DNA from: a virus
Length of the DNA: 21,262 nucleotides
Virus genome (UHGV): UHGV-0196349
Strand: one strand, 5' to 3'
The notes under the pieces are model-generated. The model ran no database searches. It was not told the origin of the DNA and was given only the letters and a program-made list of their open reading frames with translations. This document shows, piece after piece, positions 1 through 21,262 of this stretch; within the stretch, counting starts at the first letter, position 1, and every line of letters begins with the position of its first letter. The position numbers were made by a program, and so were the translations under genes.

Positions 1-251
1 TCACTCTGCCAGATGGCGCAATGCCATCTGGTATCACTTAAAGGTATTAAAAACAACTTTTTGTCTTTTTACCTTCCCGTTTCGCTCAAGTTAGTATAAA
101 AAAGCTGAACGAGAAACAGAAAACACTGTAAATATCAATATGTTATGAAGGATTTAGTCTAAATAATAGACTGCATAATACTACAAAACACAACATATCC
201 AGTCACTATGAATCAACTACTTAGATAGTATTAGTGACCTGAGGCAGAGCA

Positions 252-292
252 TTAGCGCAAGGTGATTTTTTGTCCTCTTGCGCTAATTTTTT
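252..292 (+). terminator. Candidate intrinsic terminator: perfect 10-bp stem TTAGCGCAAG/CTTGCGCTAA with a 15-nt loop, followed by T6
   Basis: Inverted repeat 252-261 / 277-286 read directly, then TTTTTT at 287-292. No ORF of 60 aa or more ends just upstream. The loop is unusually long. Confidence 0.45.
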
Positions 293-548
293 GTCAACGG
301 ACTGGGTTAGTTGAATTTACAACCATGCTCAGTATCTCGATAAGCGCAGAGAAATGATGCAGTGGGGGCGGACTGGATTGATGAGAAGGTAGAGTGATCC
401 GCCTTAACAACTATCGAAGAGCACAAAGCCTTGTGTGTCTCATAGGCTATGAAACAATCATTTTACATGGTTACTTCACTACTTCCGCACAATATGATAT
501 CGTTCACAATCTAAAAACATTAATAATTTATCCATTACCGCGGTTAAT

Positions 549-575
549 GCCCGTCGCTTCCAACGGGCCTTTTTT
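549..575 (+). terminator. Candidate intrinsic terminator: stem GCCCGT/ACGGGC, 8-nt loop, then C + T6
   Basis: Stem 549-554 / 563-568 and T-run 570-575 read directly. It sits inside the weak 61-aa ORF 394..579, which argues that ORF is not coding. Confidence 0.5.
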
Positions 576-721
576 GTAAATTATATTTTTATTACCTTAT
601 ATTAATATTGGTAATATGTCTGCATGATGTTTTATATTTAATTTCGTTGACGTCAATGTTTTTTGCCAATGTACTTACTTCTTTATGTGAGCAGTTCATA
701 TTTTTGACGCCAACGAAACAT

Positions 722-3667
722 TTAGTGCTTCCCTTCTATTAAGTCTAACCTAGCTTTTATCTTATCCATTTCTCTGCGCTGCCATGCCGCCTCGATATAG
801 AATAAGAGATCAGGCCTGACCCCCCATCTAGATCCTGCTGGCGTTATTTCAACGCGCTCAATGATGTCTTCCATTACCATCACTGGATTATCATCCTCAT
901 CAACAATGATGCTCCCGTCATTATCAGTCAGCGGCATTTCCCTTTGGCCAGTAATGACGTCATCATATACTGCGGGATAATCGTCATAGCAAAGAAACGC
1001 ATAGCGGCATGTTGTGCTTTCTTCTTCCATGAGTCCGTGAGAAATAAGAACATCACGAAGTTGCTGCGCGATTACACCATGATGTATCCTCGCCCCTTCT
1101 TCCCCCTTTATAGCGACAGCGTTCAGCCATTTATAAGCGATATACCTGACGTCACCCCAGGCATCCAGCAATGTTTCGTCAGGAGAGACCGGCTCTGTCT
1201 TTAATGTTCCGTCACTGGTAACCACAGGATTGGAGCCAAGATAAACTATCGAGAACCTGTTTCCCGGACCACCAAGAGCATTTACATTATCAAGATAAGG
1301 TTTAACATCTCCGTTCTCAAAAAGATGTTCGAGTGCGTTATATACCGCGCGACGTGGAGTACTGCTTCTGGAACCATGCAACGTTATCATTGCACCATCT
1401 GCTGAAGACGTTGTTTCACCGCCGCTAACGATTAATCTCTGAGCGGTAACATCATCAGACGGTACTTTCTTCGCAATAATGGCGTAATTACCCTCAAGTT
1501 TGACTTCCGCGCGAACTTGTCCTGATGTACCTGCATGGACAGTCAGTGACTGGACGGCAACATCATCTGTGAAATCAACGGGTACAGGAACCGTCCTCAC
1601 GCCTGACGTCGACATAAAAGTAGGAAGCGTTCTGTTAGGAGTGGCTCCGTAGACAAAATCCCTTGAAACAAATTCTTCCTGTTTAATTTTCACCCTGAAA
1701 CAATACAAATCAGCCGGGTGACCATCGTGAACATAAGGATATTTTCTGTTGTTATCCCCTATGCTCCATGGGTTTAGAAAGTCTTCCCCACCGAAAATGT
1801 AGTACAGCCAGTTGTCTTTGATACAAACTGAACCAACACCAACCGCAGAGTTAACTATTCCGCCCTGATAAATCTGATCAGTAACATTAACCCACTCTAC
1901 ATTATCCAGACTCCACTCATTGACGTTAACTCTGGTCATAAATGTTCTTGGATAATTTCCTGCATAACGGTTATCAGGTTCTCCTCCTTCCCACTCACCA
2001 AATGCGCGCTCACTGCCAAAAATAATCAGCTCATCGCCAACTTTGGCAAAAGGAAGGTTTGAGTGATGAACATTATTTGGGAAGCGAAGAGAGTTCCATG
2101 ATGTACCTAAATCAGAGCTTCTGTGCAATGAACTACCGGGTTGAGTACTTAATGTCCCCCTGGTCGTCAGATACAGAATGCCATCATAATATTTTACACA
2201 TGGCTCAGATGCATTCGCCTCATATTCTACAGGTATGCGTCTGCGAACAAAGCTACCAGGAGAACCGAAAGCATCAGAGAAATAGAGTATCCCAAGCTCG
2301 CGTGGACCAATATCACCATTATGGTAGCCAACAGCAAAACTGTTATCGCTAATCGTCGCAAAACTGTGAATCTCAGTAACAGGAGTGCTTCCGTCAACAA
2401 AAGAAGGAATAGTTCCAAGACTGGTTTTTCTCCATGGTGACGAGTGAAATGATGTACCAAAACTCCAGTATCTACCCTCGTTATTCTGATCCACATCCTG
2501 GGTATTTTGCGTCGTAACTGTAAAGGTATTTTTATCAATAACAGTAGTCACCGTCATATTCCCGGTAACATCTGTAACACCAGAGTTTGAGAAGTTGACA
2601 AAATCACCAGCAAATAATCCGTGATCAGTAATGCGAATATAAGCGACTTGCTGATTTGCTGCTTTCGTTATACCACCATAAACGCGAAGGCTGCGACTCA
2701 TTGGGCGATCCCACAACTCTGCAACCTGCAGTTTATTTCCTCTCACGGTCCGCGTCTCAATTACAGCAAAAAGGCGATTTCTGACAACCCCCATACTCAT
2801 GCAGTGATAGTTAACTGTGGGATAGTTTTCATGTAAATCTGTAAGCCATTCCGGCGTTGTCCAGGTCTTCCCGTCATCTCCTGAGCGAACCCATGCAACA
2901 TGGAGGTTATTTACACCATGGCGGTCTCCAGCCATAAAAGGCGCATAGATGACATTGTCATATACAAACGTTTTATCCTGCGTCCAGGCGTTGTACCACG
3001 GTGTATCTGTAATTTTAAATAACTCTCCCTGGATAAAATCTTCAGAAGCATAAAAAAGAGGCTGACCCGGTATTCTCTCAAATAAAAAACGAGCATTTTT
3101 AAATCGACTGACATCTGGAAGAGTTGATACTTTAAAAGTAAGCCCTCGCCCATCTATCTTTTCACCACCTGTTGCAACAGAAAGTAATTCTGATAGAGCT
3201 GATGTATCATCATGAACACCATCACCAATAGCCCCCCAACCTCTTACATCATAACTGTCTCTCCATCTTGCTATCTGAAGTTTTGGGTATTTATTCGCTC
3301 CATCTGGGTCTTCTAATTGCTGCCGTAGTTGATCAGGGTCATACTTCAGCACATTAGGAAAATAGAACTGCTGCGCACCATACGCATCATAAACAGCCAT
3401 AGAATGGCCTTGCACGGTAACGAATTTGGCAATCTGTCCGTTATATACAGGATATCCAGCAGCGTTAATGATTATTGGTTGCGAAACAGGAACGTGAGAA
3501 CCGTCTTCGTTTTCCACATAAACCTGAATCTGGTTTTCAGGATTTACAGGGTCAGTGTCAATTTTACCGATATAAATTTTGCCATTGGCTACGGCTTTAA
3601 AAGAACGCGCCATAGTGAAGAGTTGCGAAGGCATCGATACGATCACATTGGCTGTAATGTCTCTCAT
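722..3667 (-). CDS. Chimeric tailspike: P22 gp9-type N-terminal head-binding domain + endo-N-acetylneuraminidase (K1 polysialic acid endosialidase) + C-terminal intramolecular-chaperone autocleavage domain
   Basis: 981-aa ORF. The N-terminus ([10 protein letters not shown]...[33 protein letters not shown]...[14 protein letters not shown]...NVLKYDPDQ) is near-identical in pattern to the P22 tailspike head-binding domain. Asp-box sialidase motifs are present ([16 protein letters not shown]). The C-terminus has the S74-type motif [11 protein letters not shown], with a Ser...Lys dyad at the expected cleavage serine (codon at 1214-1216). ATG at 3667 with GGAG about 11 nt upstream. Confidence 0.85.
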
Positions 3668-3725
3668 TTAATTTGCTCCAGACACAAGGAATCGCCGCAG
3701 CATGGCTACGGTGAATTTTGGGCAT

Positions 3726-3748
3726 AAAAAAACCCAGCCGAAGCTGGG
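3726..3748 (-). terminator. Intrinsic terminator between ant and tailspike (CCCAGC-UUCG-GCUGGG + U7)
   Basis: On the minus strand: 6-bp GC-rich stem, UUCG tetraloop, then 7 U. It lies 20 nt downstream of the ant stop. P22 has a partial terminator at the same ant / gene 9 junction. Confidence 0.7.
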
Positions 3749-3767
3749 TCGTTGCGTTGGTTATCTG

Positions 3768-4703
3768 TCAGTAGTTATGTACTGAAGGAGGTAATTCTTT
3801 ATTCTTAAGTCTCATCCATGCGGAAAGATTCGTTGGTCCATCTGGCTCATTGATATCAACATCTCGTGTATGGTTGATTAAAACATCTCTCGCCATATCG
3901 ATAATACGGGAGAACTCATAACCGCAGTCATGACATCTGCCGGAATAGTTCGATTGAATTTGTTTCAGCGCCGGATACAGTTCGCGGAATAATGCCTGTG
4001 AGCGGTTGGCATAATCCCATAACCATACAAGGCTGTTTGCTTCTTTTGCAGAAAGCTCGTCGGTTTTCTTCTCTTGTTTGCCAATGAACTCACCTTCAAG
4101 CGGAACGCGAGCAGCAAGTGACAGTGCTTCGGTAAACTGCTCCTCACTGATTTCTTTGTACGAACATCCAAAATGGGATTTCAGTGACGACCACATGGTG
4201 ATCATCGCCTTAGCCTGTTTTTCTTTTGGCAGAGACTGACCGCGACTCATGACGAGTTGTTTAATGGCTTCCTGCTGTTCAGTGGTGATTTTACCCGGCA
4301 ACGCCTTTTTAGATTTGCGTGGGTTAACTACATAGCCTTTAGTCCAGTAGTCATGCAGCACGCTAAAGCATTCCTCCTGGTACTGAATCAGTTTATCACG
4401 GATGTCAGCACGAACTTTCTCAGGGTTGATGCTGAACAGCCATCCATTTAACTTCTTCAAAGGAAGGCAGAGTAGCTTACGAAGCTTCCCATCAGCGGCA
4501 ACCATGTTCATATGAACACAGTTGAATTTGCTAATCTGCTTCATGAGTTTTGTTTGCTGCGTTGACCAGCTCATTCCAAGGTTTTCAACGATTGGCTTCA
4601 TCGCAACATATGCAACTCCGGCAGCAATGGCGGTGATAATTTGCTGACCGTTGAATGGTACGTAAGAGGTGTTCACTGCTTCTAAAATTGCTATACTATT
4701 CAT
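3768..4703 (-). CDS. ant: Antirepressor Ant
   Basis: Translation from the internal ATG at 4703 begins [43 protein letters not shown], matching the P22 Ant N-terminus. GGAG lies 9-10 nt upstream. The ORF-track start at 4769 is an in-frame upstream extension that overlaps the preceding gene. Confidence 0.85.
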
Positions 4704-4765
4704 GTTGGTTTTTCTCCACGGATTTACTGACAACCGAAGCCCTGACTGTTCCCGCAGTTGGGGCT

Positions 4766-4969
4766 TCAACTTTCTGATCTATCAGTTATATCTTTCCCTT
4801 CATATACTTCACCTATATTGCTAATGCTGGCAGAACATCCAAGATGCTTGTATCTTATGATGTCCAACACGCAGTCACTACACAGCATCCGACCTGTTTC
4901 TTTAGAGTAAATGTATGTTTGATCAGCGTCTGATTCGCTAATGCCGCAGAAACAACATTCTTTACTCAT
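4766..4969 (-). CDS. Small Cys-rich protein (CxC...CxxC, putative zinc-ribbon) inserted between arc and ant
   Basis: 67-aa [39 protein letters not shown]... Its ATG overlaps the arc stop as ATGA (4969-4966), suggesting translational coupling. No recognised homolog. P22 itself has no gene at this position. Confidence 0.5.
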
Positions 4970-5118
4970 ACCATTACCCCCTCTCTCTTCAAGCTGTCTA
5001 TCAGGCGCTTGATAACCTCTGAGTTAAACGACCTGCACTCTTCCTTTGCCCTGCTACCTATAGCATCCTTTAACGACTGCGGCATCCTTACCAAAATCTT
5101 ACTTATTTCTTTCTCCAT
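4966..5118 (-). CDS. arc: Arc-type ribbon-helix-helix repressor
   Basis: 50 aa from the ATG at 5118 (GGAGGG SD 5-6 nt upstream): MEKEISKILVRMPQSLKDAIGSRAKEECRSFNSEVIKRLIDSLKREG. The motif ..RSxNSE... and overall alignment match P22 Arc. The ORF-track start at 5154 is a TTG extension. Confidence 0.8.
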   Translation of the reverse strand: MEKEISKILVRMPQSLKDAIGSRAKEECRSFNSEVIKRLIDSLKREGVMV

Positions 5119-5232
5119 GTTACCCTCCACACAAACAACTCTTTTCGAATACAAAAGATATCAAAGTGAGTATATCTAGTCAAAATTTTTTTGCATACAC
5201 TTTGCTATCAAATTGAATACCAAAGGTGTGAT
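5119..5232. promoter_or_regulatory. Divergent immI control region (Pant leftward, Pmnt rightward) with candidate operators
   Basis: Minus strand: -35 TTGACT (5183..5178), 17-bp spacer, -10 TATCTT (5160..5155). Inverted repeat AGATAT-N10-ATATCT (5156..5177) overlaps the spacer and -10. A second inverted repeat TCTTTT-N7-AAAAGA (5140..5158) lies over the predicted start site. This mirrors the P22 O-arc / O-mnt layout, but the sequences differ from P22 operators. Confidence 0.4.
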
Positions 5233-5481
5233 ATGGCAAAGGGTGTGTCAATTTCTCCAACTACGGTAAGAATCCCTGAATCTTTACGCGAGGCTCTTGC
5301 TGTCAGAGCATCAAAAAATGGTCGCTCTGTTAACTCCGAGATCGTCATGATTTTGCAAGCCGCGATTGATGAAGATAGGTCGCCAAAGTCAGTTGAGTCA
5401 TTTGCTCAGCAAGAAGCTGACAAATTCAAAGAGGCGCTGCTTGAGACGCTAAAGACCATGTATGGTAAGGATGAAAAATAA
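5233..5481 (+). CDS. mnt: Mnt-type ribbon-helix-helix maintenance repressor
   Basis: 82 aa from the ATG at 5233: MAKGVSISPTTVRIPESLREALAVRASKNGRSVNSEIVMILQ...LETLKTMYGKDEK. The RHH core ..NGRSxNSE.. and P22 Mnt-like length fit. It is transcribed opposite to arc-ant, as in P22 immI. Confidence 0.8.
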   Translation: MAKGVSISPTTVRIPESLREALAVRASKNGRSVNSEIVMILQAAIDEDRSPKSVESFAQQEADKFKEALLETLKTMYGKDEK

Positions 5482-6017
5482 TGCTGCACACAATTCATTT
5501 CTTATGCCCCGTTAACACTGCCACTGTTGGGCAACTTCAGAACCACTGTCTCACCGCATTATCTCAAGGCGCAACTGAATTAAATATCCATATATCAAGT
5601 CAGGGAGGGGAAACTGCCGCTGGCTTTACTGCGTATAACTTTCTTAAGTCACTCCCTGTTACCGTTAGAACTCACAACATAAGCAATGTTGAATCCATAG
5701 CTAATATCGTTTTCCTGGCTGGCTCAGAACGTTTCGCAAACCCATTATCAAGATTCCTGTTACATCCTCTATTATGGTGCTTTGCCTCCCCAGCCGCCGA
5801 CCATGCCAGATTGAGAGAGTACGGGAAATGCCTCGATAACGATCTTGATCGCTTCGTTGAGACGTTCAATATCGACATCGGAACCCATATTAGGTGGGCA
5901 TCCCTGATAGCAGACTCGACCATTTTGGATGCTAACAAGGCTCTTGAGCATGGCATAATTAATTCCATAAAAACTGCAAGGCTGGTATCCAATCAGGCAA
6001 ACTGGTGGGTTGTTTGA
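5481..6017 (+). CDS. ClpP-fold (Clp/crotonase-like) serine protease-like protein, coupled to mnt
   Basis: 178 aa. The start overlaps the mnt stop (TAATG). It aligns by eye to the ClpP core: IHISSQGGE ~ YINSPGG; AAGFTAYNFL ~ TAGMSIYDTM; NVESIANIVFLAG ~ GQAASMGAFLLTAG (nucleophile Ser in register); RFLLHPL ~ RVMIHQPL (His in register). It is shorter than ClpP and lacks the N-terminal axial region. Confidence 0.7.
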   Translation: MLHTIHFLCPVNTATVGQLQNHCLTALSQGATELNIHISSQGGETAAGFTAYNFLKSLPVTVRTHNISNVESIANIVFLAGSERFANPLSRFLLHPLLWCFASPAADHARLREYGKCLDNDLDRFVETFNIDIGTHIRWASLIADSTILDANKALEHGIINSIKTARLVSNQANWWVV

Positions 6018-6046
6018 TGGGTAAATCATGATTACTCCTTATAAAA

Positions 6047-6082
6047 AACCCACCTGACGGTGGGTTAATTTTTACCTTTTTT
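6047..6082 (+). terminator. Intrinsic terminator after the ClpP-fold gene
   Basis: Stem AACCCACC/GGTGGGTT (6047-6054 / 6059-6066) with a TGAC loop, followed by AATTTTT and a second T6 (6077-6082). It lies 30 nt after the stop. Confidence 0.55.
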
Positions 6083-6155
6083 GGACCATATTGACTACTC
6101 ATAAAATGAGATCAATATTTAATCGCCCAATAACGGGTGCATGTTGAGGTATATC

Positions 6156-6335
6156 ATGGCGAAAAAACCAGGTGAAAACACAGGAAAAAACGGCGGAATA
6201 TACCAAGAAGTTGGCCCACGCGGCGGTAAGAAAGACAATTTTGCCACCGTCAAGGACAACGAAAGGCTTCCACCAACAACAAAGCCAGGTCATGGCTGGG
6301 TATTGGATAAGCGAACTCCAGACAGCAAAAAGTAA
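6156..6335 (+). CDS. Small basic Gly/Lys-rich protein, possibly YjzC-like family
   Basis: 59 aa from the ATG at 6156 (GAGGT 7 nt upstream): MAKKPGENTGKNGGIYQEVGPRGGKKDNFATVKDNERLPPTTKPGHGWVLDKRTPDSKK. The GxYxExG...W...KR pattern recalls YjzC-like small proteins; this is from memory and unverified. It is followed by a hairpin + T-run. Confidence 0.5.
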   Translation: MAKKPGENTGKNGGIYQEVGPRGGKKDNFATVKDNERLPPTTKPGHGWVLDKRTPDSKK

Positions 6336-6340
6336 TACTC

Positions 6341-6363
6341 AAGCCGGGTCACTCCGGCTTTTT
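6341..6363 (+). terminator. Weak intrinsic terminator (AAGCCGG-loop-CCGGCTT + short T-run)
   Basis: Stem 6341-6347 / 6354-6360, 6-nt loop, then TTT. The stop codon of the convergent minus-strand ORF lies in the loop. Confidence 0.4.
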
Positions 6364-6714
6364 GATATGTCGCTCGCAGAACTCAACAAGCCTGCTCATT
6401 AAGTAGCAGTAAGTCTCATTGGCTCTTCCTGGTTCAACATCAACACCGACCCTTGAGCAGATATCGAATGCCATGTGAGCGCACTCATGGGCAATAGTAG
6501 ATAGTTTGCCATTGAACACGCCTATCACATGCAAAACACCATTCTCGCTGCTCATTGTATGAGACGCTCCGTTGGCGTCCGAGTCATGCACGTCAACGCC
6601 AAGTTTTTGATGCAGGCGTTGCCATTCTGGAAAGTCTCTACAAAACACAATTGTACCGCTCTCAAAGAGCGGAACGAGCATCTTTGGTACGTTTCCAATG
6701 TTAACTTTTTTCAT
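6349..6714 (-). CDS. Small HExxH-motif protein (putative minimal zinc-metallopeptidase-like)
   Basis: 121 aa from the ATG at 6714 (AGGA 4 nt upstream): MKKVNIGNVPKMLVPLFESGTIVFCRDFPEW...STIAHECAHMAFDICSRVG... It contains a single HExxH motif. The family is not recognised. Its 5' end abuts the divergent plus-strand gene, about 30 bp between starts. Confidence 0.5.
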   Translation of the reverse strand: MKKVNIGNVPKMLVPLFESGTIVFCRDFPEWQRLHQKLGVDVHDSDANGASHTMSSENGVLHVIGVFNGKLSTIAHECAHMAFDICSRVGVDVEPGRANETYCYLMSRLVEFCERHIKKPE

Positions 6715-6744
6715 GGTATCCTGCTCAAAACTAAGGAGCTTGGT

Positions 6745-7134
6745 GTGAAGCAATTTCTTGCTGCTATGTTCTTATTCATATCTTTTGGGGCTACAGCAGA
6801 GTGCTGGGTCGTTGGAGATATGCGCGGAATAAGCTATTCAGAACGAAATAATTTCCATCCGGAAGAAGATGGTTTTAGTGGAACATTCATCATTAAGACA
6901 AGCGGTGAAGATGCCAGCATCACATATTCTGGGACAGATGCGGGCGGCATGGCTTACAAAGCATTGTCTAAAAACTCCATCATAGGAATCGGCGCGAATG
7001 GCGAAACTCAACGCGTTATCGACTCATGGGTAATACATCCTACTGGAACAGTTTTAATGTCAAAAACCATTTCTGGTTATGGGAATATGGATTCAACCAA
7101 AGCTTTTGTTGGAAAAGTAAAAAGAAAATGTTAA
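6745..7134 (+). CDS. Signal-peptide (secreted/periplasmic) protein of unknown function
   Basis: GTG at 6745 with TAAGGAG 6 nt upstream. The N-terminus MKQFLAAMFLFISFGATA|ECWVV has a basic n-region, a hydrophobic core and an A-x-A-like cleavage site; it is not a lipobox. The mature protein is about 111 aa, Gly/Ser/Thr-rich, with Cys near both ends. The in-frame ORF-track extension to 6529 overlaps the opposite-strand gene and is discounted. Confidence 0.55.
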   Translation: MKQFLAAMFLFISFGATAECWVVGDMRGISYSERNNFHPEEDGFSGTFIIKTSGEDASITYSGTDAGGMAYKALSKNSIIGIGANGETQRVIDSWVIHPTGTVLMSKTISGYGNMDSTKAFVGKVKRKC

Positions 7135-7158
7135 CGATTGAATCCAATTCCCCATACG

Positions 7159-9000
7159 TTACTGCTGTGTTGCCTCAGTAGCAAGCAGCGGCCTGATGGC
7201 ATTTGCAGCGTTACTCAACGCTCTTTCATAGGCTGGTGTTCCTGCTTTGGTGTTTGCCAGACGTAAGAGCGCATTCCTTGCTGCTTTGGACTCATACAAG
7301 CGCATCATTGCACCGAAACCAGCCTCAAGCCCCATTGATACGCCAAGAGTCGCAGTTGCGCCAATCGTCCTTATCCTGTTGGCTTGCGATTGCCCCGTCT
7401 GAGTTACTACATTTGCGGTGTCTGACCTTGCTGTTTGCTGCAGAACTTCATGAAGAGCATCAAGTTCTTTCATGTGCTTTCCAGAAAAAATAGTGTTGTA
7501 AATTTCACCGCCTGACTGAGATTTCAGCTTATTAACTTCAGTGATGAACTTGGCTGGAGAGTCACCGGCCTTTTCCGCTATTTTGCTGACGTAAGCTGCA
7601 CGCATAGCATCTTTCCCTTTATCATCCAGTGCGCTCCAGATTCGTTTCACGTCAGATGGTTTTCTGCTTAATACAACGGTATTTATAAGTTCAGGACTGG
7701 CTTCACTGCTTGCCTTGTTGAGTTTGTTAGCAATGTTTTTATTAAGCACCTTATTATAAACGTTTGCATAATCGGAATTTGCTTTAAGGTATTTTGCTGC
7801 GTCTGATGCACCGAGGTTTTTAGCAACTGCGTTACGAAGGTCTTTTGACATTGCATTCTCTACCATATTGGTAGCTGCTTTTGCCTGGTTGGGGAAGACC
7901 ATAGCATCTCCCTGAACATTAGATCTAAATGCTGTTCTGTGCTGACGCAAGAGATCAAACGTAACATCCAAATCAGTTGCAGGGTTTGCTAATTCTTCAC
8001 GTAGGTTACGCAAGGATGTAAGCAGGCTTTGATTGGCAGACGTCCCAAGTCGTTCCTGTCTTGCGATCGCTGTATTCAGAGCATTCATGGTATTTGTGGT
8101 ATCAACTGCGGCATTACCCATTTTATTGGTGACGTCATTGATAACAGCGCCAGCGGCATCCTTCCTCCCCCTTAACGTGGTGGTCAGAGATTTCACCACA
8201 TCATCAGGGTTGTACTCACCAAAACGGTCAAAATAATTACTTACCAGCTTACTACGCGTTGCATATTGCTCCGCTCGCTTTGAGCCTGTCCCGAGCAAAG
8301 CCCCCTCGGCATCCTGAGTAAGGCCGCGAGTGAAAGCATTTTTCGGCGGGATAACATCAGATGTCATTGGTGTCACGCCCATCGATTCTGATGTGGCAAT
8401 TTTCTTCGCCACTTCTGGCGCAATATCACCTTTTATAGCCGTTATTCCACGCCCTATTCCCTTTGCTGCGGCGGAAAGAACACCCTGAGCGGCAAGGTTA
8501 ACTCCGGCATTTTTAGCTGCATTTTGTGCGAAATCGCCTTTCTGATTTGCGGCCTCTGCCAGTGATCCAATAGCCATGCTTCCTGCCGTTCCAACTCCTG
8601 GAACTAAATACCCACCAATTGTTTCACCGGCTTGTGCGTAGGGGTCTGTCGGTCTGTCTACTGGACGATAAACATCATCCAAAACCTTGGGTCCACCAAG
8701 CCCCTGACTGATTGCATTAATCAGACTTGCGCCACCCTGCAATACGTCAAATGGTATGTTTACCAGACCACGACCAGCCTGTTCTGCAATTTGCTCTGCA
8801 CTTTGACCACCAGTGAGCCAATCGCCAGCTTGTTGCATCAATGATGGTTCTTCCCGTGTTGGTGCATTATTGGCCTGATTAACTGTTTGTTGCTGAACAG
8901 CCTGACCAGCAAAATACTCATCAATGGCGGTGCCAATATCTTCGGTGCTCGTACCATCAGGAAAGGTAAATGTCTTACCGTTTGCAGTTACTTTCATCAT
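7159..9000 (-). CDS. gp16: Ejection (injection) protein gp16
   Basis: 613 aa, [30 protein letters not shown]..., recognised as P22 gp16-like. The ATGA overlap with the gp20 stop and the synteny 7-20-16 both fit. Confidence 0.85.
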
Positions 9001-10463
9001 TCCACCGTAAATTGAATGCCTGATTTTGAGGTATATGATCCGGATTGACTCTGCTGCTGTTGGGTATTTGTCGGTTGTTGGCTATTGCTCTGTTGTTGAC
9101 TATTTGCAGCACTTGAAACCACCAAAGCATCATAAACGCGACCAGACTGACCACGTAATGAGTTATATTGGCCCTGCATTTTTCGCATTTTTGTTTCAGT
9201 AGCAGCCTTGGAATCACCGGGCTGAGGGAGGTACATTTTGGAATACTCCTGCATCTCTGGCAGAGTAATTGCTGCACCTGTTTCTGGGCGCAAAATTGCA
9301 TACAAGGCGTCTCTCGCATTTACCATATATTGCTGCTCCGCTGGTGATAGGCTTAAATTTGCAATAGTTCCATCACCAAGAGAGCGATTTATTAATGCAA
9401 CTCGCTTAGGGTCAATGCTTTTACTAAGCTGATTCATTGAGTCCATTGAATCTTTTAATCGCAAAGCAAATCCCGCCGCCTTCTTGGAACCCTCATTAGC
9501 CTTATCTATGATGCTTTGCGCTTGTGGCAAGCTAATTGGTTTAATGCCATCACCAGATATAGGTTGGTTTAGTTTTCCGGCTTCCTCGCTGCCATCGGTG
9601 TAATACTTAGTTACCGAGCCATCAGGATTGGTTTCAACCTTAAGTAATTTCTTAGCATTGGGATTAATTCCCGCCGCTGCCGCAAATGCCGCTGCACCAT
9701 CTGGATCTACCTTTAACATTTGCGCGTACTGATTGTAATTCTGCATTGCGGCTGTTGGTGCATATGCTGACGTTAACGCATTTGCTCGGCTAATATCCTG
9801 CCCTCTCGCCTGAAGTGCTTCACCAGCCTGATTGCTGCGGATTGTCTCTGCCAGTCTGCCTCGGTCAATCTCACGACCAGCCATCTTGTCCTGAACATTG
9901 AAGTAATCAATCGGACCAAGAGCAGCCATCCCAAGGTGATCAACAAACTCACCAAATCCTGAAGGATTCTGCTGATACATCTGAGCAACGTTATTAGGGT
10001 CAACACCGACGCGAGTCAGTTCCTTGGCGTTGTTTTGCAGCCATGATTGCATTGCTTCTGGAGACGAGGCCGCAAGGCGTGCGCCAGCCGCTAAGGTGCC
10101 GATAGAATTGCGCTGGTCTTCATCAATGAATCCCATGCCTTTGCGAACAGATTCAATCTGGTCTGGATATTGAGTAGCCAACTGACGCAAAGCACCGCGA
10201 TCACCAGACGCATAAGCATTAGCGTACGCCTGCTGAAATTCTTTCTGCCGCTGAGCCTGCTTTTCCTGCTGAAACACCCCTGCAATACCTGAAAGGCCTT
10301 GCAAAGCAGTCAGCCCAACATTGTTAGCGCCTGAACGCTCAATATCATTGTTCTGCCTGATAAGCTGAAGCGTATTGCCGATGTCATTTACGCTCGGAGC
10401 GTTTGAGTTGACACCACCGATACCAGCCAACAATCCGCCATTTGTTCCTTGCCAAGTAGCCAT
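8997..10463 (-). CDS. gp20: Ejection protein gp20
   Basis: 488 aa. Position and size match P22 gp20. The C-terminal tail is Q/S-rich. Confidence 0.8.
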
Positions 10464-10472
10464 GATTACCCC

Positions 10473-11165
10473 TTAAAACAACGAGCCAAGCAGGCCAAGT
10501 CCGCCGCCAATTGCCGCACCTAATCCAGTGCCAAGTCCTGGAACAATAGAGCCAAGAGCAGCGCCAGTCATAGCCCCTGAAGCTCCGCCGCTAATTGCTG
10601 TCTGAAGGCCTGATGGTTTATTGGCATTAGCAGCGGCAAGAGCCGCACTTTGCTGCGAAATCTGACTCATGTTGTTGGCATATGTCTGCCCGGCGTTTGC
10701 CTGACCTTGCAGCGCACCAAGGCCAATGTTTGCCAGGTTGTTGTAGTTGTTCATCTGACCAGACAGCCACTGCTGACCAAGCGTTGGTGCGATTGTTGCT
10801 AACTGATTACCGGTTGCAGTGGAACCCAATCCACCTGTTGCTTCCGCTGCCGCCAGACTCTGATAGCGAGCCTGACCAGCAAGATCTTTGTACTGCTGAG
10901 AGTTGTAATACTGGTTAAGTGCCTGCCCCTGACCTTCTAAACTGGAAAGGTTCTGAAGCTGGTTAACATACTGCTCCGCAAGAGGCGTGAACGGAGCAAG
11001 GTTTTTCATGATCGTCTGCCACTGCTGATGTTGCAGGTCTGCGGCATACTTCTGAGCTTCTGCTGCATACTTTGCGCTTTTATCGGAGCCACCCTTCCCG
11101 CCTTTTTCAGGGTGATAAGGTTCCTCGCCGCGCAGTTTTCTGCCCAGCTTAAATGCATATAACAT
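10473..11165 (-). CDS. gp7: Ejection protein gp7
   Basis: 230 aa, MLYAFKLGRKLRGEEPYHPEKGGKGGSDK..., recognised as P22 gp7-like. The C-terminus is Gly/Ala-rich. Confidence 0.85.
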   Translation of the reverse strand: MLYAFKLGRKLRGEEPYHPEKGGKGGSDKSAKYAAEAQKYAADLQHQQWQTIMKNLAPFTPLAEQYVNQLQNLSSLEGQGQALNQYYNSQQYKDLAGQARYQSLAAAEATGGLGSTATGNQLATIAPTLGQQWLSGQMNNYNNLANIGLGALQGQANAGQTYANNMSQISQQSAALAAANANKPSGLQTAISGGASGAMTGAALGSIVPGLGTGLGAAIGGGLGLLGSLF

Positions 11166-11167
11166 GG

Positions 11168-11623
11168 CTATCTCCCGTGATTCAGGAAGTCGATTAGTTC
11201 TTCGCGTGTGGCGCTGTAAAAAGTCACGTCATCCACGCCTTTGAAGTATTTCTTGATGGTTCCTACACGCTTAAGGCCAATAATTGCGCAGTACATCTGC
11301 CCGTGGCGGAATTTGCGTGCAGCGAACGATGTGACGCACTGAACGGTGGTGTTAGTCAGAATGTATCGCCAGAACGCCAGCCCGATTTCCTTGCTGAATC
11401 CGCGAACCTCTGGCAGGTACATGGCGTGGCAATCGAATGTAAGCGGCTGAATCTCCTGGTAGTAAACAATGCCGCCAAACTGACCGTGCACGTTAACCTC
11501 AAAGTAACGGCATTCAGGCTTGTAGTCGTATCCATCACCGTTGTTGCTTCCAGCAATAATGTCAGGGTGATTTCCTACTGCTTCTATCAGGTCGATGTTT
11601 CGCGTTGGTTTGAATGTAATCAT
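11168..11623 (-). CDS. gp14: gp14-like protein (P22 gene 14 position)
   Basis: 151 aa. Assigned by synteny between gp26 and gp7 and by size; the sequence itself was not independently recognised. Confidence 0.65.
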   Translation of the reverse strand: MITFKPTRNIDLIEAVGNHPDIIAGSNNGDGYDYKPECRYFEVNVHGQFGGIVYYQEIQPLTFDCHAMYLPEVRGFSKEIGLAFWRYILTNTTVQCVTSFAARKFRHGQMYCAIIGLKRVGTIKKYFKGVDDVTFYSATREELIDFLNHGR

Positions 11624-12324
11624 CAGTCAATCAGCCCATGTAATCTAAGTGCTGTTTCAAGCGCCAGAATACGCTGCCGCGCCTGCTGCAAACCTGTAGC
11701 GAGAGCTGCGACTTCGGATTGTGTGTACGTAGTGCCGACAGTGTATGACTGGTTAGCGTTGAATGAGCCAAGAAGTGGCGTACCTGTGGCTGCAGTCCAT
11801 CCGGTATTTCTTGCTCCAACAACCTGAATTCCATCAACTGAATATGATGTTTTTACATCCAGCGGTGACTCAAGAGACTGCAATTCGGTTACGGTTTTCG
11901 ATACGTAATCACTCTTAATGCCAGAGACATCGTTTTCTACGTCATCCAGTCTTTGGTCAACAGTGACCAGATGCGCCTGAATATCGATAACCTCATCCAG
12001 CAAGTAATCAACATCGCTACGCAGTACGACTATCTTCCCTTCGGCAGTTGTTAACCTGACCTCAAGTAGATTTATCGCTTTTGTGTTTGCGGTGATTCTT
12101 GCGTCGTGATCAGCCAGTTCGACATCCTGTTCATCGTTTTTCACCTGTGCATCGTAAGCGCCCTGACCAGCCTGATTTGCCTTCCCGGCAATTGCGCCGA
12201 CATCAGCCCCCTGATTAATGACATACAACAGGTAAGACTGGCTGAAGATATTGCGTGGAAGGATTGATGTATCGAGCCGCGTCGCCTGCACAATAACAGG
12301 AGTGTTGAGATTCGAATCCGCCAT
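11623..12324 (-). CDS. gp26: Tail needle protein gp26
   Basis: 233 aa, [36 protein letters not shown]...[30 protein letters not shown]..., strongly P22 gp26-like over the N-terminal part, with the same length as P22 gp26. Confidence 0.9.
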
Positions 12325-13742
12325 TACTCAATCCTTATCTGAGCGCCAGAAAGAGTTACAGGTGACTTCGTGATAACGCGCAATTTGAAGCCAACATTTT
12401 TCCTGATTCGCCCGACACGCTTCCACAAAACGCGTTTGTCGTAAACGAACGGTTCATTCTGCTCAATCATCTGCTCACGACCATAATTTATGCCGTCAGT
12501 GGTTGCAGAGAGGAACAGGCGGTCGGCGTACTGCGCAACTCCAGTTGACGATTCAACTTCAAGGTCGAAAACTCTGGCGTTATCCGCTTTGAACAACGGA
12601 GTAAACAGCAGGTGTTCCTGTTGCTTGTCGTACTGGCTGCTGATATCGAACTGCAATTTTCCTGTCATCGATTCAAGCTTATCGCCGCACGTTATCTGAT
12701 TGCCTTCGTAAATGAAGTCGATAGCGCGGTACACATCGTCATACAGGCCTGTTTTCAGCACACACCATTGCGGACCATTGGCACTTGAAGATGCGTCGTA
12801 CACCAGAACATGGCGCGGAAGGTGGATAATCAGCAACTCATGCGCATCAAATCGCAGCGATTCCATCACGCCATCAGCCAGTTCATCAGCAGTGTAGGAA
12901 CGAAGGATTTTCTCAATGCTCGCGCTGGCGATTGGTGATACCTGACCGGAGCCGATGATATACACAGACGGCGCACCTGTTGCCGGATTGCTGATGAACG
13001 CATACGAATCAGCAAACGGCGTTTTGCAGTAGGTTCCGGCGATTCCTTTTTGCACCATCAGCGATGGCTGTGCGACATACAAAGCGGCACCAACAGTGGT
13101 TGCACCTGTCAGGGAGAAATATTCAATCGTTGATGAACCAAAGCATACGATGAAGTCTCGCCATGTTCCGATGCCGATGATGCCGTCAGGCTGCGATTCT
13201 GCGCGATATTGTGCGCTGTAGCGGTCAGGATGAGATTCGTCTTCAAGGTCAGTGATAAACCATGAATCAGTACCGTCTTTTGACCACGCATAACGCCCAC
13301 GTAATCGCGTAATGTCGCGGACTGAGCCTAACTCATACTGCGTGAATCCGCTGTCTGTAGGCCAGTTTGAGACGGTTTTAACCGTACCATCATAGCGATA
13401 CTCGACCAGTTGACCATTAACGCCTACAGCCTGAGATGTTCGACCATGCGCCATTGATACGCGACCACTTCCGGCGACGTCACCGACTTCACTTTCTCCT
13501 TTGTACAGCTTACCACCACATACGCGATAAACAGCATTCTGCGCCATGTTGTACTCGACGCCCCGCGATACGCCGTTCACATCAGAACGTTTGGCAATGC
13601 CCGGGAATGAGCGAAGATATCCGCTGCTGTTCAGGATTTCTTTGGGTGTAGCCAACATATTCACTGGCAGATAGTCGATATAGTCGGCGTTTCGAAAGTC
13701 TTTGCCGACACCTTTCATAAGCGGAAGTTGCTGAATCGGCAT
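12324..13742 (-). CDS. gp10: Tail accessory (plug) protein gp10
   Basis: 472 aa, [49 protein letters not shown]..., recognised as P22 gp10-like with the same length. Confidence 0.9.
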
Positions 13743-14242
13743 TATTCGCTCCCGTTATCGCAAGGTTCCTTTCGGTGGAAGTAATTCCAACCGTTCCACT
13801 TCGCCAACTGGTTACCACTACCAACAGGCATACGGTTTGGATAACCGGACTTACATTTAGCGGCTTTTGCTCTGTCCATTGCAGACAGTTTGACGAGTCG
13901 CTCTTTCCCGTATCTGGCAGTGGTTATAAGTTTTGCAGACGCTTCCAGCGCATAATCTGGAGCAATGCGGCAGGCAAGGTTGAAAATGACGGCATTTATA
14001 GCGTTATTTGATAATCCGTGCTCATCTCCCGGATCTGGAGCGACATCTGCATCAGCAAAAATGTAGCCAACGTTGATACCAGGTGACACATCACCGCCAA
14101 GCCATTCAGCCATCATCATTTCAAGGTCGTTGACGCCATCTTCCATGGACTGAGGTTCGACATCGGTTAACGTGGCATTTGATGCCACACCGAGCTTACG
14201 TAATGCCGCAAGAACTAAATCACCCTTCGTTGTCAGGTTCAT
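13742..14242 (-). CDS. gp4: Head completion / tail accessory protein gp4
   Basis: 166 aa from the internal ATG at 14242: [41 protein letters not shown]..., matching the P22 gp4 N-terminus and length. The ORF-track start at 14356 is an upstream extension in another gene's space. Confidence 0.85.
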
Positions 14243-14456
14243 CTGCTGCCGCCTTAGGTTTTCGACCAGGCTTTTTACGCTGTTTTTCTTCTGGCTCTGG
14301 CTCTGGCTCTGCAACGTCCTTAAGAAGGTCATCGGGATGTGCAAACCAACCAGCATCCAGATATTCCTGAATCTCTTCGGCTTTCACGATTTCAAAGTCG
14401 TAGCCAACGCCTTTCCACTTCTTCATGTCGCCATGACGAAAGATCATGTGTGTCAT
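14220..14456 (-). CDS. Small acidic/basic-tailed hypothetical protein between coat and gp4
   Basis: 78 aa from the ATG at 14456 (GGAG 6 nt upstream, immediately after the coat terminator U-tract): [68 protein letters not shown]... It overlaps the gp4 start by about 23 nt. Confidence 0.55.
14291..14311. repeat. Hexanucleotide tandem repeat (CTGGCT)x3.5, encoding (EP)n on the minus strand
   Basis: ctggctctggctctggctctg read directly. It lies inside the small ORF 14220..14456 and the unit length keeps the frame. Confidence 0.8.
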
Positions 14457-14470
14457 GTTTGTCTCCAGAT

Positions 14471-14492
14471 AAAAAAGGGAGCCGAAGCTCCC
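14471..14492 (-). terminator. Intrinsic terminator just after the coat gene (GGGAGC-UUCG-GCUCCC + U6)
   Basis: On the minus strand: 6-bp stem, UUCG tetraloop, U6. It begins 8 nt after the coat stop. The U-tract runs into the SD of the next small ORF. Confidence 0.75.
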
Positions 14493-14500
14493 TCTGGTTA

Positions 14501-15796
14501 TCACGCAGTCTGGTTAGGCAGGCCAACGCCAATTGCCTCTGGTCGTACAGCACATGCTGAATACCACACAGCAATACGGCACTTACCAGACAGAGTGTTG
14601 ATATCACCCTGCGTTGCGAAGATGCCGTTAACACCAATGCCAGGAATGCTGAAGGAAGAAGTTTTCATGCCAGCAAACAGTTCATGGGTTACCGGGATCG
14701 GCTGAGACAGTAGGCGGATTGAGTCATCAGCCCAGAACACGTTAGCGGTGGTTGTTGCCACGTTCAGAACGTTTACCGGAGTGGTATCAGCAAGAGAAGT
14801 GTTTACGTTAGCGTAAGCCTTCTCTTCTTTTGTCAGTGACGCGTCATCCAGTGCAATCGGTTTCGGCGTGATTTCGATGTGAGTACTATCGATCACACGG
14901 GTGATTGAGAAAGTTGCATCATCAGTCAGCACGTTCTTCGCCATCTGAGACAGGAATTTCACACCAGTGAAGCTGATTTTGTCGCCGCGCTTAAATCCGG
15001 TGGTGGAGGATACGGTCACCGTTGCAACACGGTTGTCGACGTTCTCTTTGTTACCATCGGTATCAAGGGTGTATGCCTGCGGCTTAAACTTCTGCGCACC
15101 AGACACAGTTACACCAGTAGCGGTTGACTTGGTAACTGCCGGAAGTTTCGGTGAGCGAAGAATTTCATCAAAGCCAGCAATCTGACGCTGAATAGTACCG
15201 TTGCGATACGCTTCTTCAGGAACGCGCCCGAAGATGTCACCATCTACCAGGTTGCGGCCTGCTTTACGGTAATCGTCAGGGTTCAGGAAGTAACTGATGC
15301 CCATATCGCGGTTTAGCTCACGGGAGAACATCAGGCGCTCTGCATCAGACACAAAATCCCAGCCAGACAGGCCAGTAGATGGACCAATTGCGCGGGTATC
15401 GTGAACAACAAGCGAGCCCATTTCAGTTGCCTGTTTGGCAATCGCTGACTCAATGTTATTCGCCAGTTTTTTGGCGGATGCCTGGATGCGGCGACGGTAA
15501 GAACGCTCATCACGCAGGTCATCTGCACGAAGCTCGAAGAAATCGTTATCCGGATCGCCCATGTTGCACTTCACGGAGAGTTCCAGAATCCCGGTTGCGT
15601 TGCCAGTTAAATCCCAGCCAGTCTGGGTTGGCGCTTCCTGCTCAACAGGCATCCACACGGTGTTGCTTGAACGCTGCATGGATTCTGCCGGAGGGGTGTA
15701 TTTTGTCACTTTGGACGCCATTGGCGTCAGGTTCTGGACGGTTTCGATGATTTCATCCAGAGCATACGTGACTAGTTGACCTTCATTTAATGCCAT
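14501..15796 (-). CDS. gp5: Major capsid (coat) protein gp5
   Basis: 431 aa, [27 protein letters not shown]...[22 protein letters not shown]...; closely matches P22 coat protein along its length (P22 is 430 aa). Confidence 0.95.
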
Positions 15797-16707
15797 TATC
15801 GAATTCCTTTATTCAGTTGCGCCTTAAGCTTGCGGTATGTCTCTACATCCCCTTTGTTTGCTGCCGCTTCCATCTGCTTTTCAATCGCAGATATATTTGC
15901 AGCAACAGCGTGTCCCTGAATGGGTTCATCAGGTAGCGGGGCTTCTGAAACAGGTTTGGCTCGAGGCTTGAGAGTTAAACGTTCTGACAGTAGAGTGAGT
16001 TCAATCAGCGCGGATTTCCCGTCCATCGCCAGCAACTGGCGTGTTTTCTCAGGATTAGCACCAAGGTGATACATGAGAGCGGCGGATTTCTCCGGGAAGA
16101 GGCGCATGATGTCGGCACCGACTGCTGGCGGCACCAGTTGCATGAATACATCCTCTTTCTCCTGATAGTCAGGGATATTGAGCTTTTCCGCTGCGTCGTA
16201 GTGCTTACGGGCTGCCTCGACGTATTGCGCTGATTGCTGGGTGAACTCCTGAGTTTTGCGACCCTGCTCGGCGACAGCCTGGCTTCGTGCGTCCATAGCC
16301 TTGATCTGCCATTCACTGTTTGCCTGCTGGAAGGCAGCCAGTGCGCGGCTCTGGTCATAGTCGTACTTAGCCAGTGCGTCTTCGGAAAGATAATCGTTAG
16401 GGTCTGGTTGTTTTGGTAACTCAGGGTTCACCCGCAGGTGCTCCGGCAACTCTCCCCGCTTAACCGCTTCCATCTGTTGCTCAAGCTCACGCTGGCGTTT
16501 GCGTTCGATGCGGCGACGGGCAAATTCAGCATTAGTTGCCGGGTCTTGTTTTGGTTTCTCATCGTCTTTCAGGACAATCTCGAAGCCTTCTTCCTGACCT
16601 GCGTTGTCGTTGGCATTATCGACAACTAAGCCATCAGCAGATGCCGCTGCATGATTGCCGGGCAGGGTTAATTCTTCAGAAGCCTGAATGTCGGTGGTTT
16701 GGTCCAT
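15796..16707 (-). CDS. gp8: Scaffolding protein gp8
   Basis: 303 aa, the same length as the P22 scaffold. It is charged and helical-looking, and lies between portal and coat. Its stop overlaps the coat start (TAATG). Confidence 0.85.
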
Positions 16708-16720
16708 GATTAACTCTCTC

Positions 16721-18886
16721 TTATTGAGGTGTCTCGGCTACTCCGCCGGAGGGGATTTGAACTTGACGCATAAGATTCGCGAAATCCATGCGTTGTGAAT
16801 GAGTCTGGTCTGCATCTTTAAGAAGCAGCTCAGCGTTAGCACGAGCATCTTTGCTGCGCTGTTGCTGGAATTGACCTACGAGCTTGAGGTACTCACGCAG
16901 TTCTGCCTGCTTGTCGAGGTCCATATTGTTGAAGATTTCTGCAATCTTCGCGGCGTTGAGTTGGTTTTGGGCTTCAACCTTGGCGGCTTCAACCTGAATC
17001 TGCGCCTGTTGGTTCTCTGCCTTGAGCAATTCAGCCTGACCTTGCAGAAGGATACCCTGCGCCTGAATTTGCTCTGCTGATGGCTGCTGCGGCTGCTGTT
17101 GAGCCTGCTGTACCATCTCCATCTCTTCAGGTGTTTCTGGCTTCTTCAGCCCCATCATCACCAGTTGCTTGTTCGCGTACTCTCGCATCATCTCGACGCC
17201 TTTACCGTCAAGCAGCGTGAAGTATTGCAGCATCAGCATCTGGAACTCTGGAGTACCTTGCGGAACCTTGGTGAGCAACTCCTGAATCTCTGCGCGGTTC
17301 TGTTCCTTCATACTCTGGAAGGATGGTCCTACGTCTGTATAGCACTCATAGCGACCGCGAATGTCGTTGAGTGTGACCACATTGCCGGACTGGTAATCGA
17401 CAACTTGCGCATAGAGTTGAATGTCTTTCTCGCTTCCATCTTCAAGTGTCAGCGTTACATGACGAGGAACGTCATAAATATCGTTGACCATTGAGGCATA
17501 AATCTCGCCATCACGTCGCATTGCGGTAGCCAGGTTATCCTGAAACACGTATGTCTCAAGGTCTGCCCGCATGTTAAGTTGATTGACGGTATCGAAAGCG
17601 ACCTGACCATTTGCCGCCTGCGCATCCACGCCAAGACTAGCCACTTCTTTCACTGCGTTGGTGGCAGCCTCAAGCATGTAAGCGTTGGCTTGCGGCACTT
17701 CAGGGTTTTCCATGTAGGAGATTGGACCAATCGGCAGGTCGTTACCGTTTTCATCAGTCCTGTTCTGGAGATAGTACGGATAGTCATCATTTCCACCGTA
17801 CATGTATTCGTAGCCTTCTATTTGCTCAGGGAAGAAGGTAGGTTTCTTCTTCGGTGAACGAGCAACAATATCGGCGTTGAATGACATGATCATGTTACGA
17901 AGGCGCTGACCGTCTTTCGTCAGCCTTACCACTCCTTCGTAGCACTCCTTGTCACCAGCGAATGACCATTCGCCGTACACAGGAACGATTGGGATATGCT
18001 CTCCGGCTATCTTCTCTCGGTCCTTCAGTATCTGCGTGCAGGTGATGATCGACTTATACACACGCCGACGCTTGATCTTACGCTCTGCTACCTTAATGAA
18101 TCCACGATTAGCCAGGTCGTCGATGACGTCTTTGATATCCTGCTGGTAATAGCTGACCGGCTCACCTGTCAGCGGGTCGCGGTAGATGAAGACTTTCTCC
18201 TTCTTCTCTTCTACCTCGTAATACTCAGCGACGTAGACGACATCATTCGATACCCACGGAAACAGCCATGTATCGTTCGGATTCTGGAAAGATGGCAGGG
18301 TGTCAGGATCAATACCGTAATCCTCTGCGAACTCTTTCCAGCCATTGCGTGACAAAGCGTTAATCACCGTGCAGTGCTTAGCGTCGCTCTTATCCATCTG
18401 CTTGCTGTTGGCGTCCCATATGACGTGTGAGCAGGCTTCATGGATTGGAAGGCGTCGGATTACCTGATTGTTGCTTGTTGGGTCGTTGTCTTCGTACTGC
18501 GTGACCAGACGCCATGCACCAACGCCGGACTCTATCTGCTCACGAACGCCAACGTTAACGGCAATTTTTGCCGTGTTATGGCGCATATCAGTACGATACA
18601 TCCCCATCAGCACATCGGCAGCATCAGGATTAGCTCCGTCTTTTGGTCTGAAGAGAACATCGATAGGGTTACGGCGCATCTCTGCGACCAGTTTCCTGAC
18701 CACCGGGCGAACAACATCGAATTGTCCGCGATATTGCAGGGTGGTGTAGTTTGATAGCCAGTCATCCCATTGCGACACTCGGCTAAAATACAGGTCATTT
18801 GTCGCCTCGGTTCTGGCTTCATCGCTCGCCATCCAGTCCGCGTCAAACTTACACAGAATGGAATTGAGTCTGTTTTCGTCGGCCAT
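16721..18886 (-). CDS. gp1: Portal protein gp1
   Basis: 721 aa (P22 portal is 725 aa). It lies between terL and scaffold. The C-terminal region is a Q/E-rich coiled-coil-like barrel, as in the P22 portal. Confidence 0.9.
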
Positions 18887-20386
18887 TTAAGTTCTCCGTG
18901 CGATTGGCCTGATTGGGGCTGGTATCTTTTTCTCTTTTGGTTTTTTGATGTCGCGCATCATTTTTGCGAAGCGGCGCATCATGTATGCATAGCGAACGGC
19001 GGAGAGAACGTCATCGTTAAGCTTGACGATTTTCCCGTTTTCATCACGGTGATAGAGGCGGAACTCCTCAAAGAATGGCTCACAGGTGTTGAATACTTTG
19101 AAGCGACCGTCGAGCATCATGTCTCGCAATTCAGTGATGCCAGGCTCAACAGCGTTACCGCCATCAGGCCATGTCGCATGCTCCTGCAACATCATAAATC
19201 CAGCGTCCGCATACTGCCCTTTGAGCTGCTCACCGCCGCCCTTCTCGTGCTGGTTTCCGTCATGAGGCCATGCGGTTGGCACTTTATGCGCCCATGGTTT
19301 AACAGCTCCCCACGCCTGAACGGCTGTCTTTTCTTTCGCCTTCCAAACGCGTGAAAGGTAGATTATGTCTGCGTCCTTATCCCACCAAAGCTGAACCTGC
19401 GCCTGTGGGTGATCCCATCCGAAATCCATCCCGCCAATTACGTAGAAGTGATCAGGACACTCGAACGGCTGACACTTAATCGTCTCTTCCGGTATCTGGA
19501 AGATTCGACCACTACCCATCGTAGGAATACCGCGAGCACGCGCCTCTCTCTCATGCTCAGGATAGGATGCGATGATTTGCTCTTTCTGCTCGTCGGTGTA
19601 GTGCTCAGCGTCATAGATGGTCATGTTGACCACTTTCTGCGACTTGCTGGGATTCTTCAGGAACTTGGTAACAACGTCAGACATCCCCATCAGCGGGGTA
19701 AACGTCAGAATTGAGAATTGCCCGTATTTGTTGGTACGGGTAAGCCCTTCGCCATAAATGCTGTATGGCGGCTCTTCGTCAAACCACACGCCATGGATTG
19801 TGTCACCCTGCCAGCGAGCGCGGCCTTGCGAGTATGGTTTGAAGTAGCAGATTGAAATGCCATCTTCAACGCCATCAGCCGTGTGATGCTTAACCAGAAG
19901 ATGATCAACAAGGTTCGGAAAGAAAGGAGACTTCTTCCAGCTAATGATGTCCTCTTTCGGTATTGAACCGTAGCCCGGCTCATCATTCTCTTCAATACGA
20001 CCGCACAGGATGCGTTGAGTCGTTTTGGTTACCGTCTCGTTTGTCTCGCCGCCAATCCAGAAGACAACAGGCTCATAGAAACGCTTACCTTTCCACTCAC
20101 CGCCATATTTACCATCAGCAGGATAGCCTTTTGTGCCCGGATAACGCCCGGTAAGGTGAAACGCGACTTCAGCAGCACCAGTAAATGACTTACCAAGCTG
20201 GTTACCAGCCATAAAACAGCGCTCTGGATAGTCATGCCCGGCGTCGATGAACTCACGCTGTTTGCTGTATGGCGTAAATTCATATAGCAGGTGTGTGTTC
20301 CGGTAGTTCTCTTCTTCTTCGAGTAGCTCGAGCAATTCGATTTGCTCTTCGTCGCTCAAGTTATCAAGAATCGCGTCCAGTTCCAC
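18887..20386 (-). CDS. gp2: Terminase large subunit gp2
   Basis: 499 aa, the same length as P22 gp2. It lies immediately upstream of the portal, and its start overlaps the terS 3' end. Confidence 0.9.
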
Positions 20387-20852
20387 GGTTGAATAGCTCC
20401 TTGATACGAGAGCGCCGCTTATCGCGATCTCCCTTATCAGGTGTCACGTCTTCAACTTGCGACTGCTCTTTGAGGCCCAAATCACGGGCGATGATGTTAG
20501 CGTTGAGAAGGTCAGCGGCTGCGCCAGAGAATTTCTGGTCGTAGATGATGTCTTCCGCTCGTGATGTGACGTCAGAAAAACCTTCCATTGACCGGAAGGT
20601 TCCCCATGTTTGCCTGGTGATATCAAGGAAGGTACACAATCCTGAAATAGTCATGGCTCGCATCTTAGGGACATTAGCCTTAATTATTTCTCCCTGATAT
20701 GAAAATACCTTACCCTCCCATAGCGGGTTATCATCAGCCCACTCGAAGTATTCACAACAAGCAGCCCACAGCGCCTCAGGCGATTCGAATTTAGGATTTC
20801 GCCCATGACTACTGCGGGCCTCCCAAAATCGGTTGCCCTTTGGTGCTGCCAT
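20364..20852 (-). CDS. gp3: Terminase small subunit gp3
   Basis: 162 aa, [38 protein letters not shown]..., recognised as P22 gp3-like with the same length. Confidence 0.9.
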
Positions 20853-20931
20853 ATTGATTATTTCCCTTCTGCTTGCTTATCCCATTCATCGCGGAATTTG
20901 GATGGGTTGTCGAAACCTTGAGTTGCCATGT

Positions 20932-21174
20932 TTATGCTCCGGTGGTGAACAGGTCTAACGCTTCCTTCGATTTACGCACCGCTTCGATTGTGCGGGTCGT
21001 GATATCTGAATTAGCGCCGCCTGACTGGAAGTGAATTTTGAATAGCTCAAGCTTCAGCTCGTCAGTGCCAATGAACTGAAATGCTTCTTCTGCGGCTGCG
21101 TTCTGGTTCATGACCAGTTTGTAAATCTCTAGCTGGAATTTCTGTTCTTCAGTCATGGGAATAATCTCTGCCAT
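20932..21174 (-). CDS. Small hypothetical protein upstream of terS
   Basis: 80-aa ORF, ATG at 21174 with GGAG 7 nt upstream. Same strand and tight spacing as the late operon. Function unknown. Confidence 0.55.
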   Translation of the reverse strand: MAEIIPMTEEQKFQLEIYKLVMNQNAAAEEAFQFIGTDELKLELFKIHFQSGGANSDITTRTIEAVRKSKEALDLFTTGA

Positions 21175-21186
21175 TGTTGGCTCCGT

Positions 21187-21262
21187 TTATCCGTTAAAAG
21201 GGATATCAGTTAAGTTATCCCGTGTAGGGTATAAGCCATTGTCGAGACCACTCATTGAATGG
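21187..21262 (-). CDS. 3' end of an upstream ORF (5'-partial, continues beyond the window)
   Basis: Open frame from the window edge, ...HSMSGLDNGLYPTRDNLTDIPFNG*, with stop at 21189..21187. It ends 12 nt before the next gene, whose SD follows immediately. Only 24 codons are visible. Confidence 0.35.
   Translation of the reverse strand, partial: HSMSGLDNGLYPTRDNLTDIPFNG

Follow-up and report, generated by a model that had tools for sequence, protein, structure and literature searches.

Gene content of the window and features of positions 1-721

The DNA analyzed here, referred to as the window, is a 21,262-nucleotide stretch of the viral genome UHGV-0196349, and our analysis centered on its first 721 bases. 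This region had been described in a first-pass annotation as AT-rich, devoid of any convincing ORF, and located downstream of a tailspike gene, and each part of this description held. The GC content of 1-721 is 36.2% (compared with 47.8% in the remaining window), and it falls to 26.7% in 576-721. The adjacent minus-strand ORF at 722-3667 contains the Pfam domains Head_binding, End_N_terminal, End_beta_propel, End_beta_barrel, End_tail_spike, and Peptidase_S74; it encodes a tailspike that joins a P22 head-binding domain to endosialidase domains, and it is homologous to siaK1 of phage CUS-3. Farther along the window, genes for a P22 antirepressor, coat protein, portal, and large terminase were found. 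The antirepressor gene (P22-type; Pfam P22_AR_N and P22_AR_C) adjoins the tailspike gene at 3768-4769 on the minus strand.

Within 1-721, the longest ORF encodes 61 aa (394-579, GTG start), and none of the ORFs is credible. The 61-aa ORF was rejected as a gene because it overlaps the end of an integrase remnant and extends across the terminator-like hairpin at 549-575; other ORFs of at least 20 aa in the region were likewise rejected. The sole coding-derived DNA in 1-721 is the integrase remnant itself, which comprises 28 frameshifted codons. The record of vB_EcoP-720R6 annotates a 'hypothetical protein' at approximately window 395-742, whereas other annotated relatives do not. A 50-aa minus-strand 'hypothetical protein' annotated in phage 434 was also not adopted, because it overlaps both sib and the integrase remnant; in the corresponding region of the window, the minus-strand ORFs (294-410 and 307-426) have TTG starts. 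The features recognized in and beside 1-721 are listed below by coordinates, strand, nature, and basis.

1-90, plus strand: host chromosome, B' arm of attR, ybhB-ybhC intergenic DNA starting directly after the ybhB stop codon (match to lambda attR and attB)
7-33 (stem 9-31), plus strand: host stem-loop about 6-8 nt past the ybhB stop codon, without a U-tract behind it (folding)
91-105, minus strand: lambda att common core GCTTTTTTATACTAA, attR crossover (15/15 identity)
106-245, minus strand: lambda-type P arm of attR (82-86% identity to lambda, HK97, and 434)
133-145, P arm: IHF H2 motif (motif scan)
about 165-177, P arm: X2/Fis region, diverged (motif scan and alignment)
185-197, P arm: Xis X1 motif (motif scan)
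200-209, P arm: Int arm-type site P2, CAGTCACTAT (motif scan)
211-223, P arm: IHF H1 motif (motif scan)
231-240, P arm: Int arm-type site P1, inverted (motif scan)
246-295, plus strand: sib retroregulation site including the tI terminator, with stem-loop 251-286 and T6 287-292 (homology and fold)
296-314, no strand: linker from sib to the integrase remnant, partly common to 434-type genomes (alignment)
315-398, plus strand: dead 3' end of an IntS/CUS-3-type tyrosine integrase gene, last 28 codons, with a 1-bp deletion causing a frameshift (translation compared with CUS-3 Int)
399-548, plus strand: non-coding 3' flank of the CUS-3-type int gene (CUS-3 alignment)
549-575, plus strand: GC-rich hairpin followed by T6, terminator-like (terminator scan and CUS-3 homology)
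576-721, no strand: AT-rich spacer from the 549-575 terminator-like hairpin to the tailspike stop codon, containing the empty neuO site (26.7% GC and CUS-3 alignment)
722-3667, minus strand: tailspike gene, endosialidase, specific for the K1 capsule, last phage gene before attR (Pfam and CUS-3 homology)

Attachment core, P arm, and host flank

When annotated phage records were searched, window positions 87-433 matched the attP region of lambdoid phages, among them 434, HK97, and HK106, and positions 1-296 matched the lambda-bio transducing phage DN1 across its annotated attR. The 15-bp core at 91-105 was identical at all 15 positions to that of lambda, HK97, and 434, and it is annotated as the att core in HK97 and 434. 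A motif scan placed core-type Int sites at the flanks of the core, namely B' CAAGTTAGT at 87-95 (plus strand) and C CAGCTTTTT at 99-107 (minus strand).

Two alignments were made. In one, the window was set against the DE3 attR of lambda and the HK97 and 434 attP sites; in the other, against the empty attB of K-12, the attL of the related lysogen MS20659, and the attP of HK97. In the latter, four-way alignment of attB, attL, attR, and attP, the partners switched exactly at 91-105: window 1-105 is identical to the K-12 ybhB-ybhC attB, with divergence after 105, and the layouts are P'-core-B for attL and B'-core-P for the window. This switch at the core places the prophage-host junction at 91-105. 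The first-pass annotation had raised such a junction as one option and had proposed comparison with E. coli genomes to separate phage from host DNA and to locate attR. That comparison bore the suggestion out, inasmuch as positions 1-90 are host DNA, found in 5,415 of 5,426 complete E. coli genomes, and the attR core follows at 91-105.

In the P arm, the P1, P2, H1, H2, and X1 motifs were found at coordinates identical to those in the lambda DE3 attR under an identical scan. No match to X2 was found in the window at three or fewer mismatches, whereas the same scan located X2 in lambda at 165-177; by eye on the alignment, the X2 region of the window resembles the 434 version. For these P-arm sites (Int arm, IHF, Xis, and X2/Fis) we use the names established in the lambda literature. 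The window thus shares with the lambda attR (P-O-B', at the gal-bio site) an identical core, the same P-arm offsets for five motifs, and a B' arm that is exact with respect to the K-12 attB and matches the DE3 lysogen junction at 89 of 90 positions. It differs in that its P arm is 82% identical to that of lambda and closer to that of 434 (86%), in its X2/Fis region, and in the phage that lies behind the site, which is a P22-like podovirus here and a lambda-type siphovirus in the case of lambda.

The host side of the junction was equally well defined. Positions 1-90 are identical to the empty attB of K-12, match the host side of the lambda attR in the DN1/DE3 record at 89 of 90 positions, and bear no relation to the HK97 and 434 P' arms. 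In the DN1 record, ybhB ends at position 1500 and window base 1 matches position 1501; the window therefore begins within the host chromosome, and the 9-31 hairpin is of host origin. This hairpin (CCAGATGGC-GCAAT-GCCATCTGG), reported by the first-pass annotation as a perfect 9-bp stem, was confirmed at 9-31, and in the RNA fold it comprised 11 pairs with a dG of -19.4 kcal/mol (z = -4.8). It lies within the host part that is common to essentially all E. coli genomes. The proposal that the whole region might be the 3' UTR of a host gene holds for 1-90, which lie immediately downstream of ybhB, but not for the rest of 1-721.

Positions 1-7628 of ON470605.1, deposited as 'Escherichia phage vB_EcoP-720R6', carry host uvrB, bioD, bioC, bioF, bioB, bioA, and ybhB to the left of attR. 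That record is not a packaged phage genome but a prophage cut out together with flanking host DNA, which explains its match to the host part of the window.

The hairpin at 251-292 and sib retroregulation

Immediately beyond the P arm, 48 of the 50 positions at 246-295 (96%) are identical to lambda, HK97, and 434. This segment aligns to the annotated 'sib retroregulation site' of HK97 and to an annotated terminator of 434, and homology to lambda and HK97 stops abruptly at 295/296. A plus-strand hairpin followed by T6, which the first-pass annotation had placed at 252-292, is indeed present at 251-292 (ATTAGCGCAAGG...CTCTTGCGCTAAT followed by TTTTTT), with a dG of -19.8 kcal/mol and a z of -5.5 in the fold of 246-296. 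Both this predicted fold and that of 236-310 (dG -28.6, z = -4.1) share their architecture with the fold of the lambda sequence. In read-through RNA, the stem is predicted to lengthen through pairing of GGCAGAG with the U-tract, in the window as in lambda. Relative to the core, the element of the window is placed just as in lambda, and it retains the hairpin and U6. Its loop is longer by one U, and an internal mismatch of the stem carries a U-to-C change, but the predicted helices are unchanged. In both HK97 and 434, int (plus strand) is followed by the core and then by the sib/terminator element (plus strand), so that the element lies on the int-sense strand across the att core. A lambda 'antisense RNA' annotated past sib in the DN1 record was set aside as irrelevant, since lambda homology ends at 296.

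The roles of RNase III and exonuclease in sib retroregulation are known from classical lambda work. As a site distal to int, sib lowers Int expression from pL, whereas transcripts from pI escape (PMC2951348, PMC5300877). By analogy, in the circular form of the present phage sib would lie downstream of int across attP. Transcripts from pI would end at tI and be stable, whereas N-antiterminated pL transcripts would pass tI, form the extended stem, be cut by RNase III, and decay in the 3'-to-5' direction into int. Integration would split sib from int, allowing an induced prophage to make Int and Xis and to excise; the P-arm sites at 106-245 would act in this excision together with attL. Judged by its homology, the first terminator is the lambda sib/tI element, which would be part of the int transcript made once the phage has excised and circularized. 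Its orphan appearance follows from integration, which severs int from sib and leaves sib alone at attR with int approximately 40 kb away at attL. Homology and folding likewise suggest that RNase III processing and tI termination would operate on the window's copy. Moreover, since tI faces host ybhB in the prophage, it would also be expected to stop host read-through into the prophage.

Integrase remnant and the hairpin at 549-575

Beyond sib, positions 296-330 are 67% identical to 434 and unrelated to lambda and HK97, and E. coli matches that begin at window 301 occur in remnant contexts only. The translation of 315-398 reads IYNHAQYLDKRREMMQW, is interrupted by a 1-bp deletion, and continues as ADWIDEKVE* in the next frame, while CUS-3 Int ends in IYNHAQYLDKRREMMQWWADWLDEKVE*. 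Given that the CUS-3 int gene ends at 1349, the alignment identifies window 315-398 as the last 28 codons of that integrase. No full-length integrase ORF with a catalytic domain was found at 315-398, where only these 28 frameshifted codons are present, and PGAP calls the segment a partial pseudogene in both MS20659 and IAI39. It is a remnant, not a gene. The similarity to CUS-3 extends well beyond it: window 315-640 corresponds to CUS-3 1266-1591 (98.8% identical), a block that includes the whole int flank at 399-640, and window 630-760 corresponds to CUS-3 2434-2564 (99.2% identical).

Positions 315-433 match the intS 3' end in a large share of E. coli genomes, and 2,058 genomes have some match to 296-640. 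In phage 434 (1715-1848) and in many lambdoid prophages, sib is immediately followed by this intS 3' remnant and 35 nt more (window 301-433). The join between a lambda-type cassette and the end of an IntS-type gene is therefore old and widely shared, and its occurrence in both 434 and P22-type phages marks a scar of module exchange that is common to siphovirus-type and P22-type lambdoid phages. Over 91-433, the window resembles the b region of 434 in its core, P arm, sib, short linker, and remnant plus 35 nt (86% identity). After 433 the two part: 434 leads into NleC/NleH-type cargo, whereas in the window CUS-3 sequence follows as far as the tailspike gene. This arrangement very likely arose when a lambda-type int-att-sib cassette replaced the IntS-type, argW-targeting module in a CUS-3-like ancestor, the remnant being the scar of that exchange.

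The hairpin at 549-575 consists of GCCCGT-CGCTTCCA-ACGGGC followed by C and TTTTTT, and its 6-bp stem includes 5 GC pairs. The first-pass annotation had called it well formed. It is present and was listed by the terminator scan, but its stem energy is indistinguishable from that of shuffled sequences (z = -0.95). Across 1-3000, the scan found 5 terminator-like sites compared with 2.4 +/- 2.1 expected, that is, no overall enrichment. In CUS-3 the homologous hairpin lies at 1500-1526, which is 151-177 nt past the int stop codon and between the convergent int and neuO genes. Most simply, then, the 549-575 hairpin would be the int terminator of the ancestral module, now situated behind a dead gene. 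Of the two hairpins designated as orphan terminators, the first is lambda sib/tI and the second a terminator-like element of the int 3' flank.

Other roles for this stretch were weighed against that reading. The hairpin might serve the minus-strand late/tailspike transcript as a 3'-end stabilizer or terminator, either instead of being an int-terminator relic or in addition to it. In the minus-strand fold its stem gains in length and stability (8 bp, -15.3 kcal/mol, z = -2.1). The terminator scan listed no minus-strand tailspike terminator in 576-721 and no other minus-strand terminator-like site between the tailspike stop codon (722) and attR, and with neuO absent this is the first strong hairpin that a tailspike transcript would meet. 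The minus-strand stem is followed, however, by AUUAACCGCGG rather than by a U-tract, the T6 being on the plus-strand side, and in CUS-3 neuO intervenes between the tailspike gene and the homologous hairpin. We therefore consider a role in tailspike transcription unlikely. Far less plausible still is the suggestion of the first-pass annotation that a plus-strand small RNA gene occupies the interval of about 255 nt between the two hairpins (approximately 293-575), with the 549-575 hairpin as its terminator. A terminator-like hairpin with T6 does close the interval, this prophage and CUS-3 are about 99% identical across it, and part of it (315-433) also sits beside sib in phage 434 and many lambdoid prophages. 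This degree of conservation is no higher than that of the flanking tailspike DNA (99.2% over 630-760), though, and the first third of the interval is the end of a frameshifted integrase ORF, with the rest being the 3' flank of that gene in CUS-3. An Rfam scan, which had been put forward as a check, returned no match at E <= 1 when the Rfam 15 covariance models were run on both strands of window 1-1000. No plus-strand promoter-like site was found in 1-573. Nor did 293-575 show excess RNA structure (z = +0.48), as 127 of 200 shuffled sequences folded at least as well. The interval is fully accounted for by the integrase remnant and its flank, and a small RNA gene here is extremely improbable.

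It is also very doubtful, if slightly less so, that the remnant and its flank (315-575) have been kept for a function, whether as the source of a 3'-UTR-derived or read-through-derived RNA ending at 549-575 or as a further block behind tI, protecting the tailspike end of the prophage from ybhB transcription. The sole hints in this direction are the presence of 315-433 beside sib in 434-type phages and many prophages, and the approximately 99% identity between CUS-3-like phages that integrate at argW and those that integrate at att-lambda. With an ancestral int terminator remaining the simplest reading of the second hairpin, both apparently orphan terminators are explained, and no new RNA gene should be called at 1-721.

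The cargo site between attR and the tailspike gene

In P22 and Sf6, cargo genes (gtrABC and oac, respectively) lie between the tailspike gene and the integration module. The first-pass annotation had pointed out that the P22 gtr conversion genes are absent from the window. This was right in kind, as cargo is indeed lacking, but the relevant cargo is the neuO acetyltransferase gene rather than gtr. CUS-3 contains two copies of the 11-bp sequence TTTTATATTTA (1581-1591 and 2434-2444), which form a direct repeat bracketing an 853-bp segment with the phase-variable neuO gene. The window has a single copy at 630-640, and the two blocks of similarity between the window and CUS-3 (315-640 and 630-760) overlap on it. 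This single copy could be either a site as it was before insertion or the product of a deletion between the repeats. The spot thus corresponds to that of P22 gtrABC and Sf6 oac, in that surface-polysaccharide-modifying cargo is found between the tailspike gene and att/int and that CUS-3-like phages carry neuO there; it differs in being empty, with one 11-bp repeat in place of the two that flank neuO in CUS-3. The window accordingly represents a neuO-less allele of a cargo site that is relevant to O-acetylation of the K1 capsule. In IAI39 and CE10, an acyltransferase gene is found at the same att-lambda junction.

Two further details were observed. In CUS-3, the last three bases of the left TTTTATATTTA copy are, on the opposite strand, the stop codon of neuO. 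In addition, a perfect 10-bp palindrome, TTGACGTCAA, occurs at 648-657 in the AT-rich spacer; in CUS-3 it lies between the tailspike stop codon and the neuO start, that is, upstream of neuO.

Prophage identity and integration site

At least 80% of the 721-base region was present in 20 complete genomes. In E. coli MS20659, the 721 bases are 99.0% identical to the window and close a contiguous prophage of approximately 41 kb. Its order is ybhC, attL, a 1071-bp int, a 219-bp xis, lambdoid early genes, P22-like head and ejection genes, the tailspike gene, a pseudogene fragment, attR, and ybhB. These combined data make it very likely that positions 1-721 are the lambda-type attR end of a P22-like prophage integrated at att-lambda between ybhB and ybhC. 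We are similarly confident that the prophage is P22-like (Lederbergvirus, CUS-3-like), with an endosialidase tailspike and a lambda-type Int/Xis module. As the window ends inside the phage, the prophage's own attL, int, and xis are presumed from relatives that are approximately 99% identical over 1-721 and that differ elsewhere, for example in immI. The antirepressor gene that adjoins the tailspike gene in the window is replaced in MS20659 by an Arc-family gene (9814-10065 of the MS20659 segment compared), indicating that the immI regions differ between these related prophages.

A second insertion site of CUS-3-like phages, between pgl and bioA, has been reported (PMC9659370), and it is the locus described here. 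CUS-3 itself resides at argW in E. coli K1 RS218. It shares with the window, in the two blocks given above, the int 3' end, the flank with its hairpin, and the stretch that follows the endosialidase tailspike gene. It differs in carrying a complete IntS-type int and the phase-variable neuO at argW, whereas the window retains 28 int codons, lacks neuO, and is joined to att-lambda by a lambda-type module.

That the attR and sib sequences might be inert relics of an older lambda-like prophage, unused by the adjoining P22-like genes, was also considered; the prophage would then be locked in or would depend on another integration system. The int, xis, and attL sequences lie outside the window, CUS-3-like prophages are prone to decay (PMC9659370), and the copy found at this site in IAI39 is degraded, containing a tail fibre pseudogene and an IS629. 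Against this, MS20659 contains a single contiguous prophage of about 41 kb, extending from attL-int-xis to tailspike-attR, in which int and xis are full-length. The core is intact, as are the Int arm-type, IHF, and X1 motifs in the P arm, all at their canonical offsets, and the sib sequence shares 96% identity with the functional element of lambda. An inert relic is thus highly unlikely, and a lambda-type attR that belongs to the adjoining P22-like prophage is preferred.

For annotation purposes, the prophage boundary can be set at 91-105, and the integration system is that of lambda-type Int acting at the attB between ybhB and ybhC. The region also provides an example of lambdoid mosaicism, in which a P22-like, K1-specific phage swapped an argW-type module for a lambda int-att-sib module and was left with a 28-codon scar. 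All of its features are of known kinds (a lambda attR, sib/tI, an integrase-gene scar of module exchange, an empty neuO site, and a documented secondary integration site), and the features of 1-721 leave current understanding unchanged.

Two further features were noted in MS20659, neither of which is in the window. A TnpB/InsQ-family gene is situated between bioA and ybhB, just outside the prophage (segment positions 4285-5415), and an IS100 is present in the early region of the prophage near xis (9728-11529 of the second segment).

Follow-up and report, generated by a model that had tools for sequence, protein, structure and literature searches.

A CUS-3-type endosialidase tailspike in a neuO-less P22-like prophage at the lambda attachment site

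The tailspike gene and its modules

The window—the whole stretch of DNA analyzed here—comprises 21,262 nucleotides of the virus genome UHGV-0196349. Toward its left end, an intact, ATG-started ORF fills the gene interval listed in Table 1 exactly and encodes a tailspike of 981 amino acids. It is read from the minus strand, a point on which the initial annotation was silent. Compared with siaK1 of CUS-3 (CP000711.1), the gene exhibits 99.2% nucleotide identity over 100% of its length, with the nucleotide differences concentrated at both gene ends. The product has the same length and domain order as CUS-3 SiaK1 (ABQ88383.1) and shares 971 of the 981 residues with it; the ten substitutions, going from the window to CUS-3, are R2T, P43T, P121T, A207V, R309S, D366G, V480A, M967I, D968E, and K969R. 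The same 981-residue protein is found, without any exchange, on at least 24 public contigs; GCA_903973315.1 and ERZ28623905 scaffold_13 are examples of its sources. The gene is the already well-described CUS-3-type tailspike of K1-capsule-specific P22-like prophages, as the initial annotation had recognized from its architecture. This architecture has been in print since 2006; the combination of P22 adaptor, endosialidase, and chaperone in CUS-3 is described in PMC5380687, and the CUS-3 record lists endo-α-sialidase activity as direct-assay evidence (PMID 16689790, Stummeyer et al. 2006).

Table 1. Features of the tailspike gene and of its surroundings, in positions of the window
Feature	Position	Strand	Remarks
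Lambda-type attR	91..330		15-bp core at 91-105, then P arm
Empty neuO site	630..640		single copy of 11-bp repeat TTTTATATTTA
Tailspike gene (siaK1 allele)	722..3667	minus	981 codons + stop
Intramolecular chaperone/autocleavage domain, aa 818-981 + stop	722..1216	minus	Pfam PF13884 Peptidase_S74, aa 818-878
Triple-β-helix stalk (End_tail_spike), aa 663-817	1217..1681	minus	Pfam PF12219, E 7e-78
Catalytic six-bladed β-propeller (End_beta_propel), aa 213-662	1682..3031	minus	Pfam PF12217, E 2e-232
End_beta_barrel insertion in propeller, aa 324-406	2450-2698	minus	Pfam PF12195
Endosialidase N-terminal extension (End_N_terminal), aa 146-212	3032..3232	minus	Pfam PF12218, E 8e-37
Linker, already endosialidase-type, aa 114-145	3233..3328	minus	endosialidase tblastn matches begin at aa 113/114
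Head-binding (tail-hub adaptor) domain, P22-type, aa 1-113	3329..3667	minus	Pfam PF09008, 1-113 of 113, E 2e-66
Terminator-like hairpin between ant and tailspike start	3731..3750	minus	consensus match only
Antirepressor gene ant (P22_AR_N + P22_AR_C)	3768..4769	minus	immediately upstream of tailspike
Phage_stabilise (gp10)	12324-13742		Pfam
P22_Tail-4 (gp4)	13742-14356		Pfam

Six Pfam domains follow each other in canonical order, all of them far above the gathering cut-offs. The N-terminal region, which had been described as P22 gp9-like over about 115 residues, indeed belongs to this type: besides the Pfam match, solved structures align over residues 1 to 118 (Sf6 gp14) and 1 to 127 (P22 gp9), and sequence identity amounts to 66% with P22 gp9 over residues 1 to 133 and to 89% with Sf101, a close relative of Sf6, over residues 1 to 124. 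Matches to P22-like tailspikes mostly stop between residues 113 and 133, and no similarity to P22 gp9 is found past about residue 133. The domain is closed by the motif DPDQ (residues 110-113), in line with the YDPDQ hinge at which it ends in P22-like tailspikes. A module junction is present as proposed, but it lies at residues 113/114 just after DPDQ and not near codons 115 to 120; it may represent a recombination hotspot. Directly behind it, the linker is 56% identical to K1F gp17 residues about 214 to 245. The complete endosialidase domain set (PF12218, PF12217, PF12195, and PF12219) is matched end to end, the endoNF structures 1v0e and 3gvl align over residues 145 to 817 (E = 0), and the chaperone structure 3gw6 aligns over residues 698 to 979.

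In P22, Sf6, and HK620, as in the window, the tailspike gene follows ant and closes a P22-type virion operon. Their receptor-binding parts, in contrast, are O-antigen endorhamnosidase or endoglucosaminidase β-helices that lack a C-terminal S74 chaperone. A non-sialidase fold of this kind, e.g., an O-antigen endorhamnosidase, was also considered for the central domain, and the chance of it is negligible: Pfam, PDB, and tblastn yield endosialidases only for residues 114 to 817, the P22 endorhamnosidase matches the protein over residues 1 to 127/133 only, and no point in favor of this assignment was found. In tblastn, the central part shows 99.3% amino acid identity to CUS-3 SiaK1 and 60 to 66% to the enzymes of K1F, phi92, and other K1 phages; the matches listed include neither a rhamnosidase nor a member of any other tailspike family. 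The alignment to a non-sialidase family that had been named as speaking against an endosialidase was thus looked for and did not appear. In a scan of one genome per species, no close relative of the catalytic domain was confirmed.

Catalytic residues and the autocleavage site

A structurally solved point of comparison is endoNF (gp17; 1V0E, 3GVL, and 3GW6) of the lytic, T7-like phage K1F, which is homologous from residue 114 to the C terminus with 65% identity in the catalytic part and 51% in the chaperone. Its N-terminal adaptor differs, being of the T7 gp17 type and comprising about 213 residues as opposed to the 113-residue P22 head-binding domain found here. In addition, the window protein contains a seven-residue propeller insertion (FVDGSTP) relative to endoNF. 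The mapped catalytic and dyad residues as well as the cleavage position are common to both proteins. Sialidase Asp boxes (S-x-D-x-G-x-x-W), whose presence had been claimed, were located twice, as SGDDGKTW at residues 262 to 269 and SSDLGTSW at residues 517 to 524; K1F has the aligned boxes at 362 and 610. The endoNF residues H350, R549, E581, R596, and R647 correspond to the identical residues H250, R456, E488, R503, and R554; their roles are described in a K1F deep-mutational-scan preprint (PMC12632334). Further constrained endoNF positions (Q330, D331, H527, S528, K585, N699, R866, and D994) are all conserved, and K410, which is dispensable during infection according to the same scan (PMC12632334), is replaced by Gly310. 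With 99% identity to CUS-3 SiaK1, the tailspike would be expected to hydrolyze α-2,8-polysialic acid. At a probability of roughly 0.93, its sequence identifies it as the polysialic acid capsule-digesting enzyme of an E. coli K1 phage and as an allele of CUS-3 SiaK1, and no observation speaks against this assignment.

At the C-terminal end, the S74-type motif suspected earlier is borne out by the Peptidase_S74 domain beginning at residue 818. The motif TSDGTLK occupies residues 817 to 823, so that the numbering of Ser818 and Lys823 is correct, and both residues, for which a conservation check had been suggested, are retained relative to Ser911 and Lys916 of endoNF; G956 likewise has its counterpart in G864. 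A Ser/Lys pair (SDARDK) is also carried by the solved spike 9vvr, and 3gw6 has an alanine at the serine position. A Ser-Lys dyad mechanism, with the lysine five residues after the serine of the scissile bond, is set out in the MYRF paper (PMC3742443). One position is not identical: N912 of endoNF, reported to be essential in K1F, corresponds to Asp819. An aspartate likewise follows the serine in 9vvr, and human MYRF has an aspartate (D579) at the equivalent position, where the exchange D579A impaired processing (PMC3742443). The solved mature endoNF chains stop at the threonine that aligns with Thr817, and the K1F record has the mature peptide end at residue 910, which equals Thr817 in the tailspike. 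The scissile bond is accordingly predicted between codons 817 and 818 (Thr817|Ser818, window positions 1216/1217), and the C-terminal domain would probably be released autoproteolytically.

The prophage around the gene

The surrounding prophage is distinct from CUS-3: it is a mosaic without neuO, inserted at the lambda attachment site adjoining ybhB/bioA. The attR delimits the prophage on the 3' side of the tailspike gene, with the chromosome (ybhB side) to the left. Its region is 86 to 95% identical to attP sequences annotated in phage 434 and in lambdaviruses, and we take its 15-bp core to be the lambda att core sequence. A tRNA scan returned no tRNA gene in the window, so that the left end cannot be an attachment site of the tRNA type. 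CUS-3, on the other hand, has neuO downstream of its tailspike gene, is inserted at argW with an adjacent IntS-type integrase, and has CUS-3-type capsid genes; the capsid genes of the window are of the P22 type. In CUS-3, the 843-bp neuO cassette is flanked by the repeat TTTTATATTTA; here the cassette is absent, as it is from the related contigs that reach past the tailspike gene. The second insertion site, besides argW, had been noted in 2022.

The likeness to CUS-3 is confined to blocks. Upstream of the tailspike gene, ant and the intergenic sequences are the same in both, and a CUS-3-like block spanning positions 630 to 4442, ant included, is 97.7% identical. On related contigs ant is called with 311 amino acids, so that its true start probably lies inside the TTG-started ORF listed here. 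The hairpin between the two genes consists of an 8-bp stem, five pairs of which are G-C, with a T run behind it. A promoter scan of the window gave 11 hits compared with 11.5 expected from shuffles, i.e., no enrichment, and hence no promoter is claimed. Besides gp4 and gp10, the window holds the full P22-type virion set including portal, coat, scaffold, and ejection proteins; a 233-residue ORF occupies the place of gp26 and matches no Pfam family. Among the virion assembly genes, identity to CUS-3 (about 90%) is limited to positions 10303 to 13831. The genes for terminase, portal, scaffold, and coat show no DNA-level match to CUS-3 and resemble IME10 and APC_JM3.2 more closely.

Such a mosaic could also be read as a decaying or cryptic prophage in which the tailspike gene is an intact passenger without a current role in adsorption. 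According to PMC9659370, decay is frequent among CUS-3-like prophages, and related copies of the gene are frameshifted (CE10) or disrupted by insertion sequences (phiv205-1, NCTC11151, and VTB96815v). The early/lysogeny half of the prophage lies outside the window, leaving about half visible, and the CUS-3-type integrase gene is down to an 84-bp remnant. This remnant is, however, explained by module shuffling and does not speak for a decay of this element. From the small terminase to the tailspike, the virion ORFs all have their full length and match Pfam families strongly, the exact protein recurs on the public contigs mentioned above, and the intact lambda-type attR points to a separate integrase of lambda type at the end that is not visible. 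A mere passenger role is thus rather unlikely.

Host, mode of action, and cassette exchange

A K1-encapsulated host had been deduced from the enzyme. The polysialyltransferase gene neuS is present in 329 of 5,426 complete E. coli genomes, and the union of genomes with endosialidase or neuS comprises 330; a single genome carries the endosialidase without neuS. This co-occurrence strongly supports the K1 host and holds as a statistical relation. In a search of the same complete genomes for the source of the window, none covered at least 80% of it (best 77%). The capsule locus of the host was not found within the window or on a matching 134-kb scaffold. Where matching records name the host, it is a K1 strain (CE10 O7:K1, RS218, UTI89, APEC O1:K1, or a K1 serovar isolate), and this bears on a different substrate, too: the enzyme might target another sialic acid polymer (the alternating α-2,8/2,9 polymer of K92 or an O-acetylated one), in which case the host would not necessarily be a classical K1 strain. 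The phi92 endosialidase with its K92 host is a 60% identical homologue, and divergent neuS genes (80-90% identity) occur in 14 genomes. Three divergent-neuS genomes in the spread listing (H295-H297) are devoid of the endosialidase, however, and none of the ten residues differing from the characterized CUS-3 SiaK1 falls on a mapped catalytic position, which together with the K1 strains makes another polymer highly improbable. The phage is very probably a P22-like temperate podovirus infecting E. coli K1, and its tailspike a receptor-destroying one.

The sequence data establish the ORF, its domain order, the near-identity to CUS-3 SiaK1, the conserved residues, the virion genes around it, and the co-occurrence with neuS; the mode of action can be outlined from the solved homologues. 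As in these, the polypeptide would trimerize, and the N-terminal domain would dock the trimer on the P22-type tail hub gp4/gp10/gp26. The β-propeller, with the five catalytic residues aligned above, would cut α-2,8-polysialic acid, while the β-barrel and the stalk would grip the polymer, so that the virion can penetrate the K1 capsule and reach the outer membrane. The last 164 residues would act as intramolecular chaperone for the triple-β-helix stalk and then be self-removed by the Ser818-Lys823 dyad, leaving a mature spike of 817 residues. For this copy, activity and cleavage are thus likely by analogy, and adsorption is presumably capsule-dependent, as with its homologues.

The CUS-3 tailspike serves as a standard example of how tailspike modules are exchanged. 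A shared cassette is seen in the tail fiber ORF7 of ZX5 (vB_EcoP_ZX5, MW722083.1), a temperate, epsilon15-like Uetakevirus: over nucleotides 522 to 2914 of the window gene, identity is 99.5%, and the two proteins show full or almost full identity from residue about 171 to about 965, which is the same endosialidase and chaperone cassette. The near-identity starts inside the endosialidase N-terminal extension at about residues 171 to 174. The N-terminal adaptor of ORF7, which comprises about 230 residues and was likened to the T7 tail fiber by its authors (PMC9782041), is unrelated, and the last ~15 residues differ as well. We consider the odds even that the ~2.4-kb cassette is currently moving as a unit between temperate podovirus genera within K1 E. 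coli, with joints at about codons 171 to 174 and about 10 to 15 codons before the stop rather than at the DPDQ hinge. If so, the window would stand for a separate K1 phage lineage at the lambda attachment site, one that lacks neuO, has P22-type capsid genes, and may still be active, as opposed to a degraded CUS-3.

The discovery value of the tailspike itself is small, and the neuO-less mosaic and the cassette shared with ZX5 are the only, mildly new points. The gene nevertheless indicates a K1-capsulated host very reliably, as the single exception among the complete genomes illustrates. The neuO-less variant further shows that counting neuO underestimates the number of endosialidase-bearing prophages in K1 strains. 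Finally, the occurrence of one cassette on P22-like and epsilon15-like adaptors points out natural break-points, which could guide the engineering of capsule-targeting tailspikes.

Architecture and functional residues of the tailspike

The tailspike gene is the single long frame placed at exactly 722..3667 by the mechanical ORF list of the window, as claimed by the initial annotation; read from the minus strand, it opens with ATG and encodes 981 residues. All six Pfam domains of the protein score far over their own gathering scores, and the Asp boxes, the TSDGTLK motif, and the numbering of Ser818 and Lys823 previously read from the sequence are all found in the protein. A megablast search of 50,697 phage records aligns the gene across its full length with phage CUS-3 (CP000711.1) at 99.2% identity, and 10 of 981 residues differ between the two proteins. 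The matching gene is annotated in CP000711.1 as siaK1, endosialidase tailspike protein, with direct-assay evidence for endo-alpha-sialidase activity (PMID 16689790).

Features of the tailspike protein (aa) and of its neighborhood (window positions)
Feature	Position	Strand	Remark
Head_binding	aa 1-113		Pfam
End_N_terminal	aa 146-212		Pfam
End_beta_propel	aa 213-662		Pfam
End_beta_barrel	aa 324-406		Pfam; inserted within End_beta_propel
End_tail_spike	aa 663-817		Pfam
Peptidase_S74	aa 818-878		Pfam
Asp box SGDDGKTW	aa 262-269		
Asp box SSDLGTSW	aa 517-524		
TSDGTLK motif	aa 817-823		includes Ser818 and Lys823
Terminator-like hairpin, strong	3731-3750	-	between ant and tailspike start
Terminator-like hairpin, strong	549-568	+	downstream of integrase remnant, faces 3' end of tailspike gene

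Among solved structures, those of endoNF (endosialidase NF, gp17 of phage K1F; 1V0E and 3GVL) match aa 145-817 with E = 0, the endoNF chaperone complex (3GW6) aa 698-979, Sf6 gp14 aa 1-118, and P22 gp9 aa 1-127. Three segments were also searched separately. For the N-terminal segment, similarity to P22-like tailspikes begins at residue 1 (P22 66%, Sf101 89%; further matches are tailspikes of epsilon34, Sf6, APSE, and Sodalis phage), which together with the P22 gp9 and Sf6 gp14 structures bears out the proposed gp9-like N terminus. The central segment (aa 116-817) is 99.3% identical to each of CUS-3, phiv205-1, and 720R6, 96% to phage vB_EcoP_ZX5 (ZX5, MW722083.1), and 60-66% to K1F, phi92, the K1G/K1H group, and numerous lytic phages recovered on K1 strains. 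Endosialidases alone, with no endorhamnosidase or other tailspike family, appear among the matches listed. Since the endoNF structures agree, the central segment is confirmed as an endosialidase, and a non-sialidase central domain, named beforehand as the refuting outcome, is ruled out. At the protein level, the endosialidase segment also matches four Mannheimia phage records. The C-terminal segment (aa 818-981; K1F 51%, phi92 55%, K5 lyase 32%, Bacillus phage GA-1 gp12 29%) belongs to a widely shared chaperone family, in line with the self-cleaving chaperone proposed for it. By every sequence-testable criterion, the protein belongs to the endosialidase, P22 head-binding, and S74/ICA families.

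Residues were mapped by alignment with K1F gp17, translated from AM084414.1. The key catalytic residues of endoNF, H350, R549, E581, R596, and R647 (PMC12632334), correspond to H250, R456, E488, R503, and R554 and are all identical, as are Q330, D331, H527, S528, K585, N699, R866, and D994, which are named as mutation-intolerant or conserved in endoNF (PMC12632334). EndoNF K410, a position at which substitution is tolerated in real infection (PMC12632334), is Gly310 in the window protein. Bacteriophage endosialidases undergo autocleavage by a Ser-Lys dyad once trimerized, and N912 and G956 are reported to be essential in K1F (PMC3742443). Herein, Ser818, Lys823, and Gly864 are the counterparts of Ser911, Lys916, and Gly956, so that the dyad is conserved as predicted; N912 maps to Asp819, which is not identical. 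An Asp is also found at the equivalent position of human MYRF (D579), where exchange to Ala impaired processing (PMC3742443), and directly after the Ser in the solved tailspike 9vvr. In the K1F record, the mature peptide ends at residue 910 and the chaperone begins at 911; the bond aligned with this boundary, Thr817/Ser818, is the predicted cleavage site.

By homology, the protein would form a trimeric spike docked onto the P22-type tail hub through its first 113 residues. The propeller would hydrolyze alpha-2,8-polysialic acid, with the barrel and stalk holding the polysialic acid chain meanwhile, and the last 164 residues would act in folding the triple beta-helix before releasing themselves by autocleavage. 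Capsule-dependent adsorption is reported for K1 phages (PMC9659370, PMC13001214).

Module joints and probable cassette exchange

The joint between adaptor and enzyme lies at aa 113/114, right behind DPDQ (110-113): alignments with P22-like tailspikes mostly stop at aa 113-133, and those with endosialidases start at 113/114. The junction of the initial annotation hence exists near the place named, but slightly before codon 115-120. At aa 113/114, this adaptor is fused with many unrelated receptor-binding domains; the alignments are consistent with a preferred joint, and we infer that a mechanistic "hotspot" may lie here. The literature uses exactly this example of an adaptor/enzyme joint (PMC5380687).

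The tail fiber of ZX5, an epsilon15-like temperate Uetakevirus, shares the endosialidase and chaperone cassette of the window gene (ZX5 2303-5422; 99.5% nucleotide identity to gene nt 522-2914), and its protein is essentially identical from aa ~171 to ~965, but it has an unrelated N-terminal adaptor of ~230 residues and another C-terminal tip. Compared with ZX5, two further joints are thus located near codons 171-174 and 966-971. Such identity on an unrelated adaptor implies a very recent cassette exchange between podovirus genera, represented by the P22-like window prophage and the epsilon15-like ZX5. Compared with CUS-3 siaK1, the 26 nucleotide differences are unevenly spread, with an almost invariant enzyme core: 12 fall into gene nt 5-361 (head-binding domain; binomial P = 2e-5) and six into gene nt 2853-2907 (C-terminal tip; P = 1e-4). 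Because of this clustering, the gene ends differ in history from the enzyme core.

Virion module and integration site of the prophage

Strong Pfam matches in the window comprise the small and large terminase, P22 portal, scaffold, and P22 coat, as well as gp4, gp10, gp14, gp7, and gp20. The virion predicted to match the P22-type adaptor is supplied by the window itself. A 613-aa ORF (7159-9000) matches PF26808 (P22 gp16) in the precomputed table for identical contigs and gave no match in our own Pfam search. Upstream of the tailspike gene lie ant (P22_AR_N/C) and two Arc-family genes, an arrangement also found in the P22 immI region. In this immI-like region, an Arc/ribbon-helix-helix ORF (5191-5481, +) is directly followed by a 178-aa ClpP-like protease ORF (5481-6017, +); the pair is absent from CUS-3 at that position but occurs in CE10 and strain 10035776-3. 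Pfam gives no match for three ORFs, 4766-4969 (-), 6349-6753 (-), and 6529-7134 (+), located between ant and the ejection-protein genes. Of these, the 67-aa ORF is Cys-rich (CxxC ... CxxC), which suggests a small zinc-binding protein.

Only 630-4442 (ant and siaK1, 97.7%) and 10303-13831 (gp7 to gp10, ~90%) are CUS-3-like, and the closest phages for the P22-type terminase, portal, scaffold, and coat genes are IME10 and APC_JM3.2 (~95-96%). By these matches, the prophage is not CUS-3 itself and is CUS-3-like only in the tailspike block. In CUS-3, an 843-bp neuO cassette is bracketed by the 11-bp direct repeat TTTTATATTTA; the window lacks this stretch and has a single TTTTATATTTA copy at 630-640, reflecting either an exact deletion of the cassette or an insertion site that is unoccupied. 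The final 84 bp of a CUS-3/IntS-type integrase gene remain at 315-398 (+), flanked by the att arm and the tailspike region, and the same remnant is annotated in CE10 as a partial pseudogene.

A 15-bp core at 91-105, read directly in the sequence, is the reverse complement of GCTTTTTTATACTAA, which we take to be the lambda att core. The arm after it shares 86-95% identity with the attP annotated in phage 434 and lambdaviruses, and the chromosome beyond the core is ybhB-bioA. The left end of the window (1-330) is a lambda-type attR with the P arm; the prophage therefore joins a lambda-type integration site to a P22-like virion module. The exact 981-aa protein is found on at least 24 public contigs, including a 134-kb metagenome scaffold that is 100% identical to window 1-13667. 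In the six places shown with contigs reaching beyond the gene, the stop is followed after 721 bp by a PBP-family gene (ybhB), with no neuO gene in between. No complete Escherichia coli genome covers at least 80% of the window, so its mosaic is absent from finished genomes; all of its parts are already known.

Probable K1 host and novelty of the system

The window contains only ~90 bp of chromosome, so the capsule genes of its host cannot be read from it. The K1 locus of E. coli O7:K1 CE10 (kpsFEDUCS-neuSECABD-kpsTM) provided a probe for neuS, the polysialyltransferase gene, which is found in 329 of 5,426 complete E. coli genomes, one copy each. A combined probe, joining endosialidase-specific gene nt 600-2400 to neuS, finds 576 places in 330 of these genomes; hence exactly one genome has an endosialidase without neuS. 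This is strain 998 (NZ_CM132938.1, ~3,348,403-3,352,116), the sole listed row with the tailspike as its only place; loss or switching of the capsule following lysogeny, or an assembly gap, may explain it. Its tailspike shows the neuO-less, attλ-side arrangement of the window. The tailspike is the best place in 33 of 60 rows sampled evenly from the combined-probe ranking, extrapolating to ~180 carriers, or ~55% of neuS-positive genomes; three sampled genomes with divergent (~87%) neuS have no endosialidase in the combined-probe listing. Owing to this co-occurrence, the earlier claim of a K1 host is very well supported as a statistical statement across complete genomes, not for the window's own host. 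Some K1 genomes contain several endosialidase copies (up to five places by the combined probe; PU-1 has four), and several copies are disrupted, by a frameshift in CE10 or by IS elements in phiv205-1, NCTC11151, VTB96815v, and M15.

A 2006 publication already described the architecture, its evolutionary reading as a module exchange of P22-like with T7-like phages, and the enzyme activity, and reviews have taken them up since (PMC5380687); with the full-length siaK1 match, this description confirms the architecture as that of CUS-3. The ZX5 authors recognize both an endosialidase and an intramolecular chaperone in their ORF7 and leave CUS-3 unmentioned (PMC9782041). Given the 2006 publication, the tailspike finding is already known. 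A modest residual novelty lies in a neuO-less, lambda-att, P22-capsid lineage with a CUS-3 spike and in the evidence that the cassette was exchanged very recently with an epsilon15-like phage, through joints away from the DPDQ hinge.

Follow-up and report, generated by a model that had tools for sequence, protein, structure and literature searches.

The 67-aa open reading frame that lies between arc and ant in this DNA is truly a protein-coding gene and, with arc before it and ant after it, makes up the third cistron of the immI Pant operon. There is good support for the view that its product is a single-zinc treble-clef finger of about 45 residues, homologous to the zinc-binding domain (ZBD) of ClpX and followed by a fast-evolving tail of about 22 residues, and equally for placing it in a set of free-standing ZBD-like mini-proteins found repeatedly in phages (phrog_7150 and the related phrog_5259 and phrog_20296). 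A third protein is thereby added to the classic P22-type immI model system (mnt/arc/sar/ant), and the gene has been missed both by RefSeq annotation and by the reference record of phage CUS-3. In what follows, the window is the whole stretch of 21,262 nucleotides that was analysed; it holds the right end of a P22-like (CUS-3-like) E. coli prophage. The features that concern the mini-gene are as follows.

722-3667, minus strand: endosialidase-type tailspike gene
3768..4703, minus strand: ant, antirepressor of 311 aa (Pfam P22_AR_N 1.6e-44 and P22_AR_C 6e-28; phrog_245 7.6e-94)
4704..4771, plus strand: sar antisense RNA (Rfam RF00262, 95.6 bits, E 4.8e-21, full length)
4766..4969, minus strand: mini-gene, 67 aa (MSKECCFCG...CSDC..., from the ORF list and the sequence)
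Mini-protein residues 1-44: predicted C4 zinc finger (C5/C6, C8, C30, C33)
Mini-protein residues 45-67: variable tail, of low confidence in the prediction
4966..5118, minus strand: arc, 50 aa (Pfam Arc 4.8e-12)
4977..4983, minus strand: Shine-Dalgarno sequence GAGGGGG of the mini-gene, within the last arc codons and 7 nt before the ATG
5155..5183, minus strand: Pant-like sigma-70 promoter, TTGACT-17-TATCTT (consensus scan)
5233..5481, plus strand: mnt-like repressor gene of the Arc/Mnt family, divergent from Pant (Pfam Arc 9.6e-11)

The initial annotation had described an ORF between arc and ant whose start overlaps the arc stop, and this was confirmed at 4766..4969 on the minus strand, where the mini-gene ATG (4969-4967) shares bases with the arc TGA (4968-4966) in the sequence ATGA. 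The Shine-Dalgarno sequence GAGGGGG does not change across the window, CUS-3, PMV-1, and phiv205-1, and the O157/O145 copies differ from it by one base (GAGGGGA). Judged from these signals, the start of the mini-gene is evidently coupled translationally to the arc stop. An arc identical to that of the window, with 153 nt, is annotated by PGAP in NZ_CP159170. The proposal that the mini-protein is made from one transcript together with Arc and Ant also held up, as far as a scan of the sequence can tell: the Pant-like site is the sole promoter-like site that a consensus scan of 4550-5350 places upstream of arc, mini-gene, and ant, and no terminator-like or promoter-like site separating the three genes was found in that interval. 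The relative position of the Pant-like site is that of Pant/arcO in phage ε34. The mnt-like repressor, whose orthologues carry PF11423 (Repressor_Mnt), should silence the operon in the lysogen.

Relative to P22, the gene is extra, as had been noted; in both ε34 and P22, arc directly abuts the sar/ant region. The DNA from 4650 to 4773 is 100% identical to that of ε34, in which sar and Psar are annotated, and arc of ε34 ends at the position at which the mini-gene ends in the window. The extra cistron thus lies, by comparison with ε34 and P22, precisely at the junction of the arc stop with the sar terminator. The sar gene is intact in the window. Its terminator hairpin (approximately 4736-4767) contains the mini-gene TGA within the 3' arm, the last two mini-gene codons are overlapped by the 3' end of sar, and ant begins 62 nt downstream of the mini-gene stop. 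Because the sar target lies downstream of that stop, sar RNA should not block translation of the mini-gene. Two plus-strand ORFs, 4758-4910 and 4669-4824, overlap sar and the mini-gene.

Other genes of this region were noted in passing. A ClpP-fold protein of 178 aa, named 'ATP-dependent Clp protease proteolytic subunit' by PGAP, is encoded on the plus strand at 5481-6017, starting at the mnt stop in the position that sieA occupies in P22. It matches Pfam CLP_protease (2e-11) and aligns with E. coli ClpP at 27% identity, the triad Ser and His being in register; between the window and Salmonella prophages whose arc/mnt are 37-47% identical, it is 97-98% identical. Between this gene and a gene-16-like DNA-transfer gene (7159-9000) are two 'ant moron' ORFs, 6349-6753 (minus) and 6529-7134 (plus), which match phrog_1365 and phrog_2651 and overlap on opposite strands. 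Because of this overlap, and because the profile match of 6529-7134 begins at residue 86, the true start of the latter is probably internal. The mini-protein, the ClpP-like protein, and the neighbouring ORFs gave no match to the PADLOC defence models.

Several observations bear on the coding status of the mini-gene. After mononucleotide shuffling of its 66 internal codons, only 0.5% of the sequences remain open. The product matches phrog_7150 over residues 1-67 of 67 (E 1.2e-49), and the exact mini-protein is recorded on 264 contigs as 'hypothetical protein'; the family is therefore already present in PHROGs and, under that label, in GenBank. What weighs most heavily in favour of a real gene is a set of diverged orthologues encoded by Salmonella P22-like prophages (P0013 and P0017), which have 68 aa and are 24-35% identical. 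They occupy the same slot between arc and ant, have a 4-nt overlap with arc, and end with a TGA in the equivalent sar hairpin, and their interior DNA has no blastn similarity to that of the window. P0017, which is indexed in 536 assembly-collection blocks, matches phrog_7150 over residues 1-42 (5e-8). So far, the phrog_7150 family is confined to P22-like and lambdoid prophages of E. coli and Salmonella, always in the arc-ant slot. An exhaustive HMMER search of 1.84 billion representatives recovered one true relative, P0013; ten other matches were rejected as long TPR/Ig repeat proteins with summed spurious scores. No family member was found in the species-representative genome contigs scanned, no match to the Salmonella variant was found in the viral contigs scanned, and a scan of metagenomes returned E. 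coli alleles already known and nothing else. Since these scans could not enlarge the diversity of the family, dN/dS has little power here.

Among complete E. coli genomes, the mini-gene sequence is present in 372 of 5,426. It is at least 99% identical in 69 records, with an intact allele in the examples fetched, and 304 records have a 96.6%-identical allele of 205 bp that is frameshifted in every example examined by a +1 T insertion at codon 7-8. The hosts of the frameshift allele are lambdoid siphovirus prophages of O157:H7 and O145:H28. In O157:H7 FRIK2455 and O145:H28 RM13516 (L003 and L004, locus 2480-3260), a cassette of mnt, arc, frameshifted mini-gene, and ant lies amid tail genes; it is flanked by the gene for minor tail protein L and a C40 peptidase gene and, in O157, is near nleL. 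Among the matches listed, PGAP has no CDS for the mini-gene, the features at that place being 'none' or the Arc gene that overlaps it. Because the frameshift allele coexists with intact arc and ant, the mini-gene must be dispensable in the O157:H7/O145:H28 lineage, and we conclude that it is real, yet dispensable in at least one prophage lineage.

The same segment bears on phage CUS-3, which alone among 50,697 phage records encodes the mini-protein (98.5% identical, unannotated). The relevant part of CUS-3 (CP000711, 6505-6986; L002, 3026-3507) is labelled 'bsq2; boundary sequence' and given no genes in the reference record, yet it has both the mini-gene and an Arc-family ORF. CUS-3 has been stated to lack arc (PMC2629481). 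In the PMV-1 prophage, however, PGAP annotates an Arc-family CDS, and the arc-to-ant stretch aligns to that of CUS-3 without differences. This contradicts the statement, and the published view of an arc-less CUS-3 appears outdated. In addition, a protein of 112 aa from Logan assemblies (P0001) has a CUS-3-type Arc fused in frame to the mini-protein (…SLKRGGDGMSKECC…). The fusion presumably results from a small indel in the GAGAGAGGGGG run of the junction and could be either a natural variant or an assembly error.

It had been recognized from the outset that the gene would be in doubt if its frame were not kept open in related prophages or if its cysteines varied freely. The gene largely withstands both challenges. 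Apart from the O157/O145 allele, the frame is open in all fetched copies (45 E. coli-type and 7 Salmonella-type). The mini-protein of the window has cysteines at positions 5, 6, 8, 30, 33, and 45, and in 19 distinct protein variants C6, C8, C30, and C33 never vary; also invariant are M1, E4, F7, G9, S22, K23, T25, I37, Y40, and K41. On the other side are the +1 frameshift of O157:H7/O145:H28 and a change of C5, which homology predicts to be the first zinc ligand and which is adjacent to C6, to Tyr in two of the 19 variants. C45 is not conserved. Variation is unevenly placed; in the E. coli cluster, amino-acid variants affect 8 of 23 tail positions and 4 of 44 finger positions (Fisher p = 0.017). 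The comparison of conservation and dN/dS that had been proposed gave a divided answer. The frame and the four cysteines are kept in the orthologues, but between two Salmonella alleles dN/dS of the mini-gene is approximately 1.2, from tiny counts (14.5 non-synonymous and 2.5 synonymous changes), compared with 0.17 for arc and 0.09 for mnt, and both synonymous differences fall on Cys codons. A classical signal of purifying selection is absent on this sequence comparison, tiny as its counts are.

The arrangement CxC...CxxC, first given for the protein, fits the cysteines, as does CxxC(G)...CxxC. With C5-C6-F7-C8-G9...C30-x-x-C33, the mini-protein has the four-cysteine CxxC...CxxC that characterizes a ClpX-type ZBD, and its motif C-C-F-C-G ... 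[LI]-C-x-x-C-[VI] resembles the N-terminal ZBD of ClpX. There is no significant Pfam, NCBIfam, or PADLOC match for the mini-protein. Pfam zf-C4_ClpX is the only match for P0013 and P0017 and the second match for the N-terminal 44 residues of the window protein, at scores that fall short of strict Pfam membership (10.2-13.2 bits against a cut-off of 27, E 0.086-0.75); P0017 bears the UniRef name 'ClpX-type ZB domain-containing protein'. A BLASTP comparison with the N-terminus of E. coli ClpX, which aligned just an 11-residue CxFCG match, was set aside. An alignment of the ClpX ZBD was built from matches to E. coli ClpX residues 1-60, and hhalign against this alignment gave a probability of 87.8% and a score of 28.2 over 29 columns. 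Two hundred shuffles that left the Cys columns in place scored 12.3 on average and 21.8 at most, so that none reached 28.2. Thus, the similarity exceeds that due to the cysteines alone. Furthermore, ClpX ZBD sequences match phrog_5259 (5.5e-7 to 2e-12) and phrog_20296, and the same two families are the second and third PHROG matches of the mini-protein (6.7e-5 and 0.088, respectively), which provides a transitive link between the mini-protein and the ClpX ZBD. Homology of the mini-protein to the ClpX-ZBD class is considered likely, and to judge from its cysteines, the mini-protein very probably binds zinc. Among the matches to the ClpX N-terminus were free-standing metagenomic proteins of about 100 aa (P0041, P0067, P0073, and P0079) built solely from a tandem pair of ClpX-type ZBDs; these strongly match phrog_6797.

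The likeness does not extend to the binding pocket. In the hhalign register, H23 of ClpX falls on S13 in E. coli-type and on D13 in Salmonella-type proteins, while L12 and L13 precede the aligned block; extending the register would place them at S2/K3 or K2/E3, respectively for the two types. In ClpX, L12, L13, and H23 are needed for degron binding (PMC8808172). Since these residues are not conserved, a simple decoy for the same ligand is unlikely, and on sequence grounds it is likewise unlikely that the ligand specificity is that of the ClpX N-domain.

In a zinc ribbon, both zinc knuckles are carried by beta-hairpins. The earlier description of the protein as zinc-ribbon-like was right in its zinc-finger type and conserved cysteines, but structure prediction puts the second knuckle on a helix rather than a beta-hairpin; the second CxxC opens this helix, as in a treble clef of the ClpX-ZBD type. 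The AlphaFold2 model of the window protein is weak (pLDDT 55), and that of an orthologue reaches 70.8 overall and 72-84 over the first 50 residues, with short beta-hairpins and then a helix from the second CxxC. In both models, which are of moderate confidence on this point, C30-C33 lies at the start of the helix (31-39 and 31-47). Foldseek searches of the PDB with the two models yielded nothing significant; the weak structural matches include treble clefs that bind nucleic acid, such as those of ribosomal proteins and PARP fingers. A RING finger, weakly suggested by PDB sequence searches with the protein and the family profile (E 0.005-0.4), was rejected; the alignments depend mostly on the positions of the cysteines, and a RING needs two zinc sites, whereas four cysteines are conserved here.

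The junction between arc and sar has been found in three states. It is empty in P22 and ε34, it holds the mini-gene (phrog_7150), or it holds an unrelated 57-aa ORF (VIRLDAVVKEIA..., phrog_17642) in phiv205-1 and several E. coli genomes. The last ORF (L001, 3117-3290, phiv205-1, MN340231; E. coli matches H54-H59) lies before the sar hairpin, and its start overlaps the arc stop as GTGA. These three states indicate that the 3' end of arc, in which a Shine-Dalgarno sequence is embedded, and the sar hairpin are conserved flanks of an exchangeable coupled cassette. The junction is thus a slot for mini-genes that are coupled translationally to arc. The mini-gene itself (at least 97% protein identity) is found beside Arc, Ant, and Mnt proteins that are 60-100%, 44-98%, and 35-100% identical to those of the window, respectively, with or without the ClpP-like gene, and the DNA common to these loci is a core made up of the mini-gene, sar, and the final ~80 bp of arc. 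The suggestion of an independent moron survives in an evolutionary sense only, in that presence, absence, and replacement are moron-like. Starting within the arc stop and lying under an mnt-type repressor, the mini-gene has neither a promoter nor a terminator of its own, and therefore it is not a moron in the transcriptional sense.

Control of P22 immI by Mnt and Arc has been worked out by Susskind, Sauer, and co-workers (summarised in PMC2629481). By analogy with P22, Mnt would keep Pant repressed in the lysogen, and after infection Arc would soon shut it off. If so, the mini-protein would appear only in a short early burst with Arc and Ant, or when Mnt control fails. The most plausible role for a single-zinc treble clef whose tail is acidic and changes fast is that of a module for binding proteins, and the mini-protein may, with low confidence, be taken to act on a protein partner and not on DNA. 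In ClpX, the N-domain forms a zinc-bound dimer, to which λO, MuA, UmuD', FtsZ, and adaptors such as SspB dock (PMC8808172). Because this domain docks substrates and adaptors as a dimer, a free relative could combine with it in mixed dimers or intercept its clients. In the leading idea, the mini-protein would be a free ZBD-like decoy that pairs with the ClpX N-domain or captures a protein normally docking there, and such a decoy might alter the turnover by ClpXP of a regulator, from phage or host, at the time of the lysis-lysogeny decision. Taken as a whole, a ZBD-like third cistron that is expressed in an early burst and acts as a ClpX decoy is the best explanation, offered tentatively and at somewhat less than an even chance. 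The decoy step is speculative, and the non-conserved pocket and a dN/dS near 1 weigh against it. A broader proposal, which we regard as distinctly improbable, is that free-standing ZBD mini-proteins (the immI gene and phrog_5259, phrog_20296, phrog_6797, and phrog_12435) are phage modulators of ClpXP substrate choice that act through mixed dimers with the ClpX N-domain or through sequestration of clients; the copy under Pant would then couple the antirepressor to the stabilisation or destabilisation of a ClpXP-controlled regulator.

A quite different possibility is that the mini-gene is a decaying or neutral passenger, a former gene or chance ORF between the recombination-prone 3' end of arc and sar that is functionless now. 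This would account for the dN/dS of ~1.2 between the Salmonella alleles, for the fixation of the frameshift allele in O157/O145 prophages, for the empty slot of P22 and ε34, and for the lack of a PGAP call. Furthermore, mini-gene DNA is nearly identical in very different arc/ant/mnt backgrounds, which fits recent recombinational spread over long-term constraint. However, two lineages without detectable similarity of their interior DNA keep the length, the coupled start, the stop position, and the four invariant cysteines, and they also keep FCG and the hydrophobic positions of the helix. Moreover, few shuffled frames stay open, variation is concentrated in the tail, and the profile similarity to ZBD families goes beyond the cysteines. 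A passenger is therefore held to be unlikely, and a functional ZBD-like cistron remains the preferred reading.

Two other roles have been considered for such a cistron. The product might be a nucleic-acid-binding finger, comparable to Mu Com or P2 Ogr-type factors, which would adjust ant, or late/tailspike read-through, at the level of translation or transcription. A small C4 finger encoded beside a possible target, the ant leader/sar region, would suit such a role, as would the ribosomal-protein and PARP treble clefs among the weak structural matches. Nevertheless, Com, Ogr, and TraR/DksA-type families were not matched in Pfam, PHROGs, or NCBIfam, the closest relatives are ZBD-type protein-docking domains, the tail is acidic rather than basic, and one gene is combined with many ant and arc alleles, all of which makes this role distinctly unlikely. 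Alternatively, the mini-protein might form a mini Clp system of the phage together with the 178-aa ClpP-fold protein, or it might pair specifically with Ant or modulate it. The window and Salmonella loci L007-L012 have both the mini-gene and the ClpP-like gene, and in nearly every fetched locus the mini-gene lies between arc and ant homologues, the exceptions (L022 and L047) appearing to be truncated loci. However, the ClpP-like gene is missing from CUS-3-type and many other loci that have the mini-gene, and phiv205-1 shows the converse, a ClpP-like gene but no mini-gene. In ClpX, moreover, it is established that the ZBD is not the element that binds ClpP. Functional pairing with the ClpP-like neighbour as a rule was rejected because of this inconsistent co-occurrence. 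As for Ant, the identity range of its partners (44-98%, with 60-100% for Arc) argues against a partner-specific interaction with a variable part of Ant, and O157 prophages retain ant although the frame of the mini-gene is lost. A partnership of either kind is considered very unlikely, and the protein-docking, ZBD-like module is still favoured.

In the literature searched, there is no study of the function of the mini-gene or of free-standing phage ZBD proteins, and no phage-encoded inhibitor or re-director of ClpX N-domain function has been described; to our knowledge, none is known. If the ZBD likeness reflects function, the mini-gene could provide a way into recurring, unstudied phage proteins that may interfere with host ClpXP.

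Of the known systems, the ClpX ZBD (PF06689 zf-C4_ClpX; PDB 2DS5/2DS6/1OVX) is most nearly comparable with respect to the protein. The two share the motif CxFCG...hhCxxC[VI], a single C4 zinc site, beta-hairpins and then a helix at the second CxxC (predicted for the mini-protein), and the hydrophobic positions of that helix. They differ in that the mini-protein is free-standing, with 67 aa and without an AAA+ module, has 21 rather than 18 residues between the knuckles, falls below the Pfam threshold, does not conserve L12, L13, and H23, and carries an extra variable tail of 22 residues; its gene is part of a phage immunity operon. Matches to the ClpX ZBD are also found among the small phage proteins of phrog_5259, phrog_20296, phrog_6797, and phrog_12435, whereas the mini-protein is in a separate family, phrog_7150. 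With respect to gene order, phage P1 has icd, a small immI ORF upstream of ant1/ant2 (Riedel/Heinrich/Schuster), which overlaps ant and whose translation is needed for that of ant. Like icd, the mini-gene is a small additional cistron that precedes an antirepressor gene, and in both operons an antisense RNA exerts control. However, between the mini-gene and ant there are 62 nt and the sar target, the sequences are unrelated, and Icd is not a zinc finger. Finally, CsfB/Gin, a small zinc finger that inhibits sigma-G of Bacillus (PDB 5N7Y), is unrelated in sequence and belongs to another organism and another target, and it serves as an analogy for the mode of action only.

Follow-up and report, generated by a model that had tools for sequence, protein, structure and literature searches.

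The spacer between the divergent arc and mnt genes of the window, a 21,262-nt stretch of a Lederbergvirus (P22-like) prophage segment of E. coli, is the promoter/operator region of an immI module, a membership that follows from gene content and promoter position. With moderate confidence, we consider this module to be a homologue of P22 immI that would employ a diverged O-arc element for Arc and extra half-site copies for the control of mnt, with a specificity and a layout that differ from those of P22.

Gene content and promoter of the module

The genes around the spacer have the arrangement of P22 immI: arc and mnt are divergent RHH genes, ant lies downstream of arc, and sar is positioned at the start of ant (Table 1). 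BLASTP aligns the arc product with P22 Arc at 39% identity, and its PDB matches are Arc structures, including 1arq/1baz. For the mnt product, the identity to P22 Mnt is 36% across residues 11-79, a range that includes the C-terminal region, and its best PDB match is 1mnt; the last 30 residues, where tetrameric Mnt has its coiled-coil tetramerisation domain, can be aligned to P22 Mnt up to residue 79-81. Over the segment that contains sar (4700-4773), identity is 100% to phage epsilon34 and 97% to P22. Since sar is near-identical to its P22 counterpart while the Arc and Mnt proteins are only 36-39% identical to theirs, a sharp mosaic boundary is apparent.

Table 1. Positions of the genes and sequence elements discussed in the text (window coordinates).
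Feature	Position	Strand	Description
Tailspike	722-3667	-	CUS-3-type endosialidase tailspike; P22-type head-binding N-terminus fused to endosialidase
ant (antirepressor)	3768-4703	-	Pfam P22_AR_N E=2e-44, P22_AR_C E=6e-28
sar (antisense RNA)	4704-4771	+	Antisense to ant start; Rfam RF00262, 95.6 bits (gathering score 43)
Small ORF between arc and ant	4766-4969	-	67 aa, CxxC...CxxC; start overlaps arc stop
arc homologue	4966-5118	-	50 aa, begins MEKEISKILVRMPQSL; Pfam Arc E=4e-12
arc-mnt spacer	5119-5232		114 bp, AT-rich
Repeat 2	5140-5145 / 5153-5158		TCTTTT / AAAAGA, 7-nt gap; centre 5149, over predicted Pant start
Pant -10 and extended -10	5155-5163	-	TATCTT (5160-5155), TG (5163-5162)
Repeat 1	5156-5161 / 5172-5177		AGATAT / ATATCT, 10-nt gap; spans Pant spacer and -10
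O-arc-homologous element	5156-5178		In Pant spacer; repeat 1 forms its outer arms
Pant -35	5178-5183	-	TTGACT, from promoter scan; aligns with P22 Pant -35
A/T tract	5184-5193		5' of Pant -35; AAAATTTTTTTG from 5182
Second half-element copy	5198-5209	- (inverted)	GATAGCAAAGTG
Third half-element copy	5217-5228	+ (direct)	ATACCAAAGGTG
mnt homologue	5233-5481	+	82 aa, begins MAKGVSISPTTVRIPESL; Pfam Arc E=1e-10
ClpP-like ORF	5481-6017	+	178 aa; Pfam CLP_protease E=2e-11; ATG overlaps mnt stop (TAATG)

Two genes set the window apart from P22, namely the small ORF between arc and ant and the ClpP-like gene 3' of mnt. The small ORF was considered as a ClpX zinc-ribbon protein and rejected: it is without a Pfam match, and only a weak similarity (E=0.002) connects it to its positional counterpart in locus L275, for which a precomputed zf-C4_ClpX match exists. 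A switch flanked by a ClpX-zinc-ribbon-like and a ClpP-like protein would be a curious pairing. The ClpP-like ORF is annotated as 'ATP-dependent Clp protease proteolytic subunit' in E. coli genomes and as 'head maturation protease' in phiv205-1, and a gene of this kind also lies 3' of mnt in L009 and L277. In the window this ORF and mnt, the maintenance repressor gene, apparently share a transcript, hence the ORF would be expressed from the prophage.

The nearest phage records to the window are phiv205-1, EC.P3, and S.Kent 1-2-1, and prophage Sp6 of E. coli O157 Sakai matches the arc-mnt module at ~72% identity. The tailspike implies a K1-capsule-specific prophage whose immI module is unlike that of CUS-3. 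Phage CUS-3 (E. coli K1) has the endosialidase tailspike and a homologous ant region, with 95% identity across 4733-5049, but the match ends at 5049 and CUS-3 carries another immI type, with a 46-aa Arc (MKVKTLRMPEKL...) and an Mnt that begins MSDRKYKNPQVNLRLP. The CUS-3 spacer contains two direct GGTACGCAT repeats 21 bp apart. An apparent absence of arc from CUS-3 was remarked upon in the epsilon34 paper (PMC2629481). In the CUS-3 record (CP000711; L006, ~2780-2980, and L281) no arc is annotated and the stretch is named 'boundary sequence'; the 46-aa Arc-family ORF is present and divergent from mnt.

A promoter scan of 4700-5600 returned a single sigma-70-like site, TTGACT-17-TATCTT on the minus strand. 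The same scan found both known P22 promoters, and P22 Pant aligns with the window site. The site thus occupies the P22-homologous place, at a distance to arc of 36 nt here and 39 nt in P22, and its spacer, invariant in relatives, is 10/17 identical to that of P22. The predicted start is at ~5148, from which Pant reads into arc, the small ORF, sar, and ant. The -35 is kept in every locus of the immI class, with one Serratia variant (TTGCCT), and the -10 retains the form TAnnnT through substitutions (TACCAT in L269-L272, TATCAT in L010), which supports the promoter assignment. The A/T tract 5' of the -35 is almost invariant across the immI types of the class and is a possible UP element.

In P22, Pmnt is returned by the same scan as TTGAGA-17-TATCAT. 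The consensus scan detected no Pmnt overlapping Pant face to face, as it found no plus-strand promoter-like site in the window, L004, or L009, a result compatible with a weak non-consensus promoter, and every Pmnt candidate picked manually was poor. The window spacer is 24 bp longer than the 90-bp spacer of P22, and all of the extra length is on the mnt side.

The O-arc-homologous element and its half-element copies

The residues of the DNA-contacting strand are Q9/N11/R13 in P22 Arc and H6/N8/R10 in P22 Mnt (literature numbering). The window proteins have K7/L9/R11 and P9/T11/R13, respectively, with only the arginine kept. The first-pass annotation had remarked on the departure of the Mnt strand from that of P22, and the pairwise alignment bears this out. 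It had also found no match to the P22 operators; indeed, neither O-arc (ATGATAGAAGCACTCTACTAT) nor O-mnt (AGGTCCACSGTGGACCT) has a match in the window when up to 3 mismatches are allowed. Operators and recognition residues both differ, so that, judged from sequence, the P22 immI specificity is not shared, and the distinct specificity proposed in that annotation is very likely.

The Pant spacer nevertheless carries an element related to O-arc. When the comparison is anchored on the -35, the window 21-mer at 5158-5178 (ATATCAAAGTGAGTATATCTA) is identical to P22 O-arc (ATAGTAGAGTGCTTCTATCAT) at 13/21 positions. Window 21-mers average 5.3 +/- 1.9 identities, and 0.04% of them reach 13. The promoter spacer taken alone matches P22 O-arc at the 10/17 positions given above, a level reached by 0.3%. 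Among relatives, the commonest allele attains 14/21 and that of Serratia L010 15/21. Both TAGA boxes of P22 are replaced in the window, TAGA by CAAA and TCTA by TATA. The arms of the element contain 5-6 symmetric matches of 11, akin to the imperfect dyad of P22 O-arc; about the P22-equivalent centre the dyad symmetry of 5158-5178 is poor, the second half (GAGTATATCTA) being unlike the first. The window is without an O-mnt-like sequence: at the position equivalent to O-mnt (centre ~5140) the identity to the P22 operator is ~5/17 and the window lacks symmetry.

Loci were gathered by means of their Mnt and Arc proteins, and 42 of them have the repressor beta-strands of the window. The informative diverged loci are L269 and L271/L272 from Klebsiella, the metagenomic L270, and L010 from Serratia. 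In these, identity to the window is 72-86% in the coding DNA of arc and mnt, compared with 91-92% in the spacer core (5147-5226). Invariant runs cover 5147-5153 (GAATACA), 5162-5176 (CAAAGTGAGTATATC, with one variant at 5167), 5181-5204, and 5215-5226, and the second of these is unchanged in 17/18 distinct sequences with the same strands. Part of the core conservation is explained by promoter elements, namely the extended -10 TG, the -35, and the A/T tract. However, thirteen invariant spacer bases (5164-5176) are not constrained by RNA polymerase, which points to a bound regulator. These data, and above all the 13/21 identity, suggest that the Pant spacer contains an Arc-operator homologue of altered sequence, of which repeat 1 would be a weak residual dyad and not the determinant.

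The best-conserved half of this element, GATA(T/G)CAAAGTG at 5157-5168 (core ATAKCAAAGTG), has two further copies in the spacer, so that the window contains two more operator half-elements than P22. The second copy is 11/12 complementary to the first (P=0.017 in shuffles) and lies 40 bp from it, beyond the -35 and the A/T tract. The third copy is placed just upstream of the mnt ATG, over the ribosome-binding site. It is invariant across lineages that resemble the window, and sister types have CAC-N-GTG instead. In the 21-kb window TANCAAAG has 8 matches, 3 of which fall in a 67-bp stretch of the spacer. A tandem-like duplication extends over the mnt start codon (5217-5250; ATACCAAAGGTGTGAT followed by ATGGCAAAGGGTGTGTC), and this places a fourth CAAAG...GTG motif in mnt codons 2-5. 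Pairing within the mnt leader RNA is possible for the 15-nt segments 5194-5208 and 5233-5247, which are 80% complementary; the second of them belongs to the coding sequence and is changed in L269/L271.

Which protein occupies which site, and with what effect, we infer from these resemblances. Transcription from Pant would cover arc, the small ORF, and ant, sar being antisense to the start of ant. The Arc homologue, with K7/L9/R11 on its beta-strand where P22 Arc has Q9/N11/R13, would bind ~5156-5178 as two cooperating dimers and shut off Pant. The extra copies at 5198-5208 and 5217-5228 would control mnt transcription or translation, either by Arc repression or by Mnt autoregulation, and would stand in for the overlapping Pant/Pmnt arrangement of P22. 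Mnt may use the CAAAG-containing sites instead of repeat 2. ParG and MetJ bind several short related boxes, direct and inverted, with AT-rich DNA between them (PMC3413123). The likeness of the window to these systems would be an analogy confined to the organisation of sites as a box array, with no homology beyond the RHH fold.

Sister immI types and alternative readings

Sister immI types, which include those of vB_EcoP-611R6 (L004), PhiR12_1 (L009), and prophages of Klebsiella, Pectobacterium, and Serratia, have in common with the window the -35 and A/T-tract core, the spacing, about four sites, and the gene order, often with a ClpP-like gene or a small zinc-ribbon ORF. They differ from it in that site cores and repressor strands change together (Table 2). 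The copies that flank the -35 resemble inverted repeats in every type and change in concert across ~8 immI types, the paired copies being GATAKCAAAGTG, ATATCAC-N-GTG, TATCAY-N-GTG, or CTACAC-N-GTG depending on type. In register, the flanking copies are 56% complementary, compared with at most 38% in 16 slid registers, and 3-5 columns are doubly changed; because the types are few and related, these counts do not represent independent events and are supportive of covariation, not statistical proof of it.

Table 2. Repressor strands and site cores of the immI types.
Type	Arc strand	Mnt strand	Site core
Window	K-L-R	PTTVR	ATAKCAAAGTG
L004	R-L-R	PYSVR	TATCAC-N-GTG
L273	K-L-R	PFSVR	TATCA core; copies differ (TATCATTGTG / TATCAAATTG)
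L045, L275	D-I-R	PYGVR	TATCAY-N-GTG
L293	R-V-R	PYGVR	As L045
L276, L292	P-x-G-I-R	PYGVR	TTACAC / CTACAC-N-GTG
L009, L046, L277	PLGIR	PLGIR / PMGIR / PLGLR	CTACAC-N-GTG at four places

In the ~10 repressor/spacer combinations that we compared, a rule in which Arc binds the sites and a rule in which Mnt binds them both fit, because the Arc class (x-[ILV]-[ILV]-V-R or P-x-G-I-R) and the class of the Mnt N-terminal arm are perfectly linked in this sample. A tentative alternative, which we consider somewhat unlikely, is that the CAAAG(G)TG sites at 5158-5168, 5198-5208, and 5217-5228 are operators of a tetrameric Mnt homologue and not of Arc. In the lysogen, Mnt in the Pant spacer would then repress ant, and autoregulation of mnt would fall to the downstream copies, while Arc would share these sites or read the flanking TATC/GATA boxes. 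The distribution of cores fits such an assignment at all three sites: CAA-A-GTG occurs only with Mnt P-T-T-V/I-R, and every Mnt with S or G at position 11 is paired with CAC-N-GTG. The window and L004 types have near-identical DNA-facing residues in Arc and yet differ in their cores (CAAAG versus CAC-N-G), which fits Mnt (T11 versus S/G11) better than Arc, and the K7R Arc variants L023/L122 retain the window-type spacer. Further, the recombinant L293 combines a window-like Arc and an L045-type Mnt with an L045-type spacer, the CAC-G-GTG centre is also present in P22 O-mnt, and four CTACAC-N-GTG sites fill the region in the L009 type, where Arc and Mnt have the same strand (P-L-G-I-R). By position and sequence, however, the site in the Pant spacer is the homologue of P22 O-arc and not of O-mnt. 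The pair L275 and L276 also argues against the assignment to Mnt, as their Mnt strands are identical (IAPYGVRMP) while their outer sites differ (TATCAY versus TTACAC/CTACAC) in step with the Arc class, unless the difference is due to the N-terminal arms of Mnt. The recombinant and this pair give opposite indications as to whether Arc or Mnt reads the sites, and we prefer Arc as the putative ligand of the O-arc homologue.

L293/L294, from Klebsiella aerogenes, represent a natural recombinant with its junction at the arc start codon. It combines an Arc of the window/L004 kind (MENEISRIVVRMPQSL) with an L045-kind spacer and mnt, is present on at least 9 contigs, and is presumably functional. In PhiR12_1 (L009, 1675-1784), Arc and Mnt are nearly alike in their N-terminus and recognition strand (KVRDIAPLGIRIP, GARDISPLGIRIP), and one of the four sites in the spacer is a perfect 13-bp palindrome. 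In this type a single motif is probably read by both repressors. The L009-type module is carried by lambda-like, not P22-like, prophages.

It is distinctly doubtful that, in the class as a whole, three to four related sites arrayed around the Pant -35 replace the scheme of one Arc and one distinct Mnt operator, with both paralogues reading the same or overlapping sites. Were this so, the expression of ant versus mnt would be set by oligomeric state and site pairing, and not by separate operator sequences; a Mnt tetramer, for instance, might span the 40 bp between the inverted copies, over a bent A/T tract.

The first-pass annotation had described two inverted repeats in the spacer and had likened their geometry to that of the P22 Arc and Mnt operators, a reading that gives exactly two P22-style operators, repeat 1 for Arc and repeat 2 for Mnt, with the 6-bp arms as half-sites. 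Both repeats are present where it placed them, and the coordinates and the promoter scan agree that they overlap the spacer/-10 and the predicted start. Their positions relative to Pant fit such an arrangement, and repeat 1 coincides with the O-arc homologue. The geometry shared with P22 is a rough one only: the centre of repeat 2 is 9 bp off the O-mnt equivalent and nearer the -10, and the arms of repeat 1 are spaced 16 bp centre to centre as opposed to 9 bp for the P22 TAGA boxes. The conservation expected of the repeats in relatives with the same repressor strands was not found. Of the 42 loci, repeat 1 is perfect in 5, matches at 5/6 in 33 (AGATAG), and matches at 3/6 in 4 (TGGTAG; L269-L272). 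Repeat 2 is perfect in 34, at 5/6 in 4, and at 4/6 or fewer in 4; it is degraded to 3-4/6 in L269, L271, and L010, in all of which the Mnt strand is unchanged. Far from being conserved determinants, the arms contain the most variable bases of the core, as 8/21 arm positions vary versus 7/66 elsewhere (Fisher P=0.007).

Some changes do respect the symmetry of the repeats. In Serratia L010 the outermost pair of repeat 1, A:T in the window, is replaced by T:A. Repeat 2 has one compensatory change in L270 (CATTT..AAATG), and its centre is common with that of perfect palindromes in two sister types, L004 (TTGTGAATCACAA at 5149) and L045 (TGTGATATCACA at 5148.5). These palindromes at the Pant start make a symmetric site there plausible for the class, with a degenerate form in the window type. 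On the basis of its position, the L270 change, and the two sister-type palindromes, TCTTTT-N7-AAAAGA is a weak candidate for a Mnt operator, and the only candidate for a separate one. A role of repeat 2 in RNA was rejected, since the predicted start is downstream of its right arm. We also weighed the 17-bp palindrome GTATTC-N5-GAATAC of Serratia L010 as the actual Mnt operator of this type, and rejected it because only its GAATAC arm is present in the window. The picture of two P22-type operators was thus correct in placing an Arc-operator-like element in the Pant spacer, but it overlooked the two extra half-element copies and the absence of a P22-type overlapping Pmnt, and as a description of the whole region it is unlikely.

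The occurrence of such repeats by chance was assessed with 5000 dinucleotide-preserving shuffles of the 114-bp spacer, which were searched for perfect 6-bp repeats with a gap of 3-12 nt. At least one repeat was present in 32% of the shuffles and at least two in 5.6% (P=0.056, marginal), and the repeats alone are weak evidence. Still, it is very unlikely that both are chance features of an AT-rich promoter, with a conservation due to RNA polymerase elements and the mnt leader and operators that cannot be identified from sequence: the shuffles, the polymorphic arms, and the coincidence of several invariant bases with promoter elements would all agree with this, but the polymerase-independent invariance of 5164-5176, the match to P22 O-arc, which argues for homology, and the concerted change of two copies across types would not. 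We retain the diverged Arc operator with additional half-site copies as our preferred reading.

Distribution and significance of the module

Of 5,426 complete E. coli genomes, 659 contain a match to the arc-mnt module, and ~108 carry the window's own type, at 95% identity or more. The module is also present in Klebsiella, Serratia, Pectobacterium, and Salmonella. A scan of genome contigs yielded one locus. A metagenome scan with a class-specific core pattern produced 9 chance matches and no immI locus, and a scan of viral contigs with a short core pattern produced many chance matches and no new immI type.

P22 Arc and Mnt are textbook models of beta-sheet DNA recognition. The 'ant moron' is variable among P22-like phages, and the P22 version alone has been studied (PMC2629481, PMC8022706). 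Our literature search found no description of operators from non-P22 immI types. The region analysed here is an uncharacterised variant of a well-known phage switch; a different specificity is expected in a mosaic module, and nothing is overturned. Within the class, repressor strands and operators vary in matched pairs, a natural series from which a recognition code could be worked out. Candidate pairs of this code are PTTVR with CAAAG, PYSVR or PYGVR with TATCAC-N-G, and PLGIR with CTACAC-N-G, and such pairs of strand and operator would predict which prophages are hetero-immune at immI.

Follow-up and report, generated by a model that had tools for sequence, protein, structure and literature searches.

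Escherichia coli is the textbook single-ClpP organism. Pseudomonas aeruginosa (ClpP1/ClpP2), Listeria (ClpP1/2) and Mycobacterium tuberculosis (ClpP1P2) each have two paralogues, one of which is weak or inactive alone, or non-docking, and works when stacked on the ring of the other; in these systems both genes are chromosomal in one organism, and full length is kept. A shorter accessory paralogue, PpClpP1 of Pseudomonas plecoglossicida (PDB 9UXT), has recently been characterised (PMC12900304, PLoS Pathog 2026), and that report describes a weak Ser-His peptidase, likened to PaClpP2, that forms a homotetradecamer with an axial pore of 42.7 Å. According to the same report, the Ser73Ala and His-to-Ala mutants are inactive, the third residue is dispensable, and PpClpP1 combines with housekeeping ClpP into a stable heterotetradecamer of higher activity. 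They also state that PpClpP1 does not bind ClpX and that, alone, it degrades neither FITC-casein nor GFP-ssrA, which points to a subunit that joins housekeeping ClpP rather than to a stand-alone protease. The protein was purified from E. coli as a homotetradecamer, and these portions make no mention of E. coli ClpP co-purifying with it (PMC12900304).

The second system of relevance is the immI region of P22, in which mnt and arc-ant are divergent and lie next to the tailspike gene, and in which the stretch downstream of mnt holds sieA, adjoining orf59a and mnt (PMC10883804). In Gally, a related P22-like prophage of E. coli LF82, mnt is transcribed in lysogens and is induced 40-fold in macrophages (PMC9928086). 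The window described here, by which we mean the whole stretch of 21,262 nt that was analysed, contains a region of this type with the following features:

3768–4769, minus strand: ant (antirepressor) of the immI region (Pfam P22_AR_N, 1.9e-44; P22_AR_C, 7e-28; phrog_245, anti-repressor Ant, 1.7e-95)
4766–4969, minus strand: Cys-rich ORF of 67 aa in the arc/ant interval (phrog_7150, 1.2e-49)
4966–5154, minus strand: arc, Arc-like RHH repressor, divergent from mnt (Pfam Arc, 8.5e-12)
5155–5232, no strand: arc–mnt intergenic control region, where divergent Pant and Pmnt promoters and operators are expected
5233–5481, plus strand: mnt-like maintenance repressor, 82 aa, RHH plus C-terminal helix (Pfam Arc/RHH, 9.6e-11; PDB 1mnt)
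5467–5483, plus strand: coupling junction, comprising AAGGA (5467–5471), the mnt TAA (5479–5481) and the clpP-like ATG (5481–5483), read from the raw sequence
5481–6017, plus strand: predicted short ClpP paralogue of 178 aa, PpClpP1-type (Pfam CLP_protease, PDB 9UXT profile, AF2, Foldseek, dN/dS)
6047–6066, no strand: predicted two-way intrinsic terminator closing the mnt–clpP-like unit (terminator scan of both strands)

The 82-aa ORF opens with the ATG at 5233 and closes with the TAA at 5479–5481 (ORF list and raw sequence), and its best solved relative is the P22 Mnt repressor (1mnt, E 2.3e-6), with Arc ranking below. Together with its Pfam match and its orientation, divergent from arc and ant in the P22 immI style, this bears out the designation of the gene as mnt in an earlier note made from the sequence alone. 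The region departs from P22 immI in two respects, namely that the mnt unit has an additional, overlapping gene and that the 67-aa Cys-rich ORF lies between arc and ant; this ORF is found at 98–100% identity upstream of the cassette in 10 related loci. P22 has sieA beside mnt; in the window, the ORFs from mnt as far as the gene-16 homologue, with their PHROG matches, showed no evident counterpart of sieA. The true start of arc may be an internal ATG, which would give a protein of about 50 aa. Within the arc–mnt interval, a consensus promoter scan finds a minus-strand promoter-like site at 5183–5155, and inverted repeats at 5157–5168 and 5198–5209 are 92% complementary. The scan finds no plus-strand site in 5155–5232, and for this reason Pmnt is placed by reference to the P22 layout.

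At the downstream end of mnt, its stop codon and the start of the 178-aa ORF have one base in common (TAATG at 5479–5483), exactly as previously read, and a Shine-Dalgarno-like AAGGA lies at 5467–5471, nine bases 5' of the clpP-like ATG. Among the 52 loci with a ClpP-like protein of ≥79% identity, 49 have the junction AAATAATGCT[G/A], and the C-terminal tail of Mnt, ...ETLKTMYGKDEK, is common to all clpP-coupled Mnt variants. From 6041 onward, the window has the sequence with which mnt of Salmonella phage ST160 ends and is terminated. ST160 is a P22-like phage that has in common with the window a Mnt-like repressor and whose immI lacks the clpP-like gene; there, mnt is closed by the identical terminator. 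Because the terminator that follows the clpP-like gene is thus the mnt terminator of ST160, the gene lies inside the mnt unit, so that its product would be expected whenever Mnt is made. The overlap with mnt that had been noted is confirmed, and with the position ahead of the mnt terminator it makes co-expression with the maintenance repressor the natural expectation; we infer that the two genes are co-transcribed in the lysogen. Gally itself appears to lack the clpP-like gene, as no more than 9% of the query finds a match in its sister strain NRG 857C.

The 178-aa protein had been described as a ClpP-fold Ser/His protease, with both catalytic residues in register with those of ClpP, and the analyses agree with that description. 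The Pfam CLP_protease family (PF00574) matches residues 24–165 with 44.4 bits (gathering score 20.2; E 2.2e-11), and the AF2 model has a pLDDT of 93.7. In Foldseek comparisons, this model superposes on E. coli ClpP with TM scores of 0.83–0.85 at about 20% identity (E about 1e-13), and next after the best fold match comes 4ryf, the ClpP1/2 heterocomplex of Listeria. The barrel-subunit fold is the one seen in E. coli housekeeping ClpP (1tyf / 1yg6), and profile–profile alignment (hhalign) places the catalytic positions as follows:

5694–5696, plus strand: codon of Ser72, the predicted nucleophile (E. coli ClpP Ser97; PpClpP1 Ser73)
5763–5765, plus strand: codon of His95, the predicted general base (E. 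coli ClpP His122; PpClpP1 His96)
5916–5918, plus strand: codon of Ser146, which stands where the canonical triad has its Asp (E. coli ClpP Asp171; PpClpP1 Pro151)

Ser72 and His95, as well as G43, are invariant both in the 36 close homologues (36/36) and in all 147 family representatives, which consist of 145 sequences clustered at 50% identity, the window protein and PpClpP1. Of the Ser/His/Asp triad suggested for checking, two members are present in the alignment and the third is not, since the position of Asp171 is occupied by Ser146 and the protein therefore has no canonical Asp. Across the family representatives, the six commonest residues at this third position are G, A, R, S, P and E, and none is dominant. 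The oxyanion-hole motif SSxGG is kept, with SQGG as the equivalent of E. coli SPGG.

Relative to E. coli ClpP, the window protein has neither the pro-peptide nor the axial N-terminal loops; it begins at the first core beta-strand, the Pfam match starts at profile position 37, and the hhalign alignment starts at E. coli ClpP residue 54. The pocket of E. coli ClpP that receives the IGF/IGL loops of ClpX and ClpA we take to be formed by Y60, Y62, F82, I90, M92, F112, L114 and L189. The residues aligned to these by hhalign are N35, H37, S57, H65, I67, F85, N87 and K164, of which five are polar or charged and one more is a histidine, and by this alignment the protein is without the hydrophobic ClpX/ClpA docking pocket. 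All NCBIfam ClpP cut-offs are missed (40.2 bits against 228 for the best ClpP model; 19.2 against 308.6 for TIGR00493). By these sequence features (no Asp, no N-terminal loops, a mostly polar pocket), the 178-aa ORF is not a canonical housekeeping ClpP. It is nevertheless intact and under strong purifying selection, with a dN/dS of 0.083 relative to the Pectobacterium orthologue and values of 0.08–0.09 across three comparisons, the only ones usable because dS is saturated in the more distant pairs.

The closest characterised relative is PpClpP1. An alignment profile of the window protein matches 9UXT with an E of 4.2e-52 over 177 of 180 positions, compared with about 1e-13 for canonical ClpPs, and the Foldseek superposition gives a TM score of 0.94 and an rmsd of 1.6 Å at 38% identity. 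The two proteins are of similar size (183 aa for PpClpP1, 178 aa here), both are truncated at the N-terminus, and they have the same Ser/His pair with a third residue other than Asp (Pro151 there, Ser146 here) and a conserved hydrophobic C-terminal strand (QWSV in PpClpP1, NWWV here). Judged by profile and fold, the window protein is a member of the recently characterised accessory, PpClpP1-type short ClpP paralogues. The settings of the genes differ, in that the PpClpP1 gene is chromosomal and flanked by genes for a KGG stress protein and a DUF6555 protein, while the gene described here is carried by a prophage, in an overlap with mnt; oligomeric state, activity and hetero-assembly have been measured for PpClpP1 only. 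We note that the PpClpP1 analogy refers to one homologue, at 38% identity, encoded by a chromosomal Pseudomonas gene in a different neighbourhood.

Annotation would assign the gene a different role, that of a head-maturation (prohead) protease. The best PHROG match is phrog_94, ‘head maturation protease’ (7.4e-21), the same label is carried in the GenBank record of phage phiv205-1 (MN340231), and there is a match to NCBIfam NF045542 (Clp_rel_HeadMat), although its 49.3 bits fall far under the cut-off of 120. The likeness to these phage S14 prohead proteases is that of a phage-encoded ClpP-fold Ser/His peptidase domain. The genes of those proteases are found in the portal–coat interval, frequently as fusions with a scaffold or capsid domain; the window gene encodes a bare 178-aa domain with no scaffold or targeting extension, and it lies on the plus strand (5481–6017), antiparallel to the late operon and outside the head genes (14501–20386, minus strand). 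The order in that operon is terminase, portal, an ORF of 303 aa where the scaffold gene would stand, and coat, with no protease among the head genes. In addition, the best structural match in the viral library is at 23% identity, compared with 38% for the chromosomal PpClpP1. To our knowledge, P22-type assembly uses no prohead protease; the phage is of a type that needs none. The gene position and the biology of P22-type assembly effectively refute this assignment, to which we give next to no probability, and the placement of the gene outside the morphogenetic operon in the earlier note stands.

The preferred reading, of an accessory PpClpP1-type subunit, was considered further in the light of how the gene is distributed. 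Copies at ≥99% nucleotide identity are present in 128 of 5426 complete E. coli genomes (about 2%), among them the type strain ATCC 11775 and APEC O1, and the mnt–clpP arrangement is also found in the phages phiv205-1, EC.P3, PhiR12 and E212. No description of it was found in the searched literature, so that the impression of an arrangement new to described immI regions holds for the papers, and does not hold for the sequence databases, where these 128 genomes and four phages make it common.

Copies of at least 79% identity are joined to mnt through one and the same junction, behind at least 10 Mnt sequence variants, and in 48 of the 52 loci at this level an ant homologue lies upstream. In the lambda-like PhiR12 phages, the whole ant-mnt-clpP cassette sits between the tail genes L and K. 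Relatives at 52–74% identity, in contrast, stand alone: no ORF upstream is coupled to them, and they are located elsewhere in other prophages, mostly antiparallel to their neighbours. The sites sampled lie between the lysis cassette and terminase, between N and the recombination genes, or between lysis and tail-fibre genes. For the relatives at 69–74% identity, no mnt or ant homologue is present within flanks of about 4–5 kb, and a search for a hidden RHH gene upstream of the solo homologues found none. Constant travel with mnt, raised as a question in the earlier note, is accordingly a property of the subclade at ≥79% identity and not of the more distant, uncoupled relatives, and the solo occurrences argue for a mobile moron rather than an mnt-specific partner. 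A 64-aa hydrophilic ORF (6141–6335) was considered as a possible partner by comparison with the Pseudomonas KGG genes and was rejected, as the solo loci do not have it and it also adjoins mnt in ST160, a phage without the clpP-like gene.

The same data bear on the possibility that the RHH protein is the antitoxin, and the ClpP-like protein the toxin, of a toxin-antitoxin-like pair. An RHH gene that overlaps the gene downstream resembles the layout of type II operons, and the RHH protein also matches the FitA-like antitoxin RHH family in Pfam. The upstream protein is closest to P22 Mnt, however, and its gene is divergent from arc-ant; Mnt-type repressors are widespread without a clpP-like gene; and obligate linkage fails, in that none of the relatives at ≤74% identity is coupled to an ORF upstream and E212 keeps its clpP-like ORF intact although mnt has been destroyed by an IS remnant. 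We regard such a pair as highly improbable.

The strict linkage to mnt in the ≥79% subclade could mean a role specific to immI, for example on Ant, and is not predicted by a model in which the protein partners host ClpP. A protease of this kind would act post-translationally to clear Ant (or else Arc or some other product of immI), backing the repression of ant by Mnt and stabilising lysogeny. The invariant junction behind ten or more Mnt variants, the ant homologue upstream in nearly all of these loci and the transfer of the ant-mnt-clpP cassette as one block into the PhiR12 phages are all in keeping with such a role, while the solo relatives at 69–74% identity, with neither mnt nor ant homologue in their flanks, and the many P22-like phages that run immI without the gene (most of them, ST160 being one) speak against it. 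With neither an unfoldase docking site nor an adaptor, there is furthermore no evident way for the protein to select Ant, and we consider this role quite improbable.

The earlier suggestion of superinfection exclusion, or more generally of an anti-phage effector, fares somewhat better, although we think it unlikely as well. Here the lysogen would produce the protease, and this would attack an incoming phage by destroying or mis-processing its proteins, or would trigger abortive infection. The gene occupies the stretch downstream of mnt where P22 has sieA (PMC10883804), its relatives are found at classic moron sites in other prophages, mostly antiparallel to the lytic genes, and it has spread horizontally at ≥99% nucleotide identity behind many Mnt variants. 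Against these stand the absence of a match between the ClpP-like protein and any PADLOC model, the chromosomal location of the Pseudomonas branch among stress-protein genes rather than in a defence island, and the report that PpClpP1 alone degrades no proteins (PMC12900304). In the PADLOC-DB 2.0 search, neither this protein (at E 0.1 or better) nor the neighbouring small ORFs matched a family, and the only hit was a chance-level BrxA match for Mnt (E 0.028). Literature searches on phage and prophage ClpP, exclusion and P22-like immI returned nothing on the gene, and no paper was found that ties the PpClpP1-type family to defence; Clp is unmentioned in the papers on P22 SieA (PMC10883804) and on Gally of LF82 (PMC9928086). 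An exclusion or defence role concerns biology, and it is compatible with a mechanism based on hetero-assembly of ClpP.

On balance we favour, with a little better than even confidence, the reading that the ORF is a functional gene and encodes an accessory ClpP paralogue of PpClpP1 type, truncated at its N-terminus, which would be a moron expressed in the lysogen and would probably act as a partner of host ClpP. The gene is carried by a P22-like, K1-specific E. coli prophage, in which the order of the unit is predicted to be Pmnt, mnt, the TAATG overlap, the clpP-like gene and the ancestral mnt terminator, and production of the protein along with Mnt would proceed either by translational coupling or from its own Shine-Dalgarno sequence. 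By analogy with PpClpP1, the protein most likely assembles into wide-pored rings of seven subunits that, alone, would show little activity and bind no unfoldase; they would be stacked on rings formed by the host housekeeping ClpP. Such a mixed tetradecamer would then be served by host ClpX or ClpA through the host ring, and as an outcome the Clp proteolysis of the lysogen would change in its capacity or in the spectrum of its products. Both the formation of tetradecamers and the hetero-assembly with E. coli ClpP are drawn from the Pseudomonas protein, and a benefit to phage or host is presumed. In this arrangement, unlike in the two-paralogue systems described above, a temperate phage would bring the second ClpP into a single-ClpP organism.

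A broader proposition, which we put forward tentatively and consider possible though rather doubtful, is that single-ClpP hosts receive a second ring subunit from temperate phages of Enterobacterales, which would co-assemble with host ClpP and rewire ClpXP/ClpAP proteolysis in the lysogen. In P22-like phages this subunit would be co-regulated with Mnt, and the rewired proteolysis might help to maintain lysogeny or to exclude incoming phages, for instance if phage replication or regulatory proteins sensitive to ClpXP were turned over faster.

Despite the textbook status of the species, a prophage-borne second subunit of ClpP type is present in about 2% of complete E. coli genomes. The pipeline labels given to such genes, ‘ATP-dependent Clp protease proteolytic subunit’ and ‘head maturation protease’, do not fit, and even if the clpP-like gene should have no phenotype, a recurrent mis-annotation is corrected. 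The PpClpP1 work of 2026 supplies ready assays (peptidase activity, pull-downs, inhibition by bortezomib), and the link to mnt offers a simple handle on the regulation of the gene. If the rewiring is true, a prophage would manipulate its host or gain immunity by adding a protease subunit rather than an inhibitor or adaptor. If the ClpP-like protein does join host ClpP, prophages can alter a core proteolytic machine of their hosts, with possible effects on stress responses, on the turnover of toxin-antitoxin systems, on recovery from SOS and on what becomes of superinfecting phages.

The 178-aa ORF that overlaps the mnt-like gene (the clpP-like gene) is intact, is under selection and encodes a Ser-His subunit with the ClpP fold. 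The window comes from an E. coli prophage or phage of the P22-like (Lederbergvirus) type, and the gene belongs to its immI-type region, which sits between the tailspike and the late-operon side.

Features of the window (coordinates, strand, identity)
722-3667, minus, tailspike, at the opposite end of the window from the late operon
3768-4769, minus, ant (immI-type region)
4766-4969, minus, 67-aa Cys-rich ORF (CxxC ... CxxC), phrog_7150 (1.2e-49)
4966-5154, minus, arc (immI-type region)
5157-5168 / 5198-5209, inverted-repeat pair in the arc-mnt intergenic region
5194-5208 / 5233-5247, inverted-repeat pair extending into the mnt start
5233-5481, plus, Mnt-like RHH protein, 82 aa, divergent from ant/67-aa ORF/arc
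5481-6017, plus, clpP-like gene, 178 aa, divergent from ant/67-aa ORF/arc
6141-6335, plus, 64-aa hydrophilic ORF, phrog_3202, weak YjzC match
6349-6753, minus, 134-aa ORF, phrog_1365
6784-7134, plus, ~116-aa ORF, phrog_2651
7159-9000, 613-aa ORF in gene-16 position, assigned by position and annotated-phage comparison
14501-15796, minus, P22 coat (late operon)
15796-16707, minus, 303-aa ORF in scaffold position (late operon)
16721-18886, minus, portal (late operon)
18887-20386, minus, large terminase (late operon)

In the minus-strand late operon order, gp7 and gp20-like tail-accessory/ejection proteins come after coat; the 613-aa ORF has no Pfam match. The tailspike fuses a P22 head-binding domain to a complete K1-capsule endosialidase (beta-propeller, 1.7e-232; tail-spike domain; S74 chaperone), and the prophage is therefore K1-capsule-specific, as is CUS-3. 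The 67-aa Cys-rich ORF is wedged between arc and ant with an overlap at both ends, and is found again in 10 related loci; we know of no matching gene between arc and ant in the classic P22 immI map. Judged by sequence, both inverted-repeat pairs are candidate Arc/Mnt operators. The strip 6091-7134, which separates the mnt terminator from the gene-16 homologue, is filled with small accessory genes. Among these, the 64-aa ORF comes with a promoter-like site and a terminator of its own, and in Salmonella phage ST160 mnt is likewise flanked by it and by the 134-aa ORF. Since the 64-aa ORF accompanies mnt in ST160, which has no clpP-like gene, we rejected it as a partner.

An earlier note had described the clpP-like gene as encoding a ClpP-fold Ser/His protease and as overlapping mnt, and both statements are borne out. 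The overlap is TAATG (5479-5483), with one base common to stop and start and AAGGA nine bases upstream of the clpP-like start; among solved structures the upstream product is nearest to P22 Mnt (1mnt, E 2.3e-6), with Arc weaker. The ClpP-like protein passes the Pfam CLP_protease model (44.4 bits versus a cut-off of 20.2), and its AF2 model (pLDDT 93.7) superposes on E. coli ClpP with a TM of 0.83-0.85. In the hhalign alignment to E. coli ClpP (sequence verified against PDB 1tyf), Ser72 and His95 are in register with Ser97 and His122, and the SSQGG motif aligns with the NSPGG oxyanion-hole motif. The gene is under purifying selection, with a dN/dS of 0.083 versus the Pectobacterium orthologue and of 0.08-0.09 in two other usable comparisons.

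The protein is not a canonical ClpP, fails all NCBIfam ClpP models by a wide margin, and lacks the elements for gating a pore or docking an unfoldase. It begins at the first core strand and is therefore without axial N-terminal loops, and Ser146 occupies the position of triad Asp171 (E. coli numbering). At the positions of the ClpX/ClpA docking pocket of E. coli ClpP (Y60, Y62, F82, I90, M92, F112, L114, L189), it has N35, H37, S57, H65, I67, F85, N87 and K164. The C-terminal QANWWV (residues 172-177, window 5994-6011) is modelled as a beta-strand, and its NWWV is kept in the enterobacterial branch, whereas PpClpP1 (Pseudomonas plecoglossicida ClpP1, PDB 9UXT), the closest characterised relative, has QWSV. 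This strand might cover the part of the apical surface at which the loops of an unfoldase would bind.

A profile of 36 homologues places 9UXT (E 4.2e-52) far ahead of ordinary ClpPs (~1e-13) in the PDB, and Foldseek aligns the ClpP-like model to it with a TM of 0.94 (rmsd 1.6 Å, 38% identity). PpClpP1 (183 aa) is an N-terminally truncated homotetradecamer with an axial pore of 42.7 Å, and its peptidase activity, 13-fold below that of the housekeeping paralogue, requires Ser73 and His96, the third residue (Pro151) being dispensable (PMC12900304). It does not bind ClpX, nor does it degrade casein or GFP-ssrA when alone, and with housekeeping ClpP it forms a stable heterotetradecamer of higher activity (PMC12900304). 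Among 1.84 billion cluster representatives searched, 279 clusters match with an E value of 1e-30 or lower, mostly of 180-200 aa. An alignment of 145 of the 279 representatives, the window protein and PpClpP1 has Ser72, His95 and Gly43 in every sequence (147/147), and the six commonest residues at the Asp position are G/A/R/S/P/E, none dominant; on this evidence the whole family is a ClpP variant with a Ser-His pair. By analogy with PpClpP1, we lean slightly towards a model in which the ClpP-like subunits would form rings that are weakly active alone, would gain function by stacking on a host ClpP ring, and would be fed by host ClpX/ClpA via that host ring. The Pseudomonas PpClpP1-type genes (six loci, L020-L025) are chromosomal and consistently beside KGG-repeat stress-protein and DUF6555 genes, with no prophage genes seen nearby; these neighbours hint at a stress-regulon context, on which the 9UXT paper is silent.

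The clpP-like gene is internal to the mnt unit and has the behaviour of a mobile moron. From 6041 on, the 3' flank is the same sequence with which mnt ends in ST160, including a terminator (6047-6066) predicted to work two-way, and the ST160 mnt stop codon falls within the terminator stem; the clpP-like gene therefore stands between mnt and the ancestral mnt terminator. We collected 124 loci, 100 of them from IMG/VR and one-genome-per-species scans. The junction AAATAATGCT[G/A] is present in 49 of the 52 loci with a ClpP-like protein at least 79% identical (E. coli, Pectobacterium), the remaining three being rearranged or frameshifted, and 47 of the 49 have an intact coupled Mnt ORF. The two exceptions are L086, where the upstream ORF is lost, and phage E212 (MZ043897, L003), where an IS21 IstB-like remnant (4752-5033) replaces most of mnt and the last mnt codons (…YGKDEK) survive before an intact clpP-like ORF, in a region unannotated in the record. 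Across E. coli the gene is 98-100% identical, and at least 10 Mnt sequence variants, which fall into about five clearly distinct types of DNA binding, are coupled to near-identical copies (L046-L093, L001-L005). The coupled variants have in common only the C-terminal tail ...ETLK(T/K)(M/I)Y(G/A)KD(E/D/N)K, together with the junction AAATAATGCTG. Because Mnt is alike only in this tail, the exchange point lies inside mnt and the mnt 3' end travels with the clpP-like gene; diverse Mnt with a shared tail and junction implies recurrent recombination there. PhiR12_1 (PV340549, L002) has a complete ant / small ORF / mnt / clpP-like cassette (3606-5618), which in the PhiR12 lambda-like siphophages is inserted between tail-tip genes L and K, so the immI-type module is mobile across phage morphotypes.

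Constant association with mnt holds at 79% identity and above but breaks down at 52-74%, where all relatives lack a coupled upstream ORF. In the neighbourhoods read, these solo genes stand between lysis cassette and terminase (Klebsiella, Leclercia and others), between N and recombination genes (Proteus), or between lysis and tail-fibre genes (Chromobacterium). By a crude count of ORF orientation over 34 distinct solo contexts, the gene runs antiparallel to both of its neighbours in 17, and in most others to the nearest one. As a sequence arrangement this is a moron signature, that of an independently expressed accessory gene, which the lysogen would be expected to express. Solo homologues, and E212 with its clpP-like gene but no mnt, lead us to reject a toxin-antitoxin pair.

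The gene occurs at 99% or higher nucleotide identity in 128 of 5426 complete E. coli genomes, always on the chromosome, and an 'Arc family DNA-binding protein' is adjacent in nearly all of 30 sampled rows. Carriers include type strain ATCC 11775 and APEC strains, and the deposited phages phiv205-1, EC.P3, E212 and PhiR12_1/4/5, whose records label it 'head maturation protease', 'hypothetical protein' or not at all. As the earlier note held, it is not a head protease: the head gene block contains no protease, the gene has the wrong place, strand and phage type for one, it scores below the family cut-off, and the closest structure from a virus is only 23% identical.

Given its position, the ClpP-like protein would be produced along with Mnt in lysogens. 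In a related E. coli P22-like prophage, apparently without the clpP-like gene, mnt is expressed in lysogens, strongly inside macrophages (PMC9928086). The gene might pay off by excluding other phages, by stabilising lysogeny or through the stress fitness of the host. The defence or exclusion role that the earlier note thought plausible seems to us rather improbable, and a role specific to Ant or immI unlikely. PADLOC matches no known defence system.

This kind of protein is already known, as accessory short ClpP paralogues characterised in 2026, and public records of phages and genomes already contain this exact gene. Our literature search found no description of the large enterobacterial branch as prophage-borne, or of a subclade fused into the mnt unit of immI. 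The clpP-like gene is not a new kind of system, but it makes a solid lead that can be tested, with a biochemical framework at hand.

Follow-up and report, generated by a model that had tools for sequence, protein, structure and literature searches.

The window analysed here is the whole 21,262-nucleotide stretch of the virus genome UHGV-0196349. Within it, two genes diverge from a compact junction beside the ejection protein gene 16 (Table 1). By its sequence, the minus-strand gene is hkcC, which is already carried by P22 and HK620, and the plus-strand gene lies in the slot that holds sieA in P22 and encodes a protein with a predicted signal peptide. The preliminary description of the locus had recognised a 121-aa HExxH open reading frame facing away from a signal-peptide open reading frame with a mature product of roughly 111 aa, and this geometry was confirmed, the latter frame having 129 aa in all, with the two start codons separated by 30 bp (6715-6744) and the stop codons of the plus-strand gene and gene 16 by 24 bp. 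Each start is preceded by a Shine-Dalgarno sequence, AGGA positioned 4 nt 5' of the ATG for hkcC and AAGGAG (6733-6738) positioned 6 nt before the GTG at 6745 for the plus-strand gene. A TTG at 6753 was rejected as the hkcC start because homologs align from the MKK start. The frame containing the plus-strand gene is open from 6529, and the resulting 201-aa reading frame was rejected on the basis of homolog alignments, in which the genes in this slot diverge directly after the GTG. On the far side of hkcC, a sequence scan picked up the terminator only for the plus strand, as a stem of 8 bp with a run of T after it; it is also annotated in the P22 and HK620 records. The orf59a homolog beyond it matched Pfam YjzC (E 0.0013) and phrog_3202 (E 7e-31).

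Table 1. Coordinates of the features at the hkcC/plus-strand gene junction (positions in the window).
Feature	Position	Strand	Remarks
orf59a homolog	6156-6335	plus	59 aa, weakly YjzC-like
Stem-loop terminator	6341-6360	plus	between convergent orf59a and hkcC; equals t-mnt (P22) and tORF59A (HK620)
hkcC	6349-6714	minus	121 aa, ATG at 6714, stop included; HExxH-x19-NE motif; predicted cytoplasmic
N99-E100 codons of hkcC	6415-6420	minus	candidate third metal ligand, start of last helix
HECAH codons of hkcC (H76-E77-C78-A79-H80)	6475-6489	minus	reverse complement CAT GAG TGC GCT CAC
Stretch equivalent to PsieA	6684-6714	plus	antisense inside hkcC codons 1-10; annotated in the P22-pbi record
33-nt linker	6715-6747		GGTATCCTGCTCAAAACTAAGGAGCTTGGTGTG; kept among surveyed loci
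Plus-strand gene	6745-7134	plus	129 aa, GTG start, stop included; predicted exported product; sieA slot
Signal-peptide codons of the plus-strand gene	6745-6798	plus	residues 1-18, MKQFLAAMFLFISFGATA; predicted cleavage after A-T-A
Gene 16 (ejection protein)	7159-9000	minus	convergent with the plus-strand gene; context only

The P22 sequence is 98% identical over window positions 6101-6747, with only two differing positions between 6640 and 6747, and is unrelated from the codon after the GTG at 6745. The linker GGTATCCTGCTCAAAACTAAGGAGCTTGGTGTG was found in 63 of 80 loci that carry the plus-strand gene and in 60 of 80 hkcC loci, and it is kept also where something other than hkcC flanks it upstream. 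Behind it come at least 11 unrelated N-termini and, in all, at least 12 unrelated small open reading frames, mostly for envelope proteins and with SieA included; 11 of the at least 12 cassette types have transmembrane, signal-peptide or lipoprotein N-termini. Read on the minus strand, the linker contains the Shine-Dalgarno sequence of hkcC; on the plus strand, it contains the AAGGAG and the GTG start. The sequence TGGTATCCT (6714-6722, plus strand), whose first T immediately precedes the linker, resembles an extended -10 element. Beside gene 16, the slot acts like a cassette site in which the 33-nt entry is fixed and supplies the ribosome-binding site and GTG. The suggestion that the site is a hotspot for exclusion and lysogenic-conversion genes is borne out by the at least 12 different cassettes, SieA among them. 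Placing both genes of the pair in the sieA slot was correct for the plus-strand gene but not for the HExxH gene, which adjoins sieA in P22 itself.

In the P22-pbi record AF527608, the promoter feature PsieA (13861-13891) maps to window positions 6684-6714. This promoter was called putative by Leavitt 2024, and scanning the stretch against a consensus revealed no strong sigma-70 site. In P22, exclusion from a chromosomal insertion was obtained with no more than 85 bp of sequence upstream of sieA (PMC10883804). Transcription of the P22 late operon crosses the hkcC region (PMC2629481); hkcC is co-oriented with this operon and therefore probably needs no promoter of its own. The overlapping 5' regions had been thought to deny the two genes independent promoters. 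This conflict largely dissolves, with the putative PsieA, inside the first codons of hkcC, probably serving the plus-strand gene and hkcC lying on the late-operon strand. We infer that the two genes differ in timing, with hkcC expressed late. Prophage expression of the plus-strand gene is suggested by its sieA-like upstream region, by a group of alleles located in the mnt operon and, by analogy, by the location of the related gene hex on the PRM transcript of phage 434.

The hkcC gene of the window is 99.2% identical to HK620 hkcC and to the corresponding P22 open reading frame. The P22 frame is often left unannotated. It was named as a P22 gene of unknown function (PMC2629481), and a literature search by gene name returned unrelated acronyms only. 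The protein matched phrog_1365 (E 1.7e-39) and belongs to a family of at least 326 clusters. An alignment of 115 sequences showed that H76, E77, C78, H80, N99 and E100 are invariant, and both HExxH and NE are kept in homologs of 30-40% identity from ST64T, mEp044 and an N4-like Pseudomonas phage. The single HExxH motif noted in the preliminary description is thus conserved in all 115 family members, down to approximately 30% identity. In the AF2 model (pLDDT 91.0), the motif lies on helix 71-88 and E100 starts helix 100-116; the order of elements, two strands, a helix, two strands, the motif helix and the Glu helix, is as would be expected of a minimal zincin core. H80 and E100 are 20 residues apart, as are H146 and E166 in thermolysin.

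The predicted fold had no clear match among solved structures, and Pfam, NCBIfam and PADLOC scans gave no significant match. Weak SprT-like matches (PF10263), centred on the strand and the HExxH helix, occurred in 68 of the 115 family members, with a best E of 0.01; among the matches listed, the scores were 10-15.5 bits (the gathering threshold is 25.6) and 17-38 residues were covered. A third His and a C-terminal zinc ribbon are features of SprT; the hkcC alignment has no conserved third His and no such ribbon. The assignment was rejected because the matches are below threshold and confined to the motif. One database entry of the family is labelled SprT-like. For ImmA/IrrE (Peptidase_M78), no Pfam match was found in the 115 members at E values up to 1, and for PhageMetallopep (PF18894) hhalign gave a probability of 0.6% over 9 aligned columns. 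Hence neither the ImmA/IrrE fold nor a clear SprT-like fold, both named earlier as folds to check for the HExxH protein, was found. Relatives of hkcC always share the orientation of the late genes; they lie behind gene 16, ahead of the tape measure gene, or in the interval from lysis to terminase genes. Judging from the alignment and the model, HkcC probably acts as a minimal zinc hydrolase and is probably produced at a late stage of infection, and it would be expected to bind metal and to be catalytically active.

It is also possible, although we favour it less, that HkcC is not a peptidase and that its metal serves structure or other chemistry, or that the protein is a stoichiometric binder, for example in counter-defence. 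A weak, sub-threshold match of the ST64T homolog to an aKG-HExxH hydroxylase is consistent with this idea, as is the occasional location of relatives next to Tad2-like or Acb2/Tad1-like genes. However, the catalytic Glu, both His residues and the downstream Glu are all invariant with a thermolysin-like spacing, and the element order of the model appears to fit a minimal zincin core. The anti-defence neighbours are a minority among varied ones. The case by association for an anti-defence role is weak: Tad2-like or Acb2/Tad1-like neighbours were present in 3 of 8 loci, but over 80 loci the neighbours were mixed and included DUF2560, gp49/66, KilA-N, T5orf172 and terminase.

The plus-strand gene product matched phrog_2651 (E 9e-61), and its family has 126 representatives at 50% identity. 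Over the mature part, dN/dS was 0.06-0.18 (82 intact coding sequences, 37 alleles). Small residues at -3 and -1 are the rule for signal-peptide cleavage, and the leader MKQFLAAMFLFISFGATA has these, together with a basic start and a 13-residue hydrophobic core; it is followed by ECW. In an 89% identical allele, a different hydrophobic leader has been swapped in while the mature part is conserved, and every member of the family has a leader followed by A-x-C-W/Y. The cysteines are Cys20 and the C-terminal Cys129. The earlier view of an exported protein with Cys near both ends therefore agrees with both the leader and the family alignments. In the structural model, the protein has nine beta strands, and its only hydrophobic stretch is the N-terminal leader. 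The protein is predicted to be a small soluble beta-barrel with conserved terminal cysteines; it is therefore probably periplasmic, where the two cysteines could be joined by a disulfide.

Nothing significant was found for this protein in Pfam and NCBIfam scans, PADLOC (PADLOC-DB dated 2023) returned no match for it or for HkcC, and PDB sequence searches with family profiles gave no match. Outer-membrane barrels have membrane-spanning strands and a C-terminal aromatic insertion signal. An eight-stranded barrel of the Ail/Lom/OmpX type was rejected, as 5 of the 9 strands are at most 8 residues long, the C-terminus is KRKC (family consensus GxC) and there was no Pfam match. With respect to its surroundings, the plus-strand gene is the immediate neighbour of gene 16 in almost all of the 80 loci that carry it, and the gene 16 alleles there are 60, 80 or approximately 100% identical to that of the window. 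In another allele group, it is the third gene of the mnt operon. In prophages, distant family members form insertions on the opposite strand, in one case beside RexA/RexB, which also hints at expression from the prophage side. A Serratia member sits before the tape measure gene.

Some members of the family are chromosomal and not obviously in prophages, and lie in islands near toxin-like genes. This location, and the lack of a PADLOC match, would suit a host-directed lysogenic-conversion factor, such as an inhibitor of lysozyme or peptidoglycan hydrolases, a protein that binds a ligand, or one that confers resistance to serum or stress. We regard such a role as rather unlikely. Even with a lenient threshold, Pfam searches of 62 family members brought up neither MliC, PliC or Ivy nor Ail/Lom, so that the lysozyme-inhibitor fold, named in the preliminary description as one to check, was not found. 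Moreover, phage exclusion is the only genetic phenotype in the family, and the slot otherwise holds SieA.

The genetic phenotype comes from phage 434. When tblastn was run with a limit of E 1, full-length matches were obtained in 434, lambda imm434, Sf6 (gene 38), HK446, HK633 and Sf101, in each case to the gene that follows cI; these were missed at E 1e-5. Profile comparisons of the exported protein with the Hex family gave E values of 1.4e-11 and 4e-32, and the identity to 434 Hex is only 27%. In an alignment of 11 sequences that included Hex and Sf6 gp38, C20, W21, G28, D42, F48, W95, V122 and G123 are invariant, and C129 is present in at least 90%. These alignments place the exported protein, as a diverged member, in the phage 434 Hex family, and the whole Hex-like family looks exported. 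According to PMC3564112, Hex owes its name to the "heterologous exclusion" of P22, its gene shares a PRM transcript with cI, and it is reported as the cause of the exclusion of P22 by lambda imm434 lysogens of Salmonella; in hex-minus lysogens, P22 exclusion is lost (PMC3564112, citing Susskind and Botstein 1980). Because 434 Hex is reported to exclude P22, the exported protein may, by analogy, protect the lysogen from P22-like phages, and the step affected would likewise be deduced by analogy.

In the one biochemical study of Hex, the protein was given a role in the cytoplasm, and Hex-like proteins might accordingly act on the phage repressor or RecA, lowering spontaneous induction, with exclusion as a secondary effect. 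It is reported that hex-minus lambda imm434 lysogens induce approximately 30-fold more in a RecA-dependent manner, and that the autocleavage of the 434 and P22 repressors, when stimulated by RecA in vitro, is blocked by a Hex fragment of 6 kDa. However, this role fits poorly because the protein is predicted to be exported: all family members have an N-terminal signal peptide and conserved terminal cysteines, and the active fragment is an internal piece of the predicted barrel. Overproduction of Hex at full length is described there as toxic, as is often the case with exported proteins, and signal peptide, membrane and periplasm are not mentioned in this sole biochemical study of Hex. The plus-strand gene is also located far from the c2 repressor gene, in the sieA slot or in the mnt operon. 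A cytoplasmic action thus appears improbable.

The preliminary description had further proposed that the HExxH protein and its exported neighbour form a two-component exclusion or defence module, in which, for example, a protease acts on or is controlled by its partner. The two genes do share one junction with starts 30 bp apart, in a known exclusion hotspot. Nevertheless, they were shown, from the distribution of their sequences, to assort independently. hkcC was present at 14 of the 80 plus-gene loci; conversely, the slot beside hkcC held the plus-strand gene in 12 of 80 loci, SieA in 13 and other cassettes in 55. hkcC is a constant flank beside differing slot genes, and 99% identical copies adjoin sieA in P22 and hkcB in HK620. 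Its regular companion is orf59a, which accompanies it in 70 of 80 loci, and the convergent orf59a/hkcC pair is found also in siphophage-type prophages of Klebsiella and Rosenbergiella. Relatives of hkcC with 60-62% identity occur in siphophage-type tail clusters without such a partner, and Hex relatives occur behind cI, or in tail and lysis regions, without hkcC. HkcC is predicted to be cytoplasmic and encoded on the late strand, whereas the exported protein is predicted to be periplasmic and encoded on the lysogen-side strand. We therefore consider a two-component module very improbable. The idea that hkcC is an artefact of the opposite strand, either the PsieA leader or the long plus-strand frame, can be set aside almost entirely: hkcC is unannotated in several P22 records and the plus-strand frame is open from 6529 across it, but its family of 326 clusters extends to 30% identity (a Pseudomonas N4-like phage) in unrelated genomic contexts, its fold is predicted with high confidence, and the plus-strand frame 5' of 6745 is not conserved because the cassettes diverge right after the GTG. 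As supposed at the outset, both open reading frames are genuine; by sequence conservation, they are confirmed as real genes and not chance open reading frames.

The reading that we consider the likeliest is that two independent genes meet at a compact divergent junction, a Hex-family exclusion cassette and the late gene hkcC for a metal-dependent hydrolase. According to this model, the plus-strand gene would be a mobile cassette that enters the slot beside gene 16 through the 33-nt linker, behind which different prophages have SieA or at least 10 other small envelope proteins. In the lysogen, the PsieA region would drive expression of the Hex-family protein; Sec would export it, with cleavage following A-T-A, and the mature protein would fold in the periplasm as a small soluble beta-barrel with its ends tied by the first and last cysteines. 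It may then shield the lysogen against P22-like phages at a step in the envelope, most likely the assembly or the working of the trans-periplasmic conduit formed by the ejection proteins. hkcC would be transcribed with the late operon to give a minimal cytoplasmic metal-dependent hydrolase with HExxH and Glu at thermolysin-like spacing. More tentatively, and with considerably less confidence, the whole Hex family, 434 Hex included, could consist of periplasmic, disulfide-closed barrels acting on the ejection conduit, with the slot as an exchange site, anchored by promoter and RBS, for a dozen or more unrelated and for the most part uncharacterised envelope exclusion proteins, and HkcC as a minimal gluzincin that P22 itself makes late and whose fold is unseen among solved structures.

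These assignments matter in several respects. Another occupant of the sieA slot belongs to Hex, which apart from SieA is the sole family with a report of P22 exclusion. The exported look of the whole Hex family conflicts with the sole mechanistic Hex paper, and export could account for the observations made there that full-length Hex is toxic and hard to purify; if this is true, the published cytoplasmic RecA/repressor model for Hex needs revision. The slot with its fixed 33-nt entry is a source of approximately 10 further candidate exclusion proteins, among them a lipoprotein of 161 aa and two-helix proteins of 75 and 62 aa. P22 is a reference phage, to the description of which the invariance of the HkcC motif and the fold prediction are added here. 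With a predicted, invariant, thermolysin-like metal site in 121 aa and no clear structural match, HkcC offers a compact target for biochemistry.

T4 Spackle and HK97 gp15 are examples of small envelope proteins with which phages keep the DNA of related phages from entering, and HK97 gene 15 sits before the tape measure gene, like the Serratia member of the exported family. The likeness of the exported protein to Spackle and gp15 is an analogy only, with no relation in sequence or fold expected. The hkcC genes of HK620 and P22 have the same neighbours (slot gene, terminator and orf59a) and the same orientation as that of the window, with nothing material different. Thermolysin-type gluzincins and minigluzincins share with HkcC an HExxH on a helix followed by a Glu at the start of the next helix, 20 residues after the second His, and for this candidate third-ligand Glu the likeness covers no more than sequence and secondary structure. 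P22 SieA (types A to C) and the plus-strand gene share the slot between genes 16 and 9, the upstream 100 bp, the ribosome-binding site and the GTG. SieA is expressed from the prophage and prevents P22-like phages from injecting their DNA; escape mutations are in the gene 16 and 20 proteins, and only about a third of P22-like phages carry sieA (PMC10883804). However, SieA is a helical inner-membrane protein with 3-4 transmembrane segments, whereas the exported protein is a predicted soluble all-beta barrel with a cleavable leader. Membership of the latter in the SieA family was rejected, as the two have no sequence similarity (BLASTP E 0.89), the FxRYPxEAxxFNK motif described for SieA (PMC10883804) is absent, and there are no transmembrane helices beyond the hydrophobic leader. 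With 434 Hex, the exported protein has in common the leader, the ECW start, the ETW motif, the FVGxVxGxC end and a similar size. Both genes are on temperate enterobacterial phages and on the strand expressed in lysogens, as far as can be judged from its position for the plus-strand gene. They differ in location, hex lying directly after cI in the PRM operon and the plus-strand gene after gene 16, either behind a linker of the PsieA type or as the last gene of the mnt operon, and the published mechanism of 434 Hex is cytoplasmic, in contradiction to the predicted export of the plus-gene protein.

The window comprises the end of the late operon in a prophage of the P22-like kind (Lederbergvirus), in which the late genes lie on the minus strand and the gene 16-proximal position that P22 fills with sieA (the slot) is followed by arc, ant with the sar RNA, and then the tailspike gene. 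The tailspike ORF is much longer than P22 gene 9, which encodes a product of ~667 aa. The divergent pair of an HExxH gene and a signal-peptide gene in the preliminary description was confirmed, with coordinates, lengths, motif and cysteines correct for both ORFs. The minus-strand ORF is hkcC, and its start codon lies 30 bp from that of the plus-strand ORF (the plus gene), whose product has the leader MKQFLAAMFLFISFGATA and a mature chain running from ECW to KRKC. Both are real genes. PHROG profiles of 'unknown function' matched each product end to end (hkcC, E 1.7e-39; plus protein, E 9e-61). HkcC had 32 close relatives and 326 clusters in a profile search, and the plus protein had 22 close relatives and, when profiles were searched exhaustively, 126 representatives at the 50% identity level, all of them 120-135 aa long and matching end to end. 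Across 82 copies and 37 alleles of the plus gene there were no broken frames, and dN/dS was 0.06-0.18 over the mature part; the leader was swapped wholesale in one allele group, remaining hydrophobic.

Coordinates of features in the window and in homologous loci (L-numbers) used for comparison
Feature	Sequence	Coordinates	Strand	Remarks
Tailspike ORF	window	722-3667	-	981 aa
sar RNA	window	4704-4771	+	Rfam 95.6 bits; canonical antisense RNA between arc and ant
mnt homolog	window	5233-5481	+	ATGA overlap with next ORF
ClpP-like ORF	window	5481-6017	+	178 aa
hkcC-orf59a	window	6156-6714		convergent
hkcC	window	6349-6714	-	ATG at 6714; 121 aa; HECAH, residues 76-80
P sieA of P22-pbi (mapped)	window	6684-6714		within hkcC codons 1-10
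Linker	window	6715-6747		33 nt
Plus gene	window	6745-7134	+	GTG at 6745; 129 aa; AAGGAG 6 nt 5' of GTG
Gene 16	window	7159-9000	-	late gene
Gene 20	window	8997-10463	-	late gene
Lipoprotein gene	L040	3464-3895	-	143 aa
Operon with plus gene, 89% allele group	L075	3399-4390		ATG start
Hex-family gene, RexA/RexB	L168	6001-7822		Serratia
hkcC-orf59a	L175	5001-5563		convergent
hkcC-orf59a	L177	5001-5556		convergent
123-aa hkcC clade	L178-L181	3619-4372
434 hex	L268	2501-2905
Sf6 gene 38	L269	2501-2905

Pfam, NCBIfam, PADLOC and PDB sequence searches with the exported plus protein were all empty. The decisive lead came from relaxing the tblastn limit to E 1, at which full-length matches of 27% were found to the gene directly downstream of cI in phage 434, lambda imm434, Sf6 (gene 38), HK446, HK633 and Sf101. 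This gene is hex, and the plus protein shares the architecture of the hex product, MIRIAALLSILLTTSANS-ECWIV...ETW...FVGDVVGTCNQ. With the database size set to 1.8 billion, the close-family profile scored Hex at 60.5 bits (E 1.4e-11); the score with the broad-family profile was 127 bits (E 4e-32) for an end-to-end match. hex, for heterologous exclusion, is co-transcribed with cI from PRM (Shkilnyj et al., PMC3564112); lambda imm434 lysogens of Salmonella exclude P22, whereas hex-minus ones do not (PMC3564112). What occupies the sieA slot here is thus a member of the only other family with a reported exclusion of P22. Judged by its sequence, the plus gene adds a new and diverged variant to the Hex exclusion family, and its genomic position is new as well. 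What we say of the function of the plus protein and of HkcC we infer throughout, and an exclusion function of the plus protein is suggested mainly by Hex family membership.

The sole mechanistic study of Hex treated it as cytoplasmic, working with an internal 6-kDa fragment (PMC3564112). Its proposal that Hex acts in the cytoplasm was made because this fragment inhibits RecA-stimulated cleavage of the 434 and P22 repressors (PMC3564112); full-length Hex was toxic and could not be purified, and signal peptide, membrane and periplasm are not mentioned (PMC3564112). Against a cytoplasmic Hex, a leader and a cysteine pair found throughout the family speak for export. In 434 Hex itself we observed a clear signal peptide at the N-terminus, together with the pair of terminal cysteines typical of the family. 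We regard the cytoplasmic model as a rival explanation. The conflict between these export signals and the cytoplasmic model is worth testing.

Strands long enough to span the membrane and a C-terminal aromatic insertion signal mark an outer-membrane barrel. In the model of the exported plus protein, five of the strands are too short for a membrane span, and its C-terminus, KRKC, is without an aromatic insertion signal; we therefore take it as a putative soluble periplasmic barrel. In the broad family C20 is invariant and C129 nearly so; C20 lies at the outer end of the first strand and C129 at that of the last, a placement that suggests a closing disulfide.

Over the 108 positions that end with the GTG start codon, the window departs from P22 at 2, and from the next codon onward the two are unrelated. 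Behind TAAGGAG(C/G)TTGGTGTG in 80 IMG/VR hkcC loci, we found SieA in 13, the plus gene in 12 and other ORFs in 55. The linker, with the pattern GGTATCCTG..AAAACTAAGGAG.TTGGTGTG, was present in 60/80 hkcC loci and 63/80 plus-gene loci, and was retained where the upstream flank was not hkcC. At least 12 unrelated cassette types of 62-164 aa follow it next to gene 16; 11 have a transmembrane, signal-peptide or lipoprotein N-terminus, and all except SieA are PHROG 'unknown'. The sequence comparisons thus present the plus gene as a cassette and the linker as a fixed entry point for unrelated small ORFs. Other cassettes (L007-L166) include a 161-aa lipoprotein (18 loci), two-helix proteins of 75 and 62 aa, and two 109-aa membrane-anchored coiled-coil proteins.

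The 100 bp upstream of the plus gene equal those upstream of P22 sieA, of which 85 bp are enough for a single copy on the chromosome to confer exclusion (PMC10883804). The plus gene is third in an operon in the 89% allele group, after mnt and a gene for a 111-aa secreted protein, and in several other allele groups mnt-like genes precede it on its own strand. The plus gene may therefore be expressed from PsieA or from the upstream mnt operon. No good sigma-70 site emerged when the PsieA stretch was put through a simple promoter scan; the conserved TGGTATCCT at the left edge of the linker, its first T at 6714, looks like an extended -10. The earlier concern that overlapping 5' regions preclude conventional independent promoters is largely resolved by the junction architecture, which carries the hkcC Shine-Dalgarno and start on the late strand, and a promoter-proximal region, Shine-Dalgarno and start of the slot gene on the other. 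Antiterminated late transcription could cover hkcC, and the slot gene could be read from PsieA or the upstream mnt operon.

The plus gene of the 89% allele group joins a different leader to a conserved mature chain, which indicates a recombination joint at their boundary. Distant Hex-family members are inserted on the opposite strand of other prophage types: the Serratia insertions separate the tail genes from the tape measure gene and in one case adjoin RexA/RexB, and in Rahnella the insertion is between lysis and terminase genes; two others are chromosomal. In one Serratia prophage the gene directly adjoins the RexA/RexB homologs within the tail cluster, so that two exclusion-type insertions are stacked at one pre-tape-measure site.

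The mnt homolog overlaps the ClpP-like ORF (Pfam CLP_protease, E 2e-11), whose Ser and His, by eye, are retained within the motifs expected. P22 lacks this ORF, several related prophages have it, and in L174 it adjoins gene 16 in slot orientation. The ORF would be a serine protease gene co-transcribed with that of a maintenance repressor.

The minus gene is hkcC, which P22 itself carries and which is named in the literature and uncharacterised. By megablast, window 6101-6747 is 98% identical to P22 across orf59a, the terminator, the entire HExxH ORF and the sieA upstream region, and a match over all 1.1 kb is confined to phage ST-35. The P22-pbi record has no CDS in the stretch shared with P22, only the features 't mnt' and 'P sieA'. 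HK620 annotates the ORF as hkcC (99.2% identical), in the order gene 16, hkcB (opposite strand), hkcC, bidirectional terminator, orf59a-like ORF, gene 9. hkcC and 59a are 'ant moron' genes of P22 of unknown function, among ten moron types in sixteen genomes, and late transcription crosses this region on to the tailspike gene (Villafane et al., PMC2629481).

A two-component exclusion or defence module had been proposed for hkcC and its exported neighbour. This is contradicted by their co-occurrence: hkcC was found in 14/80 plus-gene loci and the plus gene in 12/80 hkcC loci, while orf59a accompanied hkcC in 70/80. Since the two genes travel separately, the idea is refuted as far as distribution can do so; the hotspot, the conserved HExxH motif and the exported protein of that interpretation stand. 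The convergent hkcC-orf59a pair also occurs in Klebsiella and Rosenbergiella siphophage-type prophages, flanked there by the tail chaperone gene and the tape measure gene (hkcC 60-62%, orf59a 76-78% identical). The pair surrounds one terminator and moves as a unit between P22-like and siphophage-type prophages; orf59a encodes a basic, weakly YjzC-like protein of 59 aa. Many loci without hkcC keep its first five codons (MKKVN) upstream of the linker, then unrelated sequence, which indicates that the hkcC side too undergoes repeated deletion or replacement. In L040 a lipoprotein gene lies on the strand of this remnant.

HkcC is without a leader peptide, and its gene invariably points the way of the late genes. 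In P22-like phages it comes after gene 16, siphophage-type prophages have it ahead of the tape measure gene, and in a large 123-aa clade it directly precedes the small terminase gene. The neighbours of this clade are varied and include known anti-defence families only occasionally, so a counter-defence role is only a possibility. Some of its prophages (L178-L181; L192 group) have adjoining Tad2-like or Acb2/Tad1-hairpin genes, and in 11 loci a second, unrelated HExxH protein follows (PF18894, putative phage metallopeptidase).

Conservation of the HExxH motif was borne out in 115 sequences, in which L16, F17, G49, H76, E77, C78, H80, F83, G90, N99 and E100 are invariant. The motif and NET are kept in ST64T Orf-129 (38%), mEp044 (36%) and a Pseudomonas N4-like phage protein (30%). 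A confident AlphaFold2 model (pLDDT 91.0, pTM 0.85) opens with two strands, one helix and a further two strands; the HExxH helix (71-88) comes next, then a loop and a last helix that starts at E100. SprT-like matches were motif-sized and below threshold, and similarity to PF18894 did not extend beyond nine columns. From the motif spacing, the Asn-Glu pair, the model and the lack of family matches, we liken HkcC to a minimal gluzincin, as which it probably works, and file it in no family. In thermolysin the second His and the Glu are 20 residues apart and there is an Asn-Glu pair; HkcC shares both features.
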